A stretch of 64,000 nt of DNA from Rhizobium sp. Q54 (GTDB lineage Bacteria > Pseudomonadota > Alphaproteobacteria > SHVZ01), in assembly GCA_945871425.1 (NCBI GenBank), contig CAMBVS010000008.1, positions 18,325 through 82,324 on the forward strand, in the 5' to 3' direction. Below the pieces are notes generated by a model. It was not told the DNA's origin, searched no databases, and saw only the letters and a program-made list of their open reading frames with translations. A program made the position numbers and the translations under genes. Numbering within the stretch: position 1 is the first letter of the stretch; each line of letters starts with the position of its first letter. Below, one piece after another: positions 1 through 64,000 of this stretch.

Positions 1-865
1 GATCCTCTGCATGCTGCCCGCAGCCATCCTGCTGCTGACCTTCCTGACATACCCGCTCGGCCTCGGCATCTGGCTCGGATTCACCGACACCAAGATCGGC
101 CGCGATGGAGTCTTCGTCGGGATCGACAACTATTTGTCGCTCTTCGACGACAGCGTCTTCCTGCTGTCGGTGTTCAACACCATCCTCTACACCACGATCG
201 CGACGACGCTGAAATTCGGGCTCGGCCTCTACCTCGCCCTCCTTCTCAACAACCATCTGCCGTTCAAGGCGCTGCTCCGCGCCATCATCCTGCTGCCGTG
301 GATCGTGCCGACGGTGCTGTCGGCCATCGCCTTCTGGTGGATCTACGACGCCCAGTTCTCGATCCTCAGCTACATGCTCCAGAAGATGGGGCTGATCGAC
401 CAGTACATCGATTTCCTCGGCAAGCCGGCCAATGCCAGGGCCTCGCTGATCGCCGCCAACGTCTGGCGCGGCATCCCCTTCGTCGCCATCTGCCTGCTCG
501 CCGGCCTGCAGACCATCTCGCCCTCCCTCTACGAGGCGGCGGCACTGGACGGGGCCACGCCCTGGCAGCGTTTTCGGCATGTAACCATGCCGATGCTGAT
601 GCCGATCCTGTCGATCGTGCTGACCTTTTCGGTGCTGTTCACCTTCACCGACTTCCAGCTGATCTACGCCATCACCCGCGGCGGCCCGGTCAACTCGACC
701 CATCTGATGGCGACGCTGGCCTTCCAGCGCGCCATTCCCGGCGGCCAGCTCGGCGAGGGAGCGGCGATCGCGACCGCGATGATCCCCTTCCTGGTGGCAG
801 CCACGCTGTCGAGCTATTTCGGGCTGCAACGGCGGAAGTGGCAGCAGGGCGAAACCGATGACTGA
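1..865 (+). CDS. ABC transporter permease, MalF/UgpA type (carbohydrate uptake); true 5' end probably outside the window
   Basis: ORF 11..865. Multi-TM protein with an EAA-loop-like region (YEAAALDGATPWQRFRHVTMP). The frame is open back to the window edge. Confidence 0.85.
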   Translation, partial: ILCMLPAAILLLTFLTYPLGLGIWLGFTDTKIGRDGVFVGIDNYLSLFDDSVFLLSVFNTILYTTIATTLKFGLGLYLALLLNNHLPFKALLRAIILLPWIVPTVLSAIAFWWIYDAQFSILSYMLQKMGLIDQYIDFLGKPANARASLIAANVWRGIPFVAICLLAGLQTISPSLYEAAALDGATPWQRFRHVTMPMLMPILSIVLTFSVLFTFTDFQLIYAITRGGPVNSTHLMATLAFQRAIPGGQLGEGAAIATAMIPFLVAATLSSYFGLQRRKWQQGETDD

Positions 866-1751
866 GACCGCTATCGAGACCCCGCGCGCCTCCGACTCGA
901 CCGGCATGGCGTATCTGAACACGCTGCCCCGGCGGCTGGTGACGATCTACCTGCCGCTCTCGATCTTCATGATCGTGCTGCTGTTCCCGTTCTACTGGAT
1001 GGCCATCACCACCTTCAAACCCAATGACGAGCTCTACAGCTACAAGGAACACAGCCCCTTCCTGATCAAGAGCCCGACGCTGGCCAATGTCGAGAAGCTG
1101 CTCTTCAGCACCAACTATCCGGAGTGGCTGTTCAACACCATGCTGGTCGCCGTGGTGGCGACGGCGCTCGCGGTCTTCGCCAGCGTGCTCGCCGCTTACG
1201 CCATCCAGCGGCTCCGCTTCAAGGGCGCCCAGACCGTCGGGCTCCTGATCTTCCTTGCTTACCTCGTGCCCCCCAGCATCCTGTTCATCCCGCTCGCCAC
1301 CATGGTCTACGGGCTCGGCCTCTACGACACGAGCTGGTCGCTGATCCTCACATACCCGACCTTCCTCATCCCCTTCTGCACTTGGCTGATGATGGGCTAC
1401 TTCAAGTCCATCCCCTACGAGCTGGAGGAATGCGCGCTGATCGACGGCGCGACGCGACTTCAGATCCTCTGGAAGATCACCCTGCCGCTGGCCGTCCCCG
1501 GGCTCATCTCCGCCGGCATCTTCGCTTTCACCTTATCTTGGAATGAATTCATTTATGCTCTTGCATTCATTTCATCTTCTGAAGAGAAAACGGTACCGGT
1601 CGGGGTCCTGACCCAGCTCGTCGAGGGCGACGTCTACCACTGGGGGGCGCTGATGGCGGGCGCCCTGTTCGGCTCGCTTCCGGTCGCAATCCTCTACTCG
1701 TTCTTCGTCGAGTACTACGTCTCCAGCCTGACCGGAGCCGTGAAGGAATAG
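858..1751 (+). CDS. ABC transporter permease, MalG/UgpE type
   Basis: 297-aa multi-TM ORF with an EAA loop (EECALIDGATRLQILWKITLP). It overlaps the upstream permease by 8 nt, suggesting translational coupling. Confidence 0.9.
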   Translation: MTETAIETPRASDSTGMAYLNTLPRRLVTIYLPLSIFMIVLLFPFYWMAITTFKPNDELYSYKEHSPFLIKSPTLANVEKLLFSTNYPEWLFNTMLVAVVATALAVFASVLAAYAIQRLRFKGAQTVGLLIFLAYLVPPSILFIPLATMVYGLGLYDTSWSLILTYPTFLIPFCTWLMMGYFKSIPYELEECALIDGATRLQILWKITLPLAVPGLISAGIFAFTLSWNEFIYALAFISSSEEKTVPVGVLTQLVEGDVYHWGALMAGALFGSLPVAILYSFFVEYYVSSLTGAVKE

Positions 1752-1939
1752 AGGCCACCGCCGACCTCGGCCGGCTTCCACGCGCATCGCTCGATGCCCC
1801 GATCGGGCCGCCCGCGGCGGCGCCCGGTCACGTTGAGTGACGTCGCGCCTATCAATGGATTACTTTGTCTTGCGTGAACCGTAGCGAACCGGACCGCCTC
1901 CAAGCCGGGATCGGCGGCTGGGACAACGGAGCGAGTGCA

Positions 1940-2329
1940 ATGCCGGCGTATGGCAGAATACAAGTCCTGATCGTGGACGACTCTAAGACGATCAGGAGCC
2001 TGCTGGTCAGCGCGCTCCGGCAGATCGGCGTCGGTTACATCGGACAGGCGGCCGACGGCGCGGAGGCGCTCGGCAAGCTCCGGGCCAGCCCTTTCAACCT
2101 GATCATCTCCGATTGGGTGATGGAGCCGATGAACGGACTCCAGCTCCTCGCCGAGGTTCGCGCCGACGTGAAGTTGAAACACATCCCGTTCATCATGCTG
2201 ACCGCCGAGGTCTTGCCGGAGAAGATCGCCGCCGCCCGCGACCAGGGCGCCAGCGCCTACATCGCCAAGCCCTTCAACAAGCTGGCTCTGATCGACCGCA
2301 TCAACAAAGTCATGAAGGACGTGGTTTGA
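1940..2329 (+). CDS. Single-domain CheY-like response regulator (receiver only)
   Basis: Receiver motifs are present (VLIVDDS, ISDWVMEPMNG, AKPF). The track ORF starts at TTG 1865. ATG 1940, preceded by GGAG, is the more plausible start. Confidence 0.85.
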   Translation: MPAYGRIQVLIVDDSKTIRSLLVSALRQIGVGYIGQAADGAEALGKLRASPFNLIISDWVMEPMNGLQLLAEVRADVKLKHIPFIMLTAEVLPEKIAAARDQGASAYIAKPFNKLALIDRINKVMKDVV

Positions 2330-2332
2330 GCA

Positions 2333-2353
2333 CGGCGGTCCGGCCGACCGCCG
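2333..2353. terminator. Perfect 8-bp GC hairpin between convergent genes (possible bidirectional terminator)
   Basis: The sequence is CGGCGGTC-cggcc-GACCGCCG, located between the CheY-like stop (2329) and the SDR stop (2372). No clear U-tract follows. Confidence 0.3.
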
Positions 2354-2371
2354 CGCGAGGGCGGTGAACCG

Positions 2372-3124
2372 TCAATAGGTCGCGCGCCCGCCGGTGATGT
2401 CGAAGACCGCGCCGGTCGAGAACGAGCAGTCCTCGGAGGCGAGCCAGGTGACCATCGCCGCGATCTCGTCGATCTCGACGAAGCGACCCATCGGGATGCG
2501 CGACAGCATGTAGTCGATGTGCACCTGGGCCATCTGCTTGAAGATGTCGGTCTTGGCCGCCGCCGGGGTCACGCAGTTCACCAGGACGCCGGCCTGGGCC
2601 AGCTCCTTGCCAAGCGACTTGGTCAGCGCGATCAGCCCGGCCTTCGACGCGCTGTAGTGCGACGCGTTGGGGTTGCCTTCCTTGCCGGCGACCGAGGCGA
2701 TGTTGACGATGCGGCCGTATTTGCGCTGGACCATGCCGGGGACCACGGCGCGGCTGCAGAGGAAGGGCCCGATCAGGTTGACGTCGATCACCTGGCGCCA
2801 GACCGCAGGGTTCAGCTCCCAGGTCTTGCCGTTGCCGCCGGTGATGCCGGCGTTGTTGACCAGGATGGCGAGCGGTCCGAGCGCCGCTTCCGTGCCCTTC
2901 ACCGCCGCCTCGATCGAGGCAAGATCGGTCACGTCGACCTTGCGGGTGTCGACCTTGCCCTTCTTCGACAGCGCCGCCGACGCCTCCTCCATGGCCTTGG
3001 GATCGACGTCCCAAAGCGCCACGGAGGCGCCGGATGCGAGGAAACGCTCGGCTGTGGCATAGCCGATGCCGCGCGCGCCGCCGGTGATGGCCGCGACGCG
3101 GCCCTTGAGGTCGATCTGGTTCAT
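2372..3124 (-). CDS. SDR-family oxidoreductase (FabG-like)
   Basis: TGGARGIG Rossmann motif, NNAG, and the YSASK catalytic motif. Confidence 0.9.
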   Translation of the reverse strand: MNQIDLKGRVAAITGGARGIGYATAERFLASGASVALWDVDPKAMEEASAALSKKGKVDTRKVDVTDLASIEAAVKGTEAALGPLAILVNNAGITGGNGKTWELNPAVWRQVIDVNLIGPFLCSRAVVPGMVQRKYGRIVNIASVAGKEGNPNASHYSASKAGLIALTKSLGKELAQAGVLVNCVTPAAAKTDIFKQMAQVHIDYMLSRIPMGRFVEIDEIAAMVTWLASEDCSFSTGAVFDITGGRATY

Positions 3125-3176
3125 GGAGAGTCCCGGGTGAATGGAGGGAGGAGGATCTCGAAAGATTGAAGGCAGA

Positions 3177-3602
3177 TCAAGGCGTCAGCCACTTGCCGAG
3201 GAACACGACGTCGTCCTCGACGTAGCCGAGGTGCTGCCAGAAGGCGATGGCGTCCGGGTTGTCGCGCTCGACCAGCAGGTTGAGCTTCTCACATCCGCGT
3301 GCGCGAAGGCGGTCCTCGACCTCCCCGACCAGCCGCTGTCCAAGGCCGGTCCGGCGCAGCGCCGGATGCACTGCAAGGCGGTAAACCCAGCCCCGTCGCC
3401 CGTCGTCGGCCCCGGTCGCGGTGCCGACGATCCGGCCTTCGGCGTCCTCGGCCACCAGGACCAGGCCCGGATTTCGGGTTGCAACCTTGCCCATCGCCTC
3501 GTAGGTATCTGATCGGCTAGGTTTGAGCCCGGCTGCGGCCCACAGGCTGCGGACCGAGTCGGTGTCTGCGAGTGTGAACTCGCGGATGTGGATGCCGGTC
3601 AC
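3177..3602 (-). CDS. GNAT-family N-acetyltransferase
   Basis: 141 aa with an acetyl-CoA-binding-like segment ([10 protein letters not shown]) and typical GNAT length. Confidence 0.8.
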
Positions 3603-3668
3603 GATTGTTCCGTCTCAGGATCGCTCGACAAAAAGCTGATCCCTCTATCATGGATCGGCACCGGGGGA

Positions 3669-4298
3669 ATGCGCCGCATGGCTAGACCGTCAACCAAGAA
3701 ATTCACGAAGCCGACTCGCGCCGAGGCCGAAGCGGCCGTCCGCGTGCTGCTCAGCTGGGCCGGCGACGACCCCAACCGCGAGGGCCTCCATGATACCCCC
3801 GCCCGCGTCTGCCGCGCCTATGAGCACTACGGCTCGGGTTACGGCGCCGACCCCGAGGAGATCCTCGCCCGCACCTTCTCCGAGACCGAGGGTTACGACG
3901 AGATGGTCGTGCTCCGCGACATCCGGCTCGAATCCCATTGCGAGCATCACCTGGCGCCGATCATCGGCAAGGTCCATGTCGCCTATCTGCCGCAGAAGCG
4001 GGTGGTCGGCATCTCCAAGCTCGCCCGCGTCGTCGACGCCTATGCCAAGCGCTTGCAGATCCAGGAGAAGCTGACGGCGCAGATCGCCGCCGCGATCGAG
4101 CGCACGCTCAAGCCCCGTGGTGTCGCCGTGGTGATCGAGGCGGTCCATCACTGCATGACCACCCGTGGCGTCCACAAGGTCGGCACGACCTTGGTCACCA
4201 GCCGGATGATCGGCGCCTTCCGCGACGACCCGGCGACAAGGCGCGAGTTCCTGTCGCTGATCGGCTCGGTTCAGCACACCTCGCGGATGTCGGAGTGA
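3669..4298 (+). CDS. folE: GTP cyclohydrolase I
   Basis: FolE-type sequence ([36 protein letters not shown]). The start is set at ATG 3669; the track ORF starts at 3588. Confidence 0.9.
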
Positions 4299-4495
4299 GG
4301 CGGCATCCTTGGCCTGAATCGGACTTGGGACCGCAGCCATGACCGCCGCTCCGAGCCGGGCCCGCCTGTGCTCGGGGACGACCTCGAGGGTGCCGTTTAG
4401 CGAACTTGTGGCCGACCACCGCCGTCATCGGTTCGCCACGAACGAAAGGGCCCCGGGCCGAAGCCCGAGGCCGCAATCGAGTAGCCCAGGGCCGG

Positions 4496-6229
4496 CTAGG
4501 CTGCGCGGATCTCGCGCAGGAAGGCGTCGACCTGGGCCTTCAGTGTCTCGCCGTTCTTGCCCAATTCGCTGGCGGAGGCCGACACCTGGCCGGCAGCCTC
4601 GCCGCTCCGGCGCGCCGCCCGGCTGACGCCGGTGATGTTGTTCGACACCTCGCCATTGCCTTCGGCCACCTGCTGGACGTTGTGAGCGATCTCCTGCGTC
4701 GAAACGCCCTGCTGCTCCACCGCCGCCGCGATCGCGCCGGCCGTGCCGCTCACCTGGCCGATGGTCTCGGCGATGCTGCGGATCGACACCACCGAGACCT
4801 GGGTTGCGTCCTGGATAGCCCGGATCTGGGCCGCGATCTCTTCCGTCGCCTTCGCCGTCTGAGTGGCCAGCGCCTTGACCTCGGACGCAACCACGGCGAA
4901 GCCCTTGCCGGCATCGCCCGCACGCGCCGCCTCGATCGTGGCATTGAGCGCCAGCAGGTTGGTCTGTCCGGCAATGCCGCTGATCAGGTCGACGACGTCG
5001 CCGATCTTCTGCGCCGTCGCGGCCAGGCCTTGCACCTGCGCGTTGGTGGCGTTCGCCTTCGTCACCGCCGCTGCGATCAGCTGCGTCGAACTGGTGACTT
5101 GCTGGGCAATCTCCCTGATCGAGGCGGAAAGCTGCTCGGTCGCCGTGGCGACAGTGTGCACGTTCCGCGTCGCCTCCTCGGAGGCCGCAGCCACGGTCGC
5201 GGTCTGACGTGTGGTCTCCTCCGACGTCGCCGCCATCGATTTCGCCGTCGACCGCAACTCGCTAGCCTGTGAGGCAACCGAATTGACCACCCCGCCGACA
5301 CTGGCCTCGAACCGGTCGGCCAGGTCGAGCATCGCCTTGCGTCGCTCGGCCTCGGTACGCTGCTTCTGCGCTTCCTGCTCTGCGCGCAGGCGTCCGGTCT
5401 CGATCATGTTGTCCTTGAAGAACTGTACCGCCTTGGCCATCTCGCCGATCTCGTCGTGCCGCGACGCATAGGGGATGTCGACGCTCGAGTCGCCACCCGA
5501 CAGCCGCATCATCACGCCGCTTATGGAGGTGAGTGGCCTGACGACCCCGCGCGAGACGGTCGCATAGCCGAGGCCGGCGATCGCCAGCGCCAGGAAGACC
5601 GCCAGGCCCACCACGATCGAAGTGATCTTCATGGTCGTCGCCTCGATTGCGGCAACCTTCGCCGCGCCACTCTGTTCCACCGCCTCGCGGAACTGCTTGA
5701 GCGCCGCCTGCAGCGTCGTCTCGGCCGGAACGACCGTCTTGGACAGCTGCTCGATGGCATCCGCCTGGGCAAAGGCCGCGGCCAGCTCGAAGACCTTCTT
5801 GGACGCGGCCTCGAACGAGCCGAGGGCGCCGACGATTCCGGCGCCGCTGTCGGTGATCGCGGCTGCCGTGTTGTCGGCCAGCGTCTCGCTCAGGGTCATT
5901 CTGACTTCGCCGAGAAGCGCCAGGAAGCGCTCCTGCATGGCCTTTAGCTTCTCGAGGTCCAATTCGGACGGAGCGGCGTGAACTTCGCCGATGGCGCGCT
6001 CGACGTTGATCGAGACCGCCATCTCCAAGCCGGAGAAGCGGCTGCTCTCGGCGTAGAGATCCTCCCCCAGGTCCCGGATATCGCGAGCGGCGAAGACGGC
6101 GATCGCGCCCATGACGCACAGGACGACCACGGCGGCGCTGAGCACGCCCCAAAGCTTGGTCGAAACCTTTAACCGCTTGAGCCTCGCGAACCCGACCATG
6201 ACGGACCTCATCAACTTCGTGGTGAACAC
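4496..6229 (-). CDS. Methyl-accepting chemotaxis protein (four-helix-bundle-like periplasmic region, HAMP, MA domain)
   Basis: Two TM segments flank a helical region of about 160 aa. A HAMP-like segment is present ([17 protein letters not shown]). The conserved signalling hairpin is present ([31 protein letters not shown]). Confidence 0.92.
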
Positions 6230-6289
6230 TCAGAAAATCGCCGGCCGGTTGACAGGCCGCTCGGCCTGTCAGCCGTGCCGGCCCGATCG

Positions 6290-7054
6290 CTACTTCTTGG
6301 CAGCGCCGAGTTTGGCCGCCGCTTCGATGAACTTCTTCGCGTCCGGCGTGGGCGGCCCCTTGGTCACCAGAGCGAGCACCTGCTTGATCTCCGCTCCGGC
6401 GACGGGCGCCACCGCCGGCGTAATGCTGGCACCGTTGCCATAGCCGATGGCGTTCGGAGCCTGGGCGACGATCTGGGAGAGCTGGACGAAGCTCTGCACC
6501 GGGCGGGCCTTGTCGGTGATCTCGGTGCCGCCGAGGAACTGGTTGACCACGAGCGTGCGCTGCCCCAGGCCCTGGGCGGCGGTCACGACGATGATCGGCT
6601 GGTCGCCGCCGCCGACGTCCTTCCACGACGTGATCTTGCCGGTGAAGATGTCCTTGAGCTGAGCCTCGGTCAGCGCCTTGACCGGGTTGGAGGGGTGGAC
6701 GATGAACCTGAGGGTCTCGCCACCGACAGGCACCACCTCGAAGCCTTCGATGCTGATCGAGCCCGGGTTGGCCTTGTTCAGGTTGGCTTCGGTGAGCTTG
6801 ATCGGCGAGGCGACCATGGCGACGTCGGACTTGCCGGCGTAGAGGTCCTTGAGGCCGTTGCCGTCGCCGTTGACGATGACGTTGACCTTCAGGCCGGTTT
6901 CCTGCTCGATCGCCGCCTTGTTAGGGTTGACGACGCCGGCCGCCACGGTGGCGCTGCCGCTGATCTTCAGCTCGCCGGCAGCGAGCGCATCGCCGTTGGC
7001 CAACAGCAGGAACACGGCCCCGGCCATCAGCGCTTTCTGGAACATGCAAGACAT
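6290..7054 (-). CDS. Periplasmic PstS-like (PBP type 2) substrate-binding protein
   Basis: Signal peptide, then SGSATV and a PstS-family-like core (LKDIFTGKITSWKDVGG). It lies 60 nt upstream of the MCP on the same strand. Confidence 0.7.
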   Translation of the reverse strand: MSCMFQKALMAGAVFLLLANGDALAAGELKISGSATVAAGVVNPNKAAIEQETGLKVNVIVNGDGNGLKDLYAGKSDVAMVASPIKLTEANLNKANPGSISIEGFEVVPVGGETLRFIVHPSNPVKALTEAQLKDIFTGKITSWKDVGGGDQPIIVVTAAQGLGQRTLVVNQFLGGTEITDKARPVQSFVQLSQIVAQAPNAIGYGNGASITPAVAPVAGAEIKQVLALVTKGPPTPDAKKFIEAAAKLGAAKK

Positions 7055-7096
7055 GTGAGCCCTTCCTTTCGAGTGGCGGAGTTAACCATCGATAGC

Positions 7097-7165
7097 GGGA
7101 GGCTACCGAAGAGGCGGAGACATCCCCATCAACCGAAAGTATGAGAGGCCTCGAATGTTCGGGAG
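7097..7165 (-). promoter_or_regulatory. Conserved leader element, copy 1 (unclassified; core only)
   Basis: Aligns without gaps to copies at 8256..8322 and 9815..9880. Invariant blocks are TCATACTTTCG, TGATGGGGATG and CGTAG. Its 3' end is about 42 nt (mini-ORF TAG 48 nt) upstream of the SBP start codon. Confidence 0.75.
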
Positions 7166-7442
7166 CGGCACGACCGCCGAGCAGGCGTGGCCGTCGGCAC
7201 GGCAGGCCCGGGACGACACTGGTCTCCTCGCCCTGGGCGAAGAGCGTGCCGCCGGCCTCGAGCAGGCTCTCTGGGCCAGGGACCCGGTCGCTTCGAACCG
7301 GGTCGGCCGTCCGGGATCGCCGATCGTCTCATGAGTGAGGCGCAGGATCGCCTGGTGCAGGCAGGACCGATCCTCGTCGCGCCGGGTGACCGGGCCAGCG
7401 ACGAGGTCGGCGACCACGAATCGGCCGGCCCGCCTTCCGAAT

Positions 7443-8198
7443 TCAGTCCGCGGCGGAATGGCCCTGCGAAGTGCGGGCGTGGCCGAACTCTCCCACCGCC
7501 TCGGCGCCGCTCCGGCCGGCCCTCGAAGGCAGCGAAGGGAGCATGGAGCGCAGCACGTCGTCTCGGCGAACGTAGTGGTGGAAGAGCGCCGCCGCCGCAT
7601 GCAGGCCGATGAGGGCCAGCATGCCCCAGGCGAGGATCGCCTTGAGAAGCAGCAATACTTCCGCAATGTCCGGGTCGCCGAAGTCGGAGACCGGCGGAAT
7701 GTTGACGCCGAACACCTCCAGCTCCTTGCCGGCGTAGCCGAGATAGGCCCAGCCGAGCAGCGGGACGGCGATGAGCAGGCCGTAGAACGCGGCGTGAACG
7801 AGACGGGCGACGATCTGCTCGGCGGTCCACTTGCCCTGGCGTGCGTGGCCGGGCTTCGGATGCAACAGGCGCCAGCCGAGGCGACAGATGACCACCGCGA
7901 GAAGGAGCATGCCGAGGCTCTTGTGCAAGGCGCGCGATCCGTCGACGATCCCGGGCACCATCACGAGGGTGTAGAGCGCGACGACGAGGCCGAGCGTCGT
8001 CCAATGGAAGGCCTTGCTGACGGGGTCGTACGAGGCGGGGCGTCGGCGGACCGAGGTCATCGTCATTGCCGGATCCTCGCGGCGCGAAGGTGGGGTCAAG
8101 GTCAACGGGCGGGCCCTGGTCGAGGCCGGCGATACGCTGCTCGTCCAGGACGGGAAGACCAGCGTCGGCAGGTCGGCGAAGTCGTCCGGGGGGGTCAT
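7443..8198 (-). CDS. Cytochrome b561 family protein (CybB-like)
   Basis: Four TM helices with conserved His (KAFHWTT, RLVHAAFY, LHAAAALFHH). An alternative start at ATG 8066 (GAGGA SD) would give about 207 aa. The 8198..8067 extension has high GC3. Confidence 0.85.
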   Translation of the reverse strand: MTPPDDFADLPTLVFPSWTSSVSPASTRARPLTLTPPSRREDPAMTMTSVRRRPASYDPVSKAFHWTTLGLVVALYTLVMVPGIVDGSRALHKSLGMLLLAVVICRLGWRLLHPKPGHARQGKWTAEQIVARLVHAAFYGLLIAVPLLGWAYLGYAGKELEVFGVNIPPVSDFGDPDIAEVLLLLKAILAWGMLALIGLHAAAALFHHYVRRDDVLRSMLPSLPSRAGRSGAEAVGEFGHARTSQGHSAAD

Positions 8199-8255
8199 GG
8201 CACTGGTTCTCTCGCTGCCTGTCTGGCCGGGCCTCCTGTCGGACCCGGCAAGATC

Positions 8256-8383
8256 GAGACTACGGAAGGGGTGCCCGCATCCCCATCAGTCGAAAGTATG
8301 AAGCGCTTCGAAAGCTCGGACGCGGCGGAGGGGAAACCGGCCGGCGAGCTCCGGGCGCGGCAGGACCGGACACCGAATGCCGG
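8256..8383 (-). promoter_or_regulatory. Conserved leader element, copy 2 (core plus 5' extension shared with copy 3)
   Basis: The core 8256..8322 aligns to copies 1 and 3. The stretch 8319..8383 matches 9878..9942 at 46 of 65 positions without gaps (hand count). Confidence 0.75.
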
Positions 8384-8460
8384 ACTCGAGCCACCGGATC
8401 TGTCGGTCTCCGGACCGGACCGGGTGGGGCTGCGTCACCCACCTCTCTCCAGTAGCCCGG

Positions 8461-8489
8461 ATCCTGTCAAAAACCGGCGATTCTGTCAA
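8461..8489 (-). promoter_or_regulatory. Candidate sigma-70 promoter for the cytochrome b561 transcript
   Basis: On the minus strand: CTTGACA (8489..8484), a 17-nt spacer, then CAGGAT (8466..8461). An A/T-rich UP-like block lies upstream (8491..8525). This is the only A/T-rich patch in this intergenic region. Confidence 0.35.
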
Positions 8490-8587
8490 GGTAAAAATTA
8501 CGCATTTCGACGATTTTTTTCCGCGGCATTCGAGGCCATGGACGATGCCCGTCGGCGGCAGGATCGGGCCAGACGGTCAAAATGATG

Positions 8588-8609
8588 AGGCCGCCCTGGA
8601 GGGCGGCCT
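8588..8609 (-). terminator. Rho-independent-type terminator after the CxxCH lipoprotein gene
   Basis: On the minus strand: AGGCCGCCC-TCCA-GGGCGGCCT followed by CATCATTTTGA. Perfect 9-bp stem. Confidence 0.6.
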
Positions 8610-8705
8610 TCATCGGGACGTCGGTTCTCCGGCGGCATTTCTCGGCAGGAGCCGGGGTCGACGAGGCGGGAGGGACCATGGGGCCACCTCCCGCGTCGCG
8701 GACGA

Positions 8706-9740
8706 TCAGCTCGTCGGTTTGTTCTTGGGTTGGTTCTTCCTCTCCCAGGCGTTCGCCTCTTCGATCGCCTTCTTGAAGGCCTCGCCGGTGATCAGCAGCT
8801 CGTTCTTGAGCTTCGGATCCATGGCCTTCGGATCGCCCTTTTCGGTCTGCGGCATCTTGTTGTCGCGAACCGACTTGAGGATGCCGTCGATCTCGGAGGC
8901 GGCGTGCCGCGGGGTCATCAGCATCGTCAGGCGGTTCATGATCTTGTGGCCGTCCGGCGCATGGCAGGCCATGCAGTCGCCACCGCGCATGGCGAGCGCG
9001 ACGGTCTTGTAGGTTTCGTCGAGCCGGGCGAGGTGCGGGTTGCCGGCGCTGTACTGCTCGGAGAAGAGCGTGATGTAGGGCTGGGTCTGACCCTTGTCAT
9101 CCGACCACATCCACTGGCCGTCGAAGGCGGGCGGCTTCACCGGGGCCCAGGCCCACGGACCGCGATTGTCGTAGCTGCCCTCATGCGCGCGGGTGACGAA
9201 CTTCGCCTTGCCGTCGGCGCCGAGGTAGAAGCGGATCTCGTTCGCCGTCTCGTAGGCTACCCACTTGTCGCCGTGGTGCCAGAAAGGATACGGATAGGCG
9301 CCCGGCGGCAGGGCGTTGCGGAAGTAGGCCTCGATCGAGACGATCGTGGTGCCTTCGGGCCCCTCGCCGAGGATCTTCTGCTTGCCGGAGAACATGAAGA
9401 GCGAGAAATAGGTGCTCCGCCAGAAATCGCTCTTGATGTAGGCGAGCTTCTTCTTGTCCCAGCCGAGCTTCGGCTGCTCTCCGCCCCACAGCACCACGTT
9501 GTCGTTCAGCGCGAGGTTCTCGTCGCCCGTGCCCATGCCATGGCGGCATTTATCGAACGCCGTCATGTCGTCGGGCTTCGCCACCGGGCAGATCTTGGAC
9601 AGCGACGCGGCGAGCTTCTCGGCGTAGGATTTCATGTCGACCTTCTTGGTCGGCGACTCGCCGCAGGCGGCGAGGGTGGCCGCGACGGCGAGGACGCCGG
9701 CGAGACCCCAAGAGCGTGCAGTTGTCGGCATGTTGAACAT
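8706..9740 (-). CDS. Putative lipoprotein with a single CxxCH motif (possible c-type haem or other tetrapyrrole-binding protein), function unknown
   Basis: Lipobox LAAC after a signal peptide. A CMACH motif lies near the C-terminus. No family was recognised by eye. Confidence 0.6.
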   Translation of the reverse strand: MFNMPTTARSWGLAGVLAVAATLAACGESPTKKVDMKSYAEKLAASLSKICPVAKPDDMTAFDKCRHGMGTGDENLALNDNVVLWGGEQPKLGWDKKKLAYIKSDFWRSTYFSLFMFSGKQKILGEGPEGTTIVSIEAYFRNALPPGAYPYPFWHHGDKWVAYETANEIRFYLGADGKAKFVTRAHEGSYDNRGPWAWAPVKPPAFDGQWMWSDDKGQTQPYITLFSEQYSAGNPHLARLDETYKTVALAMRGGDCMACHAPDGHKIMNRLTMLMTPRHAASEIDGILKSVRDNKMPQTEKGDPKAMDPKLKNELLITGEAFKKAIEEANAWERKNQPKNKPTS

Positions 9741-9814
9741 CTGGATTCCTTTCCTCGGAATGGTCTCTTGGCTTGCGCCGTGGACGGTGGCGCCCAGGTA
9801 AGGCGCATGAGAGG

Positions 9815-9942
9815 GAGACTACGGATAAACCGCAGGCATCCCCATCAACCGAAAGTATGAGGAGCATCGAAAATTCGGGAGGGTCGGAGGCGGCGCCGGC
9901 GGGCGAGCTCCGGGAGCGTCCGGACCGCCGAACCGAGGCCGG
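9815..9942 (-). promoter_or_regulatory. Conserved leader element, copy 3 (core plus 5' extension)
   Basis: It starts 6 nt after the btuB-like stop codon. Its 3' end is about 74 nt (mini-ORF TAG 78 nt) before the lipoprotein ATG. It aligns to copies 1 and 2. Confidence 0.75.
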
Positions 9943-9947
9943 CCGCC

Positions 9948-11873
9948 TCAGCGGTCGGCGTCGATGCTGACCCGAATACCGACGAAGGCCCCGACGCCCG
10001 GCCGCTGGAACCCCGTCGGGTCCTCGTAGCGCCGGTCCAGCAGGTTCTCGATCCGCGCGAACGCCGTCGCCCGGCCGGTCAGCCGATAGCTCCCGGCGAC
10101 GTTCACGACCGTGTAGCCGGGCGCGCTCAGCCGCTGGACCGAGAAGTCACGGTTGCCGTCGACCCGGGATCCGACATAGAGGGCCGAGAGCGTCAGCGCC
10201 GTGTGGTCGTCGACCTGCCAGATCGCCGCCGCGCTCGCCTTGTGCTTCGGCCGGCGGAGCAGCGCCCATCCGGTCTCGTTGTCCCGTGCCTGCGTGTAGG
10301 TGTGGTCGCCCCTCAACGTCAGCCAGGGCGTGAGAGCGAAAGCGGCGAAGGACTCGACGCCCTCGGTCGTCGCCGACGGCCGGTTCTCGAGCGATGTGAA
10401 TCCAGCGTTCGTGGTGATGAGGTCGGTGATGTCGTTGTGGAAGTAGGTGGCGCCGAAGCGGAGGCGGCCGTCGAGGAGCGATTGTTCGACCCCGGCGTCG
10501 TAGCCCTTGCTTCGTTCCGGCGTGAGCCGGGGGTTGGCGAAGAAGTTGAATGCCGGGTAACTGACGAACAGCTGCGACAGGCTGGGCGCCTTGAAGCCGG
10601 TGCCGTAGCTGGCCTTGAGGCGGGTCGCGGTTTCGCCGATCAGGAAGCTGGGTGCGATCCGCCAGGTGGTGACACCGCCGAAGCGCTCATTATCGTCACG
10701 CCTGACGCTGAGGCTGTTGAACAGCCGGCCGCCGAAGCCTGAGTCGAGCTGCAGATGGCCGGCGCCGGTCTTGTTCTCGGCCGTCGTCGTGCCGTCGTCG
10801 AGGCCGTCAGTCGCATGCTCCAGCCCGCCGGTAAGCGTCTGCCCGGCGCCGATCGCGAGCACACCCAGCCAGTCGACCTTGGCCCGGTCGCCGCTGTAGG
10901 CGGTCGTCGGCGTCAGCACAGGGTCCGGTCCGACGATCTCGCGCCGATGCTCGGAATAGGCGATGCCGGCACGCTGCTCGAAGGCGCCCTCGAAAGCGAG
11001 GTGACGCGCCTCTAGGCGGCTGACCAGAAGACGGCTCTCCGAGCGGCTCTGCGCGGCGGCCGGCGTCGCGGGAAAGGTCGAGAAGTCGTCGCCGGTGAAG
11101 CGGAGTCTGGCGTCGGCATAGCGGGCAACCAAGCCAAGGCTGAACTCGTCGCTGAGCTTCGCCTCCAGACGCGTCGAGGCGGTGAGGTTATCGGCCCGGT
11201 CGCCGATCCGCCCGCGCCCCGGCGGCAGCAGCGACGAAGGCGTCACCGGCGTATCCCCGGCATGAAGATGCGCGACATTGAAGGCATAGTCGAAGCGGTC
11301 GGCGGAACCTCTCACGCCGGCGGTCTGGTTGAAGGTCGAGAAGGATCCGCCTTCGAGGGTGGCCGTCGCTCGTGTCGGCCACGCGCCCTTGCGCGTGACG
11401 ATGTTGATGACGCCGCCGATGGCATCGGAGCCATAGAGGCCGCTCTGCGGTCCGCGCAGGACCTCGATCCGTTCGATGTCGGAGGTCAGCAGGTTGCCGA
11501 AGTCGAAGGCGCCATTGGCGTTGCTGGGATCACCGGCATCGACGCCGTCGATCATCACCTTGGTGTGGTTGGTGTTGGTGCCCCGCAGCGAGACGGTCGT
11601 CGCACCGCCTGGCCCTCCCGCCTGGACGACCGTGACGCCGGGGATGGCGCGAAGGACGTCCGGCACCGTTCGCTGCTGGCCGCGATCGATGTCGGCGGCG
11701 GTGACCACGGTGACGGTACTGCCGACCTGGTCGATCGGCATGGGACGGCGGGTCGGCGAGACGGTGATGACCAGGGGCTGGCGTTCGTCGGCGGCGGCCG
11801 CCGACGGAAGTAGCAGCGACGCAAGGAGGAACGCAGCCCGGAGGGCCGCCTGGGAATGGTCGGAGAAATGCAC
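9948..11873 (-). CDS. btuB: TonB-dependent outer-membrane receptor, probable cobalamin/corrinoid transporter
   Basis: Plug domain motifs (VTVVTAADI, IEVLRGPQSGLYGSDAIGGVINIVT) and a C-terminal beta-barrel ending in an aromatic-rich strand. A cobalamin riboswitch lies directly upstream. GTG start with a GAGGG SD. Confidence 0.85.
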   Translation of the reverse strand: MHFSDHSQAALRAAFLLASLLLPSAAAADERQPLVITVSPTRRPMPIDQVGSTVTVVTAADIDRGQQRTVPDVLRAIPGVTVVQAGGPGGATTVSLRGTNTNHTKVMIDGVDAGDPSNANGAFDFGNLLTSDIERIEVLRGPQSGLYGSDAIGGVINIVTRKGAWPTRATATLEGGSFSTFNQTAGVRGSADRFDYAFNVAHLHAGDTPVTPSSLLPPGRGRIGDRADNLTASTRLEAKLSDEFSLGLVARYADARLRFTGDDFSTFPATPAAAQSRSESRLLVSRLEARHLAFEGAFEQRAGIAYSEHRREIVGPDPVLTPTTAYSGDRAKVDWLGVLAIGAGQTLTGGLEHATDGLDDGTTTAENKTGAGHLQLDSGFGGRLFNSLSVRRDDNERFGGVTTWRIAPSFLIGETATRLKASYGTGFKAPSLSQLFVSYPAFNFFANPRLTPERSKGYDAGVEQSLLDGRLRFGATYFHNDITDLITTNAGFTSLENRPSATTEGVESFAAFALTPWLTLRGDHTYTQARDNETGWALLRRPKHKASAAAIWQVDDHTALTLSALYVGSRVDGNRDFSVQRLSAPGYTVVNVAGSYRLTGRATAFARIENLLDRRYEDPTGFQRPGVGAFVGIRVSIDADR

Positions 11874-11989
11874 GGGAGACCCTCGCGGCGATCGTGATCC
11901 GTCACCGCGAACAAAGGCTGAAGTCGTCCCTAGCGGGATCCGGCTCCGGTCTCCATCGGGGCACCCCGCCCAATGTGCTCGCGCGTGAC

Positions 11990-12160
11990 CACGGTGATGG
12001 CAGGTCTCCTGGCTTGCGGGTCCTTGCCTTGCGCCGCCTTCCCGGTTTCCCAGTGGCGTCTCGTGGCGCTCGGCTCGCCGCTCACAGTTGCGGGGGCAGC
12101 CGCGGCATCGGCCGAAGCCTTCACCGCGTTCCCATTCAATCCCCGAAGGGAACCATCGGC
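11990..12160 (-). promoter_or_regulatory. Cobalamin (AdoCbl) riboswitch
   Basis: On the minus strand the element has a P1 helix (GATGG...CCATC). It also has AATGGGAACGCGGTGAA, GCCCCCGCAACTGT, GCCACTGGGAAACCGGGAAGGC and the B12 box AAGCCAGGAGACCTGCC. Confidence 0.9.
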
Positions 12161-12208
12161 CGGGACCCTAGCGGGTGGGTCGGCGGCGCGTCAATCGACG
12201 AACCGGGA

Positions 12209-12415
12209 TCACATCAGGTTCACGACAACGATCGCCGCCAGGATCACGCCGCCGAGGCAGGCGAGGAACAGGTTCCAGGGGCCTAGATGCGATCGGGAAT
12301 TCGGCTGGAACGAGATGGCGCGGCCGAGGTCGAGGTTGGTCTGCAGGCGCCGGTTCATGTCCTCGCGCGCCCGGGCAGCCTGGGCCGCGCGCACCGGATC
12401 GTCGGGCGCGCTCAT
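12209..12415 (-). CDS. Small membrane protein (68 aa, C-terminal TM helix), hypothetical
   Basis: Its ATG overlaps the SPFH stop (ATGA). GC3 is high. The hydrophobic tail is WNLFLACLGGVILAAIVVVNLM. In the track it appears only as the tail of an off-frame 302-aa ORF. Confidence 0.55.
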   Translation of the reverse strand: MSAPDDPVRAAQAARAREDMNRRLQTNLDLGRAISFQPNSRSHLGPWNLFLACLGGVILAAIVVVNLM

Positions 12416-13305
12416 GACGTCTTGGCGCCCGCTGCCTGGACTAGCCCCAGAATACCACCGGGATTCAGGCTGTCGACCATGGCGGTCGGGATCAGGATGG
12501 TAGCGCCGCGTTCCTTGGTGGTCTCGTAGATGATGTTCATGGCGCGGAGCTGGAGCGCGGCCGGGCTCTTCGCATAGATCTCCGCCGCCTCGACGAACTT
12601 CTGGGCGACCATCCGCTCGGCGTCGCCCAGGATCACCCGCGCCTCCTTCTCGCGCTCGGCCTGGGCCTGCATGCTCATGGCGTTCTGCAGGCCGGCAGGG
12701 ATGGTCACGTCGCGGATCTCGACCGAGATCACGGCGACGCCCCATTCGCCGATCTTGCGTCCGATCTCGTCCTTGAGGCGGTCGTCGGCCTTCCTCCGAT
12801 CCGAGAGCAGGACGGTGAGCGCCGTCGAGCCGATCACCTCGCGCAGCGTCGTCTGTGAGACGCGACCGATGGCGCCCGAGTAGTCCGCGATCTCGAGGCC
12901 GGCCTTCTCGACGTCGTGCACCTGCCAGAAGACGATGGCGTCGACGTTGACCGGCACCGTGTCGCGGGTCAGCGCCTGCTCGGCGAAGAAGTCGATGGTC
13001 TGGATGCGCTGGTCGATGCGCATGGCGATCTGGTCCACGAACGGGATGATCAGGAAGTAGCCCGGCCCACGGATCGAATGCAGCCGGCCGAGTCGGAGCA
13101 GGATCGCCTTCTCCCACTGGTTGGCGATCATCAGTGAACGCGGGATCAGGAGGGCGATGATGACGAGGACCGCGGCCAGGACATACCCGGCAAACTCGCC
13201 ATGGCTGTAGGCGAGCCAGGCAGAGCCGCCGGCGAAAGCCAGCGTGATGCCGGCCAGCACCGATGCCGGCTGGTTGGCGTTCCTCGGAAACAATGGCAAT
13301 GCCAT
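12412..13305 (-). CDS. SPFH/band-7 (stomatin/slipin-like) membrane protein
   Basis: N-terminal TM region followed by an SPFH core (ANQWEKAILLRLGRLHSIRGPGYFLIIPFVD...). The start is set at ATG 13305 (MALPLF). The track ORF extends spuriously to 13518. Confidence 0.88.
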   Translation of the reverse strand: MALPLFPRNANQPASVLAGITLAFAGGSAWLAYSHGEFAGYVLAAVLVIIALLIPRSLMIANQWEKAILLRLGRLHSIRGPGYFLIIPFVDQIAMRIDQRIQTIDFFAEQALTRDTVPVNVDAIVFWQVHDVEKAGLEIADYSGAIGRVSQTTLREVIGSTALTVLLSDRRKADDRLKDEIGRKIGEWGVAVISVEIRDVTIPAGLQNAMSMQAQAEREKEARVILGDAERMVAQKFVEAAEIYAKSPAALQLRAMNIIYETTKERGATILIPTAMVDSLNPGGILGLVQAAGAKTS

Positions 13306-13306
13306 G

Positions 13307-13711
13307 TCATCCCCCCGTTTTCTTGACGATCTGGACGATGCGGCGCGCGACCTGCGCCGGCTCGACGCCGCCGGCGCGCGCCGCGGCGATGGCCCGATGC
13401 GCCAGCTCCTCGACGCGCATCTCGGTATCGTTCGGGTCGATCCTCGGCGGCGCCTCGGCGACGAAGGTGCCCTTGGCCCGGAGGATGACGATGGCGCCGC
13501 GGCGCTCGAGCTCGCCATAGGCGTGGCGGACCGTGTTGAGGTCGACCTTCAGGGCGACCGCCACCTGCCGCATCGTCGGCATCTGCTCGCCCGGCCGAAG
13601 CGTGCCCTCGCCGATCGCGCGCAGCATCTGGTCGCGGATCTGCACGTAGATCGGCACGCCGTTAGCTTCCAGCGTGAGCCTGTCGAGCGGAATCTGTACG
13701 TCTGTATGCAT
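13307..13711 (-). CDS. GntR-family transcriptional regulator (short YhcF-like type)
   Basis: Winged-helix GntR motif (PGEQMPTMRQVAVALKVDLNTVRHAYGELE). The start is set at ATG 13711, after an A/T-rich promoter-like patch. The stop lies 1 nt from the SPFH ATG. Confidence 0.85.
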   Translation of the reverse strand: MHTDVQIPLDRLTLEANGVPIYVQIRDQMLRAIGEGTLRPGEQMPTMRQVAVALKVDLNTVRHAYGELERRGAIVILRAKGTFVAEAPPRIDPNDTEMRVEELAHRAIAAARAGGVEPAQVARRIVQIVKKTGG

Positions 13712-13796
13712 CTTATATAACAAGAGCACATTAGGGCACGTTCGGCAAGCCCGCGCCGGTTGACCCGCCCGACCTCGCCTCTACACTCGCGGCCCG

Positions 13797-15116
13797 ATGA
13801 ACACCCGGATCTTCGCCCCCGAGTTCAAGGAGACGCCCTACTGGTGGGAGGCGGCCGATCCGGCAGCCTCGTCGCCGGCCGATCTGCCGCCGGTGCCGGA
13901 CAAGATCGACGTCGCCGTCGTCGGCGGTGGCTATGCCGGGCTCTCCTGCGCGCTCGAGCTCGCCCGCCGCAACATCGCCTGCGCGGTCTTCGACGCCGAG
14001 CCGATCGGCTTCGGCGCGTCGTCGCGCAATGCCGGCATGGTCTCGGGCGGCATCAATGTCGGCAAGGGCGTCGACCTGACGGCAACCTACGGCGCCGAAC
14101 GCGCCAAGGGTATGCTGGACGAAGCCAACCAGGCCTATGGCCATATGGAGCAGATCCTGGAGCGCGAGGGCATCGACGCCCGCTACCAGCGCTTCGGCCG
14201 CTTCGTCGGCGCCCACAGCCGCCAGCAGTTCGGCGCGCTCGAGCGCCGCGCCGCCTGGCTCGCCGAGACCACCGGCCAGTCGGTCGAGGTGATCCCGGAG
14301 ACGCGGCAGCGGGAGGAGATCGGCAGCGACTTCTATCGCGGCGGCATCGTCGTCAACCGTGCCGGCGGGCTGCACCCGGCGCTCCTGGTGCGCGGCCTCG
14401 CCGAGGCGGCGGAGCGCGCCGGCGCCCGCCTGATCGGACGCACCCGGATCGAGGCGATCGCTGGCGGCCCCGGCCGCTTCCTGCTGGCGACGCCGCGCGG
14501 CACGGTCGAGGCGCGCGAGGTGATGATCGCCACCAACGGCTATACTGGGGCGGTGACGCCATGGCTCCGCCGCCGGCTGATTCCCGTCGCCAGCTTCATC
14601 GTCGCGACCGAAGAGCTTCCGGAGACGCTGGTCGCCGAGCTGATCCCGAAGCGGCGGGTGATCGCCGACACCAAGCGAATCCTCTTCTACTTCCGGCTTT
14701 CTCCGGACGGACGCCGGCTGCTTTTCGGCGGCCGGGCCCGCTTCAGCCAGGTCGGCGCCAAGACCAGCGCGCCGATCCTGCACCGCTTCATGACCACCGT
14801 CTTCCCGCAGCTGGAGACGACGAAGCTGACCCACGCCTGGACCGGCAATGTCGCCTTCGCCTTCGATTTCATGCCGCATCTCGGCACCAACGAGGGCATG
14901 CACTACGCCGTCGCGTGCAACGGCTCGGGCGTCATCATGCAGACCTGGCTCGGGCATCAGGTGGCGCTGAAGATCGCCGGCGGCACCAACCGCGTCTCCT
15001 CGTTCGACGGCCTCGGCTTCCCGACCCGACCGCTCTACGGCGGGCGACCCTGGTTCCTGCCGGCGGTCGGAGCCTGGTACCGCTGGCGCGACCGGATCGA
15101 TCGCTGGCTTGACTAG
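13797..15116 (+). CDS. FAD-dependent oxidoreductase (DAO family, PuuB/OrdL-like)
   Basis: N-terminal dinucleotide-binding motif DVAVVGGGYAGLSCA; 439 aa. Confidence 0.85.
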   Translation: MNTRIFAPEFKETPYWWEAADPAASSPADLPPVPDKIDVAVVGGGYAGLSCALELARRNIACAVFDAEPIGFGASSRNAGMVSGGINVGKGVDLTATYGAERAKGMLDEANQAYGHMEQILEREGIDARYQRFGRFVGAHSRQQFGALERRAAWLAETTGQSVEVIPETRQREEIGSDFYRGGIVVNRAGGLHPALLVRGLAEAAERAGARLIGRTRIEAIAGGPGRFLLATPRGTVEAREVMIATNGYTGAVTPWLRRRLIPVASFIVATEELPETLVAELIPKRRVIADTKRILFYFRLSPDGRRLLFGGRARFSQVGAKTSAPILHRFMTTVFPQLETTKLTHAWTGNVAFAFDFMPHLGTNEGMHYAVACNGSGVIMQTWLGHQVALKIAGGTNRVSSFDGLGFPTRPLYGGRPWFLPAVGAWYRWRDRIDRWLD

Positions 15117-15181
15117 GCGTTGACCTCACCCCATCCGCTGGTATGTTGCGCGCGAGCTCGGACTACCCTTAGGGAGTCGGT

Positions 15182-15811
15182 ATGGCGCGCGCGCTACTCG
15201 CGCTGGGTCTTGTGGCGGCGCTCGCCGCCTGTACGTCGCGTCCCCCCGCTCCCCCGCCTTCAGTTACCGGCATTCCCGCGACGGACGGTTTCGTCGCCTG
15301 CCAGACGGGCCTGACCAGCTCGGGCGCGTTGTTCGAGGTGCTGGTGCCGCTGCGCACCCGCGAGGGCTGCGGCTTCGATGAAGGGATCAAGATCACCGCG
15401 ACGCCGTCGGCGCTGAACCAGCCGGCCGTTCTGGCATGCCCGACGGCGCTGGCGCTGACCCGCTTCGACCTCGACGTGGTGCAGCCGGCCGCCCAGCGTC
15501 ATTTCGGCAAGCGCGTCACCAAGATCCATCATGTCGGCGGCTATGCGTGCCGGGGCATCAACGGCAGCCGCAAAATGAGCCAGCACGGCTACGGCAGCGC
15601 CATCGACGTCATCGGCTTCGATCTCTCCGACGGCACGCGCATCCTGGTCAGCCGCGACTGGCGCGCCGCCGGCCCCCGTTCCGGCTTCCTCCACGAAGTC
15701 GCGCGATCCGCCTGCAATGTCTTCCGCGTGGTGCTGACGCCGGCCTATGACAAGTACCACCATGACCACTTCCACCTGGATCTCGGTCCCGACCGCCTCT
15801 GCGGCATCTAG
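15182..15811 (+). CDS. Extensin-like C-terminal domain lipoprotein
   Basis: Lipobox LAAC, a Pro-rich linker, and a conserved C-terminal HDHFHLDL motif. Confidence 0.8.
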   Translation: MARALLALGLVAALAACTSRPPAPPPSVTGIPATDGFVACQTGLTSSGALFEVLVPLRTREGCGFDEGIKITATPSALNQPAVLACPTALALTRFDLDVVQPAAQRHFGKRVTKIHHVGGYACRGINGSRKMSQHGYGSAIDVIGFDLSDGTRILVSRDWRAAGPRSGFLHEVARSACNVFRVVLTPAYDKYHHDHFHLDLGPDRLCGI

Positions 15812-15814
15812 GGC

Positions 15815-16492
15815 GTGACCGCGAACGACCGCCCGCGCATCGGTTGGTTCACCTGGATCGGCGTCTTCCTCGCTCTCTTCGGTCCCGTCGTCGTCGCCGG
15901 TCCGCCGGCGCTGCTGGCTGGCGACCCGGAGTCGCCGGCGGCGGTCTTCGTCGTTCTCTGTTCGATGTGGGGGCTGCTGATCGTGCTGGGCGCGATCGTC
16001 ACCGGACCCGAGCGCGCACCGCTGTCGACGATCGGCCTCCAGCCATTCCGCTGGCGTTCGGTGGGACTGGGGCTCGGCGGCGCCGTAGCTACCATCCTGA
16101 CGCTGCTGCTCGTGCTGGCTCCGTTCGGCCACGAGACCCATGCCGACATCGAGCGCGGCGTCGGCGTGCTCACCGCCTGGCCGCTCTGGCTGCAGATCAT
16201 GGCGGTCATCACCGCCGGCGTGGTCGAGGAGCTGCTCTACCGTGGCTACGCGATCACACGCCTGGAGCTCCTCCTGGGCAACCGCGTCGCCGCTGCGGGC
16301 CTCCCCCTCGCCGTCTTCACGGTCGTCCACCTGCCGTTCTGGGGCGCCGGCAGCGCGGTCGCCGTGCTTGCCGGCGGGCTCGCGCTCACGCTTCTCTTCC
16401 TCTGGAAGCGCGACCTGCTGCTGGTCGCCGTCGCGCACACCGCGATCGACGCCTTCAGCCTGTTCGTCCAGCCCGTGCTCGGGCTCGGCTGA
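15815..16492 (+). CDS. CPBP-family intramembrane glutamic endopeptidase (CAAX protease-like)
   Basis: Multi-TM protein with the EELLYRG motif and a downstream FTVVHL motif. The exact start is uncertain. Confidence 0.8.
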   Translation: MTANDRPRIGWFTWIGVFLALFGPVVVAGPPALLAGDPESPAAVFVVLCSMWGLLIVLGAIVTGPERAPLSTIGLQPFRWRSVGLGLGGAVATILTLLLVLAPFGHETHADIERGVGVLTAWPLWLQIMAVITAGVVEELLYRGYAITRLELLLGNRVAAAGLPLAVFTVVHLPFWGAGSAVAVLAGGLALTLLFLWKRDLLLVAVAHTAIDAFSLFVQPVLGLG

Positions 16493-16915
16493 TCACCCCT
16501 CGACGACCTCGATCTCCTTGGTGATCTTGGCGCCGCTGCGGGCGAACATCACCGAGGCCGAGCAGTACTTCTCGTGGCTGAGGGCGACCGCGCGCTCGAC
16601 CTTGTCGCGGGCGAGGCCCTTGCCGGTCACCGTGTATCTCACATGGACGCCGGTGAAGACCTTGGGCTCATCGGTGGCGCGCGCCGCCTCGGCATTGACC
16701 TCACAGCCGGTGACGGGTTCGCGGCCCTTCTCAAGGATGTGAACGACGTCGAAGGCGGTGCAGCCGGCCATGCCGACCAGCAGCAGTTCCATCGGCCGGA
16801 TGCCGAGATTGCGCCCGCCGGCCTCCGGCGCGCCGTCCATCACGATGCCGTGGCCGCTGCCGGATTCGCCGAGAAACGCCCGGCCCTCGATCCACCTCGC
16901 CCGCGCCTTCATCAA
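16493..16915 (-). CDS. OsmC/Ohr-family peroxiredoxin-like protein
   Basis: 140 aa with two conserved Cys contexts (GMAGCTAFD, EKYCSAS). Confidence 0.85.
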   Translation of the reverse strand: MMKARARWIEGRAFLGESGSGHGIVMDGAPEAGGRNLGIRPMELLLVGMAGCTAFDVVHILEKGREPVTGCEVNAEAARATDEPKVFTGVHVRYTVTGKGLARDKVERAVALSHEKYCSASVMFARSGAKITKEIEVVEG

Positions 16916-16953
16916 GACCTCCTTCGAAAAACCGGAGGCCTCTTTAGCACAGG

Positions 16954-18039
16954 TCAGGCAGCTTCCGCCGCCTTCGGGCCGATGTAACGGGAGAGCGGCC
17001 GGATCAGCCGCCCGTCCCTCGCCTGCTCGAGCGCATGCGCGACCCAGCCGGCGACGCGGCCGACAGCGAAGATCGCGGTGAAGGCATCCCTCGGGATCGC
17101 CAACGCCTCCAGCAGCAGCGCCGTATAGAACTCGACATTGGTATCTAGCCGGCGGCCGGGCTTGACGCGGGCGAGGATGGCGACAGCGTCGGCCTCGACC
17201 CGCTCGGCGAAGGCGAGCCGGCCGGCATCGCGCGACAAGGTCCGCACCACCTGCTTGAGTACGTCGGCGCGCGGGTCGCGCACCTTGTAGACCCGATGGC
17301 CGAAGCCCATCAGGCGCTCGCCAGAGGTCAGCCGCGCCTCCAGCCAGGGCCGAATGTTCTCGGGTCCCCCGATCCCGTCCAGCATGTCAAGAACCGGTCC
17401 CGGCGCGCCGCCATGCAGCGGACCTTCCAGCGCCGCCAGCGCCGCAACCACCGCCGGCACCAGCCCCGCCTGAGTCGAGGCGACGACGCGCGCGGTGAAT
17501 GTGGAGGCGTTGAATCCGTGGTCGCTGACGGTGGTAAGGTAGGCGTCGAGAGCAGCGACCTCGGCCGTGGCGGCGGGCATGCCCCGCAGCATCCTCAGGA
17601 GATCCGCAGCCGTCGAAAGCGACTCATCCGGCGCGACCGGCGCGAGTCCGGCCCGGGTCCGGATCAGCGCAGCCAGAAACACCGGCGCCGCACCGGCGAG
17701 GACGGCCGCCGGGTGCAGGCCCGCAATCTCCTGCAATGTTGCGAGCGCGGCACGGAGGCCGGGAACCGGATCGAGATCGGCGCCGGCCGCGATCGCCTTG
17801 GCCGAACGCCCATAGGCCGCCAGGCGCGCCCGTCCGAGCAAGCCGGCGACCCGGGTCCGGTCGAGCCCATCGGCGACGAAGCCCTCCCACAGGCGAGCGG
17901 CTACGCCTTCGAACCCGTCGCGGGCGACCAGGGTCGCCACCGGGACGCCGCGGATGACCAGCCGCCCGGCCTCTCCGTCGACGTCGCTCAACACCGTGTC
18001 CGCCGCCACCACTCCGTCGAGACCAGATGTGCCCGCCAT
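16954..18039 (-). CDS. Citrate synthase-family protein (short type)
   Basis: LHGGAPG and GFGHRVYKVRDPRA motifs. The start is set at ATG 18039 behind a strong AGGAGGG SD. The track ORF runs into the A/T-rich intergenic region up to 18120. Confidence 0.85.
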   Translation of the reverse strand: MAGTSGLDGVVAADTVLSDVDGEAGRLVIRGVPVATLVARDGFEGVAARLWEGFVADGLDRTRVAGLLGRARLAAYGRSAKAIAAGADLDPVPGLRAALATLQEIAGLHPAAVLAGAAPVFLAALIRTRAGLAPVAPDESLSTAADLLRMLRGMPAATAEVAALDAYLTTVSDHGFNASTFTARVVASTQAGLVPAVVAALAALEGPLHGGAPGPVLDMLDGIGGPENIRPWLEARLTSGERLMGFGHRVYKVRDPRADVLKQVVRTLSRDAGRLAFAERVEADAVAILARVKPGRRLDTNVEFYTALLLEALAIPRDAFTAIFAVGRVAGWVAHALEQARDGRLIRPLSRYIGPKAAEAA

Positions 18040-18088
18040 GATGCCCTCCTGACAAGTCGGGACAGGTTTGCTGCCGTACTGATTGTTG

Positions 18089-18098
18089 TCAACGTTGA
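18089..18098. promoter_or_regulatory. Perfect 10-bp palindrome TCAACGTTGA in the divergent promoter region (candidate operator)
   Basis: Seen directly in the A/T-rich 79-bp region between the two citrate-synthase-like genes. Confidence 0.35.
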
Positions 18099-18118
18099 TT
18101 AAGTTGTTAAGCTGATCC

Positions 18119-19276
18119 ATGGCATCGCCCTATCTCAGCGCCACGGAGGCGGCGGCGCGGCTCGGCGTAAAGCCGGCGTCGCTCTATGTCTATGTCAGCC
18201 GCGGCCTGCTGCGATCGGAGCCCGGAACCGGCCGCAGCCGGCGCTACCGCGTCGAGGACATCGATCGCCTGATGTCCCGGCGCGAAGGCGCCGAAGGCGC
18301 CCTCGACTTCGGCGCGCCCGTGCTCGACTCGGCGCTGACCCGCATCGCTGAGGGACGCCTCTTCTATCGCGGCCACGACGCGCTCGACCTTGCCGCCAAG
18401 GCGACGCTGGAGGAGGTCGCCTGCCTCCTCTGGAACACTACCGATGACGTCGCGTTCGGAAGACGGAACCATCCGCAACCGGTCGAGGCGCCCAAGGGCC
18501 GTCTCGATCCCACGCTCCGGCTGCAGGCGATGCTGCCGCTGGCGGGCATCGCCGATACCAGCGCCAGCGCCCAGGACCGCGACGCCCGCCTTGCCGCTGC
18601 CGGCCGCGTGCTGCGTTTCGTTGCCGGCGTCCTCTCCGGCAGGCGCTCAGGCTCGATACCTTGCCACCAGCTCCTAGCGACAGCGTGGAAGGTGAAGCCG
18701 CCGGCCGCGCCTCTGATCCGCGCCGCGCTCGTGCTCTGCGCCGACCATGAGCTCAACCCCTCCTCATTCGTCGCCCGCTGCGTCGCCTCGACCGGCGCCT
18801 CGCTCCATGACGCCGTCTCGGCAGGCTTGGCGGCGCTTCAAGGGCCGCGCCATGGCGGCGTGACGCGGCGTGCCGCGGCCTGGCTTCGCGAGATCGACGG
18901 CGCCGCTGATCCAGCTCGCGCCGTGGCCGAGCGCGCCCGCCGCGGCGACCGCTTCCCCGGATTCGGACACCCGCTCTATCCCGCCGGCGATCCCCGCGCC
19001 CGCTTCCTCATGGACGCGCTGGCGAAGGTCTTTCCCCGCGAGCCCATGCAGAAGCGCATGCGCGCCATTGCCGACGCGGTCGCCCTGCAGACCGGCACGC
19101 CCGCCAACGTCGACTTCGCCATGGTGGCGCTCGCCCGCGTGCTCAAGCTTCCGGCGGAGGCGCCGATCCTTCTCTTCACGCTGGGACGGACCGTCGGCTG
19201 GCTCGCCCATGCGCTGGAGCAGCAGGCGACCGGCCGGCTGATCCGCCCCCGCGCCCACTACATCGGACCGCTCTAA
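18119..19276 (+). CDS. Citrate synthase-like protein fused to an N-terminal MerR/excisionase-type HTH
   Basis: The N-terminus YLSATEAAARLGVKPASLYVYVSRGLL...RYRVEDIDRL looks like an HTH_17-type domain. The remainder has citrate-synthase motifs (PRHGGV, GFGHPLYPAGDPRA). Confidence 0.8.
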   Translation: MASPYLSATEAAARLGVKPASLYVYVSRGLLRSEPGTGRSRRYRVEDIDRLMSRREGAEGALDFGAPVLDSALTRIAEGRLFYRGHDALDLAAKATLEEVACLLWNTTDDVAFGRRNHPQPVEAPKGRLDPTLRLQAMLPLAGIADTSASAQDRDARLAAAGRVLRFVAGVLSGRRSGSIPCHQLLATAWKVKPPAAPLIRAALVLCADHELNPSSFVARCVASTGASLHDAVSAGLAALQGPRHGGVTRRAAAWLREIDGAADPARAVAERARRGDRFPGFGHPLYPAGDPRARFLMDALAKVFPREPMQKRMRAIADAVALQTGTPANVDFAMVALARVLKLPAEAPILLFTLGRTVGWLAHALEQQATGRLIRPRAHYIGPL

Positions 19277-20154
19277 AGCGGCCCCAGCTCCTTCGAAAGC
19301 CGTGCCAGCATCTCCAGGCCGAAGGGTGTCGGCTGCTGGCTCGGCTGGCGCTGATGGACCTCGGCGATGCCGAGACGCCGTGCGGTCAGGCGCTTGCCGT
19401 AGCAGAGGAAGGTCTCGATCGAGGCCATCAGGAAGGTGATCAGCGGCAGGATCGAGCGGTAGAGGCGCTCGGCCTCGGCCTCGTCGCCCGCCTGCATCGC
19501 CTCGTAGACCTTGACCTGCACCTCGAAGCATTCCGGCGCCGGGATCATGCCGACGCAGCCGGCGCGGAAATTGTCGGTGAGCTCGAGCCCGCCGCGGCCG
19601 TTGAAGACGCGGAACACGCCCTCGGTCTCCTCGATCAGGCTGCGGATCGCATTGGCCGGCGCCTCGCCCTTGAGCAGCGAGATGTTCGGGTGGTTGCGGT
19701 TGAGGGTCTTGAGGCCCGCGTTCGAAAGCCCGATGCCGATGTACTGGGCCGCGTTCTGGATCGCGACCGGGAGCTCGGCGCGCTCGGCGACGGCACCGAA
19801 GAAGCGGAGATACTCGATCTCGGCGAGGCCTGCGACCGGGGGCGGCTGCAAAATCACCCAGGACGCGCCGGCCGCCTTCGCCGCCCGCACCATCTCGACC
19901 TGTCCGTCGACGCTCGGCTCGGCGACGGTGACCGCCAGGGGCACGCGCCCGCCGACATCCTCGCCGACCCACTCCAGCAGCTGACGCCGCTCGTTCGTCT
20001 GTAGCTTGCCCACCTCGGTCGCGAGGCCAAGCACGGCGAGGCCCTGCGGCTGGTGCCTCAGGCATCCCTCGACCTGGCGCCGCATGAGCTTGCGGTCGAC
20101 GCGGCCGCTCGCGTCGAAGAATGCGTAAAGGATGGGATAAATGCCCTGAAACAT
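19273..20154 (-). CDS. Dihydrodipicolinate synthase/N-acetylneuraminate lyase-family aldolase
   Basis: DapA-family features (GLAVLGLATE, ILQPPP). The start is set at ATG 20154 (MFQGIYP). Confidence 0.8.
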   Translation of the reverse strand: MFQGIYPILYAFFDASGRVDRKLMRRQVEGCLRHQPQGLAVLGLATEVGKLQTNERRQLLEWVGEDVGGRVPLAVTVAEPSVDGQVEMVRAAKAAGASWVILQPPPVAGLAEIEYLRFFGAVAERAELPVAIQNAAQYIGIGLSNAGLKTLNRNHPNISLLKGEAPANAIRSLIEETEGVFRVFNGRGGLELTDNFRAGCVGMIPAPECFEVQVKVYEAMQAGDEAEAERLYRSILPLITFLMASIETFLCYGKRLTARRLGIAEVHQRQPSQQPTPFGLEMLARLSKELGPL

Positions 20155-20285
20155 TGATCTTTTTCCCGCTTCATTGGAGTGCAGCATGCCTTCCGTCCAG
20201 CCCGGAAAATGTTATACGGTATGTTTATCGGGGAGAACTCGACCGTACGCGAGAACCTTCGCTATTGCACGGTCGACACGAGGGG

Positions 20286-23177
20286 ATGGACTTCAGACGC
20301 AGCCGACGCCGGTGGCTGCGCGTCGCCGGCCTCGCAATCACCGCCTGCGTGCTCGGGCTCTACGCCTGGGGCACCATGGCAGGCTACCAGCAACGGCTGG
20401 CGATGGCGGCTGACCATGCCGCCGTGGGCGCCTTCGTCATCGAAGAACGTGTCCAGCGCGTACTCGACAGAAGCGAGCAGCTCGATCTTGCATCAATCGA
20501 GCCGGTGCTAGCGGAACTCGCCGACGGCTCCGGCGTTGCGGCTTTGCTGAGCGAAACCGGCGACATCGTCACCGCCCACCCGGCGCGTCCGTCGGCCGCG
20601 TGGATCGCGCGAGCAGTGGCGGAGCGACGACCGCAGATGCCAATAAGCATCTTCGGCGTCGAGCGCGACGACGGTGCGTCCTTCGTCGTCCACTACCGGC
20701 CGATTGCCGGCTGGCCGCTGATCGCGGTCGTCGCCGCCTCCGAGACCGAGGCGCTGCGCTCCTGGTGGCCGATGTTCTGGGTGAGCGCCGCCTTCGCGCT
20801 GCTGGTGGTCGGCGGCATCATCGGCCTCAACGAGCTGCTGATCCGCGAGATCAAGCAGCGCCGGGCCAGCGAGGGAAGGTTCCGCGACTTCGCCGAGTCG
20901 ACCTCCGACTGGCTTTGGGAAAAGAACCGCGATCTCCGCTTCACCTACGTCTCGCCGCATGCCGACGTCCATGGCGGCGGCGCGCTCACCGACGAGGTTG
21001 GCAAGACCCGGCGCGAGACCCAGCCGCTGGTCTCGGAAGCCCTGCTCGCCGCCCATGAGGACGACCTGGCGCAGCGGCGGCCCTTTCGCAACTTCACCTT
21101 CGCCCGCATCGACGTCTCGGGCCGTCGCCGTAACATCTCGATCAGCGGCCGTCCGTTCTACGACGAGAACGGCGCCTTCCAGGGCTATCGCGGCACCGGC
21201 CGCGACATCACCGCCGAGATCGAGGCCTGGGACATCGCCGCCAAGGCCCAGTCGAAGCTCGACCAGCAGCGCCACCTGCTGCAGGCGATCATCGACACGG
21301 TCCCGGCAGCGATCAGCGTCAAGGACAAGGAGCTCCGCTACGTCCTGGTCAACGAGGCCCTGAAGGAGCGCGTCCTGCTGCTGGCGCAGATGCCGGGCGG
21401 ACAGATCCTGGGCAAGCGCTCAACCCAGGTGTTCGGTGAGGCCTTCGGCGGCCAGGACGAGGTGATCGACCGCCGCGTGATCGAGACCGGAAAGCCGATG
21501 CCGTTCCACGAGATCCACTCGGCCGACCACGACGGCATCGACCGCACCTTCCTGACCACGCGCCAGCCGCTCAAGCTCGATGAGGGCGGCACCGTCTCGA
21601 TCCTGTCGGTCGCCATCGACGTGACCGAGCGACGTCAGGCCGAAAGCCGGCTCAAGGATGCGATCGAAGCGATCAACGCCGGCTTCGCCATGTTCGACCC
21701 GGGCGACCGGCTGGTCGCCTGGAACCGGCGCTACGCCGACCTGTGGGCGGCCTCGGCCGATCCCGCCGTCCCCGACGGGCGCGAACGCATCTCGCGCCTG
21801 CTTCGTCGCGGCATCCGCTTCGAGGACCTGGTGCGCGGCCTCGCCGACGCCGGCAGCCACAGGGCGGCCGGCATGACCGACAAGGAGGCGTGGGTCGACG
21901 GCCGCATCGCCGCCCACGAGGCGCCGGGCAACCCCATCGAGCTCCGCATCGAGAATTCGTGGATCCGCGTCAGCAACCACCGCACCGAGGACGGCGGCTA
22001 CGTGACGCTGATGACCGACATCACCCAGCTGAAGCAGCGCGGCGCCGAGCTCGCCGCCCAGTCGAGCCTGCTCAGGGCGACGCTGGAGAGCCTCGGCGAG
22101 GGCGTCGCGGTCGTCGATTTCTCCGGCCGCCTGCTCGCCTGGAACCGGCCCTATGTCCAGCTGGTGGGCCTTCCGGTCGACTTCGCCGGCGGCACGCTGG
22201 CGGACGCCATCGCCGAACAGGCGCGCTCGGGCGAGATCGACTCTGCCAGCGTCGGCGACGTGCTCGAGGGCTGGCGCCGGGCGATCGCGACGCGCGAGCC
22301 GGTGCATGTCGAGCGCCGTCGCGCCGACGGCACTCACATCGAGCTGGCCGGCCTGCCGGTCGCCGGCATCGGACATGTGATCACCGTCCGCGACGTGACC
22401 AAGGAACGGCGCACGATGCTCCAGCTCCAGGAGGCGCGCGACCGGGCGGAATCCTCGAACCGGGCCAAGTCGGCGTTCCTCGCCAACATGAGCCACGAGC
22501 TCCGAACGCCGCTCAACGCTATCCTCGGCTTCGCCGAGGTGATGGAGCAGCAGCTCCTGGGTCCGCTCGGCAGCAACCGCTACGTCAACTACGCCGCCGA
22601 CATCCGCTGGTCGGGCAATCACCTCCTGCAGCTCATCAACGATGTGCTCGATCTCTCCAAGATCGAGGCCGGAAGGGCGGAGCTGATCGAGGAAGTTCTG
22701 GACGTCCCCAGCCTCGCCCGCGACTGCGTGCGCCTCCTCGACGAGCGCGCGCGCGACGCCGGCGTACGCTGGCGCGAGGTGATTCCGACCGAGCTTCCCT
22801 CGCTGAAGGCGGATGCGCGCGGCATCCGCCAGATCCTGCTCAACCTCCTCACCAATGCGGTGAAGTTCACGGGCACCGGCGGCACCGTCACCTTCGAGGC
22901 GCGCCAGGAGACCGACGGCGGCCTCGCGCTGACGATCGCGGACACCGGCACCGGCATCCCGGATTCCGAGCTGGCCCATATCTTCGAGCCGTTCCGCTAC
23001 CGCTCGAACGCGCTCGTCAGCCGTGCCAAGGAGGGCACCGGACTCGGCCTCTCGATCTGCAAGCGCCTGGTCGAGATGCATGGCGGGACGATCGAGCTCA
23101 CGAGCAAGATCGACCACGGGACCACCGTCACCGTCCGCTTTCCGGCGAGTCGCGTGGTCGAGCCGGTCAACCCTTGA
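20286..23177 (+). CDS. Multi-PAS sensor histidine kinase
   Basis: TM, periplasmic region, TM, then several PAS-like segments. HisKA (FLANMSHELRTPLNAILGF) and HATPase_c (DTGTGIP, GTGLGLSICK) follow. The start is set at ATG 20286. Confidence 0.9.
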   Translation: MDFRRSRRRWLRVAGLAITACVLGLYAWGTMAGYQQRLAMAADHAAVGAFVIEERVQRVLDRSEQLDLASIEPVLAELADGSGVAALLSETGDIVTAHPARPSAAWIARAVAERRPQMPISIFGVERDDGASFVVHYRPIAGWPLIAVVAASETEALRSWWPMFWVSAAFALLVVGGIIGLNELLIREIKQRRASEGRFRDFAESTSDWLWEKNRDLRFTYVSPHADVHGGGALTDEVGKTRRETQPLVSEALLAAHEDDLAQRRPFRNFTFARIDVSGRRRNISISGRPFYDENGAFQGYRGTGRDITAEIEAWDIAAKAQSKLDQQRHLLQAIIDTVPAAISVKDKELRYVLVNEALKERVLLLAQMPGGQILGKRSTQVFGEAFGGQDEVIDRRVIETGKPMPFHEIHSADHDGIDRTFLTTRQPLKLDEGGTVSILSVAIDVTERRQAESRLKDAIEAINAGFAMFDPGDRLVAWNRRYADLWAASADPAVPDGRERISRLLRRGIRFEDLVRGLADAGSHRAAGMTDKEAWVDGRIAAHEAPGNPIELRIENSWIRVSNHRTEDGGYVTLMTDITQLKQRGAELAAQSSLLRATLESLGEGVAVVDFSGRLLAWNRPYVQLVGLPVDFAGGTLADAIAEQARSGEIDSASVGDVLEGWRRAIATREPVHVERRRADGTHIELAGLPVAGIGHVITVRDVTKERRTMLQLQEARDRAESSNRAKSAFLANMSHELRTPLNAILGFAEVMEQQLLGPLGSNRYVNYAADIRWSGNHLLQLINDVLDLSKIEAGRAELIEEVLDVPSLARDCVRLLDERARDAGVRWREVIPTELPSLKADARGIRQILLNLLTNAVKFTGTGGTVTFEARQETDGGLALTIADTGTGIPDSELAHIFEPFRYRSNALVSRAKEGTGLGLSICKRLVEMHGGTIELTSKIDHGTTVTVRFPASRVVEPVNP

Positions 23178-23805
23178 GCTTGTTCCAGGCGGCGACGAAG
23201 GCCCGTGCAGCTTCGGCGACCTGTCGGGATGTCTTGCCCGGCTGGTAGAGCGCCGACCCGAGGCCAAAGCCGCCGGCACCGGCCGCCGCGTACTCGGCCA
23301 TGTTCTCCGGCACGATGCCGCCGACCGGAAGCACCGCGACGGTCTTCGGCAGCACCGCTTTCATCGCCTTCAACACCTTGGGCGGATTGGCCTCGGCCGG
23401 GAACAGTTTCAGCGCGTCGGCCCCGGCCGCGAGCCCGGCAAAGGCCTCGCTCGGCGTGGCGAAGCCCGGCATCGCGATCAGGCCGCGGGCCTTGGCCCGG
23501 GCGATCACCTGGACGTCGGTGTGCGGCATCACGATCAGCGTGCCGCCGGCATCGGCGACGGCGTCGACGTCGGCCGGCTTCAGCACGGTACCGGCCCCGA
23601 CCACGGCGCGGCCGGCCAGCGCCCTGGCCAGCCGGCGGATCGACTCCAGGGGCTCCGGCGAGTTGAGCGGCACCTCGATCAGCCGGAAGTTCTCGGCCAC
23701 CAGGGCCTCGCCGATCGCGACGGCTTCGTCCGGCTTGACGCCACGCAGGATGGCGACCAGCGGCAGCACCGCCATGGCCTCGGCAAAGCCCATCGATGTC
23801 GACAT
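23167..23805 (-). CDS. dgoA: 2-dehydro-3-deoxy-6-phosphogalactonate (KDPGal) aldolase
   Basis: Collinear similarity, from my recollection of E. coli DgoA (LPLVAILRG..PDEA, EVPLNSP, GAGTVLKP, LKLFPA, PVGG). The start is set at ATG 23805. Confidence 0.8.
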   Translation of the reverse strand: MSTSMGFAEAMAVLPLVAILRGVKPDEAVAIGEALVAENFRLIEVPLNSPEPLESIRRLARALAGRAVVGAGTVLKPADVDAVADAGGTLIVMPHTDVQVIARAKARGLIAMPGFATPSEAFAGLAAGADALKLFPAEANPPKVLKAMKAVLPKTVAVLPVGGIVPENMAEYAAAGAGGFGLGSALYQPGKTSRQVAEAARAFVAAWNKLKG

Positions 23806-23854
23806 TCCCGCTCCCGGTCTAGAGTGCGGCACACCCTAGCAGGAGACTTGGCCG

Positions 23855-24247
23855 ATGCCGATTGCCCACCCGATCGAACTCGTGGATGCGAGCCCCGAGG
23901 TCCGCGCCGTCTTCGACGACATCATGGCGACCCGCAAGACCGACTGGGTCAATAATTTCTGGAAGGTCCTGGCGCATCACCCGCCGACGCTCAAGCGCAC
24001 CTGGGAGAGCGTGAAGGAGGTGATGGCGCCGGGCGCCCTCGATCCGCTGACCAAGGAGATGATCTACCTCGCCGTCAGCGTCACCAAGGGCTGCGAGTAC
24101 TGCATCGCCTCCCACACCGTGGCTGCCCGCGCCAAGGGCGCGAGCGAAGCCATGCTCGGCGAGCTGATGGCCGTCATCGGCATGGCCAACGAGACCAACG
24201 CGCTGGTGACCGGATACCAGGTCGAGGTCGACGAGCGGTTTCGGTAG
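23855..24247 (+). CDS. Carboxymuconolactone decarboxylase (AhpD-like) family protein
   Basis: 130 aa with a CxxC-type motif (KGCEYCIASH). Confidence 0.8.
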   Translation: MPIAHPIELVDASPEVRAVFDDIMATRKTDWVNNFWKVLAHHPPTLKRTWESVKEVMAPGALDPLTKEMIYLAVSVTKGCEYCIASHTVAARAKGASEAMLGELMAVIGMANETNALVTGYQVEVDERFR

Positions 24248-24320
24248 TAGCGGTAGCAAGCAGATTGCATGCGCTCACGCGCACCAGCGCCTAACCTGTC
24301 TGCCTGACGGAGGCTTCCTG

Positions 24321-25388
24321 ATGCCCGGCGTAGTGAAGCAACACCCCAAACGCGACTTCGGCCAAACCCTTAATGCTAGTCGCTACGATGACCCTCGCGG
24401 AGGGAGGGCGTCGGCTCTCGAGCGCAATATTCTGCGCTACAGGGCCACCGAAGCCACCATCTACCTCTTCTATGCTGAGGAGGTCCGCGACTTCATGCTG
24501 ACAGACGTCTACAAAGCAGCCGTCCGCAAACCGCATGAGGACATTTGGCGGGAGTCTGACGAACAGCGATTGCATCGAGTGCTCAACGATCTGCTGAGAG
24601 ATGCCGAGAAGAAGAAAAAACTTCCCGCTGGCGATGCTGAAGCGCTGCGGCGAACTTTCACAAGGGAACGTCATCAAGGCAGAAAGCTCAAAATCGCCCT
24701 CTCTTACGCGATCACAATCGGCATGTTCTCGGAAGCGGAGGCCGACGAAGTAAAATCGCTTCTGGACTACAGGAACGACATTGCGCACCGAATTCATCTG
24801 ATGATGTCAGACATCAGCCGGAATAGCTGGGCGGCTAGTCATTCTGCCTATGCTGCACCAACCTACAAAGGCGATGCGCTCGATCGCTTACGCGCGTACA
24901 GGCGCTCGTTATGGGAGCGAGCGAGTGGCAAATTTATTTTGACACTGTCTGGAGATCGCATCTTGTTCGAGCATGCCGAACACGTGTTCGAGCAAGACCT
25001 GAAACGCTTGGACCGTCTCATCAAGAGGCAGATTGGGAAGGACCGCGAACGATACGACGCAATCAGATCTGAACTAGATATGGAGGGCACGGAGTTTGTG
25101 GACGACCTTTCGCCACGCTTTCCTGCCAATCATCGGCCAGCCCGCCAAGGCTACGGAGATGACTACATTCCCGAGACGGGGCACCTCACAAAACGCGGAG
25201 TCGAAATCTGCTACCGACTTTTCGATTTAGGTAAAAGCCCGATTGCGGTCGCGTATCTAATGGGAATGACGCTTCGCTCCGCCGAAAGACGTCAACGGAG
25301 TTGGGTCGCGGCGGGCGGTCTTCAACGCGCGCGAGCAGAGGTCGAGCGTTATGATGTGCGCTCGATGCGACGGCTACCTCCGTCGTAG
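24321..25388 (+). CDS. Orphan protein in a low-G+C islet: HEPN-like RNxxAH motif plus C-terminal HTH
   Basis: The motif LLDYRNDIAHRIH lies at residues 147-159 (RNDIAH at nt 24771..24788), after an all-helical region of about 110 aa. The C-terminus LTKRGVEICYRLFDLGKSPIAVAYLMGMTLRSAERR resembles a LuxR/sigma-r4 HTH. Codon usage is visibly A/T-richer than in neighbouring genes. Confidence 0.6.
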   Translation: MPGVVKQHPKRDFGQTLNASRYDDPRGGRASALERNILRYRATEATIYLFYAEEVRDFMLTDVYKAAVRKPHEDIWRESDEQRLHRVLNDLLRDAEKKKKLPAGDAEALRRTFTRERHQGRKLKIALSYAITIGMFSEAEADEVKSLLDYRNDIAHRIHLMMSDISRNSWAASHSAYAAPTYKGDALDRLRAYRRSLWERASGKFILTLSGDRILFEHAEHVFEQDLKRLDRLIKRQIGKDRERYDAIRSELDMEGTEFVDDLSPRFPANHRPARQGYGDDYIPETGHLTKRGVEICYRLFDLGKSPIAVAYLMGMTLRSAERRQRSWVAAGGLQRARAEVERYDVRSMRRLPPS

Positions 25389-25419
25389 AGGACCCCGCGC
25401 GTGCAGCACAAAAGTATCC

Positions 25420-26886
25420 CTACTGGAACATCTCCCCCTTCGCGTCCTCGTCGAGCGGCCAGATCGGGCGGCGGAGCTTGGTAAAGGTGACCTTGCGGGG
25501 ATCGCCGGGATAGGGCCCGCCGCAGTCGACGTAGAGGATCTCGGCGGCGAACTTGGCGAAGGCGTCGTAGAAGTGGTTGCTCGACTTCACGATCACGATC
25601 TTCTTCCTGGTCGGATCGATGCCGACCACGGTGAAGAGCGAGGGGTCGAAGGTCTGGGAGCGGCTGGTCTTCAGCACCACCTCGATGCCGTGGACGCGGA
25701 TCGCGACCGCATCGCCCATCGGCACCACCGAGCCGCGGAAGGTCTGGGTGGCGTTCGGCACGCATTTCAGCACCTCGACCTCGGCGTCGATCGGCTCGCC
25801 GCCGTCGGGCGTGCATTTGCCGCCGAAGCGGAGCTTGAGCTTCGCCCCTGGGCCCGCCGCCATGCAGAAGCGGACCGCGATCGGGTCCCAGAGGGCGCCG
25901 AGGCAGGCGTCGGTGAAGCCGCGTTCGATCAGGCCCCTGAGCAGGAAGGTGCCGTCGCCGGCGACGCCGCCGCCGGGATTGTCCCAGCGGTCGGCGAGCA
26001 CGACCGGCCCCCTCGGCGCAGCGATCGCATGGTCCAGCGCCTCGTCGGTCTTGTGGTGCGGCGTGGCGCCGGTGACGCGGACGGAGTTGATCTCCTCGCC
26101 CAGCGCCCTGGCCAGCTTCGCGCCCGACTCGGGCCGGCCGTCGGTGATCACGATCACCTTGGTGCCCATCTCGGCGACGTCGGCGGCGGTGAAGCCGTGC
26201 GCGATGGTGATCGAGAGGATGCCGTCATGGCCCTCCATCGCCTTGATCCTGTCGACGAAGCTGCGGCCGGGCTCGCGGCTGGTCATGAATGCCGAGACCG
26301 AGCGGCAGTCGTAGACGCTCATCACCGGCTTGACCTCGCCGCGCGCGGCGCGAAGGCAGATCGACAGCAGCTCCTCCGCCCGGTCGGCGAAGTCGATATG
26401 CGGGAACTCCTTGAAGGCGATGAGCACGTTGGTCCCGGTCGTCATCTCGCGCGTGATGTGACAATGCATGTCGAGCTCGGCACCGATGATCGTCTTCGGG
26501 CCGACGATGGCGCGGCAGCGCTGGATCAGGTCGCCTTCGCAGTCGTCGTAGCCGTGGGCGACCATGGCGCCGTGCAGGCCCAGCAGCACGATGTCGACCG
26601 GCATCGCCGCCTTCAGCTGCCCCAGGATCTCATCGCGCAGCCCCTCGTAGACGCCGCGGTTGACCAGTCCGGCCGGGTCGGCCCAGGCCGCGGTGCCCTC
26701 GATCAGGGTGAAGCCGTCCTGACGCGCCCGCCGCCTGGCGATGGCGAGCGGTGCCGTGCACAGCGTCGGCTCCGGCGGATGCTCGCCGGGCTTGGCGTAC
26801 ATCCCCTCCCGGAACATCTCAAGGTCGGTCGGGATCGGCGCGAAGGTATTGGTTTCGGTCGCCAGCGCCGCGGCGAAGACACGCAT
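25420..26886 (-). CDS. M81-family metallopeptidase (MlrC-like)
   Basis: N-terminus MRVFAAALATETNTF, a GLHGAMV motif, and 488 aa, all typical of the MlrC family. Confidence 0.85.
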   Translation of the reverse strand: MRVFAAALATETNTFAPIPTDLEMFREGMYAKPGEHPPEPTLCTAPLAIARRRARQDGFTLIEGTAAWADPAGLVNRGVYEGLRDEILGQLKAAMPVDIVLLGLHGAMVAHGYDDCEGDLIQRCRAIVGPKTIIGAELDMHCHITREMTTGTNVLIAFKEFPHIDFADRAEELLSICLRAARGEVKPVMSVYDCRSVSAFMTSREPGRSFVDRIKAMEGHDGILSITIAHGFTAADVAEMGTKVIVITDGRPESGAKLARALGEEINSVRVTGATPHHKTDEALDHAIAAPRGPVVLADRWDNPGGGVAGDGTFLLRGLIERGFTDACLGALWDPIAVRFCMAAGPGAKLKLRFGGKCTPDGGEPIDAEVEVLKCVPNATQTFRGSVVPMGDAVAIRVHGIEVVLKTSRSQTFDPSLFTVVGIDPTRKKIVIVKSSNHFYDAFAKFAAEILYVDCGGPYPGDPRKVTFTKLRRPIWPLDEDAKGEMFQ

Positions 26887-26922
26887 GGGGAAGCCTCCGG
26901 GAAGGGAACCCCAGGCTTCCTC

Positions 26923-28089
26923 CTAGAGGCCGACCGTGTCCAGGATCTCCTTCACCACCGCGGAACACTCGAAGTGGTCCTCGGCGATCTTGCGGGCGGC
27001 CTTGCGGTGAGTCTCGTAGTCGGCGTCGATGGCGTCCAGCGCCGCGATCGCCTGGCTGTGGTCGGTGAATGAGAAGAGGCCCTTCCCGGTCGGGATGATC
27101 TTCTCGAAGCCGGCCGACTGCATGATCACCGGCCGCCCGCTGGCGAGGTAGCAGACGCTGCGGTCGGAGAACCAACCGGACTTGGTGCGGACATAGATGT
27201 CCTTGGCCACCGTGAACTCGCCCCGCGAGCGGCGGACGAAGTCGGCATAGGAGTCCATGGTCTCCGATTGCACGGCGCCGTCCAGCACCCGCCAGCCGGC
27301 CTCCTCGACCTGGGCGTTGACCGAGGCATCGGGCGTGATCAGCGCCAGCTCGAACGCCCGACCGCTCCGCTTCGGCATGTCAAGGAACTTGAGGAAGTTG
27401 GTGTGCTTCGACCACTGGTAGGACTGGCCCTGCCAGCGGACGTTCTTGCCCTTGTTCTGCCAGGTGGCGACCGAGGTGAACGCCGCCGGCGCCGGGCGGC
27501 CGTCATAAGGCCAGAGCTCGAGGTCGACCGGCGGCCGCGTCGGCTTCCAGGGTCGCGTGCCGGCCGGGATCAGGCAGTCGGGCGAGCCGATGTTCTGGCC
27601 ATAGGTGAACAGGTGGGTGTGGGCGTCGACGAATTCGGTCGAGTAGGCGTCCTCCTGAGCGATCTTGATCTGCTCGTAGCCCGGATCGGTGTCGATCAGG
27701 ATGCGCACCGGGCAGGCCATGTGCTCGTCGCGCAGCTTGGTCGAGCCGCAGAGATTGATGAGCGCGTCGGCCTCGCCGTAGAGCGCCATCATCCGCTCGC
27801 GCCCGACGCCGGCCCAGCTGCCTTCCTTGACCGGATCCCAATAGCCCCAGCGGTCGCCCAACCCCAGGCGCTCCATCATCGCGCGGACATAGGCGATGTT
27901 GTACGTCGAGTCCCAGACCAGCTGGTTCTCCTTGGGCGAATATGGGTTCACCCCGTTGTCCTCGACGTACCAGACGTCGTGGCCGAGGCGCTTCAGCGCC
28001 GAGAGGTATTGCGTCGCCTGCCAGGCGATGCCGGCCAGCGGCATCTGGCCGACGAAGTGATGGACGAGGATGGTCTTCTTGCGGCTCAC
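26923..28089 (-). CDS. Glycosyltransferase-like protein (GT-B-like; C-terminus resembles Glyco_trans_1_2/DUF3880-type proteins)
   Basis: The N-terminus KKTILVHHFVGQMPLAGIAWQATQYLSALKRLGHDVWYVED and the C-terminus SGWFSDRSVCYLASGRPVIMQ...HRKAARKIAEDHF fit this family. The assignment is by eye only. Confidence 0.5.
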   Translation of the reverse strand: MSRKKTILVHHFVGQMPLAGIAWQATQYLSALKRLGHDVWYVEDNGVNPYSPKENQLVWDSTYNIAYVRAMMERLGLGDRWGYWDPVKEGSWAGVGRERMMALYGEADALINLCGSTKLRDEHMACPVRILIDTDPGYEQIKIAQEDAYSTEFVDAHTHLFTYGQNIGSPDCLIPAGTRPWKPTRPPVDLELWPYDGRPAPAAFTSVATWQNKGKNVRWQGQSYQWSKHTNFLKFLDMPKRSGRAFELALITPDASVNAQVEEAGWRVLDGAVQSETMDSYADFVRRSRGEFTVAKDIYVRTKSGWFSDRSVCYLASGRPVIMQSAGFEKIIPTGKGLFSFTDHSQAIAALDAIDADYETHRKAARKIAEDHFECSAVVKEILDTVGL

Positions 28090-28118
28090 GGGCGTGCTTC
28101 CGTCGGGAGGCGGCGACC

Positions 28119-28559
28119 ATGGCCAGCGAGCCCCCGGCGGTCAAGAGGCAGGTGCGAATACGGCTCTCTGGGTCGTGGCCCAGCAGACCACCACCACGGT
28201 CACCCCCGTCGCCCGCTCCGATGCCGGCGCCGAAGACCTATCTCGTCTTCCTCGACTTCAATAAGTCCGAGATCACGCCCGAGGCCACCCGCATCATCAA
28301 GCAGGCGGCCGACGACGCAAAGCGCGGTAGCGTCCGCCTCGTCGTGGCAACCGGTCACGCCGACCGCTCCGGCCCGACCGATTACAACCAGCGCCTCTCC
28401 GAGCGCCGCGCCGTTGCGGTCAAGGGTGCGCTGATCGGCGAAGGCCTGGCGCCGAACTCCATCCAGACCACCGGACGGGGTGAGAACGACAACCTGGTCC
28501 CGACCGCCGATGGCGCCCGCGAGCCGCGGAACCGCCGGGTCGAGATCGCCTTCCGGTAA
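28119..28559 (+). CDS. OmpA-like (OmpA_C/peptidoglycan-binding) domain protein lacking a recognisable signal peptide; possibly 5'-truncated
   Basis: The C-terminal domain is TGHADRSGPTDYNQRLSERRAVAV...NRRVEIAF, preceded by a Pro-rich linker. No hydrophobic N-terminus exists in any frame. ATG 28119 lies only 29 nt from the divergent gene start. Confidence 0.55.
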   Translation: MASEPPAVKRQVRIRLSGSWPSRPPPRSPPSPAPMPAPKTYLVFLDFNKSEITPEATRIIKQAADDAKRGSVRLVVATGHADRSGPTDYNQRLSERRAVAVKGALIGEGLAPNSIQTTGRGENDNLVPTADGAREPRNRRVEIAFR

Positions 28560-28588
28560 ACCGCTCGACGCCTGGACGTGACGAAGAC

Positions 28589-28620
28589 GGGCCGCCGGAG
28601 CTCCGGCGGCCCGTTTCCGT
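28589..28620 (+). terminator. Rho-independent terminator
   Basis: GGGCCGCCGGAG/CTCCGGCGGCCC is a perfect inverted repeat, followed by GTTTCCGTT. Confidence 0.7.
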
Positions 28621-28696
28621 TCCGGAGGCCGGCTGCGCGCATTGGTCGCGACGGCAGGGTCTACAAACGGCCCGATTTCAGGTATCCGATGGGGTC

Positions 28697-29368
28697 ATGA
28701 TCCACCTCATGCCCCGCCTCATCGTCCTGCTCGCCCTCGCCGGCTGCACCGCCACCGGCATCGCTGGCGATCCCATCACCCGCACCTTCCAGTGGGGCGA
28801 CGTCATGGCCGGCAACGACATCCGCCGGAGCTGCGGGCCGGGCGCCCCCGAACGCTGGCGCTTCATCTACAACGGCGTCTATTCCGAGCAGGTACGGGTC
28901 TACGAGATCGATGCCGGCGGCCTCGACGCCCGGGTCTTCGACCGCCCCAACCTCGCGCAATTCGGCAGGCTCGAGTTCGACCAGTTCATGCATGGCGCCG
29001 GCAACCGGACGCCGATCACGCGGGATGACCTCCGCCGCATCGTGAGCGTGTGGGAGAGCGACCTTCCCAAGGCCGTGAGGCCCGGCGACCACCTGCGGTC
29101 CGACCGTTTCTTCTGGACGACGGCCGGTTGCCGCGAGGGACGCTTCGTCGTCGCCGCTTTCAACTATCCCGCCGACGCCTCGTCCCCCTTCGCCTTCCCG
29201 CAGGAGCTCGCCCGTTTCGACCGCACCGGCCGGCCGGTCAATCCGCCGCGCCCGATCGCCCGCGACGCCGGCGTCATGGCGGACTTCACGTCGAGCCGGC
29301 ATAGTAACGACGGCAGCGTCCGATTCCTGCTGAAGGTCACCGAGGGCGGTATCCAGCAGGGATACTAG
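28697..29368 (+). CDS. Hypothetical lipoprotein
   Basis: Signal peptide with lipobox LALAGC. No family was recognised. Confidence 0.6.
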   Translation: MIHLMPRLIVLLALAGCTATGIAGDPITRTFQWGDVMAGNDIRRSCGPGAPERWRFIYNGVYSEQVRVYEIDAGGLDARVFDRPNLAQFGRLEFDQFMHGAGNRTPITRDDLRRIVSVWESDLPKAVRPGDHLRSDRFFWTTAGCREGRFVVAAFNYPADASSPFAFPQELARFDRTGRPVNPPRPIARDAGVMADFTSSRHSNDGSVRFLLKVTEGGIQQGY

Positions 29369-29380
29369 GAGTCCAGGCCC

Positions 29381-30100
29381 GTGACCGCGGTCGACGTCGA
29401 CTGGGGCGAACGCGGACTTGCCCGTCTCCTCGACTCCGTCGAAGCCATCGCCATCGTCGACGTGCTGTCCTTCTCGACCTGCGTCTCCGTCGCTGCCGAC
29501 CGCGGCATCGCCATCTATCCGGTCGGCAGCAGCCGCGACGGCGCCGACCTTGCGGCGCGCCTAGGGGCCCGACTCGCCAGGCGCCGGACCGACGCCGGCC
29601 CCGGCGATGTCAGCCTCTCCCCCGCCAGCCTTCGAAGCCCGTCCCCCGGAAGTGCGGTCGTCCTGCCCTCGCCCAACGGCTCCGCTCTATCGGCCCTCGC
29701 TTCGGCCCGACCGGGCGTCGCCGTCTATGCCGGCTGCCTCAGGAACCGACGGGCGGTCGCCACGGCGCTGGCCGGCTTCTCCCGGGTCGGCATCGTCGCC
29801 GCCGGCGAGCGCTGGCCGGACGACAGCCTGCGACCGGCGATCGAGGACTGGCTCGGGGCCGGCGCCCTGGTCGATGCACTCGCCGACGCCCTGCCGACGG
29901 CAGAAGCCGAACTTGCCCGCACGTCGTTCCGCGCCGCGAAGGCGGACCTCGCACGCCTGATGGTCGACAGTCTCTCAGGCCGGGAGCTGACAGCCGAGGG
30001 GCATGCCGGCGACGTCGCCGTGGCCGCGGAACTCGACGGGTCCGACCTGGCGCCGCGATTGACCGCGGGCGCCTACAAGCCTCAGGCCGTTCGCCGATAG
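29381..30100 (+). CDS. 2-phosphosulfolactate phosphatase (ComB)-family protein
   Basis: GTG start. The motif IAIVDVLSFSTCVS is typical of the ComB family. The assignment is by eye. Confidence 0.6.
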   Translation: MTAVDVDWGERGLARLLDSVEAIAIVDVLSFSTCVSVAADRGIAIYPVGSSRDGADLAARLGARLARRRTDAGPGDVSLSPASLRSPSPGSAVVLPSPNGSALSALASARPGVAVYAGCLRNRRAVATALAGFSRVGIVAAGERWPDDSLRPAIEDWLGAGALVDALADALPTAEAELARTSFRAAKADLARLMVDSLSGRELTAEGHAGDVAVAAELDGSDLAPRLTAGAYKPQAVRR

Positions 30101-31008
30101 ATCCGCCGGGTCGGGAAGGTGACCTTGAGCTCGGCCCAGCCGCGTTCGGCCGCCGGAAAGTCCGGCGCCTTTCCCTTGCGCGCCTGCTCATCGAGCTTGA
30201 CGATGCGCTCGCGCGTGCCGGGGTGGGTCGAGAACAGCGATGTCGTCCCCGAGGCATCCTGATGGATCAGCTGCAGCAGCGTCCTGAAGAAGCGCGACGC
30301 CTTGGCCGGATCGTAGCCGGCGAGATCGAAGACCTGCAGCACGTGGGCATCGGCGGCGAACTCGCTCGACTGCGAGTAGCCGGAGGTGACCATGTTGTAG
30401 ATCGGGTCCCTGAGCGCATCGAGCACCGCTCCCGTGAGTGCGCCGCCGGCGCCCGAGAGGCGCTGAGTCAGAACTTCGCGGCCGACCTGGGTCATGCCCT
30501 TGGTGAAGGCTTCGCTCTTCATCTGCGCCAGCGCGTGGCTGAGCTCGGCATGACCGACCTCATGCGCGATCACCGCCGCCAGCTCCGCCGGATCGTCGCA
30601 GTAGCGCACCAGCCCTTTGTTGATCGCGAGCTTGCCGCCCGGCAATGCCCAGGCGTTGACGGTGTCGTCCTCCAGCAGCACGAACTCCCAGGGGAGATGC
30701 GGGCGCTTGCTGGTGCGGATGATCGGGAGCGCGAACTGGGCAATGGCCGCCTGGGCGGCGCGGTTGCGGTAGGGACCGCCCGAGCGGTCGATGAACGATC
30801 CATAGAAGGTCTCGCCCATCCGGATCTCGTCGGCCTCGCCGAGGCTCATACCCTGGAACAGATCCTGCGCGCCCGACAGCACGCGCCCGAGATCGAAGCC
30901 GCCACGTGAACCACCGAAGGGATTGAACTGCGCCATCGCGGGCGTCGCCGCTATGGCGGCGCACCCGCCGAGGAAGGCACGTCGTCCGAGCCGGTGATGC
31001 GAGCTCAT
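30082..31008 (-). CDS. M48-family zinc metallopeptidase with a Tat-type signal
   Basis: RRAFLGG twin-arginine signal and the HEVGHAELSH (HExxH) motif. Confidence 0.85.
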   Translation of the reverse strand: MSSHHRLGRRAFLGGCAAIAATPAMAQFNPFGGSRGGFDLGRVLSGAQDLFQGMSLGEADEIRMGETFYGSFIDRSGGPYRNRAAQAAIAQFALPIIRTSKRPHLPWEFVLLEDDTVNAWALPGGKLAINKGLVRYCDDPAELAAVIAHEVGHAELSHALAQMKSEAFTKGMTQVGREVLTQRLSGAGGALTGAVLDALRDPIYNMVTSGYSQSSEFAADAHVLQVFDLAGYDPAKASRFFRTLLQLIHQDASGTTSLFSTHPGTRERIVKLDEQARKGKAPDFPAAERGWAELKVTFPTRRIYRRTA

Positions 31009-31018
31009 GGGGTCGCTC

Positions 31019-33109
31019 CTACTTGGTCTTCATCGCGAAGGCGCCGTTCCAGTCCGCGGGTGGCGGTTCGCTGAGATAGTGCCGGCAACGCGCGGCATAG
31101 ACCGTCGCCGCCGGATCGATCGCGGACAAGGCATCGAAGGCGGCCGCCGCGGCGGAGAAGTCGCGGCGGTCATAGACGTCGAGCGCGGCATGGAAGTCGC
31201 GGACCCTTGCCGCGAGCTCGCCCACCCCACCGATCACCTCGAACACCACGACCGGCTGCTTCTTGCCCTTGACCACCAGGCGGTCGAGCCGGCGCAGCAG
31301 GAAGCCGCCGTCGAGGTTCGCGGCGACATCCTCGCTGATCATGATGCGCGAGCCGTATTCCTTGTTGGCGCCTTCGAGACGGGCAGCGAGGTTCACGGTA
31401 TCGCCGGTCGCCGTGTAGTTGAGGCGCGCGCGCGAGCCCATGTTGCCGACCACGGCGATGCCGGCATGGATGCCGATCCGTGTGCCGATCGGCGTCATGT
31501 CGTATTCACCGACCACCACCTCGGCATTGAAGCGGTCGAGCGCCTTCAGGCAATCGGCCGCCGCCTCGACCGCGTGGCGGTCGGCAAGCGGGTCGTCGAG
31601 CGGCGCGTTCCAGATCGCCATCACGGCGTCGCCGATGTACTTGTCGACGTAGCCGCCGCGCGCCTCGACCGCCTCGGTCATCACCGTCAGGTACTTGTTG
31701 AGGATCTCGACCAGCCGCTCCGGCCGGTCGCGAAGCCGCTCGCTGATGGTGGTGAAGCCGGCGATGTCCGAGAAGAACACGGTGACGCGGCGCTTCTCGC
31801 CGCCGAGGCGGAGCGCTCCCGGATCGGCGGCGAGCCGGTCGACCAGCACCGGCGCCAGGTAGTGGCGGAAGGCGTGCTGGATCCAGCGCCTCTCCCGGTC
31901 CTCGACGATGAAACGATAGGCGTAGACCGCCGCATAGGCGAGGAAACCGGTGACGGCGAGGAGCGCGATCGGAACGACACCGCCGGCGGCGAAGTCCGCC
32001 ACCGCCATGCCGATCTCGATGGCCAGCACGGCGGCTCCGGCCACCGGCCCGGTCGCAGGCTTCACCAGGAAGAACAGGAGGGCGAAGACCAGCACGCTGC
32101 CGCCGACGACCAGGAACGAGGCGCCGCCTGACAACGGCACGAGGTAGAGCCCCTTGGTCATGGTGTTGATTGCGGCGGCATGGATGAGCACGCCGGGGAT
32201 CGAGCGGCGATCGCCGAGCGACCCGAAGCGATCGGGCTCGGCTGCCACCCGGCAACGCTCAGGCGCGGCGCGGGCATCCGCCCGCGTCGACATCGCCAGG
32301 CGCTTCGAGCTGAGGAAGCGGTCCTCAAGATCGAGCACCTCGCCGAAAAGGACGATCTTTCCGTGGAAGTGACGGGCGAAGTAGCCGGCATCGCCCTCGC
32401 CGGCGCAGCTCCAGAGATCGACCATGCTGTGGACGGGAACGTCACCGGCGCCGGTGTTGAAGTTGATCAGGAAGTCGCTGTCCGGAGGCACCGCCCCTGC
32501 CCGCCTGGCGAGCTCGGCACCGAAGGACGGCGTCTGCCCGCCCGCCTCGTCGGCAAAGGCACTGAAATATGAGCGGATGACGTCGTCCGGATCGACGCTG
32601 AGATTGAGCAGGCGGAGGTTGGCGCGGCCCCTGGCCGCGGCGATCTGGCCGGGATAGGGCTCGACCGTTTCGGCACTGAGCCGTGCCGCGCCGAGAACCA
32701 GGCGATCCGTCTCAGCCGCCTTCCGCAGCGCCAGGAGGAACGGGCGGTCATAGCCGCGGAGCAGTTCCGGGCGATCGAGACTGGTCGGATAGATCACGTC
32801 GAAGCCGATCGCCTTCGGCCCGGCAGCATCGATCGCCTCCAGCACCCGGGCGAGATGCGGCGTCCAGGCGACCTTCGGCGTATTCCTGAACGGCTCGGTA
32901 CGATAGCTCTGCTCGTCGATCGCAACGACCACGACGTCGGAGGCGGCCGGCGGGAACAGCGGCCCATAGACCGCGTGGCGGAGCGCTAGCAGCACGTCGA
33001 TACCCATCCGCTGCAGCAGCACCGAGGCCGGCACAAGCGAAGCTGCCCCGCCGGCGAGCGCCAGCCCCGCGGCAACCGCGAGGCGAAGCTGCCAGTTGCG
33101 GGAAAACAC
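31019..33109 (-). CDS. CHASE2-domain adenylate/guanylate cyclase (class III)
   Basis: An N-terminal TM is followed by a periplasmic region of about 300 aa and a TM bundle. The cyclase core follows (VTVFFSDIAGFTTISE, YIGDAVMAIW, GDTVNLAARLE). The start is tentatively GTG 33109. The track ORF (to 33298) overlaps the upstream gene. Confidence 0.85.
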   Translation of the reverse strand: MFSRNWQLRLAVAAGLALAGGAASLVPASVLLQRMGIDVLLALRHAVYGPLFPPAASDVVVVAIDEQSYRTEPFRNTPKVAWTPHLARVLEAIDAAGPKAIGFDVIYPTSLDRPELLRGYDRPFLLALRKAAETDRLVLGAARLSAETVEPYPGQIAAARGRANLRLLNLSVDPDDVIRSYFSAFADEAGGQTPSFGAELARRAGAVPPDSDFLINFNTGAGDVPVHSMVDLWSCAGEGDAGYFARHFHGKIVLFGEVLDLEDRFLSSKRLAMSTRADARAAPERCRVAAEPDRFGSLGDRRSIPGVLIHAAAINTMTKGLYLVPLSGGASFLVVGGSVLVFALLFFLVKPATGPVAGAAVLAIEIGMAVADFAAGGVVPIALLAVTGFLAYAAVYAYRFIVEDRERRWIQHAFRHYLAPVLVDRLAADPGALRLGGEKRRVTVFFSDIAGFTTISERLRDRPERLVEILNKYLTVMTEAVEARGGYVDKYIGDAVMAIWNAPLDDPLADRHAVEAAADCLKALDRFNAEVVVGEYDMTPIGTRIGIHAGIAVVGNMGSRARLNYTATGDTVNLAARLEGANKEYGSRIMISEDVAANLDGGFLLRRLDRLVVKGKKQPVVVFEVIGGVGELAARVRDFHAALDVYDRRDFSAAAAAFDALSAIDPAATVYAARCRHYLSEPPPADWNGAFAMKTK

Positions 33110-33131
33110 GCGCCGGCCCGGGCGAGGAGGT

Positions 33132-33938
33132 TCAGAGGGCGCCGACGGGGACGACACGATTGGCCAGCGTGTCCGGAACGTCGAGGCCGGGATCGACCGA
33201 AAACGACGCGGCGCGGACGAGCTGCTGGTCGTCCCAGACCTCGACCCTATAGGGCATCCCGGTTGCAAGCCGCGGCGCGCCCGCCGGGTATTCGGCATAG
33301 GCGCTGTTACTGACGACTTGCCAGACGACCTCGACCGGCGCCTTGTCCATGTGAAGGATACGTATGGTGACCGGGCGACCGATCGCCTCCCACTTGAAGA
33401 CCGGTTGCGCCCGCTTGATCACCCGCTCCTCCCAGCTGCGGCCGGTGAAGGGCGTGACGCGGTTGACGGCGGTGCCGGCCTCGGTCGCGCTTGCCTGGAT
33501 CACCGGCGTCGGCGGCCGACAACCGGGCTCGGTCTGCGCCTGCAGGCGGCCGCCGGAAACGCCACTGCCGGCGGCGTGGATGGTGACGGTACCGCCGACG
33601 ATGTCCTCGACCAAGCAGCCGGAAAGATGGGAGAGCGTGAGGCGGCCTCGCGGGCCGAGCGTAACCGTCTGGCCGGCAAAGACATAGTCCATGAACTGAA
33701 GGCCGGCCTGAGGCGCACCCTCGACCGCCTCGACCACGGCGACGGCATCGGTGCCGAGCCCGGCGGCGGCGGGCGCGGCGCCGCCCTGCACCCGGTTGAC
33801 GGCAGGCTGCGGACGGGATGAGTCCGGCGTCGGTGAGAACTTCTGGAGGAGGCTGCCGAAGGGAAGCTGCTGGGCTACGGCCGGCGTCGCGCCGAGAAGG
33901 ACCGCCGCAACGAGCGAGATAGTGAGACCCTTGATCAT
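33132..33938 (-). CDS. Secreted FecR-like domain protein
   Basis: Signal peptide (start set at ATG 33938, MIKGLTISL). The beta-rich region resembles FecR-type domains. It lies 22 nt upstream of the CHASE2 cyclase. Confidence 0.5.
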   Translation of the reverse strand: MIKGLTISLVAAVLLGATPAVAQQLPFGSLLQKFSPTPDSSRPQPAVNRVQGGAAPAAAGLGTDAVAVVEAVEGAPQAGLQFMDYVFAGQTVTLGPRGRLTLSHLSGCLVEDIVGGTVTIHAAGSGVSGGRLQAQTEPGCRPPTPVIQASATEAGTAVNRVTPFTGRSWEERVIKRAQPVFKWEAIGRPVTIRILHMDKAPVEVVWQVVSNSAYAEYPAGAPRLATGMPYRVEVWDDQQLVRAASFSVDPGLDVPDTLANRVVPVGAL

Positions 33939-34234
33939 CGTCGGCCCCCGGGGCTGTTCCCCCAACCCATGTGCATCCTGGCAGAGTCTGGCCGCCGAAA
34001 CTGTGCCGGCCGTCACATAAGCGCGGGCCGGGCCGCTTCTTCCGGAGCGTATGGCTCCGTCACCATCTCCAAACGAAGAACTACGATGTTCTTAGGGACA
34101 TTTACTTTCGATCGCGGCAGGCTCTTCCGTCCGCATGGCGTTGTATTGCGCCGGGTCTTCGCCGCTCGGCCAGCTACGTCAGGCGGGCGGCTTTACGTGG
34201 GATCCGGGCGGCGGATCGGCTATAGGATGTTTCG

Positions 34235-34960
34235 ATGTTCCTCCTCAAGACCACACGCGAAAATCTCGTCCAGCTCCTGCCCGAAGGAGGCGTCGGTGTC
34301 GAGATCGGCGTGGCCGAGGGCAATTTCGCCGAGGTTCTCCTCACGCGAGCGGGCCGCCTCCATCTGATCGACCCGTGGGAGCATCAGGTTGATCCGGCCT
34401 ATCTCGCCGATCCGAGCAACGTCGATCAGGCCGAGGCCGATCATCGCTACGCCACCGCCCGCACCCGGTTCGCCTCGGCGAGCGAAGCCGGCCGCGTCGT
34501 CATCCATCGCGCCTACTCGGACGACGTGGCGCAGGACTTTCCCGATCAGAGCCTCGACTGGGTCTATATCGACGGCGCGCATCACTTCGAGGCCTGCCTC
34601 GCCGACCTCCGCAACTACCTGCCGAAGATCAAGCCGGATGGGCTCATTCTGGGCCACGACTACGCCAGCCATTCCGCCGCCAAGTCCATGGGCTTCGACG
34701 TGGTCGAGGCCGTGAACCAGTTCGTCCGCGACGGGGCTGTCGAGATGATCGTCCTCACCTACGAGCCTTACCCGACCTACGTCCTCGCCAGGACGCCGCT
34801 CGCCGGTCGAGCACAGACGTTCCTGGCATCGGCTCTCTATCATTTCGAGATTGCCATGGAGATCCGGAACCCGGAAGCCAAACGTCTCAGCCAGACCATG
34901 ATCACGCTGTCGGCCGGCACGGAAGAGGTCGGCAGCAAGCTCCTGATGATCATCGAATAG
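34235..34960 (+). CDS. Class I SAM-dependent methyltransferase
   Basis: GVEIGVAEGNF (motif I-like) and YIDGAHHFEACLADL are typical of Methyltransf_24-like proteins. Confidence 0.7.
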   Translation: MFLLKTTRENLVQLLPEGGVGVEIGVAEGNFAEVLLTRAGRLHLIDPWEHQVDPAYLADPSNVDQAEADHRYATARTRFASASEAGRVVIHRAYSDDVAQDFPDQSLDWVYIDGAHHFEACLADLRNYLPKIKPDGLILGHDYASHSAAKSMGFDVVEAVNQFVRDGAVEMIVLTYEPYPTYVLARTPLAGRAQTFLASALYHFEIAMEIRNPEAKRLSQTMITLSAGTEEVGSKLLMIIE

Positions 34961-35010
34961 GCCTCGCGGGATTCCGGGCGCCCGAGATCTTCCTCGGCGA
35001 CACAGCTTCG

Positions 35011-35889
35011 CTAGGCCGCATCCTCCTCGGCCGATTTGCGGCGGAGATGCCGGGCCTCCTCGGCGACCGCGCGGGCATCGGCGTCGTAGACCACCCGCCC
35101 CTTGCCCGAGAGCACCAGAAATCGCCTGCCCTTGGCCCGGCCGATCATCGTCAGGCCCGCCCTCTCGGCGAGGTCGACGCCCCAGGCGGTGCATCCGGAG
35201 CGCGAGATCAGGATCGGGATCCCCATCTGCACCGTCTTGATCACCATCTCCGAGGTGAGCCGCCCGGTGGTGTAGAAGATCTTGTCGCCGCCGGCGACCC
35301 GGTTCATCGCCATCCAGCCGGCGACCTTGTCGACGGCGTTGTGGCGTCCGACATCCTCCATGTAGATCAGCGGCCGGTCGCGCTCGCAGAGCACGCAGCC
35401 ATGGATGGCGCCGGCCTCGAGATAGAGGCTGGGTACCGCGTTGATCTTGCGCGAGAGGGTGTAGATCCACGAGGTGCGGAGCTCGGCAGCCGCCGGCAGG
35501 CGCGACGCGTCGAAGGTCTCCATGACGTCGCCGAAGGCGGTGCCCTGGGCGCAGCCGGAGGTCAGGGTCTTCTTCTTGAGCTTGGTCTCGAAATCGGTGG
35601 TGGTCGGCGTCCGCACCACCACCGTCTCGATCTCGGGGTCGTAGTCGATGCCGTCGACCGGGTCGCCGGCCTTCAGCATGTTCTGGTTCAACAGGTATCC
35701 CAGCGCCAAGTATTCGGGATAGTCGCCGATCGTCATCATGGTGACGATCTCGCGCTTGTTGAGATAGAGCGTCAGCGGCCGTTCGGTCGGCACGCCCAGC
35801 TCGACCGGCCGACCCTCCTCGTCGGTGGCGACGACCCGGCGGGTGAGCCGGGGGTCGGCCGGGTCCGGTCGGATGGCGAACTCGTCCAT
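35011..35889 (-). CDS. fdhD: Formate dehydrogenase accessory sulfurtransferase
   Basis: FdhD-type sequence ([26 protein letters not shown]). The start is uncertain (35889, 35931 or 35982). Confidence 0.85.
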
Positions 35890-35980
35890 GGCCGGCACTC
35901 TGGGACCGTCGGCAGGCCCAGGCAAGACCATGGCGAGAACGGGGCTGATTTTCCGGGCCGGCGGGCCTACATTACTCTCC

Positions 35981-36973
35981 ATGATCGATCCATTCGGTCG
36001 CCATATCAGCTACTTGCGCGTCTCGGTCACGGACCGCTGCGACTTCCGCTGCGTCTACTGCATGGCCGAGGACATGACCTTCCTGCCGAAGGCGGAGATC
36101 CTGTCGCTGGAGGAGCTCGACCGGCTCTGCTCGGTCTTCGTCGGCCTCGGCGTCAAGAAGCTCCGGCTGACCGGAGGGGAGCCGCTGGTCCGGCGCGGCA
36201 TCATGCAGCTGTTCCGCTCGCTCTCGCGCCACCTGAAGTCGGGGGCGCTGCAGGAGCTGACCGTCACCACCAACGGCAGCCAGCTCGCCAAGCACGCGGA
36301 GGAGCTGGCCGCCTGCGGCGTCAAGCGCGTCAACGTCTCGATCGACACCCTCGATCCCGAGAAGTTCACTGAGATCACCCGCTGGGGTCAGCTGCCGAAG
36401 GTGCTGGACGGGATCGAGGCGGCGAAGGCCGCGGGCCTCAAGGTGAAGGTCAACGCGGTGGCGCTGCGTGGCGTCAACGACGACGAGTTGTCGGAGATGG
36501 TGGGCTGGTGCGGCCGCAACGGCCACGACATGACCATCATCGAGGTCATGCCGATGGGCGACATCGGCGGCGAGCAGCGGCTCGACCAGTACCTGCCGCT
36601 CAGCATGGTGCGCTCGCGCCTGAAACGCGACTGGGCCTTGGAAGACGTCGACTATCACACGGGCGGTCCCGCCCGCTACGTCCGGGTCAAGGAGACCGGA
36701 CAGATGCTGGGCTTCATCACGCCGCTGACCCATAATTTCTGCGAAAGCTGCAACCGCGTCAGGCTCACCTGCACCGGCACGCTCTACATGTGCCTCGGCC
36801 AGGACGATGCTGCCGACCTTCGCGCCCCGCTCCGGGCGAGCGGGTCCGACGAGGCGCTGCTGGCGGCGATCCGCGAGGCAATCTCGCGGAAGCCCAAGGG
36901 CCACGACTTCATCATCGACCGCCGCCACACCGGTCCCGCGGTCGCCCGGCACATGAGCGTGACCGGCGGGTGA
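35981..36973 (+). CDS. moaA: GTP 3',8-cyclase (molybdenum cofactor biosynthesis protein A)
   Basis: Radical-SAM motif CDFRCVYC and C-terminal [14 protein letters not shown]. The start is ATG 35981. Confidence 0.92.
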
Positions 36974-37737
36974 GGCGGCCCAAGCTCCACTTCGCCGCCG
37001 CCAAGACACCCGAGGCCCGAGCCGCCAAGGCGGTGCTCACCCGCCGCTACGGTTCGGTCGCGGCGGCGCAGGCCGACGTCATCGTTGCGCTCGGCGGCGA
37101 CGGTCTGATGCTCGAGACCCTCCACGCCCATCTCGACCGGAAGAAGCCGATCTTCGGCATGAACCGCGGCTCCGTCGGCTTCCTGATGAACGAGTACCGG
37201 GACGACGAGCTGCTGGAGCGCCTGGCCCGGGCGGCGACGGTCAAGGTCAGGCCGCTGCTGATGAAGGCCAAGACCCGGAGCGGCCGGACCCGCACCGCGC
37301 TCGCCATCAACGAGGTCTCCCTGCTGCGCCAGACCCGGCAGACCGCTCATGTCGGCATTAAGGTCGACGGCATCGAGCGGTTGGCCGATCTCGCCTGCGA
37401 CGGCGTCCTGGTCTCGACCCCGGCCGGATCGACGGCCTACAACCTGTCGGCGCACGGCCCGATCGTGCCGCTCGGGGCCGGCGTGCTGGCGCTGACCCCG
37501 ATCTGTGCCTTCCGCCCCCGGCGCTGGCGGGGGGCGCTGGTGCCGCACACGGCCGAAATCGAGCTGACCGTCCTCGACCCGGACAAGCGGCCGGTGAGCG
37601 CCACGGCCGACTTCACCGAGGTCCGAGACGTGGTTTCCGTCGCCATCGCCGAGGACCAGAACCGCGCCTGCCATATGTTGTTTGACCCCGAACACAACCT
37701 CGAGGCCCGGATCCTCAAGGAGCAGTTCACCCCGTAG
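36970..37737 (+). CDS. nadK: NAD kinase
   Basis: GGDGLML and [15 protein letters not shown] motifs. A GTG start overlaps the moaA stop (GTGA). Confidence 0.88.
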
Positions 37738-37788
37738 TCATTCCAGGCGATTCGAGCCATAATTCCCTTGCGCAAAGGGAGTTGGGCC

Positions 37789-39030
37789 ATGCTGTTCGCC
37801 TCGCTCTTCCGCCACGCGGTCCGCCGTGGCGACTTCACGGTGATCGACGCCTTCGGCCGCCGCCACCGCTTCGGCGGCCCGCCGGGGCCGCGATCGGTCA
37901 TCCGGCTGCATAGCCCGAAGCTGCACCGACAGCTGTTCACCAATCCCTGGCTCAAGGTCGGCGAAGCCTTCATGGACGGCACGCTCACCTGCGAGGAAGA
38001 GACCACGGTCTACGACCTGGTCGACCTCGGGATGACCAACCAGGCGGGACTCGACAGCCATCCCTGGTTGACCGCGCTCAACGGGCTCAACAAGTCGATC
38101 CGCCGGATCAACCAGTACAACCCGGCCGGGCGCGCGCAGAAGAACGTCGCCCACCACTACGACCTCGACCGGCATCTGTTCGCGCTCTTCCTCGACCCCA
38201 GCCTCCAGTACTCCTGTGCCTATTTCGAGTATCCCGGCCAGTCGCTGGCCGATGCCCAGAAAGCCAAGCTCCGGCACATCGCCGCCAAGCTCCGCCTGGC
38301 CCCGGGGCAGCGGGTGCTCGACATCGGCTCGGGCTGGGGCGGGCTCGGGCTCTACCTGGCCCAGGTCGCCGATGTCGAGGTCCTGGGCGTGACCTTGTCG
38401 AGCGAACAGCTGGCGCTCGCGCGCGAGCGGGCCGAACGCGCCGGCCTCACCCATCGTGTGCGCTTCGAGCTGATGGACTATCGCGAGCTCGACCGGCGCT
38501 TCGACCGCATCGTCTCGGTCGGCATGTTCGAACATGTCGGGGTCATCCACTACCCGGCATTCTTCGCCAAGGTAGCCTCGCTGCTCGAACCCGACGGCGT
38601 CGCCCTCCTGCACTCGATCGGCCGGCGGGACGGACCGGGATTCACCAACCCGTGGATCCGCAAATACATCTTCCCGGGCGGATACAGCCCGGCGCTCTCG
38701 GAGGTGCTGCCCCCGGTCGAGCGCTCCGGCCTCGCTGTGACCGACATCGAAGTGTTGAGGCTGCACTATGCCGAGACCTTGAAGGCCTGGCGCGAGAACG
38801 TGTACGCAAACCGGGACGAGATCCGCGCGCTCTACGACGAACGCTTCCTGCGCATGTGGGAGTTTTACCTGGTCGCGAGCGAGCTTACCTTCCGCCATGG
38901 CTTCAACATGGTCTTCCAGATGCAGCTCGCCCACGACATTGCCGCGGTCCCGCTCACGCGCGACTACATCGACGAGTCGAAGAGGGACCAAAAGACCAGG
39001 ACCTCGCCGCGCCTGAAGGCCGCGTCGTAG
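37789..39030 (+). CDS. cfa: Cyclopropane-fatty-acyl-phospholipid synthase-family methyltransferase
   Basis: VLDIGSGWGGL SAM motif, FEHVG, and the YSCAYF region. ATG 37789 follows an AAGGGAG SD. Confidence 0.88.
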   Translation: MLFASLFRHAVRRGDFTVIDAFGRRHRFGGPPGPRSVIRLHSPKLHRQLFTNPWLKVGEAFMDGTLTCEEETTVYDLVDLGMTNQAGLDSHPWLTALNGLNKSIRRINQYNPAGRAQKNVAHHYDLDRHLFALFLDPSLQYSCAYFEYPGQSLADAQKAKLRHIAAKLRLAPGQRVLDIGSGWGGLGLYLAQVADVEVLGVTLSSEQLALARERAERAGLTHRVRFELMDYRELDRRFDRIVSVGMFEHVGVIHYPAFFAKVASLLEPDGVALLHSIGRRDGPGFTNPWIRKYIFPGGYSPALSEVLPPVERSGLAVTDIEVLRLHYAETLKAWRENVYANRDEIRALYDERFLRMWEFYLVASELTFRHGFNMVFQMQLAHDIAAVPLTRDYIDESKRDQKTRTSPRLKAAS

Positions 39031-39323
39031 GACACCGCCACAGAACGAACGAAACAGGGAGACGACGGCGTTCGTGTCCTCGGTGAAGGCGCCGGCGGGC
39101 CGTTGACGGGCCATGTCATCGGCGAGGCCTCCCAGACCTCGGCCCGGCAGGCGGTCGTCGGGCTCGCGGCCGCGGTTCACGCGGCGGGCCGGCCGGAACG
39201 TGTGGTCGCCGGCATCACCGGCCTCTCCACCGGCTCGGAGACCGCTACCCTCCTCGCCTCGTGGCTGGCGAGGAGCTGGGCCGCCTCGCCGCCGAGGGCG
39301 CACGGGCGTAGACTTGCCGGGCC

Positions 39324-39713
39324 GTGACCTTCCTCAAGTCCATATTCGCGGGCCTCGTGGTCCTTGCCCTGGCGATGCTGGCGAAGCCGCTGCTGGTGCG
39401 CGCGCTGCAGTTGAACGCCGCCGGCGGGACGACACCACCCCTCCCGCCCCCGAGATCACGAACCACGGCCGGCCTTCCCGCGTTCGGGCCGGGGGCCATG
39501 CCTCGTAACGATTCGGCAGCGCCGCAAGGGCGCCGCCTGCCACCCCCCGACGAGCCCCAAGACATGCTGGATGCGGTGATCAACGTCCGGCGCATCGAAG
39601 GGCGAATCAACGCGGCAACGACCAAGCGGGTGGCGGAGCTGCTGCAGCGCCATCCCGACCTCGCCGCCCAGGCCATGCGCCGCTGGCTGGCCCAGCGAGG
39701 CGACTCTCGTTAG
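39324..39713 (+). CDS. Hypothetical membrane-anchored protein
   Basis: GTG start, N-terminal TM (IFAGLVVLALAMLA), a Pro-rich linker and a helical C-terminus. GC3 is high. No family was recognised. Confidence 0.45.
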   Translation: MTFLKSIFAGLVVLALAMLAKPLLVRALQLNAAGGTTPPLPPPRSRTTAGLPAFGPGAMPRNDSAAPQGRRLPPPDEPQDMLDAVINVRRIEGRINAATTKRVAELLQRHPDLAAQAMRRWLAQRGDSR

Positions 39714-39725
39714 AGTGCGCGCCCG

Positions 39726-40145
39726 ATGCTCGGCATAAAGCACAAGAAAAAGTCTCCAGAGGAGCAGGCGAAGGAGATCGTCGAGCGCCTGCGCGAGGCG
39801 ATCGAGAATCCCGACAGGGAGAAGCTCGAGATCGGCCAGACCGGGATGTATCTCAGCGACTGGCAGAAGATGGCCCGCGACGAGATCGCCTCGGCCATCC
39901 GCAAGACGCAGATGACCACCTCGATCAAGGAGTCGATGAAGGCCTCCCGCATCGCCAAGCAGATGGTGCGGGCCGGCTTCATGATCCTGTCGTCGACCTT
40001 CGCCTTCCTGTCGTTCTGGGGTGGCGTCGTCTTCGTCGGCCAGACCTACGGCTGGACCTGGGGGACGCTGGCCGGCCTCTCCGCCGCCGGCCTCGCCGTC
40101 ACCTTCATGGTGCTGGGCATGACGCTGAAAGATCCGGACGCGTGA
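39726..40145 (+). CDS. Hypothetical membrane protein
   Basis: A charged N-terminal half is followed by two TM helices. The stop overlaps the GTG start of the next gene (GTGA). Confidence 0.5.
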   Translation: MLGIKHKKKSPEEQAKEIVERLREAIENPDREKLEIGQTGMYLSDWQKMARDEIASAIRKTQMTTSIKESMKASRIAKQMVRAGFMILSSTFAFLSFWGGVVFVGQTYGWTWGTLAGLSAAGLAVTFMVLGMTLKDPDA

Positions 40146-41143
40146 CTCGCCTCCGGCCCGGCCCCCGCAACCTGATCACCGACGTCGACGGCATCCGCGT
40201 CGGCAATGCGGTCGACCTCAAGGCCTGGAGCGGCACCACCGTCGTCGTCCCCGACGAGCGGGCGACGGCGGGGGTCGAGGTACGCGGCGGCGCTCCCGGA
40301 ACCCGCGACATCAACGCGCTCGATCCCTCCTGCCGGGTCGACGCCATCGACGCCATCGTGCTCTCCGGCGGCTCGATGTTCGGCATCGACGCCGCCGCCG
40401 GCGTCACCAACGCGCTGGCGGCGGCCGGCCGTGGCTACAAGATCAATACGGCGGTGGTCCCGATCGTGCCGGCCGCCATCCTGTTCGACCTGGTGAACGG
40501 CGGCGACAAGTCCTGGGGCGAGGATCCGCCCTATCGCCGGCTCGGCGCCGAGGCGGCTCGCGCCCTCACCCGCGACTTCCCGCTCGGCAATGTCGGCGCG
40601 GGGTTCGGCGCCAAGGCCGGACGGTTGAAGGGCGGCCTCGGATCGGCGTCCCTGGTCACCGCAAACGGGATCCAGGTCGGCGCGCTGGTCGCGGTCAACG
40701 CCTGGGGCGAGACGGTGATGCCGGACTCGCGCCACTTCTGGGCCTGGCCGTTCGAGCAGGACGGCGAGTTCGGCGGCCTCGGTCCGCCGCAGGCATCGGG
40801 ATCGCTCGACCTGGCGATGCCGATGCCCCCGGGCCTGCCCTCCCCGGCCGCCAACACCACCATCGCCATCGTCGCCACCAACGTCGCCCTCGACAAGGGC
40901 GAGGCGAGGCGCGTCGCGCTGATGGCCGATGACGGGCTCTCGCGCTCGATCCGCCCCGTCCACACCCCCTTCGACGGCGACACGGTCTTCGCGCTCTCGA
41001 CGGGCCGGCGGAAGATCGAGGATCTCGCCATGCTGACCCTGGTCGGCCACATGGCGGCCGACTGCCTCGCGCGCGCGGTTGCCCGCGGCGTCTACCACGC
41101 CGAGACGCTCGGCCGCTTCCGGGGGTGGAAAAGCCTGGGCTAG
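40142..41143 (+). CDS. P1/S58-family peptidase (DmpA-like L-aminopeptidase)
   Basis: NLITDVDGIRVGN and GTTVVV...GGAPGTR motifs; 333 aa. Confidence 0.85.
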   Translation: MTRLRPGPRNLITDVDGIRVGNAVDLKAWSGTTVVVPDERATAGVEVRGGAPGTRDINALDPSCRVDAIDAIVLSGGSMFGIDAAAGVTNALAAAGRGYKINTAVVPIVPAAILFDLVNGGDKSWGEDPPYRRLGAEAARALTRDFPLGNVGAGFGAKAGRLKGGLGSASLVTANGIQVGALVAVNAWGETVMPDSRHFWAWPFEQDGEFGGLGPPQASGSLDLAMPMPPGLPSPAANTTIAIVATNVALDKGEARRVALMADDGLSRSIRPVHTPFDGDTVFALSTGRRKIEDLAMLTLVGHMAADCLARAVARGVYHAETLGRFRGWKSLG

Positions 41144-41230
41144 CGCCCCCAGCCCCCTTGCCAAGTCAGCGCGCGATGGGCGAGCATCCTCGATCGATAT
41201 CGGCGTTTCCCGGGGAGGATACGGATCGTC

Positions 41231-42715
41231 ATGCGCAAGCTCACGCTGTTCACCGCCGCGCTCGCGGCCGGTGCGTTCGCCGCCACCGGCGCCTACGCCC
41301 AGAAGGACTCGATCACGCTCAGCATGGCGCTCGAGCCGCCGCACCTCGACCCGGTCCTGAGCCCGGCCGCCGCGATCAAGGAGATCCTCTACACCAACAT
41401 CTACGAGGGCCTGACCCGGCTCGACCGCAAGAGCCTGGTGCAGCCGGGCCTGGCGACCGAGTGGACGCTCTCGGCTGACGGCCTCGTCTACACCTTCAAG
41501 CTTCGCCGCGGCGTCAAGTTCCACGACGGCACCGAGCTGACCTCGGCCGCCGTCGCCCAGTCGCTGGCGCGCACCACCTCGGCCGAGAGCGCCAATCCGA
41601 AGAAGTCGATGCTGACCGACAACGGCATGGAGGTAACGACGCCCGATCCGGGCACCGTCGTCATCCGCCTGAAGAAACCGGTCGGCCTCGTCCCCTACCT
41701 GGTCGGCATGGGCGAAGCCGTCGTGGTGGCGCCGGGCGCCATCGCCGACGCCAAGGCCAAGCCGGTCGGCACCGGCCCGTTCAAGTTCGTCCGCTGGAAC
41801 AAGGGCGACCGGCTCGAGATCGAGAAGAACCCCGACCATTGGAACGCCGCCAACATCAAGCTGAACAAGGCGACCTTCCGCTTCATCCCTGACGCGGCCG
41901 CGACGGTCGCGGCGCTCCTGGCTGGCGACATCGACGCCTCGCCCAACACCGGCGCCGGCGACGCGCTGGATCGCCTCAAGGCCGATCCCAAGCTCAAGGT
42001 CGTGGTCGGCAACACCGAGGGCGAGACCATCCTCGCCATGAACAACAAGAAGGCGCCGCTCGACGACGTTCGCGTACGCCGCGCCATCAGCCATGCGATC
42101 GACCGGAAGGCGATCATCATCGGAGCCGCTGGCGGCACCGCGACGCCGATCGGAACGCATTTCTCGCCGAACCACCCGGCCTATGTCGACCTGACGGGCA
42201 TGTATCCTTTTGACCCGGCGAAGGCCAAGGCGCTGCTGGCCGAAGCCGGCAAAACCAATCTGACGCTTTCGCTCCGCCTGCCGCCGCCGGCCTATGCCCA
42301 GCGTGGCGGCGAGCTGATCGCCGCCATGCTGGAGCAGGTCGGCGTCAAGGCGCAGATCGAACAGCTTCAGTTCCCGCAGTGGCTCGAGCAGGTGTTCAAG
42401 AACAAGCAGTACGACCTGACCATCATCAGCCACACCGAGCCGCTCGACATCAACATCTACGCCGACCCCAACTACTACTTCCAGTACGGCAAGCCCGAGT
42501 TCAAGGCGCTGATCGACCTGACGGTGTCCGCGGGCACGGACGAGATCCGCAACAAGGCCTTCGGCGACGCTCAGCGCATGCTGGCGACCGACGCGGTCAA
42601 CGGCTTCCTGTTCATGCTGCCGAAGACCGGCGTGTGGAATGCGAAGATCCAGGGCCTGTGGGAGAACAGCCCGGTCCAGGCCAACGACTTGACCGAAGTC
42701 CGCTGGGTCAACTGA
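41231..42715 (+). CDS. ABC transporter substrate-binding protein, family 5 (peptide/nickel, DppA-like)
   Basis: Signal peptide, GTGPFKFVRWNKGDRLEIEKN, 494 aa. Confidence 0.9.
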   Translation: MRKLTLFTAALAAGAFAATGAYAQKDSITLSMALEPPHLDPVLSPAAAIKEILYTNIYEGLTRLDRKSLVQPGLATEWTLSADGLVYTFKLRRGVKFHDGTELTSAAVAQSLARTTSAESANPKKSMLTDNGMEVTTPDPGTVVIRLKKPVGLVPYLVGMGEAVVVAPGAIADAKAKPVGTGPFKFVRWNKGDRLEIEKNPDHWNAANIKLNKATFRFIPDAAATVAALLAGDIDASPNTGAGDALDRLKADPKLKVVVGNTEGETILAMNNKKAPLDDVRVRRAISHAIDRKAIIIGAAGGTATPIGTHFSPNHPAYVDLTGMYPFDPAKAKALLAEAGKTNLTLSLRLPPPAYAQRGGELIAAMLEQVGVKAQIEQLQFPQWLEQVFKNKQYDLTIISHTEPLDINIYADPNYYFQYGKPEFKALIDLTVSAGTDEIRNKAFGDAQRMLATDAVNGFLFMLPKTGVWNAKIQGLWENSPVQANDLTEVRWVN

Positions 42716-42792
42716 CGAGCTGTCGACTGTCACGGCGGCGCAACCAACCTCTGGCAAGATGCGCCGCCGTTCTATTTTGAGGAGCTCTGAAG

Positions 42793-44274
42793 ATGCGTGT
42801 TTTCGCTGCCCCCGTGGTCCTCGCCCTCGTTCTCGCCGCGACCTCCGCCTTCGCCGCCAAGGACACCATCGTCCTCGGCATGCAGGACGAGCCGCCGGTG
42901 CTCGACCCGACGCAGAACGCCGCCGCCGCGATCGACGTCATCTTCAGCGTCAACGTCTATGAGAGCCTGACGCGGATCGGAGAGGACGGCACCGTCAAGC
43001 CGGGCCTCGCCACCTCATGGACCGTCGCGGAGGACGGCAAGGCCTATACCTTCAAGCTGCCGAAGGGCGTCGTCTTCGACAATGGCGAGAAGCTGACCTC
43101 GGAGACGGTGAAGTGGTCCTTCGAGCGGGCCGGCGCCGCCAACTCGACCAACCCGACCAAGCGGCATTTCGGCGCCATCGCGGCGATCGAGACGCCCGAC
43201 CCCGAGACCGTGGTGCTGCGCCTGAAGCAGCCTTCCAGCCTCTTCCTTTCCTACATGGCGTCGGGAGGTGCCGCGATCTTCGATCCGAAGTCGGCGGAGG
43301 GAAACAAGAGTAACCCGGTCGGCACCGGTCCCTACAAGTTCAAGCAATGGGTCAAGGGCGACCGCGTCGTGCTGGAGAAGTCGCCGACCTACCGCGACCA
43401 GTCGAAGGCGACGATCCGCCAGGCGACCTTCAAGTTCGTGCCGGACGCGGCCGCCCAGGTGCCGGCGCTGCTCGCCGGCGACATCGACGCCTTCGGCACG
43501 ATCGGCGCGACCGAGACCCTGGATCGCTTCAAGGCCGATCCCCGCTTCCAGGTGATCATCGGCTCGACCGAGGGCGAGGTGCCGCTGATCCTCAACAACA
43601 ACAAGAAGCCCTTCGACGACATCCGCGTCCGCCGCGCGGTCAACCACGCGATCGAGCGGAAGTCGATCATCGACGGCGCCACTTCCGGCTACGGCCTGCC
43701 CATCGGCAGCCACTTCCCGCCGCATCACCCCTGGTACGTCGACCTGACCAACCGCTACCCGCACGATATCGCCAAGGCGAAGGAGCTGCTGAAGGAAGCG
43801 GGATATCCGAACGGCATCGAGATCAACATCAAGCCGCCGCCCTTCGCCTATGCCCGGCGCTCGGCCGAGATCGTCGCCGCCCAGCTTTCCGAGGCCGGCA
43901 TCCGGGTCAAGATCGAACCGGTGGAGTGGGCGCAGTGGCTCGACGTGGTTTACAAGCAGAAGAACTACGACATGACCGTGGTCGCCCACGTGTCGCCCTG
44001 GGACCAGGACAACTACACGCGCGGCCTCGACTACTATTACGGCTATAAGAGCGACGCGATGGACGCGCTGATGAAGGCGGCCCTGGTCGAGAGCGACGAG
44101 GCCAAGCGGAAGGGCCTCTACGAGCAGATCCAGCGGAAGATCGCCGACGACGCCGTCCACGCCTTCATGTTCCAGCTGCCCAGGACCGGCGTCTATGCCG
44201 CCAAGCTCCGGGGCTTCTGGAAGAGCGCGCCGGTCTCCGTCACCGATCTGGCGGCCTTGCGCTGGGTGGACTAA
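42793..44274 (+). CDS. ABC transporter substrate-binding protein, family 5 (second paralog)
   Basis: Signal peptide, GTGPYKFKQWVKGDRVVLEKS, 493 aa. It is collinear with the preceding SBP. Confidence 0.9.
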   Translation: MRVFAAPVVLALVLAATSAFAAKDTIVLGMQDEPPVLDPTQNAAAAIDVIFSVNVYESLTRIGEDGTVKPGLATSWTVAEDGKAYTFKLPKGVVFDNGEKLTSETVKWSFERAGAANSTNPTKRHFGAIAAIETPDPETVVLRLKQPSSLFLSYMASGGAAIFDPKSAEGNKSNPVGTGPYKFKQWVKGDRVVLEKSPTYRDQSKATIRQATFKFVPDAAAQVPALLAGDIDAFGTIGATETLDRFKADPRFQVIIGSTEGEVPLILNNNKKPFDDIRVRRAVNHAIERKSIIDGATSGYGLPIGSHFPPHHPWYVDLTNRYPHDIAKAKELLKEAGYPNGIEINIKPPPFAYARRSAEIVAAQLSEAGIRVKIEPVEWAQWLDVVYKQKNYDMTVVAHVSPWDQDNYTRGLDYYYGYKSDAMDALMKAALVESDEAKRKGLYEQIQRKIADDAVHAFMFQLPRTGVYAAKLRGFWKSAPVSVTDLAALRWVD

Positions 44275-44289
44275 CTCCGGGGCCCCTAG

Positions 44290-45932
44290 CCCGGATATCT
44301 CACACTGGTAGGTGCATCGGGGATTCGAATCTGAGAAAGTTGTTTTGCAAAGAACGACTTGTCAGATGTCGAAGGAGTTCCCCGATGCAGACGGAGTGTA
44401 ATTCGGATCTGTTCGAGTTTGCACCTGTAGAAAGACGGCCTGTGGTGGCCTCGTTCGACGGTGGCTCGATCACCACGGACGCCGGCGGCCTGCTGCTGGG
44501 AGCGACGGACCGGACGATCGGCTTGATTGATCGGTTCGCGGGTTGCTTTGTGGATCGGCGTAATCCGGCACTGATCGAGCATGAGGTTCGCACACTGGTA
44601 GGCCAGCGTGTGTACGGGCTGGCGCTGGGCTACGAGGACCTCAACGACCACGACCACCTTCGGCGCGATCGGCTGTTTGCGGTGCTGGCGGGCAAGCTTT
44701 CGGCGCGGCGGCAGGATTGCGCGCCGGTTGCGGGCAAGAGCACGCTGAACCGGCTGGAGCTGAGCCGAGCTGAGGCGACGCGCTACCACAAGATCAGCCA
44801 CGATCCGGCGGCGATCGAGCGTCTGTTCGTGGAGCTGTTCGTGGAAGCGCACAAGCGGCCGCCGGCGCAGGTGGTGCTCGATCTGGATGCGACGGACGAC
44901 CCTCTGCACGGCCATCAGGAGGGCCGGTTCTTCCACGGCTACTACGACGGCTACTGCTACCTGCCGCTCTACGTCTTCTGCGGCCGGCACCTGCTTGCGG
45001 CCAAGCTGCGGCGTGCCGACATCGACGCTTCGGCGGGATCGGTCGAGGAGGTTGAGCGGATCGTCGAGCAACTGCGGGCGCATTGGCCGCGGGTTCGCAT
45101 CCTGCTGCGGGCCGATTCGGGCTTTGCTCGCGATAGGCTCATGGCTTGGTGCGAGGCCAACGACGTCGACTACGTGTTCGGGCTGGCACGCAACGAGCGG
45201 TTGGCCGCCGAGATCGAGGCCGAGCTGGCGGCGGCCCAGGCTCAGAGCCGTCGGACGGGCCGGCCGGCCCGGCGCTTCAAGGACTTCCAGTGGACGACGC
45301 GCGAGAGCTGGAGCCGCCGCCGGCGGGTGATCGCCAAGGCGGAATGGACCCGGGGCGAGGCCAACCCGCGGTTCGTCGTCACCTCGCTGCGCCGCGACGA
45401 GGTCAAGGCGCGCGCCCTCTACGAAAAGATCTACTGCGCGCGCGGCGACATGGAAAACCGCATCAAGGAGTGCCAGGCCGACATGTTCTCCGACCGAACC
45501 GCGAGCGCCACCATGCGCGCCAATCAGCTCCGGCTGTGGTGCGCCTCGATGGCCTACGTCCTGCTCTGCGCGCTCCGCCGCATCGGGCTCAGGCACACCC
45601 GCTTCGCCAAGGCGAGCTGCGGCTCCATCCGCCTCGCCCTGCTCAAGATCGGCGCTCTCGTCACCATCAGTTGCCGCCGCGTCAAGTTCGCCATGGCCTC
45701 GGGCTGTCCCTGGCGGGACGACTTCAGAACCGCCCACGCCCGGCTAACTGCCGCAGCCCGCTGACGAACCAGACACCGCTTAGTCAACATACTTCCATCA
45801 AATGCCGCGGCCAGCGGCCGAGGACGCTTGTCCAGATTCTCCAACTCGAAGCCCAGAGCCGCCTCTGCGACTACTCTTGCTCTACCCTCAGGCTCTCAAC
45901 TCACATTCAGTCGGTCGTGTGAGAAATCCGGG
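44290..45932 (+). mobile_element. IS1380-family insertion sequence (1643 bp) with a 4-bp CTAG target duplication
   Basis: The terminal inverted repeats are CCCGGATATCTCACAC (44290..) and CCCGGATTTCTCACAC (reverse complement, ending at 45932), matching at 15 of 16 positions. CTAG is present at 44286..44289 and 45933..45936. Confidence 0.85.
44385..45764 (+). CDS. IS1380-family DDE transposase
   Basis: FDGGSITTDAGGLLL, GYEDLNDHDHLRRD and STLNRLE motifs. The start is set at ATG 44385. Confidence 0.88.
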   Translation: MQTECNSDLFEFAPVERRPVVASFDGGSITTDAGGLLLGATDRTIGLIDRFAGCFVDRRNPALIEHEVRTLVGQRVYGLALGYEDLNDHDHLRRDRLFAVLAGKLSARRQDCAPVAGKSTLNRLELSRAEATRYHKISHDPAAIERLFVELFVEAHKRPPAQVVLDLDATDDPLHGHQEGRFFHGYYDGYCYLPLYVFCGRHLLAAKLRRADIDASAGSVEEVERIVEQLRAHWPRVRILLRADSGFARDRLMAWCEANDVDYVFGLARNERLAAEIEAELAAAQAQSRRTGRPARRFKDFQWTTRESWSRRRRVIAKAEWTRGEANPRFVVTSLRRDEVKARALYEKIYCARGDMENRIKECQADMFSDRTASATMRANQLRLWCASMAYVLLCALRRIGLRHTRFAKASCGSIRLALLKIGALVTISCRRVKFAMASGCPWRDDFRTAHARLTAAAR

Positions 45933-48107
45933 CTAGAAGGCGAACCGCGTCAGCGGCACCTGCGTTCCGTTCGGAAGGGTCATCACGGCTGTCGTCCGCG
46001 AAGAGAATGTGATCGTCACCGTCCCTCGGCTAACCGACGCAGTCGGCGCCTGATACGTTCCGGTTAACGTCTGCCCGCCGGAGAATTCAGTCAGCGTTCC
46101 CTGAAAGGAGCGAGGGGTCGTCATCGCGTTGGCAGCCACGTACCAGTTCGCTTGGCCGGAGTCGCCGTACATGTAGGCGCTGAGAAACATCGTCGCCCCT
46201 TGGATCTCCATGAAGAATCCACGGCCGGACTCCGACGCGTTCCACCACCATCCGGTCTCGGGCGCGTCGACCGACACGCCTTGGGTCACGCCCCCGGTCA
46301 CGGCGTCGTACCTGGAGATGCCGATGGTACCGCCCGGCCAGGTCAGAGTTCCGGCTCTTGAATTGCTGAATTCCAGCGCGATGGAACCCGGCGAGCCCGC
46401 CAAATTCGGATTGCGATGCGCACCCGAGAGCGTCTGGCCGTTCTCGAACTGCGCGAGCGCCCCCGAATAGGAGGTGCCGGACGTAGCGCCGCTGGAAACG
46501 AACCACACGGGTGAGCCGTCGGCTGCATAGAGATACGAAGACAGAAATACATTGCTACCGCGCTGCTCGATCGAATAGCCGCGGCCGCTTTCGGCGCTAT
46601 TCCACCACCACCCGGTCTGCGGCTTGATCGCAACCGTCGTCGGATACGTGGCGATCGGCTCGAAGACCGCGAACTTCACCTGGTTGTAGCGCGGTGGTGG
46701 ATTCGGTGGATTGACGGTATGGCGATAAGGTACGAGAAACCAGACTCGTCCGTCATTCATCATGTCGATGGGAATGGGCCCGTACTGGATGGTGAGAGAC
46801 CCGCCGTTGGCTTCTGAGAACCTGTGGAGCGGGAAGAAGTCGGTAGGCGTCGATGCGAACACGCCGGAGCCGTTGTTGATCAGGACAATCGGCCGATTCA
46901 AATTGGCGCAACAGCCACCGACGCTGAACGGCATGATCAGCAGGTCGGTATGGCCGTCGCGATTGAAGTCGAACGGCTTGATGAATTTGATCCAGCCTCC
47001 GTTCCAGGCCAGCACGCCCCCTCCCCGCGTAGCGCTCTCATCGGTGAAGGTGCCGCTGCCGTTGTTGACGAGGATCTGCAGGCATGCGTCCACGGAATAG
47101 GGATTGGCCTTGGCCTGGGAGACCAGCAAATCGATCGCACCGTCCCCATTGATGTCGATCGGCAAGATATCTATGGCCGAAGTGTTGAGTGTGCCGCCGG
47201 CGGTGTCGTAGCAGCCGATCGGAAGTGACACGGCCGTTGAGCTAGCGAAACTGCCTTGACGATTGTTGAGGTAGATCCGGCCGCTTCCGCCCGAAGATGA
47301 ATCGCGACCTCCTAGGATGAGGTCAGGGTAGCTGTCGCCATCGACGTCCGCCAAGGCCGAAGCAGAAGCTTGGTAGATGTTGCTGCCCGTGGTTGCGGTT
47401 AGTGCCGCCGGAAGCCTCGCGCGGTTCAGCGTGAAATTTCCGGCCCCGTCGTTGAGCAAAAGATACGACGGTGTCGTGCTGGTGAGGTTGCCGACAAAGA
47501 TGTGCGGTACGCCGTCGCCGTTGATCGCACCGACGCCCAAAGAATGGGTGAAGTTCGCGACTTGCGGAAGTATCGTGCTCCGATTGACCAATGGCCCGGC
47601 GGCCGACAACAGCAGCCCGCCGGTCTCTCCCGGAAAAGGCGACGTGTCGATGCCGTGATTGCCGATATAGACGTCGAGCTTTCCATCGCCATTGAAGTCG
47701 GCAACCTTCATGACGCGGTTGTATACAACGGTAGGAGCGCCTCCGGTCATCGTCGCGTTTCCGCTGGCGAAAGTGCCGTTACCCTGATTGATCAGGATGG
47801 CCAGCTCGCGCGACCGATAGTCGCTGGTGCTCGATCCTGAGCCACGTATCTCGACCAGTCCGTACACGACGTCGGGAAGGCCGTCGCCGTTTACATCCAC
47901 GACCGCGTAGTCGCCCCAGGATGGCCGAAAGCCGTTCGTCGCGTCCCCGAAAACGCCGGTGGTGATGGTTGGACCAACGTCATCGCGAATTGTGAAATAC
48001 TGCGAGAACGTCGAGCTGTCGACCACCCAGGACTGAGCTTCGGACGATCCGGGTGCGAACACCCGCGACAGACCGACGAGGACCGACAGGACCTTTGGCA
48101 GCTTCAC
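45933..48107 (-). CDS. Secreted FG-GAP/VCBS-repeat protein with a tandemly duplicated C-terminal GWWWN-ESGRG domain
   Basis: Repeats include DVNGDGLPDVVYG, ADFNGDGKLDVYIG, ADVDGDSYPDLILGG, DINGDGAIDLLVS and FDFNRDGHTDLLI. A GTG start at 48107 lies behind a GAGGGAG SD and gives a signal peptide. G+C is visibly lower than in flanking DNA. Confidence 0.8.
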   Translation of the reverse strand: MKLPKVLSVLVGLSRVFAPGSSEAQSWVVDSSTFSQYFTIRDDVGPTITTGVFGDATNGFRPSWGDYAVVDVNGDGLPDVVYGLVEIRGSGSSTSDYRSRELAILINQGNGTFASGNATMTGGAPTVVYNRVMKVADFNGDGKLDVYIGNHGIDTSPFPGETGGLLLSAAGPLVNRSTILPQVANFTHSLGVGAINGDGVPHIFVGNLTSTTPSYLLLNDGAGNFTLNRARLPAALTATTGSNIYQASASALADVDGDSYPDLILGGRDSSSGGSGRIYLNNRQGSFASSTAVSLPIGCYDTAGGTLNTSAIDILPIDINGDGAIDLLVSQAKANPYSVDACLQILVNNGSGTFTDESATRGGGVLAWNGGWIKFIKPFDFNRDGHTDLLIMPFSVGGCCANLNRPIVLINNGSGVFASTPTDFFPLHRFSEANGGSLTIQYGPIPIDMMNDGRVWFLVPYRHTVNPPNPPPRYNQVKFAVFEPIATYPTTVAIKPQTGWWWNSAESGRGYSIEQRGSNVFLSSYLYAADGSPVWFVSSGATSGTSYSGALAQFENGQTLSGAHRNPNLAGSPGSIALEFSNSRAGTLTWPGGTIGISRYDAVTGGVTQGVSVDAPETGWWWNASESGRGFFMEIQGATMFLSAYMYGDSGQANWYVAANAMTTPRSFQGTLTEFSGGQTLTGTYQAPTASVSRGTVTITFSSRTTAVMTLPNGTQVPLTRFAF

Positions 48108-48450
48108 GGTGCGGCTCCCTCGAATGCTAGAGACGGTATCCGCCAGGTCGAAAGAGACGCCGGCGGCGTCGGGCATGCCAGGCGTTCCAGAATGAACTCG
48201 ATGCGGCAGGAGGCTCGACCTACTCGCCCGCTCTGGCATCATCCGGTTGGATGACTTGCGCGAGGACGCACCGCGCGGCGCAACGGCTATTGGAGCAGGC
48301 CGGCCGAACACGTCGCGAATAGTCGCAAGAACGGTGTCTGAATGGGTACGAATTGCCGTCTGTCTCTACTGGAAATCGGCCCTGGCCTGGGACTCTGGCC
48401 GAGCCGAGCCGGCTCTCCTGGCCCGGGAGAGCGACCGGCGTCGTGCTTTC

Positions 48451-48480
48451 GCCCCCTCCCCCTGAGAGGGGGCTTTCGCT
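48451..48480 (+). terminator. Terminator-like hairpin (possibly the native attenuator or terminator downstream of the SBP genes)
   Basis: GCCCCCTC-cccctga-GAGGGGGC followed by TTTCGCT. Confidence 0.3.
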
Positions 48481-48508
48481 ATAACCTCGCGACGCCCATG
48501 CTCCCGCG

Positions 48509-48590
48509 CCTCCTCCCCGACCCGCCCCGTAACCGTTCCCTCGGAGGAGAGGGTGGCGCGCGGCACGCGTGCCGGATGAGGGGCAGGCGG
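48509..48590. repeat. GC-rich intergenic repeat (REP-like), copy A
   Basis: It contains CTCCTCC...GGAGGAG and GAGAGGGTGGCG-N13-CCGGATGAGGGGCA. The same motif, with an N12 spacer, occurs at 61050..61086. Confidence 0.6.
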
Positions 48591-48628
48591 CTCGTTGCAA
48601 CCGCGCACGATGCGCACCGCGCCCACGC

Positions 48629-49573
48629 ATGATCTCCTTCACCCTTCGCCGCCTCGCCGCCTTCGTCGCCACCCTGTTCGCCACCTCTCTGGTGGTATTC
48701 CTGGTGCTCGAGGTGCTGCCCGGCGATCCGGCGCTGCTGATGCTGGGGATCGACGCCCAGCCCGATGCGGTGGCGGCGCTCAGGACCAAGCTCGGCCTCG
48801 ACCGGCCGCCGGTCGAGCGCTACCTGGTCTGGATGGCGGGCCTCGTCCGTGGCGACCTCGGCATCAGCCATACCTACGGCACGTCGGTCTCCGAGCTGAT
48901 CGGCGAGCGGTTGGTGGTGACCCTGCCGCTCGCGCTCATCGCCATGGCGCTGACCACGATCATCGCGCTGACGCTCGGCGTCTACGCCGCCTCCAAGCAC
49001 AATACGATCGGCGACTACGGCGTCATGACCGCGACCCAGGTCGGCATCGCCGTGCCTAATTTCTGGTTCGCCATCCTGCTGGTGCTGCTGTTCGCGGTCG
49101 CGCTCGGCTGGCTGCCTGCCGGCGGCTTCCCCGGCTGGAGCGAGGGGCCGATCGCGCTCAAATCGCTGATCCTCCCCTCTTTCGCGCTGGCGGTGGTGCA
49201 GGCTGCCATCCTTGCCCGCGTCACTCGTTCCGCCGTGCTGGAGGTGCTGCGCGAGGACTTCGTCCGGACCGCCAGGGCCAAGGGGCTGACCCGCACGCAG
49301 ACGCTCTGGCGCCACGTGCTCCGGAACGCGATGATCCCGGTCGTCACCATCATGGGCCTCCAGTTCTCCAACCTGCTGGCCGGCACCATCATCATCGAGA
49401 ACGTCTTCTACCTGCCGGGCCTCGGCCGCCTGATCTTCCAGTCGATCAACCAGCGCGACCTGATCGTGGTGAAGGACGTGGTCGTGCTGCTGGCAGCCAA
49501 GGTCGTGGTCATCAATTTCGCGGTCGACATGCTCTATGCGGTGATCGACCCGCGGTTGAGGACTGCCCGGTGA
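48629..49573 (+). CDS. ABC transporter permease (DppB/OppB-like)
   Basis: N-terminus MISFTLRRLAAFVATLF...PGDP. The EAA-like loop is RTARAKGLTRTQTLWRHVLRNA. Confidence 0.9.
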   Translation: MISFTLRRLAAFVATLFATSLVVFLVLEVLPGDPALLMLGIDAQPDAVAALRTKLGLDRPPVERYLVWMAGLVRGDLGISHTYGTSVSELIGERLVVTLPLALIAMALTTIIALTLGVYAASKHNTIGDYGVMTATQVGIAVPNFWFAILLVLLFAVALGWLPAGGFPGWSEGPIALKSLILPSFALAVVQAAILARVTRSAVLEVLREDFVRTARAKGLTRTQTLWRHVLRNAMIPVVTIMGLQFSNLLAGTIIIENVFYLPGLGRLIFQSINQRDLIVVKDVVVLLAAKVVVINFAVDMLYAVIDPRLRTAR

Positions 49574-50412
49574 AGGCCGACGGCTTCATCATGCGCTGCC
49601 TTCGCCAGCGCAACTTCGTCATCGGCCTGGTGCTGACCGGCATCGTGATCGCCGCTGCCCTCCTCTCCTATGTCTGGACGCCGCATCCGCCGACCCGGAT
49701 CAACGTCCCCGGCCGCCTGGCGCTGGCGTCGTCCACCCACTGGTTCGGCACCGACCATTTCGGGCGAGACGTCTTCTCGATGATCCTGGTGGGCTCGCGG
49801 AACTCGATCATGGTCGGCATCGTCGCCGTCACCATCGGCGTCGCGATCGGCGTCGCCCTCGGCCTCCTGGCATCGGCCAAGCGCGGCTGGGTCGAGGACC
49901 TGGTGATGCGGATGGCCGACTTCACCTTCGCCTTCCCGGCCATCCTCTCGGCCATCCTGATCACCGCCATCTTAGGCCCCGGCACGGTCAACTCGATCCT
50001 GGCGATCGGCATCTTCAACATCCCGGTCTTCGCCCGCATCACCCGCGGCGCCGCCAACGCCATCCTCGCCCGCGACTTCATCCTGGCGGCCCGCGCCGCC
50101 GGCAAGGGCCGGATCCGCATCGTGGTCGAGCACGTGCTGCCCAACATCTCGAACGTGCTGATCGTCCAGGCGACCATCAACTTCGCCCTCGCCATCCTGG
50201 CGGAAGCCGGCCTCTCTTATCTCGGCCTCGGGACCCAGCCGCCGGATCCGAGCTGGGGGCGCATGCTGAACGAATCCCAGACCTTCCTGTTCCGCGCGCC
50301 GATGCTGGCGATCTACCCCGGCGCCGCCATCATGATCGCGGTCCTCGGCCTCAACCTGCTGGGCGACGGCCTCCGCGACGCGCTCGATCCACGCTTGGCG
50401 AGGGCGCGCTGA
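49570..50412 (+). CDS. ABC transporter permease (DppC/OppC-like)
   Basis: Multi-TM protein with GTDHFGRDVFS and an ARAAGKGRIRIVVEHVLPN loop. The start overlaps the upstream stop. Confidence 0.9.
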   Translation: MKADGFIMRCLRQRNFVIGLVLTGIVIAAALLSYVWTPHPPTRINVPGRLALASSTHWFGTDHFGRDVFSMILVGSRNSIMVGIVAVTIGVAIGVALGLLASAKRGWVEDLVMRMADFTFAFPAILSAILITAILGPGTVNSILAIGIFNIPVFARITRGAANAILARDFILAARAAGKGRIRIVVEHVLPNISNVLIVQATINFALAILAEAGLSYLGLGTQPPDPSWGRMLNESQTFLFRAPMLAIYPGAAIMIAVLGLNLLGDGLRDALDPRLARAR

Positions 50413-51380
50413 TGGCGCTGCTCGCCGTCGACAAGCTCGCCGTCCATATGCCGACCTTGCGCGGGTCCGTGCCGCTGGTGCGCGAGGTCAATTTCTCGAT
50501 CGAGCGCGGCGAGACCCTCGGCATCGTCGGCGAGAGCGGCTGCGGCAAGACGATGACGGCACTCGCCCTGATGGGGCTCCTGCCCGATCGTGCCGTTCCC
50601 TCAGGTGCGATCGTCTTCGAGGGCGAGAACCTGCTGGACCTGCCGGAGCCCCGCCTCTGCGAGCTTCGCGGCAACCGGCTCGCCATGATCTTCCAGGAGC
50701 CGATGAGCGCTCTGAATCCGGTGCATCCGATCGGCCGTCAGATCGCCGAGAGCCTGATCCTGCATCGCGGCCTCTCTCAGAGCGATGCCGCCGCCGAGGC
50801 CGTCCGCCTGCTCGACCTGGTGCGGATGCCCGAGCCGCGGGCCCGGCTCTCCCAGTACCCGCACCAGCTTTCCGGCGGCCAGCGCCAGCGGGTGATGATC
50901 GCCATCGCGCTCGCCTGCCAGCCCGACATCCTGATCGCCGACGAGCCCACCACCGCGCTCGACGTCACCGTCCAGGCGCAGATCCTCGACCTGATCCACG
51001 ACCTGGTCGACGAGCTGGGCATGGCGCTGATACTCATCAGCCATGACCTCGGCATTGTCGGCGACATCACCGACCGGGTGCTGGTGATGTATGCCGGCCG
51101 GGTGGTCGAGGCCGGGCCGACGGCGGAGCTCTTTCACCGCCGCGCCCATCCCTATACCCGCGGACTGTTCGGCGCCCTGCCCCAGCCAGGGCGGACGCGC
51201 GGGAGCCCGCTCTTCGCCATCCCCGGCACGGTACCCGACCCGTGGTCGGTCGCCGGCGGCTGCGCCTTCGCCGACCGCTGCCTTCTGGTCGAGCCCGAGT
51301 GCCGGGCGGCGCTGCCGCCGAACGTCGAGGTCGGACCCGCCCATACCGCGCTCTGCCGGAGGACGGACGTCACCACATGA
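50412..51380 (+). CDS. ABC transporter ATP-binding protein (DppD/OppD-like)
   Basis: Walker A GESGCGKT, signature LSGGQRQR, and Walker B ILIADEPTTALD. Confidence 0.92.
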   Translation: MALLAVDKLAVHMPTLRGSVPLVREVNFSIERGETLGIVGESGCGKTMTALALMGLLPDRAVPSGAIVFEGENLLDLPEPRLCELRGNRLAMIFQEPMSALNPVHPIGRQIAESLILHRGLSQSDAAAEAVRLLDLVRMPEPRARLSQYPHQLSGGQRQRVMIAIALACQPDILIADEPTTALDVTVQAQILDLIHDLVDELGMALILISHDLGIVGDITDRVLVMYAGRVVEAGPTAELFHRRAHPYTRGLFGALPQPGRTRGSPLFAIPGTVPDPWSVAGGCAFADRCLLVEPECRAALPPNVEVGPAHTALCRRTDVTT

Positions 51381-52357
51381 CCGAGGCCTTGATCCGCGCC
51401 GAGAACCTGATCCGGCATTTCCGGTTGCCGCGGCCGTCGCCCTTCTCGCCGAGGAAATGGATCAAGGCGGTCGACGGCGTCAGCTTCGCCGTCGACACCG
51501 GCAAGAGCTTCGGCGTGGTCGGCGAGTCGGGCTCCGGCAAGTCGACGCTGGCCCGCCTGGTCATGGCCCTCGACAAGCCGGACAAGGGCGCGATCGAGGT
51601 CATCGGCCGTGACCCCTTCGCGCTGACCGATGGCGACCTCCGCCGGCACCGGCGGAACTTCCAGATGGTCTTCCAGGATCCGTTCAGCTCGCTCGATCCC
51701 CGGCACACGGTCGCCCGCATCGTCGCCGAGCCGCTGGACGGCCTGGCGGTCGCGGTCTCGCCGGTCGAACGGATCGAACGCGTCGCCGACGCGCTCGGCG
51801 AGGTCGGCCTCCCCTCGGATTCCGCCAGCCGCTATCCGCACGAATTTTCCGGTGGCCAGCGCCAACGCATCGCCATCGCCCGCGCCCTGATCACGCGGCC
51901 GAAGCTGATCGTCGCCGACGAGCCGGTCTCGGCCCTCGACGTCTCGGTCCAGGCCCAGGTCCTGAACCTGATGCAGGAGCTGCAGCGCCGCCACGGCGTG
52001 ACCTACTTCTTCATCAGCCACAACCTGGCCGTGGTCGAGCACATCTGCGACGACGTCGCCGTCATGTACCACGGCCGAATCGTCGAGCAGGCGCCGGCCG
52101 AGACGCTCTTCGCCGACCCGAGGCATCCCTATACGCAGGCGCTGATGGCCGCTGTCCCCGGCCTTGCCGTGGGCGCCCGCCGGCGCGACCGCCGCGGCGT
52201 CCGCCTCGCCGGCACCTCGACCGAGACGATCCCGCCGCCCCCGGGCGGCTGCAGCTATGCGCCCCGCTGCCCCCGCGCCGATGCAAGCTGCCAGGTCGAG
52301 GACCCGGCCCTCCGCACCGTCCAGCCCGGCCACCGCGCGGCCTGCCACTTCGCCTGA
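51377..52357 (+). CDS. ABC transporter ATP-binding protein (DppF/OppF-like)
   Basis: Walker [10 protein letters not shown], signature FSGGQRQR, and [15 protein letters not shown] 51377 overlaps the upstream stop (ATGA). Confidence 0.92.
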
Positions 52358-52433
52358 CCGGGGCCGCCTCTACCCCATTGCTCTCCGCCGCCCTCCCCCG
52401 CAGGATGTGGGAAACAACCTTCTGGGGACGGAA

Positions 52434-54146
52434 ATGACCCTCATGGCTATGTCGATCGCCAGCGGCGGCGGCCAATACACCAAGCACTATCCGGCGAATG
52501 TCGACTGGCACGAGGCGATCGAGCCGCGCCCGCTCTACGAGCTGCTGGACGAACCCGCCCGCCGCATTCCCGCACAGAACGCGATCGACTTCCTCGACAA
52601 GAAGACCACCTACGGCGAGCTTTCGGCCCAGGTCGATCGCTTTGCCAAGGGCCTGCAGACGCTGGGGGTCAAGCTGGGCGACCGGGTCGGGCTGTTCCTG
52701 CCCAACTGTCCCTATTTCATCATCGCCTACTTCGGCATCCTCAAGGCCGGCGGCATCGTCGTCAACTACAACCCCCTCTATGTCGCCAAGGAGATCGAAT
52801 CCCAGGTCAAGGATTCCGGCACGACCGTGATGGTCACCCTCGACCTGCAGGCGCTCTATTCGAAGCTGGCGCCGATGCTGGGATCGACGCCGCTGAAGAC
52901 CATCATCGTCGCCTCCATGGCGAGCGCGCTTCCGTTCATCAAGAAGCTGCTCTTCCCGATCGTCCGGCGGAAAGACTTGGCGACCCCGCCCCGCGACTCG
53001 GCGCATCCGCGCTTCGAAGACGTGGTCGCCAATGACGGACGCTACCAGGCGGCGCCGATCGACCCGGTCAAGACCGTGGCGGTGCTGCAATACACCGGTG
53101 GCACCACCGGCATTCCCAAGGGGGCGATGCTGACCCACGCCAATCTCTTCGCCAACGCCGTACAGTGCCGGCGCTGGTTCCACGGGCTCGAGTTCGGCAA
53201 GGAGCGCGCGCTCGGCGTGCTGCCCTTCTTCCACGTCTTCGCCATGACCGTGGTGCAGAACATGCTGCTGTCGGCCGGAGCCGAGATCGTCATGCTGCCC
53301 CGCTTCGAGGTCGATGCGGCGCTGAAGGCGATCGTGACCAAGAAGACGACCTTCGTCGCCGGCGTGCCGACCATGTACACGGCCTTCAACACCGCCGTCG
53401 CCAAGCAGCCGCGCGATCTCTCCTCGGTGAGGAACTGCATCTCCGGCGGTGCGCCGCTGCCGCTCGAGGTCAAGCAGCGCTTCGAGCAGGTGACCGGATG
53501 CCACCTGGTGGAAGGCTATGGGCTGACCGAAAGCTCGCCGGTCGCGACTTGCAATCCGCTCGGCGGCGTCAACAAGGCCGGATCGATCGGGCTGCCGCTG
53601 CCGCTGACGCGGCTAGAACTGCGAGACATCGCCGATCCGAAGGCGGTATCGCCTCGCGGCGAGCGCGGCGAGATCTGCATCGGCGGACCGCAGGTGATGG
53701 CGGGATACTGGAACCGGCCTGACGCGACCGAGCAGCAGATGGTCGACGGTCTGCTCAGGACCGGCGACATCGCGATGATGGACGAGGACGGCTACTTCTT
53801 TATCGTCGACCGGATGAAGGACCTGATCCTCTGCAGCGGCTTCAACGTCTATCCGCGCGTCGTCGAGGAGGCAGTCTATCAGCACCCTGCTGTGGAGGAA
53901 TGCACGGTGATCGGCATCGCCGACAGCTACCGCGGCCAGAGCCCGAAGGCCTTCGTCAAGCTCCAGGCCGGAAAGACGCTGACGTCCGGGGAGCTGATGG
54001 ACTTCCTTAAAGATAAGCTCAACCCGATCGAAATGCCGCGCGAGATCGAGTTCCGCGCCGCCCTGCCGAAGACGCTGATCGGCAAGCTGTCGAAGAAGGA
54101 GCTGGTGGCCGAAGAGGCCGCGAAGACCGAGGCCGGCAAGTCCTAA
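52434..54146 (+). CDS. Long-chain fatty acid-CoA ligase (AMP-binding family)
   Basis: AMP-binding motif YTGGTTGIPKGAMLTH, plus GYGLTE and TGD. The start is set at ATG 52434. Confidence 0.9.
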   Translation: MTLMAMSIASGGGQYTKHYPANVDWHEAIEPRPLYELLDEPARRIPAQNAIDFLDKKTTYGELSAQVDRFAKGLQTLGVKLGDRVGLFLPNCPYFIIAYFGILKAGGIVVNYNPLYVAKEIESQVKDSGTTVMVTLDLQALYSKLAPMLGSTPLKTIIVASMASALPFIKKLLFPIVRRKDLATPPRDSAHPRFEDVVANDGRYQAAPIDPVKTVAVLQYTGGTTGIPKGAMLTHANLFANAVQCRRWFHGLEFGKERALGVLPFFHVFAMTVVQNMLLSAGAEIVMLPRFEVDAALKAIVTKKTTFVAGVPTMYTAFNTAVAKQPRDLSSVRNCISGGAPLPLEVKQRFEQVTGCHLVEGYGLTESSPVATCNPLGGVNKAGSIGLPLPLTRLELRDIADPKAVSPRGERGEICIGGPQVMAGYWNRPDATEQQMVDGLLRTGDIAMMDEDGYFFIVDRMKDLILCSGFNVYPRVVEEAVYQHPAVEECTVIGIADSYRGQSPKAFVKLQAGKTLTSGELMDFLKDKLNPIEMPREIEFRAALPKTLIGKLSKKELVAEEAAKTEAGKS

Positions 54147-54165
54147 GGCAGCGGCAGGCCGAAGG

Positions 54166-55221
54166 TCAGGCGAAGGTCAGCAGCCGCCTCGGATTGTCGA
54201 CCAGGATCGCCTGGATCTCAGCTTCGCTGAATCCGCGCCGGCGCATCATCGGCACGACGTTGCGGAAGATGTGGCCGTAGCCGTGGCCGCCGAAATTCGT
54301 CAGCCGGGTGCGCTGGCAGATGTCGTGGCTGATGACGATGCGATCGAGGTGGCCGGCGTCGATCAGGGTGCGGAGATGCTGCAGCCGGACGGCATCGTTC
54401 GGCATGTCGATGGTGGTATTGAGCTTGTAGTGGGCGGCCTCGGTACCGAACAGGTCGAACTCGACGGTGACGCCGGTGTCGGCGAGCCGGAGCAGGCGCT
54501 CAGAATCGAAGATGGTCCGGTCGATATGGCTGATCACCGTGCGCGAGGTGTCGCCGCCATTGGCGGCGACGAATTCCGCGATCTCCTGCGGCAGGTCCTC
54601 ATGCCGGCCTGGGTGGATGTTGACCGAGGCCCCGGTCTCCTGCTGGGCCAGGATCGCGCCCTTCAGCACCGTCCGCTCCAGCGCGCCCCAGGGTGTCGTT
54701 GTGCCGATCTCGCCGATGATGCCGGAGCGGACGGACGTGCCCCAGGCGCCTTCCAGGACCTGGGCCGCCATCTCGCCAGCGAAGTCGTCGGCGCTCCGCT
54801 CCTTGTTCTTCGGGTCCTGGTACTCCTCGACGTAGTAGCCGCAGCCCATGACGATGTTGACGCTGGTCCCCTCGGAGACCTGCGCCAGCCCCTTGGGGTC
54901 GGGCCGGATGCCTCCGCAGGTCAGCTCGACCACGGTCTGGCCGCCGACGTCGCGCATCATCTGCAGCTCGTCGATGGCGATGGCGACGTCGTCGAACAGC
55001 ATGTTGCGAGGCGAGTAGGTCTCGCCATAGGCCATCTGGAAGATGTTGCGGAACGAGAGCTCGGGTCCGAGGTCGTTCTTGGCGCGGACCTCGGGCGTGC
55101 GGAGATCCCAGAGCACATGCTCATGCATCAGGGTCTGGCCCAGCTCCGCCGGACCGAGGAGTCCCCGGACGGTCTGGACCTTGCCCGTGAGATCGCTGCG
55201 CGAGAGCCTCGAACGAGCCAT
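54166..55221 (-). CDS. Phosphotriesterase-related (PTE/amidohydrolase superfamily) protein
   Basis: TLMHEHV metal-binding motif, plus the VNIHPG and ISHD motifs. Confidence 0.85.
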   Translation of the reverse strand: MARSRLSRSDLTGKVQTVRGLLGPAELGQTLMHEHVLWDLRTPEVRAKNDLGPELSFRNIFQMAYGETYSPRNMLFDDVAIAIDELQMMRDVGGQTVVELTCGGIRPDPKGLAQVSEGTSVNIVMGCGYYVEEYQDPKNKERSADDFAGEMAAQVLEGAWGTSVRSGIIGEIGTTTPWGALERTVLKGAILAQQETGASVNIHPGRHEDLPQEIAEFVAANGGDTSRTVISHIDRTIFDSERLLRLADTGVTVEFDLFGTEAAHYKLNTTIDMPNDAVRLQHLRTLIDAGHLDRIVISHDICQRTRLTNFGGHGYGHIFRNVVPMMRRRGFSEAEIQAILVDNPRRLLTFA

Positions 55222-55251
55222 CTCCCCCTCCCCCTTTGACCGACGATCCGG

Positions 55252-55563
55252 CTAGCGGACGACCAGCCGCGAGATCTTGCCGTCGATCGGCGTCAGCGGC
55301 TTGAACATCGACTGGATCGCCGCGACCGTTCCCTTGTTGGCATTGAGCTTCTCGGCCTGCTCGACGGCGTCCTGGCGGATCGACTTCCGCCGGTCCGACG
55401 GCAGCTTGTCGAACTCAGTCCGAGCCGAATCCAGCGCCTGGGGAGATCCGACGCTCACCACGCGGGTGAGCTTGAGGTAGACGATCGATCCGGTGCCGAC
55501 GATGCGTGCCGTCGAGTCCGCCAGGATTTCGACCGCCCTGACGGTGGTCTTATCGAGCTGCAT
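55252..55563 (-). CDS. Hypothetical protein (103 aa)
   Basis: The ORF has high GC3 and no overlapping better candidate. No family was recognised. Confidence 0.45.
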   Translation of the reverse strand: MQLDKTTVRAVEILADSTARIVGTGSIVYLKLTRVVSVGSPQALDSARTEFDKLPSDRRKSIRQDAVEQAEKLNANKGTVAAIQSMFKPLTPIDGKISRLVVR

Positions 55564-55607
55564 GGTGGTCCATCATGGAGCCTCGAAACAGGCTGTGCAA
55601 CCGTGAC

Positions 55608-56780
55608 TTACAGTTGCTTGTTGCGGAAATGTTTCGCGAGCCGGTCGAGCGCCGCGTCCAGAACCTCGTCCTTCTTGCAGAAACAGAAGCGGGCGAAGTC
55701 GCGGGGGCCGTCGGCGGTGAAGAAAGCGCTGACCGGCACCGCCGTCACCTTGGCTTCGACCGTTATGTGCCGGCAGAAGTCCTCGTCGTTGCCGTTGAAT
55801 CCCAACGGACGGAAGTCCGCAGTGATGAAATAGGTTCCCTGGCTCGGCAGCACGCCAAAGCCGATCTCGGCGAGACCGCGGGCGAAACGGTCGCGCTTGG
55901 CCTGCATGTCGCCGGCGAGATCGCGGTAGTAGCCGTCGCCGAGGTCGAGGCCGGCGGCGACCGCCCGCTGCAGATTGGGCGGGGTGGTGAAGACCAGGAA
56001 CTGGTGCGCCTTGGTGACGGCGCGCAGCAGCTCGGGCGCCGCGCTCACGTATCCCACCTTCCAGCCGGTGAGCGAGAAGGTCTTCCCGGCCGAGCCGATA
56101 CGAAGGCAGCGCTCGCGCATGCCGGGCAGGCCGATCAGCGGAATGAAGGGCGGCGCGTCGGAGAAGACGATGTGCTCGTAGACCTCGTCGCAGACGGCGA
56201 CGGCATCATGCTTCAGCATCAGGTCGGCAATGAGCTGGAGCTCGGCCCGGGTGAAACTCTTGGCCGCCGGGTTCAGCGGGTTGTTGAGGAGGACGAGCTT
56301 GGTGCGGTCGGAGAACGCCGCCCGCAACGCCGCCTCGTCCAGGCGCCACCCCGGCGGCGAGAGGCGCACCAGCTTCGGGATGCCGCCGGCGCGGCGGATG
56401 ATCGGCAGATAGGAATCGTAGAGCGGCTCGAACAGCACCACCTCGTCGCCCGGCTCGATCAGCCCGAAGAGGCAGGCCGCCAGCGCCTCGGTCGCGCCGG
56501 AGGTGACGATGACCTCGGTCTGCCAGTCGACGTCGAGGCCGTGGAAGCGCTTGTCGTGGCGGGCGACCGCCTGGCGCAACTCCGGCACGCCCATCATCGG
56601 CGGGTACTGGTTCGGCTTGTCGGCCAGCGCCGCCTGGGCCGCCGCCACGATCTCCGGCGGCCCGTTCCCGTCGGGGAAGCCCTGCCCGAGGTTGATCGAG
56701 CCGTGCTCGATGGCGAGGCGCGACATCACCTCGAAGACGGTCGTCCCGTAGCCGGACATTACGGAATTGGCGGGCTTCAC
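55608..56780 (-). CDS. Class I/II PLP-dependent aminotransferase (YbdL/kynurenine aminotransferase-like)
   Basis: The GSAGKTFSLTGWKVGY region carries the PLP lysine context. NLGQGFPD is present near the N-terminus. Confidence 0.88.
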   Translation of the reverse strand: MKPANSVMSGYGTTVFEVMSRLAIEHGSINLGQGFPDGNGPPEIVAAAQAALADKPNQYPPMMGVPELRQAVARHDKRFHGLDVDWQTEVIVTSGATEALAACLFGLIEPGDEVVLFEPLYDSYLPIIRRAGGIPKLVRLSPPGWRLDEAALRAAFSDRTKLVLLNNPLNPAAKSFTRAELQLIADLMLKHDAVAVCDEVYEHIVFSDAPPFIPLIGLPGMRERCLRIGSAGKTFSLTGWKVGYVSAAPELLRAVTKAHQFLVFTTPPNLQRAVAAGLDLGDGYYRDLAGDMQAKRDRFARGLAEIGFGVLPSQGTYFITADFRPLGFNGNDEDFCRHITVEAKVTAVPVSAFFTADGPRDFARFCFCKKDEVLDAALDRLAKHFRNKQL

Positions 56781-56875
56781 GGCAGGCTCAAGCGCAGTTG
56801 GAGGGGGCGGAGGTGTCTAGCACGCGGCAGGGTGCGGTTGAACCATCCACCGCGCCGCCGGCCAGGCGGGCCCGC

Positions 56876-57340
56876 CTAGCCCCGGGGCGGCTTCGAACGA
56901 ATCGCGTCGCGGATCTCCTCCAGCAGCACCTCGCTCCGGGGCGGCGGGGCCGGCGGCATCTCGGGCGCCACTTCTTCCTTCCGTTTGAAGCGGTTGATCG
57001 TCTTCACCACCCAGAAGATGGCGAAGGCGACGATGACGAACTGGATCATCGCATTGAGGAAGAGCCCGACGTTGAGGGTGACCGAGCCCGCCTTCTGGGC
57101 GGCCTCCAGCGTCGCCTCGGTCGGGCCCTTCAGCGTGATGAAGATGTTCGAGAAGTCGATGCCGCCGGCGAGGAGGCCGATGATCGGCGTGAAGATGTCC
57201 TTGACCAGGCTGGAGACGATCGAGGTGAAGGCGGCGCCGATGATGATGCCGACGGCGACGTCGACGACGTTGCCGCGGAGGATGAAGGCCTTGAACTCGT
57301 TGATCCAGCCTGGCGTCTGCACGGGAAAGGGCGGCTTCAT
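56876..57340 (-). CDS. mscL: Large-conductance mechanosensitive channel
   Basis: FKAFILRGNVVDVAVGIIIGAAF is the MscL signature. ATG 57340 follows an AAGGAG SD. The track ORF extends spuriously to 57598. Confidence 0.92.
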   Translation of the reverse strand: MKPPFPVQTPGWINEFKAFILRGNVVDVAVGIIIGAAFTSIVSSLVKDIFTPIIGLLAGGIDFSNIFITLKGPTEATLEAAQKAGSVTLNVGLFLNAMIQFVIVAFAIFWVVKTINRFKRKEEVAPEMPPAPPPRSEVLLEEIRDAIRSKPPRG

Positions 57341-57398
57341 GGGGGGCTCCTTGGGAACGGGCGATGGCAGGAAAGCGGGATTCCGGCCGTTCAGGCGA

Positions 57399-58313
57399 CT
57401 ACTCCACCCAGTCGAGCCCCATGCCCTTGAAGCGTTCGGGGTCGTCGATCCAGGTATCGCGCACCTTGACGAACAGGAAGAGATGCACGCGGCGGCCGAG
57501 CTGGGCCTCCAACACCTTGCGCGCCTGGGCGCCGATCGCCTTGACGGTGGCGCCGCCCTTGCCCAGCACGATCGACTTCTGGCTGGCCCGGCGGACATAG
57601 ATCACCTGCTGGATCTTGACCGAGCCATCCTTGAAGTCCTTCCAGCTCTCGGTCTCGACCATCAGGTCGTAGGGCACCTCGTCATGCAGGTTGAGAAACA
57701 GCTGCTCGCGGGTGACCTCGGCGGCGAGCAGGCGCTCCGACAGGTCCGAGAGATCGTCCTCGGCGAACAGCCACGGGCCCTCCGGCATCAGGCCGGCCAG
57801 GTGCTTCCGGAGGTCGGGGACGCCGTCGCCGGTCTCGGCCGAGATCATGAAGGTCTGGGTGAAGGGGAAGGCCTGGTTGAGCTGGGCGACGCGGGGCAGC
57901 AGCTCCGGGCGCTTGATCAGGTCGACCTTGTTGAGGGCGAGGATCGCCGGGCGCTTGGCCTCGGCGAGGCCTTCGAGGATGCGGCGCACGTCGTCGCCGA
58001 TGCCCTTCTTGGTGCCGTCGACCACCACCACGACCTGGTCGGCGTCGGCGGCGCCGGCCCAGGCGGAGGCGACCATGGCGCGCTCGAGCCGGCGCTTGGT
58101 CTTGGTGAAGATGCCGGGCGTGTCGACGAAGACGAGCTGGGTCTTGCCCTCGATCGCGATGCCGGTGATGCGGGTGCGCGTCGTCTGCACCTTCGGCGTC
58201 ACGATCGAGACCTTGGCCCCGACCATCTGGTTCAGCAACGTCGACTTGCCGGCGTTGGGCGCGCCGACCAGCGCCACGAAGCCGCAGCGCCGTCCGTCTT
58301 CCGTCTCAGCCAT
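57399..58313 (-). CDS. era: GTPase Era
   Basis: G1 motif GAPNAGKST, G3 motif DTPG, NKVD, and a KH-domain C-terminus. Confidence 0.93.
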   Translation of the reverse strand: MAETEDGRRCGFVALVGAPNAGKSTLLNQMVGAKVSIVTPKVQTTRTRITGIAIEGKTQLVFVDTPGIFTKTKRRLERAMVASAWAGAADADQVVVVVDGTKKGIGDDVRRILEGLAEAKRPAILALNKVDLIKRPELLPRVAQLNQAFPFTQTFMISAETGDGVPDLRKHLAGLMPEGPWLFAEDDLSDLSERLLAAEVTREQLFLNLHDEVPYDLMVETESWKDFKDGSVKIQQVIYVRRASQKSIVLGKGGATVKAIGAQARKVLEAQLGRRVHLFLFVKVRDTWIDDPERFKGMGLDWVE

Positions 58314-59019
58314 GCGCGTCGACCTTCGTCAGCAGAACGGCAGCGGCGGCCTGCTCGGCCTCGCGCTTGGAGCGGCCGGCACCGGACGCGGGGTCGTGAC
58401 CGTTGACGCTGACCTCGACGATGCGCCTGGGCGCATGCGCCGGCCCGCTCGCCTCGGTCTCCTTGTAGACCGGGAGCCCGAGGCCGCGGGCCTGGGCCCA
58501 TTCCTGGAGCCGGGTCTTGGCGTCTCTCGGCGGCGTGATGTCGGCGTCGATCAGTTCGCCCCACTTGGCGGTGACGAAGCTGCGCGCGACCTCGAGGCCG
58601 CCGTCGAGGTAGAGCGCGGCGATCACCGCCTCCATCGCATCGGCCAGCACGGCCTCGTTGCCGCGCGATCCCGCCTCGTCCTCCCCCTTGGAGAGCCGGA
58701 TCGCGGCGCCGAGGTCGACGCGTCTCGCCACATGGACCAGGGCCGCACGGCTGACCAGGAGCGCGTGACGCTTGGCGATGTCGCCTTCGCGTTCCTTCGG
58801 GAACCGATCGAGCAGGGTGTCGGCGACGATCAGGCCGAGCACGCGGTCGCCGAGGAATTCCAGCCGCTCGTAGCCGCGGCCGCGGCGCCTGGTGGCGCTG
58901 GCATGGGTGAGCGCTTCGTCGAGCAGCTCGGGCCTGGCGAAGGCGTGGCCGAGGACCTCGGCGAGGCGCCTCAGACGATGCCCCGGAACATCCGGGCGAT
59001 ACGGATGGCGAAGGGCCAC
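58306..59019 (-). CDS. rnc: Ribonuclease III
   Basis: The RNase III signature ERLEFLGDRVL and a dsRBD C-terminus are present. No ATG lies near the N-terminus. GTG 59019, which overlaps the lepB 3' end by 49 nt, is the nearest canonical start, so the start is uncertain. Confidence 0.85.
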   Translation of the reverse strand: MALRHPYRPDVPGHRLRRLAEVLGHAFARPELLDEALTHASATRRRGRGYERLEFLGDRVLGLIVADTLLDRFPKEREGDIAKRHALLVSRAALVHVARRVDLGAAIRLSKGEDEAGSRGNEAVLADAMEAVIAALYLDGGLEVARSFVTAKWGELIDADITPPRDAKTRLQEWAQARGLGLPVYKETEASGPAHAPRRIVEVSVNGHDPASGAGRSKREAEQAAAAVLLTKVDAHG

Positions 59020-59720
59020 TTCCAGACTTCCCAGATCCGGGCCTCGCCGTTGGTCGAGAAGAAGGTGACCTCGGCGCGGCCGACCAGATTGGCGGCGGGA
59101 ACGAAGCCGACGCCGGAGAGGACGCGGCTGTCGAGCGAGTTGTCGCGGTTGTCGCCCATGGCGAAGTAGTGGCCGGCGGGGACGACATAGACCGGCGTGT
59201 TGTCCAGCGGCCCATCGTCGGAGACCTCGATGATGCGGTGCTGGCGCCCGCCTGGCAGGGTCTCGACGTATTGCGCGTAGCGCTGGGTGGCGCGGCCGGA
59301 GCCCTCGAGGACGTCCTCGACCCGCTCGCGCCTGACCGGCACGCCGTTGATCTGGAGGACGCCACCGGTGACCTGGATGCGGTCGCCGGGAAGGCCGACG
59401 ATGCGCTTGATGTAATCGGTCGAGTTGTCCCGGGGCAGCTTGAAGACGGCGACGTCGCCGCGCTCGGGCTCGCGGAAGAGGACGCGGCCGGGGATCAGCG
59501 GCAGGCCGAAGGGCAGCGAGTAGCGGCTGTAGCCGTAGGAGAACTTGCTGACGAACAGGTAGTCGCCGACGAGAAGCGTCGGAATCATCGAGCCGGAGGG
59601 GATGTTGAAGGGCTCGACGGCGGCGGTACGGATCACGAGGGCGATGCCGATCGCGTACAGCACCGTCTTGATCGTGTCCCAGACGGTGCCGGTCTTCTTC
59701 GTCGACGTGGTCAGAGTCAT
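58971..59720 (-). CDS. lepB: Signal peptidase I
   Basis: SGSMIPTL catalytic Ser box, plus the GDNRDNSLDSR box. Confidence 0.92.
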   Translation of the reverse strand: MTLTTSTKKTGTVWDTIKTVLYAIGIALVIRTAAVEPFNIPSGSMIPTLLVGDYLFVSKFSYGYSRYSLPFGLPLIPGRVLFREPERGDVAVFKLPRDNSTDYIKRIVGLPGDRIQVTGGVLQINGVPVRRERVEDVLEGSGRATQRYAQYVETLPGGRQHRIIEVSDDGPLDNTPVYVVPAGHYFAMGDNRDNSLDSRVLSGVGFVPAANLVGRAEVTFFSTNGEARIWEVWKWPFAIRIARMFRGIV

Positions 59721-59780
59721 TGCTCGCCGCTCGGGGGAGGTCGTCGGCAGGGTATGCCAGACCCGCCCCTCCCCGGCAAG

Positions 59781-60983
59781 CTACGCTTGGATTCGTTCCA
59801 GTTTCGGCACCGGCGATGCCAGCAGCGGAACCAGGCAGAGCGCCAATCCCACGCCCGCCAGTCCGACCCCCATGTACAGCCCCAGCACCTCGCCGGCGAT
59901 CCCGCCCAGCACCGCGCCGACCGGCCGGAAGCCCCAGGTGAGCCATCGAAGGCTGGCATTGACCCTGCCCAGCAGGTGGGGCGGGGTCACGCTCTGCCGC
60001 AGGCTGGTCTGGGTGACGCTGAAGATGATCGGCCCGAAGCCGAAGAGAAACCTGCCAGCGACCAGCAAGGGGATCGCCGTTGCCGGGGTCGCCGCCAGGA
60101 TCAAAGCAATACCGACTACGCCGATCGCCGGCCCGAGGACGATCGACCGGCCGATGCCGATCCGCCGTGCGATCGCCGGCGCCGCGAGCGCGCCCAGCAC
60201 CATGCCGACGCCATCGACGGCGAAGACCAGGCCGATCTCGGCCGCAGAGAGCCCGAGGTCGCGCGCGAGATACAGCACCAGGAGCGCGCTCATGGCGAAC
60301 AGGGCGATATTCCAGGTGAGCGAGCAGAAGGCGAGCGCCCGCAGGCTGGGCTCTCCGAGCAGGAACCGCATCCCCTCCACGAGGTCGCCGATGAAGCTCC
60401 GGTGGACGGGCGATGCCGCGGGTGCCGCAGGCTTCGAGATGGCCCAAGCGAAGGCGGCGGAGGCGAGGTCGGCAAGTCCGCACGCCAGCACGGCCAGCGC
60501 CGGACCGATAGCGCCCGCCAGCAGACCGGCGAGACCGGGACCGCCGGTGGCCGCGGCGGCCCGCCCGATCTCGAAGCGGCTGTTGGCCTGGATCAGGCGG
60601 TCGCGCTCGACCAGCGCCGGGATCGCCGACTGGCTGGCGACGTCGAAGAAGACCATGCCGATGCCGGCCAGCACCGCGCTCGCCATCAGGAGCGGGAGGG
60701 TGAGGAAGCCCAGCAGCGCCGCGACGGGCACCGCCAGCAACGCCGAAGCCCGGAGGAGACTGCCGGCCAGCATCACCGAGCGACGCGGTAGCCGATCGAT
60801 CCAGACGCCGGCGGGCAGGCCGAAAAGGAAGAACGGGATCGTTGCCGCCACGGTCAGCCATCCCATCTCGACCGGGCCGGCACCGAGGACGAGGACCGCG
60901 ATCAGCGGCAGGGCCAGCAGCGCGACCTGGTCGCCGAACTGCGTTCCCGCAAAAGCGGCCAGGAGCTTGGTGAAGTCGGTCAT
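59781..60983 (-). CDS. MFS transporter (EntS/MFS_3-like)
   Basis: About 12 TM helices and the motif WIDRLPRR after TM2. Confidence 0.85.
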   Translation of the reverse strand: MTDFTKLLAAFAGTQFGDQVALLALPLIAVLVLGAGPVEMGWLTVAATIPFFLFGLPAGVWIDRLPRRSVMLAGSLLRASALLAVPVAALLGFLTLPLLMASAVLAGIGMVFFDVASQSAIPALVERDRLIQANSRFEIGRAAAATGGPGLAGLLAGAIGPALAVLACGLADLASAAFAWAISKPAAPAASPVHRSFIGDLVEGMRFLLGEPSLRALAFCSLTWNIALFAMSALLVLYLARDLGLSAAEIGLVFAVDGVGMVLGALAAPAIARRIGIGRSIVLGPAIGVVGIALILAATPATAIPLLVAGRFLFGFGPIIFSVTQTSLRQSVTPPHLLGRVNASLRWLTWGFRPVGAVLGGIAGEVLGLYMGVGLAGVGLALCLVPLLASPVPKLERIQA

Positions 60984-61035
60984 GATGTTGTTGTGCGCCA
61001 GCTGGACCGCGTTCTCTTCCCGAGAATTGCGTTGA

Positions 61036-61168
61036 AACCCTCTCCAGGGAGAGGGTGGCGAGCGAAGCGAAGCCGGGTGAGGGGCACCGTCGGCGGAGTA
61101 CGCTCGGTGGGCGCTTCGCCTCGCCCCCTCTCCTCCTTCGCCCCCTCTCCTCCAAGGAGAGGGTTTTC
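61036..61168. repeat. GC-rich intergenic repeat (REP/MITE-like), copy B, bounded by inverted AAACCCTCTCC / GGAGAGGGTTT ends
   Basis: The left hairpin is CCCTCTCC-ag-GGAGAGGG. The core is GAGAGGGTGGCG-N12-CCGGGTGAGGGGCA. A tandem 16-nt repeat TCGCCCCCTCTCCTCC occurs twice (61121..61153). The right hairpin is CCCTCTCC-tccaa-GGAGAGGG followed by TTTT. Confidence 0.65.
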
Positions 61169-61172
61169 GACT

Positions 61173-61604
61173 TCAGTCCCTGTCCGGCGTCTTCGGTTCC
61201 GGCTCGATCCTCGGCACCACGGTGATGATCACTGTCGCCTGGGCGATCGGCGGCTCGTCGGTAAGAGATACGTCGATGCGGACCTCCATGCCGGGCGGCG
61301 TGATCTGGGCCAGCCGCTGGGCTGCCCCGCCCGTCAGCTTCATCGTCGGCCGGCCGGACGGATCGTTGACCACGCCCATGTCGCGCCAGAAGACGCCGCG
61401 GCGGAACCCCGTCCCCAGCGCCTTCGAGCAGGCTTCCTTGGCGGCGAAGCGCCGGGCGTAGCTCGCCGCCCGGTTCGCCCGCGGGTCGGATTTCGCCTGC
61501 TCGAGCGGCGTGAAGATGCGGTCGAGGAACCGCTCGCCGAAGCGCTCGATCGTCGCCTCGATCCGGTCGATGTCGATCAGGTCGGTGCCGAGCCCGATGA
61601 TCAC
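61173..61604 (-). CDS. acpS: Holo-[acyl-carrier-protein] synthase
   Basis: [15 protein letters not shown] and [12 protein letters not shown] motifs. A GTG start overlaps the pdxJ stop (GTGA). Confidence 0.88.
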
Positions 61605-62356
61605 GCGGTCTCGGTCCCGGCGACGCCGGCCCTGGCCCGGTCCATCAGCGAGCGCATGCGGCGGATGGCGGAATCGAGGCCGGAGAAGATCGCCTCGCCG
61701 ATCAGGAAATGGCCGATGTTGAGCTCGACCACGCTCGGAATGGCGGCGATCGGCGCCACCGTGTCGAAGGTGAGGCCGTGGCCGGCGTGGCATTCCAGAC
61801 CGATCGCCTCCGCATGCGCCGCCGCCGCGACGATGCGGGCGAGCTGGCGGTCGCGGTCAGCGCCCTCGTGCTCGCAATAGGCGCCGGTGTGGAGTTCGAC
61901 CACCGCAGCTCCCAAGCGCTTGGCCGCATCGAGTTGCGCGGGATCGGCCTCGATGAACAGCGACACGCGGCTTCCCGCATAGTTCAGCTTCTGCACGACG
62001 GGGTGGAGGTGGTCGAACAGGCGGACGGCGTCGAGCCCGCCTTCGGTCGTCACCTCGGTCCGCTTCTCCGGCACCAGGCAGCAGGCATGCGGCTTGTGGC
62101 GGAGCGCGATGCCGACCATCTCGTCTGTCGCCGCCATCTCGAAGTTCAGCGGCCGGTCGATGTCGCGGACCAGGCGCGCGATGTCGTCATCGGAGATGTG
62201 GCGGCGATCCTCGCGAAGATGCGCGGTGATGCCGTCGGCCCCGGCCTTGACCGCCAGGCGCGCAGCGCGGACGGGATCGGGGTGCCGGCCGCCGCGGGCG
62301 TTCCGGATGGTGGCGACGTGATCGATGTTGACGCCAAGACGGAGGGGACGAGGCAT
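61601..62356 (-). CDS. pdxJ: Pyridoxine 5'-phosphate synthase
   Basis: [26 protein letters not shown] and [10 protein letters not shown] motifs. ATG 62356 follows a GAGGAGG SD. Confidence 0.92.
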
Positions 62357-62396
62357 CGGAGGGGCCTCCTCGGGTTTGGGGGCCTTAAGCTTACCT

Positions 62397-64000
62397 CTAA
62401 CCGCGGGCGCGCTCGACCGAGTTGATGACGGGAGCGGCACGCAGCGCGGCGACGATGTTGGTGAGGTGGCGCACGCTCGCGACCTCGATGTCGATCAGCA
62501 TGTCGAAGAAATCGGCGGAACGGTTGGTGAACTTCAGATTGGTGATGTTGCCCTGGTTCTTGCCGATGATCGTCGTCAGGCTGCCGAGGCTGCCGGGCTC
62601 GTTGGTGAGCGTGACGCTGAGCCGGCCGACATGCCGTTCGGGATCGTTGTCGCCGACGTCCCAGCCGACGTCGAGCCAGCGCTCGGGCGTATCGTTGAAC
62701 TGCTCCAGGGTCTCGCAGTCGATGGTGTGGATGGTCACCCCCTTGCCGGTGGTGACGATGCCGACGATGCGGTCGCCCGGAAGCGGATGGCAGCAGCGGG
62801 CGAAGTGGACGGCCATGCCGTTGATCAGGCCGCGGATCGGGACCCGGTGCTCGTTGCCGGCCTTGGCGGCGCGGCTGCGGATCGGAACCACCTTCCCCGA
62901 CTCCTGGACCTTCTGCTTGAGGCCCGGGAAGATCGCGTGCAGGACCTCGCGCTCGGACTTCAGCCCCTCGCCGACGGCGGCGTAGATGTCCTCCGCCGTC
63001 TCTGCATCGAAAGTCTGAAGAACACCGCCGAAAGCCTTGTCTGAGAACGTATATCCTTCCTGCCTAAAGGCCTTCTGCAGGATCGCCTTGCCGAGCTCGG
63101 AAAACTCCGCCCGCTTCTTCAGGCGGACGAAGCGGCGGATCCGGGCCTTGGCCTTGCCGGTGACCACGAACTGCTCCCAGGTCGGCGACGGCGTCTGGGT
63201 CTTGGAGGTGGCGATCTCGACCTGATCGCCGTTGTTGAGGCGGGTCCTGAGCGGCACCAGGCGCCCGTTGATCTTGGAGCCGACGCAGGTATCGCCGATA
63301 TGGCTGTGGACGGCATAGGCGAAGTCGACCGGGGTCGCGCCCCGGGGCAACGCGATCAGGTCGCCCTTGGGCGTGAAGCAGAACACCTGGTCCTGGAACA
63401 TCTCGAGCTTGGTGTGCTCGAGGAACTCCTCAGGCCCGGCCGCGTGCTCCAGGATGTCCAGGAGCTCGCGAAGCCAGCGGTACTGTCGGCCGTGCTTGGC
63501 CTCGGCCGAGTCCTGCTTGTAGACCCAGTGAGCGGCGACGCCGAGCTCGGCCACGTCGTGCATGTCGCGGGTGCGGATCTGCAGCTCGATGCGCTGGCGC
63601 TCGGGCCCGATGACGCCGGTGTGGATCGAACGGTAGCCGTTCGGCTTCGGGGTCGAGATGTAGTCCTTGAAACGGCCGGGCACGACCGGATATGCGGCGT
63701 GCAGCAAACCGAGGGCCTGGTAGCAGTGGTCGACCCGGTCGACGACGATGCGGAAGGCCATGATGTCGGAGAGCTGCTCGAAGCCGACGTTCTTCCGCTG
63801 CATCTTCCGCCAGATCGAGTACGGCGTCTTCTCGCGGCCCGAGATCCAGGCTTCGACCCCGCCGTCCCGAAGGGTCTCCTTCAGCTCGGAGATGATGCCT
63901 TCGACGAGGTTCGCTCCCTTGTCGCGGAGAAAGGAGAGCCTGGCCGTCACGCTGTCGCGGGCATCCTTGTTGATCTCGGCGAAGGCCAGGTCATCGAGCT
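62397..64000 (-). CDS. spoT: Bifunctional (p)ppGpp synthetase/hydrolase (RelA/SpoT homolog), N-terminus outside the window
   Basis: A RelA_SpoT synthetase region ([19 protein letters not shown]), a TGS domain and an ACT-like C-terminus are present. The frame stays open to base 64000. Confidence 0.9.

Follow-up and report, generated by a model that had tools for sequence, protein, structure and literature searches.

Three closely similar segments, each placed ahead of one of three consecutive genes in the 64,000-nt stretch of DNA analyzed here (the window), raise the question of whether they are structured RNA leaders, sites read by a regulator or sigma factor, or a repeat restricted to the locus. 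The segments lie on the minus strand at 7165–7097 (copy 1), 8322–8256 (copy 2), and 9880–9815 (copy 3), exactly as the earlier note placed them, and align without gaps at pairwise identities of 48–53/66. On recounting, they end 42, 57, and 74 nt ahead of the first ATG of the three reading frames, instead of the 48, 61, and 78 nt first given. The gene context was correctly described: a cobalamin riboswitch, a TonB-dependent receptor, a CxxCH lipoprotein, a cytochrome b561, a PstS-like binding protein, and a methyl-accepting chemotaxis protein (MCP). The riboswitch (11982–12172, 108.6 bits) stands ahead of the neighbouring receptor gene and is an element separate from the copies. The genes downstream of the copies are:

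8706–9740, minus strand: gene of the CxxCH lipoprotein (344 aa), which belongs to no Pfam or NCBIfam family
7443–8198, minus strand: cytochrome b561 gene (PF01292, 1.1e-26)
4496–7054, minus strand: operon of the PstS-like periplasmic binding protein (6290–7054) and the MCP (4496–6229), with PF12849, PF00015, and PF00672

The lipoprotein has a family of 131 homologues, some of which (P0017–P0019) are fused to cytochrome b561.

Comparison with other genomes resolves each segment into a module consisting of a 19-bp asymmetric box with the consensus YCATACTTTCGRYTGATGG, exactly 20 bp of free spacer, and a hexamer (T/C)AnnnT. In the window, the parts are as follows:

9842–9860, minus strand: recognition box of copy 3, TCATACTTTCGGTTGATGG, at a predicted −51 to −33; an exact match with 0 expected, and the same box stands before che genes elsewhere
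9822–9841, minus strand: spacer of copy 3, 20 nt of free sequence but fixed length, with low information content at alignment positions 20–39 and constant length in 28 instances
9816–9821, minus strand: −10-like hexamer of copy 3, TAGTCT
8283–8301, minus strand: recognition box of copy 2, TCATACTTTCGACTGATGG, from pattern match and homologue alignment; kept in the close relative L054 as GGTTGATGG
8263–8282, minus strand: spacer of copy 2, from comparison with L054
8257–8262, minus strand: −10-like hexamer of copy 2, TAGTCT, from homologue alignment
7126–7144, minus strand: recognition box of copy 1, TCATACTTTCGGTTGATGG, from pattern match and homologue alignment
7106–7125, minus strand: spacer of copy 1, from homologue alignment
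7100–7105, minus strand: −10-like hexamer of copy 1, TAGCCT, from homologue alignment; identical at a cheY copy of L026
9864–9878 (copy 3; equivalents 8305–8319 in copy 2 and 7148–7162 in copy 1), minus strand: genome-specific upstream block CCGAAnnTTCGAnGC, conserved in the three copies and L054
8323–8383 (partner 9881–9942), minus strand: upstream extension common to copies 2 and 3, within a 133-nt repeat of 73% identity

This division modifies the blocks first described. The second block, taken as invariant, has its GGGGATG tail constant in this genome only, the conserved box of the homologues stopping at ...GATGG; the 12-nt window between blocks is indeed variable in sequence and constant in length, but it is a portion of the 20-nt fixed-length spacer; and the third block is the −10-like hexamer. 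The 46/65 identity of the 65-nt 5′ extension of copies 2 and 3 and the occurrence of CCGAA-N20-TTCGG in copies 1 and 3 only were reproduced. The pattern TCATACTTTCG-NN-TGATGGGGATG gives three matches in 64 kb even at ≤3 mismatches, compared with 0.00 expected (100 shuffles), and a profile search of the window found no weaker fourth copy. As to the spacer, the cheY copies of L001 and L014, which are one orthologous pair, can form a 7-bp hairpin there and differ in it by two double changes that compensate each other, a pattern that a pure spacer would not predict.

The box recurs in related uncultured alphaproteobacterial contigs, always aimed at a gene starting 41–101 nt downstream. Homologues were collected by DNA pattern (L001, L014, L024, L026, L027, L032, L033, L047, L035, L037, and L049) and by a second route, free of motif bias, through CheZ protein homologues (L056, L057, L059, and L060), in which boxes stand ahead of cheR, cheY, cheA, cheZl, and cheZs. 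The downstream genes in the related contigs are cheA (cheA–cheW), cheY, cheR, two cheZ genes, and genes for a REC-EAL phosphodiesterase, a PilZ protein, and a PAS protein, which together form a late-motility set. The two cheZ genes are separated by boxes that stand divergently, back to back. Two of the window copies, like the cheB–cheR and EAL–cheY copies of other contigs, lie between cistrons or extend over the stop codon of the gene upstream. In other lineages, the same 19-mer lies ahead of an MFS transporter gene (L035/L037/L049) and a moaF-permease operon (L033/L047). Since the same module precedes che genes in relatives, the three targets in the window would come under chemotaxis control.

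The hexamer is fixed in position. Among the 28 instances, [TC]AnnnT is found at offset 20 in 20 and at offset 22 in four, with 0–1 at each other offset from 5 to 39; eight instances are without it at offset 20. Position 2 is A in 17/25 and position 6 is T in 21/25, within surrounding sequence of ~67% G+C. An A in second and a T in sixth place are the hallmark of housekeeping-type −10 recognition, and TAGTCT, TAGTCT, and TAGCCT in the window all have both at the fixed position, as in −10 elements of the sigma-70 family. No TTGACA-like −35 element is found 16–18 bp from the hexamer, the sequence 17 bp upstream reading TGGnnn; a distance of 21 bp separates the hexamer from the TTGATG within the box, and a consensus promoter scan reported nothing at the copies. 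Provided that TAnnnT is the −10 element, an assignment suggested by its sequence and position, the box would span about −51 to −33, the region occupied by class II activators when a promoter has no −35 hexamer.

We thus consider that the three repeats are probably copies of an activator-dependent promoter that enroll the genes behind them in a motility and chemotaxis regulon, rather than an RNA leader. Among the options raised in the earlier note, that of a long binding region for a regulator or an alternative sigma factor is the one favored here, because box, free spacer of fixed length, and TAnnnT at one offset make up the anatomy of a promoter and mark a regulon. In the proposed mechanism, a sequence-specific activator bound to the box would recruit RNA polymerase with a housekeeping-type sigma factor, so that the lipoprotein, the cytochrome b561, and the binding-protein/MCP operon would be controlled together with chemotaxis, from a separate start site in each case. 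With transcription starting ~7 nt after the hexamer, the starts are predicted near 9809 for copy 3 (so that the lipoprotein mRNA, with its ATG at 9740, would have a 5′ UTR of ~68 nt), near 8250 for copy 2 (upstream of the cytochrome b561 ATG at 8198), and near 7093 for copy 1 (upstream of the binding-protein ATG at 7054, with the MCP gene next).

A NarL/LuxR-type response regulator is a candidate for the regulator, and the best candidate is the REC-GerE response regulator encoded beside the cheZ genes. Its gene adjoins them in 6/6 sampled clusters (L001, L014, L032/L056, L057, L059, and L060), in most of which it is directly downstream of cheZs in the box-driven operon. LuxR-type genes also adjoin the boxes of L035/L037/L049 and L033/L047, and the regulators beside these MFS and moaF boxes have a DNA-binding domain 38–51% identical to that of the che-cluster response regulator. 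One box shared by several regulators speaks against an activator, as does the asymmetry of the box, unusual for a dimeric helix-turn-helix activator.

Activation from such a position at promoters without a −35 hexamer is the mode of CtrA and of LuxR/NarL-type response regulators. Activating CtrA sites lie near −35 (PMC6180460), the CrbR site (ACTU motif) is at −52 to −36 (PMC5715377), and the RpuR-dependent mctP promoter has a −10 but no recognizable −35 element (PMC9100948). The promoters proposed here resemble those of CtrA in the kind of regulon (motility and chemotaxis) and in a putative response-regulator site near or over −35; the sequences, however, are unrelated, the present box being 19 bp long and asymmetric, without the 11-bp direct repeat, and neither TTAA-N7-TTAA nor TTAACCAT is found near −35 at the window copies. 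With the CrbR and RpuR promoters they would share a site directly upstream of or over −35, if TAnnnT is −10 here, and a REC-GerE or LuxR-type regulator that may bind the box is encoded beside it in all three genomic contexts. The ACTU motif, in contrast, is an imperfect inverted repeat of different sequence (e.g., TACTACCATCGTCGAAT), whereas the symmetry of the present box amounts at most to CCAT-N11-ATGG.

The likeliest of the alternatives, although itself unlikely, is a promoter whose reader is itself a dedicated alternative sigma factor, in the late-flagellar role of FliA; the box would then be an extended −35 element, and no activator would be needed. The FliA class III regulon of E. coli and Salmonella comprises che genes, MCPs, an EAL phosphodiesterase, and a PilZ protein, and the present gene set (cheA/W, cheY, cheR, cheZ, EAL, PilZ, PAS, and MCP) mirrors it; the geometry from box to hexamer is strict, and a conserved polymerase subunit would explain more easily than several transcription factors how the same box stands beside different local regulators. 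Yet 19 conserved positions far exceed the contact of sigma region 4, TTGATG stands 21 bp away from the hexamer, and the A2/T6 pattern is the housekeeping-type hallmark. The −10 element of FliA (sigma-28) is CGATAA, as opposed to TAnnnT here, and none of the 27 window matches to TAAA-N15-GCCGATAA (≤3 mismatches) overlaps a copy, the nearest (9722–9748) spanning the lipoprotein start codon. Similarly, the sigma-54 pattern TGGCAC-N5-TTGC (GG at −24, GC at −12; ≤2 mismatches) gave 39 matches compared with 52 expected, none in a copy. In several copies, CGTA immediately precedes the hexamer or falls within it, like some ECF −10 elements, but CGTA is confined to some copies, the others having GGTA, CCTA, CTTA, or AGTA, and no AAC lies 16–17 bp upstream of CGT in the 28 instances. 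Finally, no sigma gene was seen in the che clusters.

Second among the alternatives, and improbable as well, is an unstructured site in the mRNA that would be recognized by an RNA-binding protein, a small RNA, or a ribonuclease and would govern how the cistron behind it is translated or how stable that segment is. The intercistronic or stop-overlapping copies (two in the window, cheB–cheR, and EAL–cheY) are probably transcribed from upstream, and the orientation is always that of the downstream gene. A conserved promoter-like region of the TTGACA type ~170 nt upstream of copy 2 places this copy in a leader, so that its box would also be transcribed from there. The compensatory changes in the L001/L014 spacer hairpin also fit an mRNA site. 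Like the structured cis-regulatory RNAs of Rfam, including the cobalamin riboswitch, the copies are intergenic, in sense orientation, and before start codons; unlike them, they have neither an Rfam match nor conserved pairing. No family matched the copies even at E≤10, the region 6900–10100 gave two chance matches away from them, L001 and L014 gave no match, and in the whole window the cobalamin riboswitch alone passed. RNAalifold on 22 homologues gave −0.17 kcal/mol with four pairs and no compensatory change, hence no consensus structure or covariation. The hairpin proposed in the earlier note is paired in 42.7% as against 40.2% in shuffled sequences and 32–40% with the partner slid, and a second register in 42.4% as against 41.8% in the control, neither distinguishable from the controls; the idea of a cis-regulatory RNA thus found no support in any of the three analyses (Rfam, alignment fold, and hairpin controls). 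Moreover, an mRNA site gives no reason for TAnnnT at exactly 20 nt or for the divergent back-to-back cheZ boxes, and a box 41–101 nt before the start codon is distant from the ribosome binding site.

That the copies are non-functional or generic repeats, either REP/MITE-like or remnants of local duplication, is very improbable, although duplication certainly contributed: the window copies share 70–133 nt including flanks that have no counterpart elsewhere, and this high similarity reflects one promoter cassette duplicated within the lineage. That orthologous loci of 62–66% identity do not have the element also speaks for such repeats. The extension common to copies 2 and 3 behaves as a duplicated flank, since in L054 that of copy 2 is replaced by sequence like that upstream of copy 1, and the block CCGAAnnTTCGAnGC, not present in homologues from other genomes, is either a piece of the duplicated cassette or an additional upstream site. 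Generic repeats, however, are hard to reconcile with just three copies in 64 kb, all oriented with the next gene and without an inverted-repeat or hairpin body, and with a box kept in other genomes amid unrelated flanks; at least eight contigs besides this one have it before chemotaxis genes, which refutes a repeat restricted to this locus. In L054, all three boxes and hexamers are kept while the spacer of copy 2 diverges, with five substitutions within the 13 nt between GGGGATGC and TTCCG, flanked by blocks that are the same except for two variable box positions. A short leader peptide MGMxxxx(P/R)* (ATG GGG ATG, four codons, C(C/G)G, and a TAG stop), whose translation would control the downstream gene, is extremely unlikely, for although the frame and its stop codon (TAG or TAA) persist in all three copies of the window and in the cheR copies of L001/L014, the ATG is lost in true homologues (GATAG, GATAT, GATAC, GATTG), no Shine–Dalgarno sequence precedes it, and what is conserved is the nucleotide sequence ahead of the reading frame, not the peptide.

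Absence from orthologous loci, named in the earlier note as a sign against a conserved element, was found at 62–66% identity, where the four orthologous lipoprotein/b561 operons examined have no box, whereas L054 retains all three copies. For the activator-dependent promoter, this absence reflects turnover of the regulon rather than missing function, since L054 keeps the copies and two of the four distant orthologues have a CtrA-type box at a similar distance from the ATG: TTAA-N7-TTAA lies ~100 nt before the ATG in L051 and L053, and likewise at the MCP gene of L023, whereas the full site is found nowhere in the 64-kb window, L057, L001, or L014. As a functional link, orthologues adjoin an MCP gene (L023) and a PilZ gene (L053).

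A further, rather doubtful extension is that the box might be the recognition element of a new late-motility master control that displaced CtrA at these promoters in an uncultured alphaproteobacterial lineage. Since the identical 19-mer with the same −10 spacing also precedes unrelated operons next to LuxR-family regulators in other Alphaproteobacteria, it might be read by a widely conserved sigma-like factor or polymerase-associated adaptor instead of a local transcription factor. Were a widely conserved component its reader, the module would constitute a new class of promoter, beyond a new operator. For scans of this kind, two blocks around a variable window of fixed length should be recognized as the anatomy of a promoter and not taken by default for an RNA hairpin. 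The proposed activator-dependent promoter ties a CxxCH lipoprotein without a known family to the chemotaxis regulon, along with a cytochrome b561 and a binding-protein/MCP pair, and one may reasonably guess at a part in redox or energy taxis. It also points to regulatory turnover, since one and the same operon has a CtrA-type site ahead of it in two other genomes and the box in this one, and the 19-bp box is specific enough to predict a whole motility regulon and to find its regulator in an uncultured lineage.

The three minus-strand segments in which the earlier note had seen an unclassified conserved leader element are present exactly as quoted (c1, c2 and c3). They align without gaps at pairwise identities of 48–53 of 66 positions. 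The further 65 nt common to c2 and c3 (46/65 identical) and the CCGAA-N20-TTCGG arrangement in c1 and c3 were also recovered, and the distances from the ends of c1, c2 and c3 to the following ATG, previously given as 48, 61 and 78 nt, are corrected to 42, 57 and 74 nt. The copies and their surroundings, in the order of transcription, are as follows.

12172–11982, minus: cobalamin riboswitch of full length (RF00174; 108.6 bits), preceding the TonB-dependent receptor
11873–9948, minus: TonB-dependent receptor, between the riboswitch and c3
9880–9815, minus: c3, quoted segment present exactly
9740–8706, minus: CxxCH lipoprotein, 344 aa, without family, downstream of c3
8609–8588, minus: terminator-like hairpin, between the lipoprotein and c2
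8322–8256, minus: c2, quoted segment present exactly
8198–7443, minus: cytochrome b561, downstream of c2
7165–7097, minus: c1, quoted segment present exactly
7054–6290, minus: PstS-like binding protein, downstream of c1
6229–4496, minus: MCP, after the PstS-like binding protein

Searched with up to three mismatches, the pattern TCATACTTTCG-NN-TGATGGGGATG has three matches in the 64-kb window and none in 100 dinucleotide shuffles, and a profile search found no weaker further copy in the window. The start of c3 lies 68 nt past the stop codon of the TonB-dependent receptor, with no terminator predicted between them, and the lipoprotein may be read from both the riboswitch-controlled transcript and a promoter of its own. 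About 170 nt upstream of c2 there is a promoter-like region (8423–8495, minus) with two TTGACA hexamers (8489–8484 and 8470–8465) and a TTGACA-N17-CAGGAT arrangement, followed on the 3′ side by a hairpin, GGTGGG...CCCACC (8443–8423, minus). Both are kept in L054, a close relative of the window with all three copies, despite a 200-nt indel after them, and the pairing survives a U-A to U-G change; the region may serve cytochrome b561 as a second promoter or encode a small RNA. Elsewhere in the window, a tandem duplication of ~1.55 kb at 41277–43748 (70–75% identity; repeat families D1–D3, D8 and D17) resembles a pair of adjacent paralogous genes.

The 19-bp conserved sequence of each copy, hereafter the box, was then sought in other genomes. 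In species-representative genomes, a scan with its 18-base core as the query returned 16 matches, close to the ~17 that a random pattern of 18 bases is estimated to give in a collection this large, and the true homologues were in two alphaproteobacterial MAGs (L001 and L014), which carry the same box at the same spacing, with CCGTAA replacing CCGTAG, between cheB and cheR. When these two loci were scanned less strictly, cheY, a PAS protein gene and two CheZ genes in divergent orientation also proved to have copies ahead of them. A metagenome scan added contigs of high G+C with the box ahead of cheY, cheR and cheZ, of a REC-EAL gene, and of a small ORF with a PilZ gene; it also precedes an MFS transporter gene in L035, L037 and L049 and a moaF-permease operon in L033 and L047. 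The pattern scans record exact matches only; hence sampling was extended through CheZ protein homologues, which led to four che clusters (L056, L057, L059 and L060), where cheR, cheY, cheA-cheW and the two cheZ genes have the box in front of them, and to a Telmatospirillum locus that lacks it and whose CheZ is 45% identical. L057 shares its source sample with L054, and its tetranucleotide similarity to the window (r = 0.986; 0.983 for L023) is compatible with a related genome, though not discriminating. The unbiased consensus is YCATAC(T/G)TYYGRYKGATRK, and the box always points at the gene, its 3′ end lying 41–101 nt upstream of the start codon in every case. One 49% G+C contig, L039, is at odds with the pattern of one box per gene: tandem boxes at 960–999 are 21 nt apart from start to start, a third (1215–1233) lies 234 nt past the second, and TGTAATC follows both the second and the third. 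In L001 (2714–2732), L014 (7688–7706) and L027 (3580–3598), the box shares sequence with the final codons and stop of an upstream REC-EAL gene, and because of this overlap the three proteins all end in HTFD*, so that a promoter-like element within the coding sequence constrains the C-terminus.

In an alignment of 25–28 instances anchored on the box, positions 1–19 are almost invariant and the next 20 positions carry near-zero information at a length constant in all aligned instances; the 12-nt variable window of the earlier description is therefore part of a promoter-like spacer. At positions 40–45 stands (T/C)AnnnT, whose A is present in 17/25 instances and whose final T in 21/25, within sequence of ~67% G+C. 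The pattern [TC]AnnnT occurs at an offset of 20 in 20 of 28 instances and at 22 in four; any other offset between 5 and 39 has it in none or one. Given this fixed offset, the near-invariant third block, C(C/G)GTAG(T/C)CTC, is interpreted as a −10-type hexamer (TAGTCT, TAGTCT and TAGCCT in the window). Setting the hexamer at −12 to −7 places the box at −51 to −33. No TTGACA-like hexamer lies 16–18 bp from the −10-like hexamer in the aligned instances, TTGATG being 21 bp away. All three boxes and hexamers are unchanged in L054, and the c2 spacer differs there by five substitutions within 13 nt, with a 200-nt indel upstream. The box, its orientation, its distance to the start codon, and the boxes placed divergently and back to back between cheZ genes most likely reflect a promoter. 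It would have no −35 hexamer and would rely on a factor occupying roughly −51 to −33. Of the options first proposed, a regulator or sigma-factor binding region is thus the one supported, now sharpened to a putative promoter module of a regulon.

The reading as an RNA leader is not supported, since Rfam, the alignment fold and the hairpin controls were all negative. Rfam gave nothing at the copies either at the gathering score or at E ≤ 10. For five sequences, RNAalifold returned −6.4 kcal/mol and a positive covariation term; for 22, it returned −0.17 kcal/mol and no compensatory pair. The hairpin suggested earlier (CUGCGG/CCGUAG register) can form in 42.7% of cells, versus 40.2% in shuffles and 32–40% with the partner slid, and a second register is no better than the controls. 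The sole remaining RNA-side observation, which the promoter model leaves without explanation, is a 7-bp hairpin in the spacer of the cheY copy, GGGCCGC/GCGGCCC in L001 (2687–2713) and GGTCGGC/GCCGACC in L014 (7707–7733), whose two compensatory double substitutions are absent from the other copies. As to coding, a mini-ORF (ATG GGG AWG, four codons, CSG TAR) is in frame in five copies, but the corresponding leader peptide MGMxxxx(P/R)* was rejected, as the ATG is absent from the GATAG, GATAT and GATAC variants; antisense genes from an ATG within the box were likewise discarded, the ORFs in the window being of 37–95 aa with GC3 of 0.64–0.78 and without conservation. A locus-restricted repeat is contradicted by the boxes before chemotaxis genes in other genomes and contigs.

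With regard to the factor acting at the proposed promoter, sigma-28 (TAAA-N15-GCCGATAA), sigma-54 (TGGCAC-N5-TTGC) and ECF-type (AAC −35 with CGT −10) promoters were rejected on sequence, as was an FNR/CRP-type dyad, TTGAT-GGGG-ATGnn holding one FNR half-site only; an IHF site on the opposite strand was discarded by inspection, ATCAA-N4 being followed there by AAG and not by TTR. The A at position 2 and T at position 6 of the hexamer suggest a housekeeping-type sigma factor with an activator. In 6/6 sampled clusters with cheZ, a gene for a REC-GerE (NarL/FixJ-family) response regulator adjoins the cheZ genes, in most of them directly downstream of the small cheZ in a box-driven operon, and LuxR-family genes adjoin the box in both other contexts. 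In the marine contigs L037 (3348–3366), L035 (411–429) and L049 (10786–10804), of 52–57% G+C, the box points at the MFS transporter gene, and CAT at its positions 2–4 is the ATG of a divergent LuxR-family regulator on the opposite strand (236–238 aa; GerE domain, 8.5e-17), the only genuine LuxR-family gene starting inside the box; the 19-mer is 100% conserved there, with flanks ~65–75% alike as estimated by eye. A homologue of this regulator flanks the moaF operon. The DNA-binding domains of these LuxR-type regulators and the che regulator are only 38–51% identical, and one box for all of them remains unexplained; the box could therefore instead be read by a conserved component associated with the polymerase, for instance an alternative sigma factor. 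The window was also searched by tblastn for orthologues of these LuxR-type regulators and of the che-cluster response regulator, and none was found.

If the hexamer is the −10 element, the position of the box resembles the activator placement of CrbR, whose site lies at −52 to −36 (PMC5715377), of RpuR, whose promoter has no −35 (PMC9100948), and of CtrA, whose activating sites are near −35 (PMC6180460). A literature search for the motif string gave unrelated primer matches only, and the motif appears to be undescribed, though of a familiar kind. Overall, the original observation is confirmed, and sequence comparison supports a putative regulon promoter module with a predicted start and a candidate factor.

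The genes associated with the box (cheA/W, cheY, cheR, cheZ, EAL, PilZ, PAS and MCP) make up a predicted late-motility regulon, and those of the window fit this picture independently. c1 precedes the binding protein and MCP genes, and orthologues of the lipoprotein and cytochrome b561 genes adjoin an MCP gene in L023 and a PilZ gene in L053. The CxxCH lipoprotein family comprises 131 homologues without a Pfam family, among them lipoprotein–cytochrome b561 fusions (P0017–P0019). The box is absent from the orthologous lipoprotein/b561 operons in 4/4 examined, and a CtrA-type TTAA-N7-TTAA lies ~100 nt before the ATG in the orthologous operons of L051 (314–328) and L053 (309–323) and before that of the MCP gene of L023 (7444–7458); the window lacks such a site, as do the che clusters with the box in L057, L001 and L014. 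These observations suggest to us that the same operon is under motility control in both settings; this control would be exerted via CtrA in some genomes and via the putative box-binding factor in the window.

Follow-up and report, generated by a model that had tools for sequence, protein, structure and literature searches.

The low-GC islet between a CMD/AhpD-like gene and an MlrC-like gene, in the 64-kb stretch of DNA analysed here (the window), arose by the horizontal insertion of a single gene at a variable hotspot of the chromosome, where these two genes converge. On balance, we favour the reading that its gene encodes a horizontally acquired, single-chain HEPN RNase-HTH effector of conflict or defence, in which the RNase activity and the defence role are putative. 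An earlier note on this DNA had proposed a HEPN-HTH defence candidate in an acquired islet; the acquisition, the HEPN affinity and the HTH held up, and the defence or abortive-infection role is a reading of genomic context. The features of the locus, in window positions, are as follows.

23855..24247, + strand: left flank, CMD/AhpD-like gene, 130 aa; PF02627 (on identical contigs); GC3 0.92; native
24248..25418, no strand assigned: inserted low-GC islet, 1,171 nt; GC 0.562; absent from close relatives
24248..24320, + strand: leader, 73 nt, with a GGAGG ribosome-binding site at 24309-24313
24321..25388, + strand: 355-aa ORF encoding the HEPN-like + HTH protein (P0001), sole gene of the islet
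24381..24935, + strand: N-terminal all-helical domain, aa 21-205, predicted HEPN-like catalytic domain (AF2, conservation, profiles)
24528..24680, + strand: clade-specific helical insertion, aa 70-120; its columns have an occupancy of 0.09-0.61 across the 75 aligned sequences
24771..24788, + strand: predicted active-site motif R151-N-D-I-A-H156 (Rx4H), with invariant R and H
24954..25115, + strand: long helix and linker, aa 212-265; AF2 helix H212-252; conserved F216, E220, D226, L230 and P265
25179..25310, + strand: predicted C-terminal three-helix HTH, aa 287-330, GHLTKRGVEICYRLFDLGKSPIAVAYLMGMTLRSAERRQRSW (AF2 helices and profile matches)
25420..26886, - strand: right flank, MlrC-like gene, 488 aa; PF07364 and PF07171; GC3 0.94; native

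The islet and its empty sites

The by-eye estimate of a G+C in the 'mid-50s vs high-60s' agrees with the windowed computation, which gave 0.562 for the islet (24248-25418) against a 1-kb window mean of 0.674 (sd 0.028; z = -3.95), and the lowest-GC kilobase of the whole window lies inside the islet. At third codon positions, the ORF has a GC3 of 0.61 compared with 0.92 for CMD and 0.94 for MlrC, which corresponds to a z of -7.9 against 43 native-looking ORFs of the window (GC3 0.897 +/- 0.036). Pfam agrees with the naming of the flanks as AhpD-like and MlrC-like; both are housekeeping genes.

The comparison of the locus in related genomes, which had been suggested as a check, found both empty and differently filled sites. 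In two close relatives (L043 and L044, with MlrC 94-95% identical), the CMD and MlrC genes lie 4-19 nt apart with no gene remnant between them, and the flanking genes are 89-96% identical to those of the window; these are true empty sites. Two other relatives (L045 and L046) hold unrelated cargo at the same junction, on which PADLOC gave weak matches or none. Because other relatives hold different cargo there, the CMD/MlrC junction is a variable hotspot. Together with the foreign composition, the two empty and two differently filled loci now make a strong case for the horizontal acquisition that the earlier note had suspected, and the empty sites rule out a native gene of odd composition.

The interval 24248-25419 given in that note coincides with the junctions mapped against the empty sites. 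The left junction is the CMD stop codon (24245-24248), with homology to L043 and L044 stopping at 24244. The right junction falls at 25418/25419, one base ahead of the stop of the MlrC-like gene, which is convergent with the islet ORF, and from 25419 on the sequence again matches L043 and L046. In a search of the islet and its surroundings, no integrase, MNT antitoxin or tRNA was found, and the direct and inverted repeats flanking the islet did not exceed chance-level 10-20-mers, as the note had said of antitoxin, integrase and repeats. A transposon or integron-like insertion was set aside on these grounds. Our guess is that the gene entered by homologous recombination via the conserved flanks.

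The islet contains the one 355-aa ORF that had been read from it, with the GGAGG 7 nt upstream of its ATG. Homologs have the same N-terminus, MPG(V/F)xK, and DNA homology among relatives begins at the ATG, the leader not being common to them. A consensus scan of the islet, biased towards sigma-70, showed no sigma-70-like promoter and no intrinsic terminator, and an Rfam scan showed no structured RNA. Sixteen metagenome contigs encode exactly this protein, and the gene context is the same in all four places shown.

The HEPN-like domain and the predicted C-terminal HTH

The protein belongs to an unnamed family that appears to fall within the HEPN superfamily, by a relation that is seen at the level of profiles and lies below the thresholds of the curated families. 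The RNxxAH motif claimed from the letters is present at R151-H156 (LLDYRNDIAHRIH, nt 24771-24788). Conservation of its R and H among homologs had been set beforehand as a test, and the outcome was decisive: these two residues form the sole invariant columns among 75 representatives at 24-50% identity. N152, the polar residue right after the R, is conserved in 97% of that alignment, and 47 of 48 further sequences retain the motif, the remaining one having an internal deletion. The residues of the N-terminal domain that are conserved throughout the family include E34, R41, R151, N152, H156 and D164, while E140 is invariant within the long clade. A subfamily of ~270-300 aa is missing the insertion at aa 70-120, and these short members align from about aa 120 on, helix 1 excepted.

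A HEPN domain, as published, has an Rx4-6H motif in which a polar N, D or H follows the R, and a conserved acidic residue further upstream, typically in the form Ex3[KR] and near the motif in space (PMC3710099). The R-N-x3-H of our protein fits this definition, which supports the HEPN affinity; candidates for the upstream acidic element are E34 (95%) and R41 (99%), both conserved within helix 1 at a spacing other than Ex3[KR]. When the 75 members were scanned one by one against Pfam, the five families matched by most of them were all of the HEPN type (HepT-like in 46, RiboL-PSP-HEPN in 32, MAE_28990-HEPN in 22, DUF4145 in 16 and Swt1-HEPN in nine), and the best non-HEPN family was HTH_23, with seven members. 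A profile search of the PDB placed YutE and HepT toxins in the top four positions (E 0.002-0.008), with alignments spanning the helix-RNxxxH-helix core. In hhalign, the family matched the DUF86/HepT alignment with a probability of 70.8% and an E of 3.8e-5, with the R and H in register; this test covers just the catalytic half because the HepT reference comprised short DUF86 entries only.

With the window protein itself as the query, no curated HEPN model reached its gathering threshold, the best being RiboL-PSP-HEPN at 14.8 bits vs a cut-off of 28.4, and neither NCBIfam, PADLOC, PHROGs nor a PDB sequence search returned a usable match. The AF2 model of the full-length protein is entirely helical (pLDDT 70.5), and the model of the domain alone has seven helices (pLDDT 84.9). 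Foldseek searches of the PDB gave nothing significant with either model (best E = 1.3 for both), and no match with E < 0.7 came from three runs against the PDB and BFVD; HepT and YutE chains account for 10 of the top 40 in the PDB list, at TM 0.25-0.33. The HEPN assignment of the earlier note gained convergent support from profiles and none of significance from the predicted-structure search.

HepT is the HEPN RNase toxin of the type VII MntA-HepT toxin-antitoxin systems, and the HepT/DUF86 family (PF01934; PDB 5yep, 6m6u and 7bxo; YutE of B. subtilis, 1ylm) gives the best profile matches of our family. Both share a helix, the pattern G-x-[IL]-t-x-e-x-a-x-x-l-x-x-l-x-x-RN-x-x-x-H and a further helix, with the motif in register. 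The match of PF01934 to individual proteins is weak, with the best E among family members at 6.8e-5 and no match to the window protein at E <= 10. In contrast to HepT, which has about 130-145 aa, the window protein has 355 aa and carries extra N-terminal helix conservation, the clade-specific insertion, the long linker helix and the C-terminal HTH, and it has no MNT partner gene beside it; no MNT gene occurs in any annotated context of the family that was examined. The two also differ after the motif, which reads RNDIAHRIH here vs RNIAVHDY in HepT: the family consensus is H-[RHDQE]-[ILVM]-x, without the Tyr two residues past the His (Y104 in the HxY of HepT structures), which we take to be the AMPylation site.

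RiboL-PSP-HEPN (PF18735), MAE_28990-HEPN (PF18737), DUF4145 (PF13643) and Swt1-HEPN (PF18731) recur as sub-threshold matches centred on the Rx4H helix. In the case of RiboL-PSP-HEPN, 20 residues around the motif align, and the rest of the window protein is unrelated to all four families. Apea-like HEPN (PF18739), the UniRef label of a homolog from Acetobacter musti, matched 3 of 75 members with a best E of 0.054, and the label was not reproduced. Proteins with DUF4145 are known as fusions to sigma-type HTHs and from restriction-modification or Abi contexts (PMC3710099).

The C-terminus is likely a generic tri-helical HTH, as predicted from AF2 helices at 291-302, 307-314 and 318-330 and from profile matches, in accordance with the HTH-like segment first read from the sequence. 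Among the 75 members, HTH_23 matched seven (best 6.8e-5), Sigma70_r4_2 two and GerE one. Foldseek gave a weak match to the LuxR-type DNA-binding domain of LiaR (TMt ~0.5, probability 0.3-0.47, E ~7), and the isolated C-terminus had no match in Pfam. Homologs of the linker helix and HTH together also exist as stand-alone small HTH proteins of 107-128 aa, in many genomes and on plasmids and ICEs. This stand-alone module has no Pfam or PHROG family, and no conserved partner was found among 11 of its loci.

Distribution and neighbourhoods of the family

The family comprises 301 representatives at 50% clustering, ranges across Alphaproteobacteria and reaches gammaproteobacterial plasmids. It is unnamed, tentatively placed within the known HEPN superfamily and covered by no defence or protein-family model: Pfam, NCBIfam, PADLOC and PHROG have none for it, its members are annotated as 'hypothetical' everywhere, and PADLOC-DB 2.0 matched the window protein to zero defence families even at E <= 10. 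In the literature, we found no account of the family, nor of Hachiman or Lamassu having a HEPN-HTH accessory. Defining it would fill an annotation gap in the ICE cargo and defence islands of rhizobia, sphingomonads and caulobacters.

The family is mobilome cargo. The nearest relatives of the window copy lie on ICE or conjugative-plasmid backbones (L055-L057 and L060), where they occupy a fixed slot, are often paired with an HNH gene and also adjoin TraG/MobA genes. The slot adjoins a regulatory block of DUF736, HTH_3, DUF2285/RovC-type regulators, HTH_17, RepA and ParA, and a Citrobacter IncC plasmid has it in common with the Alphaproteobacteria. Eight of the nine plasmid matches are to conjugative or mobilizable plasmids, and in 19 of 23 loci the gene is poorer in GC than its flanks, with a difference of 0.10-0.21 at five of these loci. 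Phage origin was discarded, as no family match occurs in 50,697 phage records.

More distant members are found in defence islands, at the 3' end of operons of the Hachiman or Lamassu type. In L005 (Terripilifer ovatus), Hachiman HamA1 and HamB1 (367 and 1,613 bits) stop 13 nt upstream of the family gene, and in L027, Lamassu LmuA and LmuB (202 and 689 bits) stop 15 nt upstream of it; L015 has a HamB-like helicase upstream and L016 has Upx nearby. The Hachiman, Lamassu and Upx neighbours are confirmed by PADLOC. HamA (DUF1837) and HamB are absent from the window islet and its flanks and stand beside homologs only in other genomes.

This placement is analogous to that of HEPN endoRNases appended on the same strand at the edge of BREX and BREX-related operons, which have been read as a second-line suicide effector (PMC12839542). 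It differs from them in that the host systems are Hachiman and Lamassu, the HEPN family is another one and the gene is common without a defence operon too. That the gene recurs behind Hachiman and Lamassu operons is relevant to the way in which backup effectors are acquired by defence systems. In concept, the protein also resembles the products of the single-protein HEPN abortive-infection genes AbiD/F, AbiJ, AbiU2 and AbiV as modelled in PADLOC, which likewise are single polypeptides with an RNase-type HEPN motif, lack a cognate antitoxin and are encoded on mobile elements. AbiJ joins its HEPN domain to a separate N-terminal domain. Unlike in these Abi proteins, the HTH is C-terminal, and the family is centred on Alphaproteobacteria and ICE-borne rather than from lactococcal plasmids.

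Candidate function and rival explanations

In the favoured reading of a conflict or defence effector, the protein would work as other HEPN enzymes do, with a composite, metal-independent RNase site created by the pairing of two HEPN domains. The enzyme would be held back as long as it senses no invading phage or rival element; once activated, it may cut cellular or invader RNA, so that growth stops and replication of the invader is aborted. The HTH would serve in nucleic-acid binding, for auto-repression, tethering or the sensing of foreign DNA. The confirmed defence neighbours of homologs point to a conflict role; they are circumstantial, and many contexts are plain ICE or plasmid backbone. 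Because the nearest relatives occupy the fixed backbone slot and are often paired with HNH, a role in the biology of the element is a live alternative to anti-phage defence. Against the effector reading, toxicity would be expected of a solitary RNase that is constitutively active, and no antitoxin or partner gene is present here. If an active RNase does stay silent without a partner gene, its self-restraint would be informative for HEPN biology.

The fixed slot beside the regulatory block, found in Alphaproteobacteria and on the Citrobacter IncC plasmid, would also suit a regulator of mobile elements, whose HTH binds operators of an ICE, plasmid or defence operon and whose HEPN-like domain tunes expression through RNA or ligand binding or processing rather than suicide. 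The existence of the C-terminal module as a small HTH protein on its own fits such a role, as does the position of members at the 3' end of differing defence operons, where accessory regulators often lie. We consider it rather unlikely: invariance across the family is confined to the catalytic-type R and H, with no such residue in the HTH, the window copy is solitary in a chromosome with no element or defence operon to regulate, and no operator-like repeat was found upstream of the ORF. The ICE-like backbone with TraG/MobA genes, the mobility of all but one of the matched plasmids, the lack of phage carriage and the HepT-like profile affinity, which leads to type VII toxins, could instead indicate a toxin that serves conjugative elements in addiction or stabilisation, through post-segregational killing or exclusion of rivals, and that would be restrained in cis (e.g. 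by HTH-mediated auto-repression or an intramolecular lock) and stranded in the chromosome after transfer. A toxin with a neighbouring antitoxin was rejected because the islet has neither room nor gene for one. The stranded, self-restrained toxin seems quite improbable to us; the contexts examined have no adjacent antitoxin such as MNT, the Tyr at His+2 of HepT is missing, and the chromosomal copy is intact and identical on its 16 contigs, which is unexpected for a toxin stranded without control.

The gene might also be a facultative third component of Hachiman-type HamA/HamB systems, a backup effector or sensor dependent on the helicase, in which case the orphan copy in the window would have little function by itself. 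Of 19 long-clade loci, five have a HamB-like helicase upstream of the gene and on its strand, separated from it by 13-22 nt in L005 and L015, and HamB-linked members fall in two separate clades. Identity between the HamB partners goes down to 24-26%, so the linkage is recurrent. This reading is very improbable in our view, given that the other 14 long-clade loci, all nearest relatives included, are without a HamB-like gene, that in L027 the Lamassu pair sits between the helicase and the gene, and that the solitary copy is evidently under purifying selection with all invariant residues intact.

A broader form of the effector reading, which we regard as unlikely, is that the HEPN-HTH protein is a portable plug-in, recruited repeatedly by two divergent Hachiman lineages, a Lamassu locus and the conjugative backbone, with the C-terminal module as a sensor or partner-switch that unleashes the RNase. 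The module would recognise the DNA of an invading element or heterodimerise with the invader's small HTH protein. If true, the protein would detect conjugative elements, and not phages, as a single-chain effector, and its recruitment would be a general way for defence operons to gain a second-line RNase. The CMD/MlrC junction is a natural experiment: the same site occurs empty, with the HEPN-HTH gene or with other cargo, which provides matched backgrounds in which a phenotype could be sought.

A foreign single-gene insertion at the CMD|MlrC junction

The window carries a 355-aa ORF between two convergent native genes, assigned by Pfam to the CMD/AhpD type (PF02627) and the MlrC type (PF07364 + PF07171).

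Features of the locus
23855-24247 (+), CMD/AhpD-like gene
24309-24313, GGAGG box, 7 nt from the ATG
24321-25388 (+), HEPN-like/HTH ORF, 355 aa
25420-26886 (-), MlrC-like gene

The GC content drops to 0.52-0.57 at 24350-25250, while both sides are at ~0.68-0.70, and the islet as a whole (24248-25418) has a GC content of 0.562. The lowest-GC kilobase in the entire 64-kb window falls within this islet (z = -3.95; mean 0.674, sd 0.028 in 1-kb windows). GC3 of the ORF is 0.61, compared with 0.92 and 0.94 for its two neighbour genes, which places it at z = -7.9 relative to 43 native-looking ORFs (0.897 +/- 0.036). The composition is clearly foreign, so that both the ORF and the low-G+C islet reported in the earlier note are borne out. 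No integrase, tRNA, flanking repeat, sigma-70-type promoter or intrinsic terminator was found at the locus, nor did an Rfam scan of it give a match.

With the MlrC protein, we searched metagenome contigs for related chromosome segments and retrieved four close relatives (L043-L046). L043 and L044 share 94-95% identity with the window in MlrC, 92-96% in the gene after MlrC and 89% in the histidine kinase; in both, the CMD and MlrC stop codons face each other with 4-19 nt between them, and BLASTN detected no remnant of the ORF, indicating empty sites. In L046 (MlrC 90%), the identical junction is occupied by a 1.6-kb insert (L046:6499-7928) coding for an HTH-ParA-like ATPase (AAA_31, CbiA; 350 aa) and a 149-aa protein. 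L045 (MlrC 91%) has lost CMD and contains ~3.3 kb at the junction (L045:3120-6400) that codes for a ~700-aa patatin-like protein and a 329-aa membrane protein. Neither cargo gave a solid PADLOC match; they may be uncharacterised conflict cassettes. Because the junction is empty in two relatives and holds other cargo in two more, it is a variable hotspot, of which the window holds one among several alternative cargos.

Homology between the window and the empty sites stops at 24244 and restarts at 25419; therefore, the inserted segment is 24245/24248-25418, essentially the islet (24248-25419) of the earlier note. DNA similarity to the gene's relatives elsewhere is limited to the ORF (24321-25382). 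The absence of the gene from L043 and L044, together with the foreign GC and GC3, supports the horizontal acquisition proposed earlier and shows a foreign single-gene insertion at this junction.

Directly before the MlrC stop, the string GCACAAA(A)G occurs in the window (25406-25419) and in L046 (~6468-6480, reverse strand) and is missing from the empty sites; its presence in both filled sites may be coincidental, or may go back to a filled state in a common ancestor or to an exchange of cargo. The 388-aa gene adjoining MlrC (26923-28089, -) has no recorded Pfam domain. Since it is conserved at 89-96% identity in related metagenome contigs, it is native, though uncharacterised.

Motif, HEPN affinity and architecture of the encoded protein

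The RNxxAH motif described in the earlier note is present, and Y150, R151, N152, A155, H156 and R157 are invariant in 31 sequences of the long clade (~355 aa). Only two columns of the whole protein, R151 and H156, never vary among 75 family representatives (24-50% identity), and N152 is conserved in 97%; this is the conservation on which the first reading had been made to depend. RNxxxH is retained in 47 of 48 further sequences, the lone exception carrying an internal deletion. By its published definition, the HEPN superfamily has an Rx4-6H motif whose R is followed by a polar N/D/H and, as a rule, a conserved acidic residue further upstream (PMC3710099). The family fits this definition, with E34 (95% conserved) as the candidate acidic residue.

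The window protein had no match in NCBIfam, PADLOC, PHROGs or, by sequence, the PDB, and scored 14.8 bits against RiboL-PSP-HEPN, under the cut-off of 28.4. When the 75 members were scanned singly, the five Pfam families matched by most of them were all of HEPN type: HepT-like (46), RiboL-PSP-HEPN (32), MAE_28990-HEPN (22), DUF4145 (16) and Swt1-HEPN (9). The top four PDB sequences for the family profile were YutE and three HepT toxins (E 0.002-0.008), with alignments spanning the helix-RNxxxH-helix core, and when the family was compared with a DUF86/HepT alignment by hhalign, the probability was 70.8% (E 3.8e-5) over 48 columns in which R and H lie in register. These convergent profiles point to an affinity with HEPN RNases, and the strongest constraint in the family falls on the Rx4H pair. 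The AF2 model is all-helical, with a pLDDT of 70.5 at full length and 84.9 for residues 28-205. Foldseek searches of the PDB and BFVD yielded nothing significant; HepT/YutE chains took 10 of the 40 top places in the PDB list, at a TM of only 0.25-0.33. Weighing the motif conservation and convergent profiles against these non-significant structure matches, we conclude that the protein very probably belongs to the HEPN superfamily, as a new family. Membership of HepT/DUF86 itself was rejected because there is no MNT partner and no tyrosine at H+2, and the family model was not passed.

Parts of the protein, delimited by occupancy and conservation in the 75-sequence alignment
aa 21-67, conserved helix 1 (E34, R41)
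aa 70-120, clade-specific helical insertion, missing from the short subfamily
aa 121-205, motif-bearing core (R151, N152, H156, D164)
aa 212-265, long helix and linker (F216, L230)
aa 287-330, probable C-terminal three-helix HTH (G293, L300, W328)

The HTH-like C-terminus, also noticed earlier, agrees with the AF2 helices, with profile matches among the 75 members (HTH_23 in 7, best 6.8e-5; also Sigma70_r4_2 and GerE) and with a local, weak similarity to the DNA-binding domain of LiaR (LuxR type) in the Foldseek search. The linker-plus-HTH module (DPxDPxNK...LTxRGVEICYRLFD...) is also free-standing, in 107-128-aa proteins homologous solely to it, which we found in Rhizobiales, Caulobacterales, Sphingomonadales, Pseudomonas and Rhizobium plasmids. 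These proteins match no Pfam or PHROG family and have no conserved neighbour among the loci compared.

Examples of the free-standing module (within L031-L042, and on a plasmid)
L036:7812-8165
L041:7809-8165
L031:7908-8237
NZ_CP013558 46115-46468 (plasmid)

Family distribution, mobile elements and defence-gene neighbours

The identical protein occurs on 16 metagenome contigs, with the context of the window in all four places listed and in two listed as similar. A word-indexed search gave 198 homologs; apart from a few shorter partial entries, the best 120 have the full length (~355 aa), and their identity is 54-78%. HMMER, run exhaustively on 1.84 billion cluster representatives, gave 301 family representatives at E <= 1e-3, many of them 270-300 aa long and alignable from about residue 120 to 343; a profile search widened the reach to ~30% identity. 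All members are annotated as hypothetical with no precomputed Pfam domain, except for an Acetobacter musti protein whose UniRef label, Apea-like HEPN, was not reproduced (Apea matches 3 of 75 members, best E 0.054). Named alphaproteobacterial hosts include Pedomonas, Hartmannibacter, Acetobacter, Terripilifer, Brevundimonas, Shinella and Sphingomonas; outside the class, the family was found in one Marispirochaeta genome and on one Citrobacter plasmid. In 19 of the 23 genome loci compared, the GC content of the gene is below that of the flanking DNA; the difference amounts to 0.10-0.21 in five of them.

The nearest relatives (78% identity) sit in an ICE-like backbone, after genes for an AAA_34 helicase, DUF7146-Toprim, YAcAr and HNH_5 and before DUF736, HTH_3, RovC/DUF2285-type regulators, HTH_17, RepA and ParA. 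That backbone slot is also occupied on an IncC conjugative plasmid of Citrobacter freundii, by a member of 27% identity, and another near relative adjoins TraG/VirD4 and MobA/MobL. Eight of the nine plasmid records with the family or its C-terminal module are conjugative or mobilizable, and none of 50,697 phage records contained the family. A divergently oriented 338-aa HNH_5 gene lies upstream of the family gene in the closest clade but not in the window; it is intact in L055:4673-5689(-), L056:4672-5688(-) and L053:6660-7685(-), and frameshifted or truncated in L007, L052 and L057. Its product may be a former partner or a mere co-resident of the slot.

Several copies look decayed, which is typical of turnover of dispensable cargo: one stops prematurely after 117 aa (L007:8001-9050), one on a Sphingobium plasmid is broken into three small ORFs (L062, NZ_CP016455 24350-25261), one protein lacks the RNxxxH segment (P0293) and one extends by read-through to 444 aa (L006:8001-9335).

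Elsewhere, the family gene follows or adjoins defence genes, mostly on the same strand. In L005, Hachiman HamA1 and HamB1 (367 and 1,613 PADLOC bits) end 13 nt upstream and a NERD/STAND protein lies downstream; L015 and L009 have a divergent HamB-like helicase upstream (158 bits); and in L027 a HamB-like helicase and Lamassu LmuA and LmuB (202 and 689 bits) end 15 nt upstream. L016 has Upx (880 bits) and an integrase close by, and L010 and L011 have STAND-type NTPases. In the neighbour-joining tree, the window copy is sister to the ICE/HNH clade, and the HamB-linked members are split between two clades, their HamB partners sharing as little as 24-26% identity with one another; thus, the Hachiman linkage is recurrent and not a single inherited island.

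In three loci, the family gene forms a tight operon with the gene for a Swt1-HEPN protein that PADLOC matched to its candidate PDC-M34B (43 bits). The operon codes for an unknown 393-413-aa protein, the 385-aa Swt1-like HEPN protein and a short-subfamily member, and hence for two HEPN proteins; gaps are 4 nt in L021 and L022, and 64 nt ahead of the called start in L026. One copy is on an Allorhizobium plasmid.

The three-gene Swt1-HEPN operon
L021:5663-8906
L022:2348-5651
L026:5603-8906

A ~1,110-aa NERD + STAND/IstB-like NTPase protein adjoins the family at L005:9320-12670, L006:9320-12670 and L054:9124-12444, on the same strand in two loci and convergent in the third; it is not modelled in PADLOC and is a possible, as yet uncharacterised, defence protein of the STAND type. 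On a R. leguminosarum conjugative plasmid (L058, CP007070.1 242655-251503), a short-subfamily member is the last in a same-strand run annotated as an SMC-like protein, an AAA ATPase, a dGTPase and three hypotheticals. As dGTPases are known anti-phage genes, this run may be a composite defence locus.

Proposed activity, alternatives and other features of the window

The earlier note had proposed a solitary HEPN-HTH defence candidate. This was partly supported: the HEPN identity, very probable, and the horizontal origin stood, and the defence function we infer. By analogy with established HEPN enzymes (PMC3710099), two HEPN domains would pair to form a metal-independent RNase site with gated activity; an invader would trigger activation, leading to RNA cleavage and growth arrest, and the HTH may auto-repress, tether the protein or sense foreign nucleic acid. 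HEPN-HTH fusion has a precedent in DUF4145 (PMC3710099), the attachment of HEPN genes to defence operons has been considered for BREX (PMC12839542), and mobile elements and defence islands are well known to carry HEPN RNases. The novelty lies in a widespread family that has neither a model nor a name, as well as in its fixed ICE slot, the recurrent Hachiman and Lamassu adjacency and the clean natural polymorphism of empty, filled and alternative-cargo sites.

The fixed backbone slot and the stand-alone linker-plus-HTH module would also suit a protein that regulates ICEs or defence operons chiefly through its HTH, but R and H are invariant and the window copy stands alone in the chromosome, both of which argue against this reading; we consider it unlikely. 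That the protein is a toxin stabilising its element appears more improbable still, and we give the lowest weight to a helicase-dependent accessory of Hachiman-type systems that was orphaned in the window. The preferred reading, a putative HEPN-type conflict or defence RNase, is moderately probable and draws on the residence of the family in mobile elements and defence islands.

Elsewhere in the window, a full-length cobalamin riboswitch at 11982-12172 (-) is the sole Rfam match (RF00174, 108.6 bits). The second-lowest GC stretch (0.59-0.60 at ~46.3-47.1 kb) lies inside a ~790-aa ORF (45933-48311, -) that may be a further acquired gene; its repeated D-x-[ND]-G-D-G FG-GAP/VCBS-like motifs suggest a secreted or surface repeat protein.
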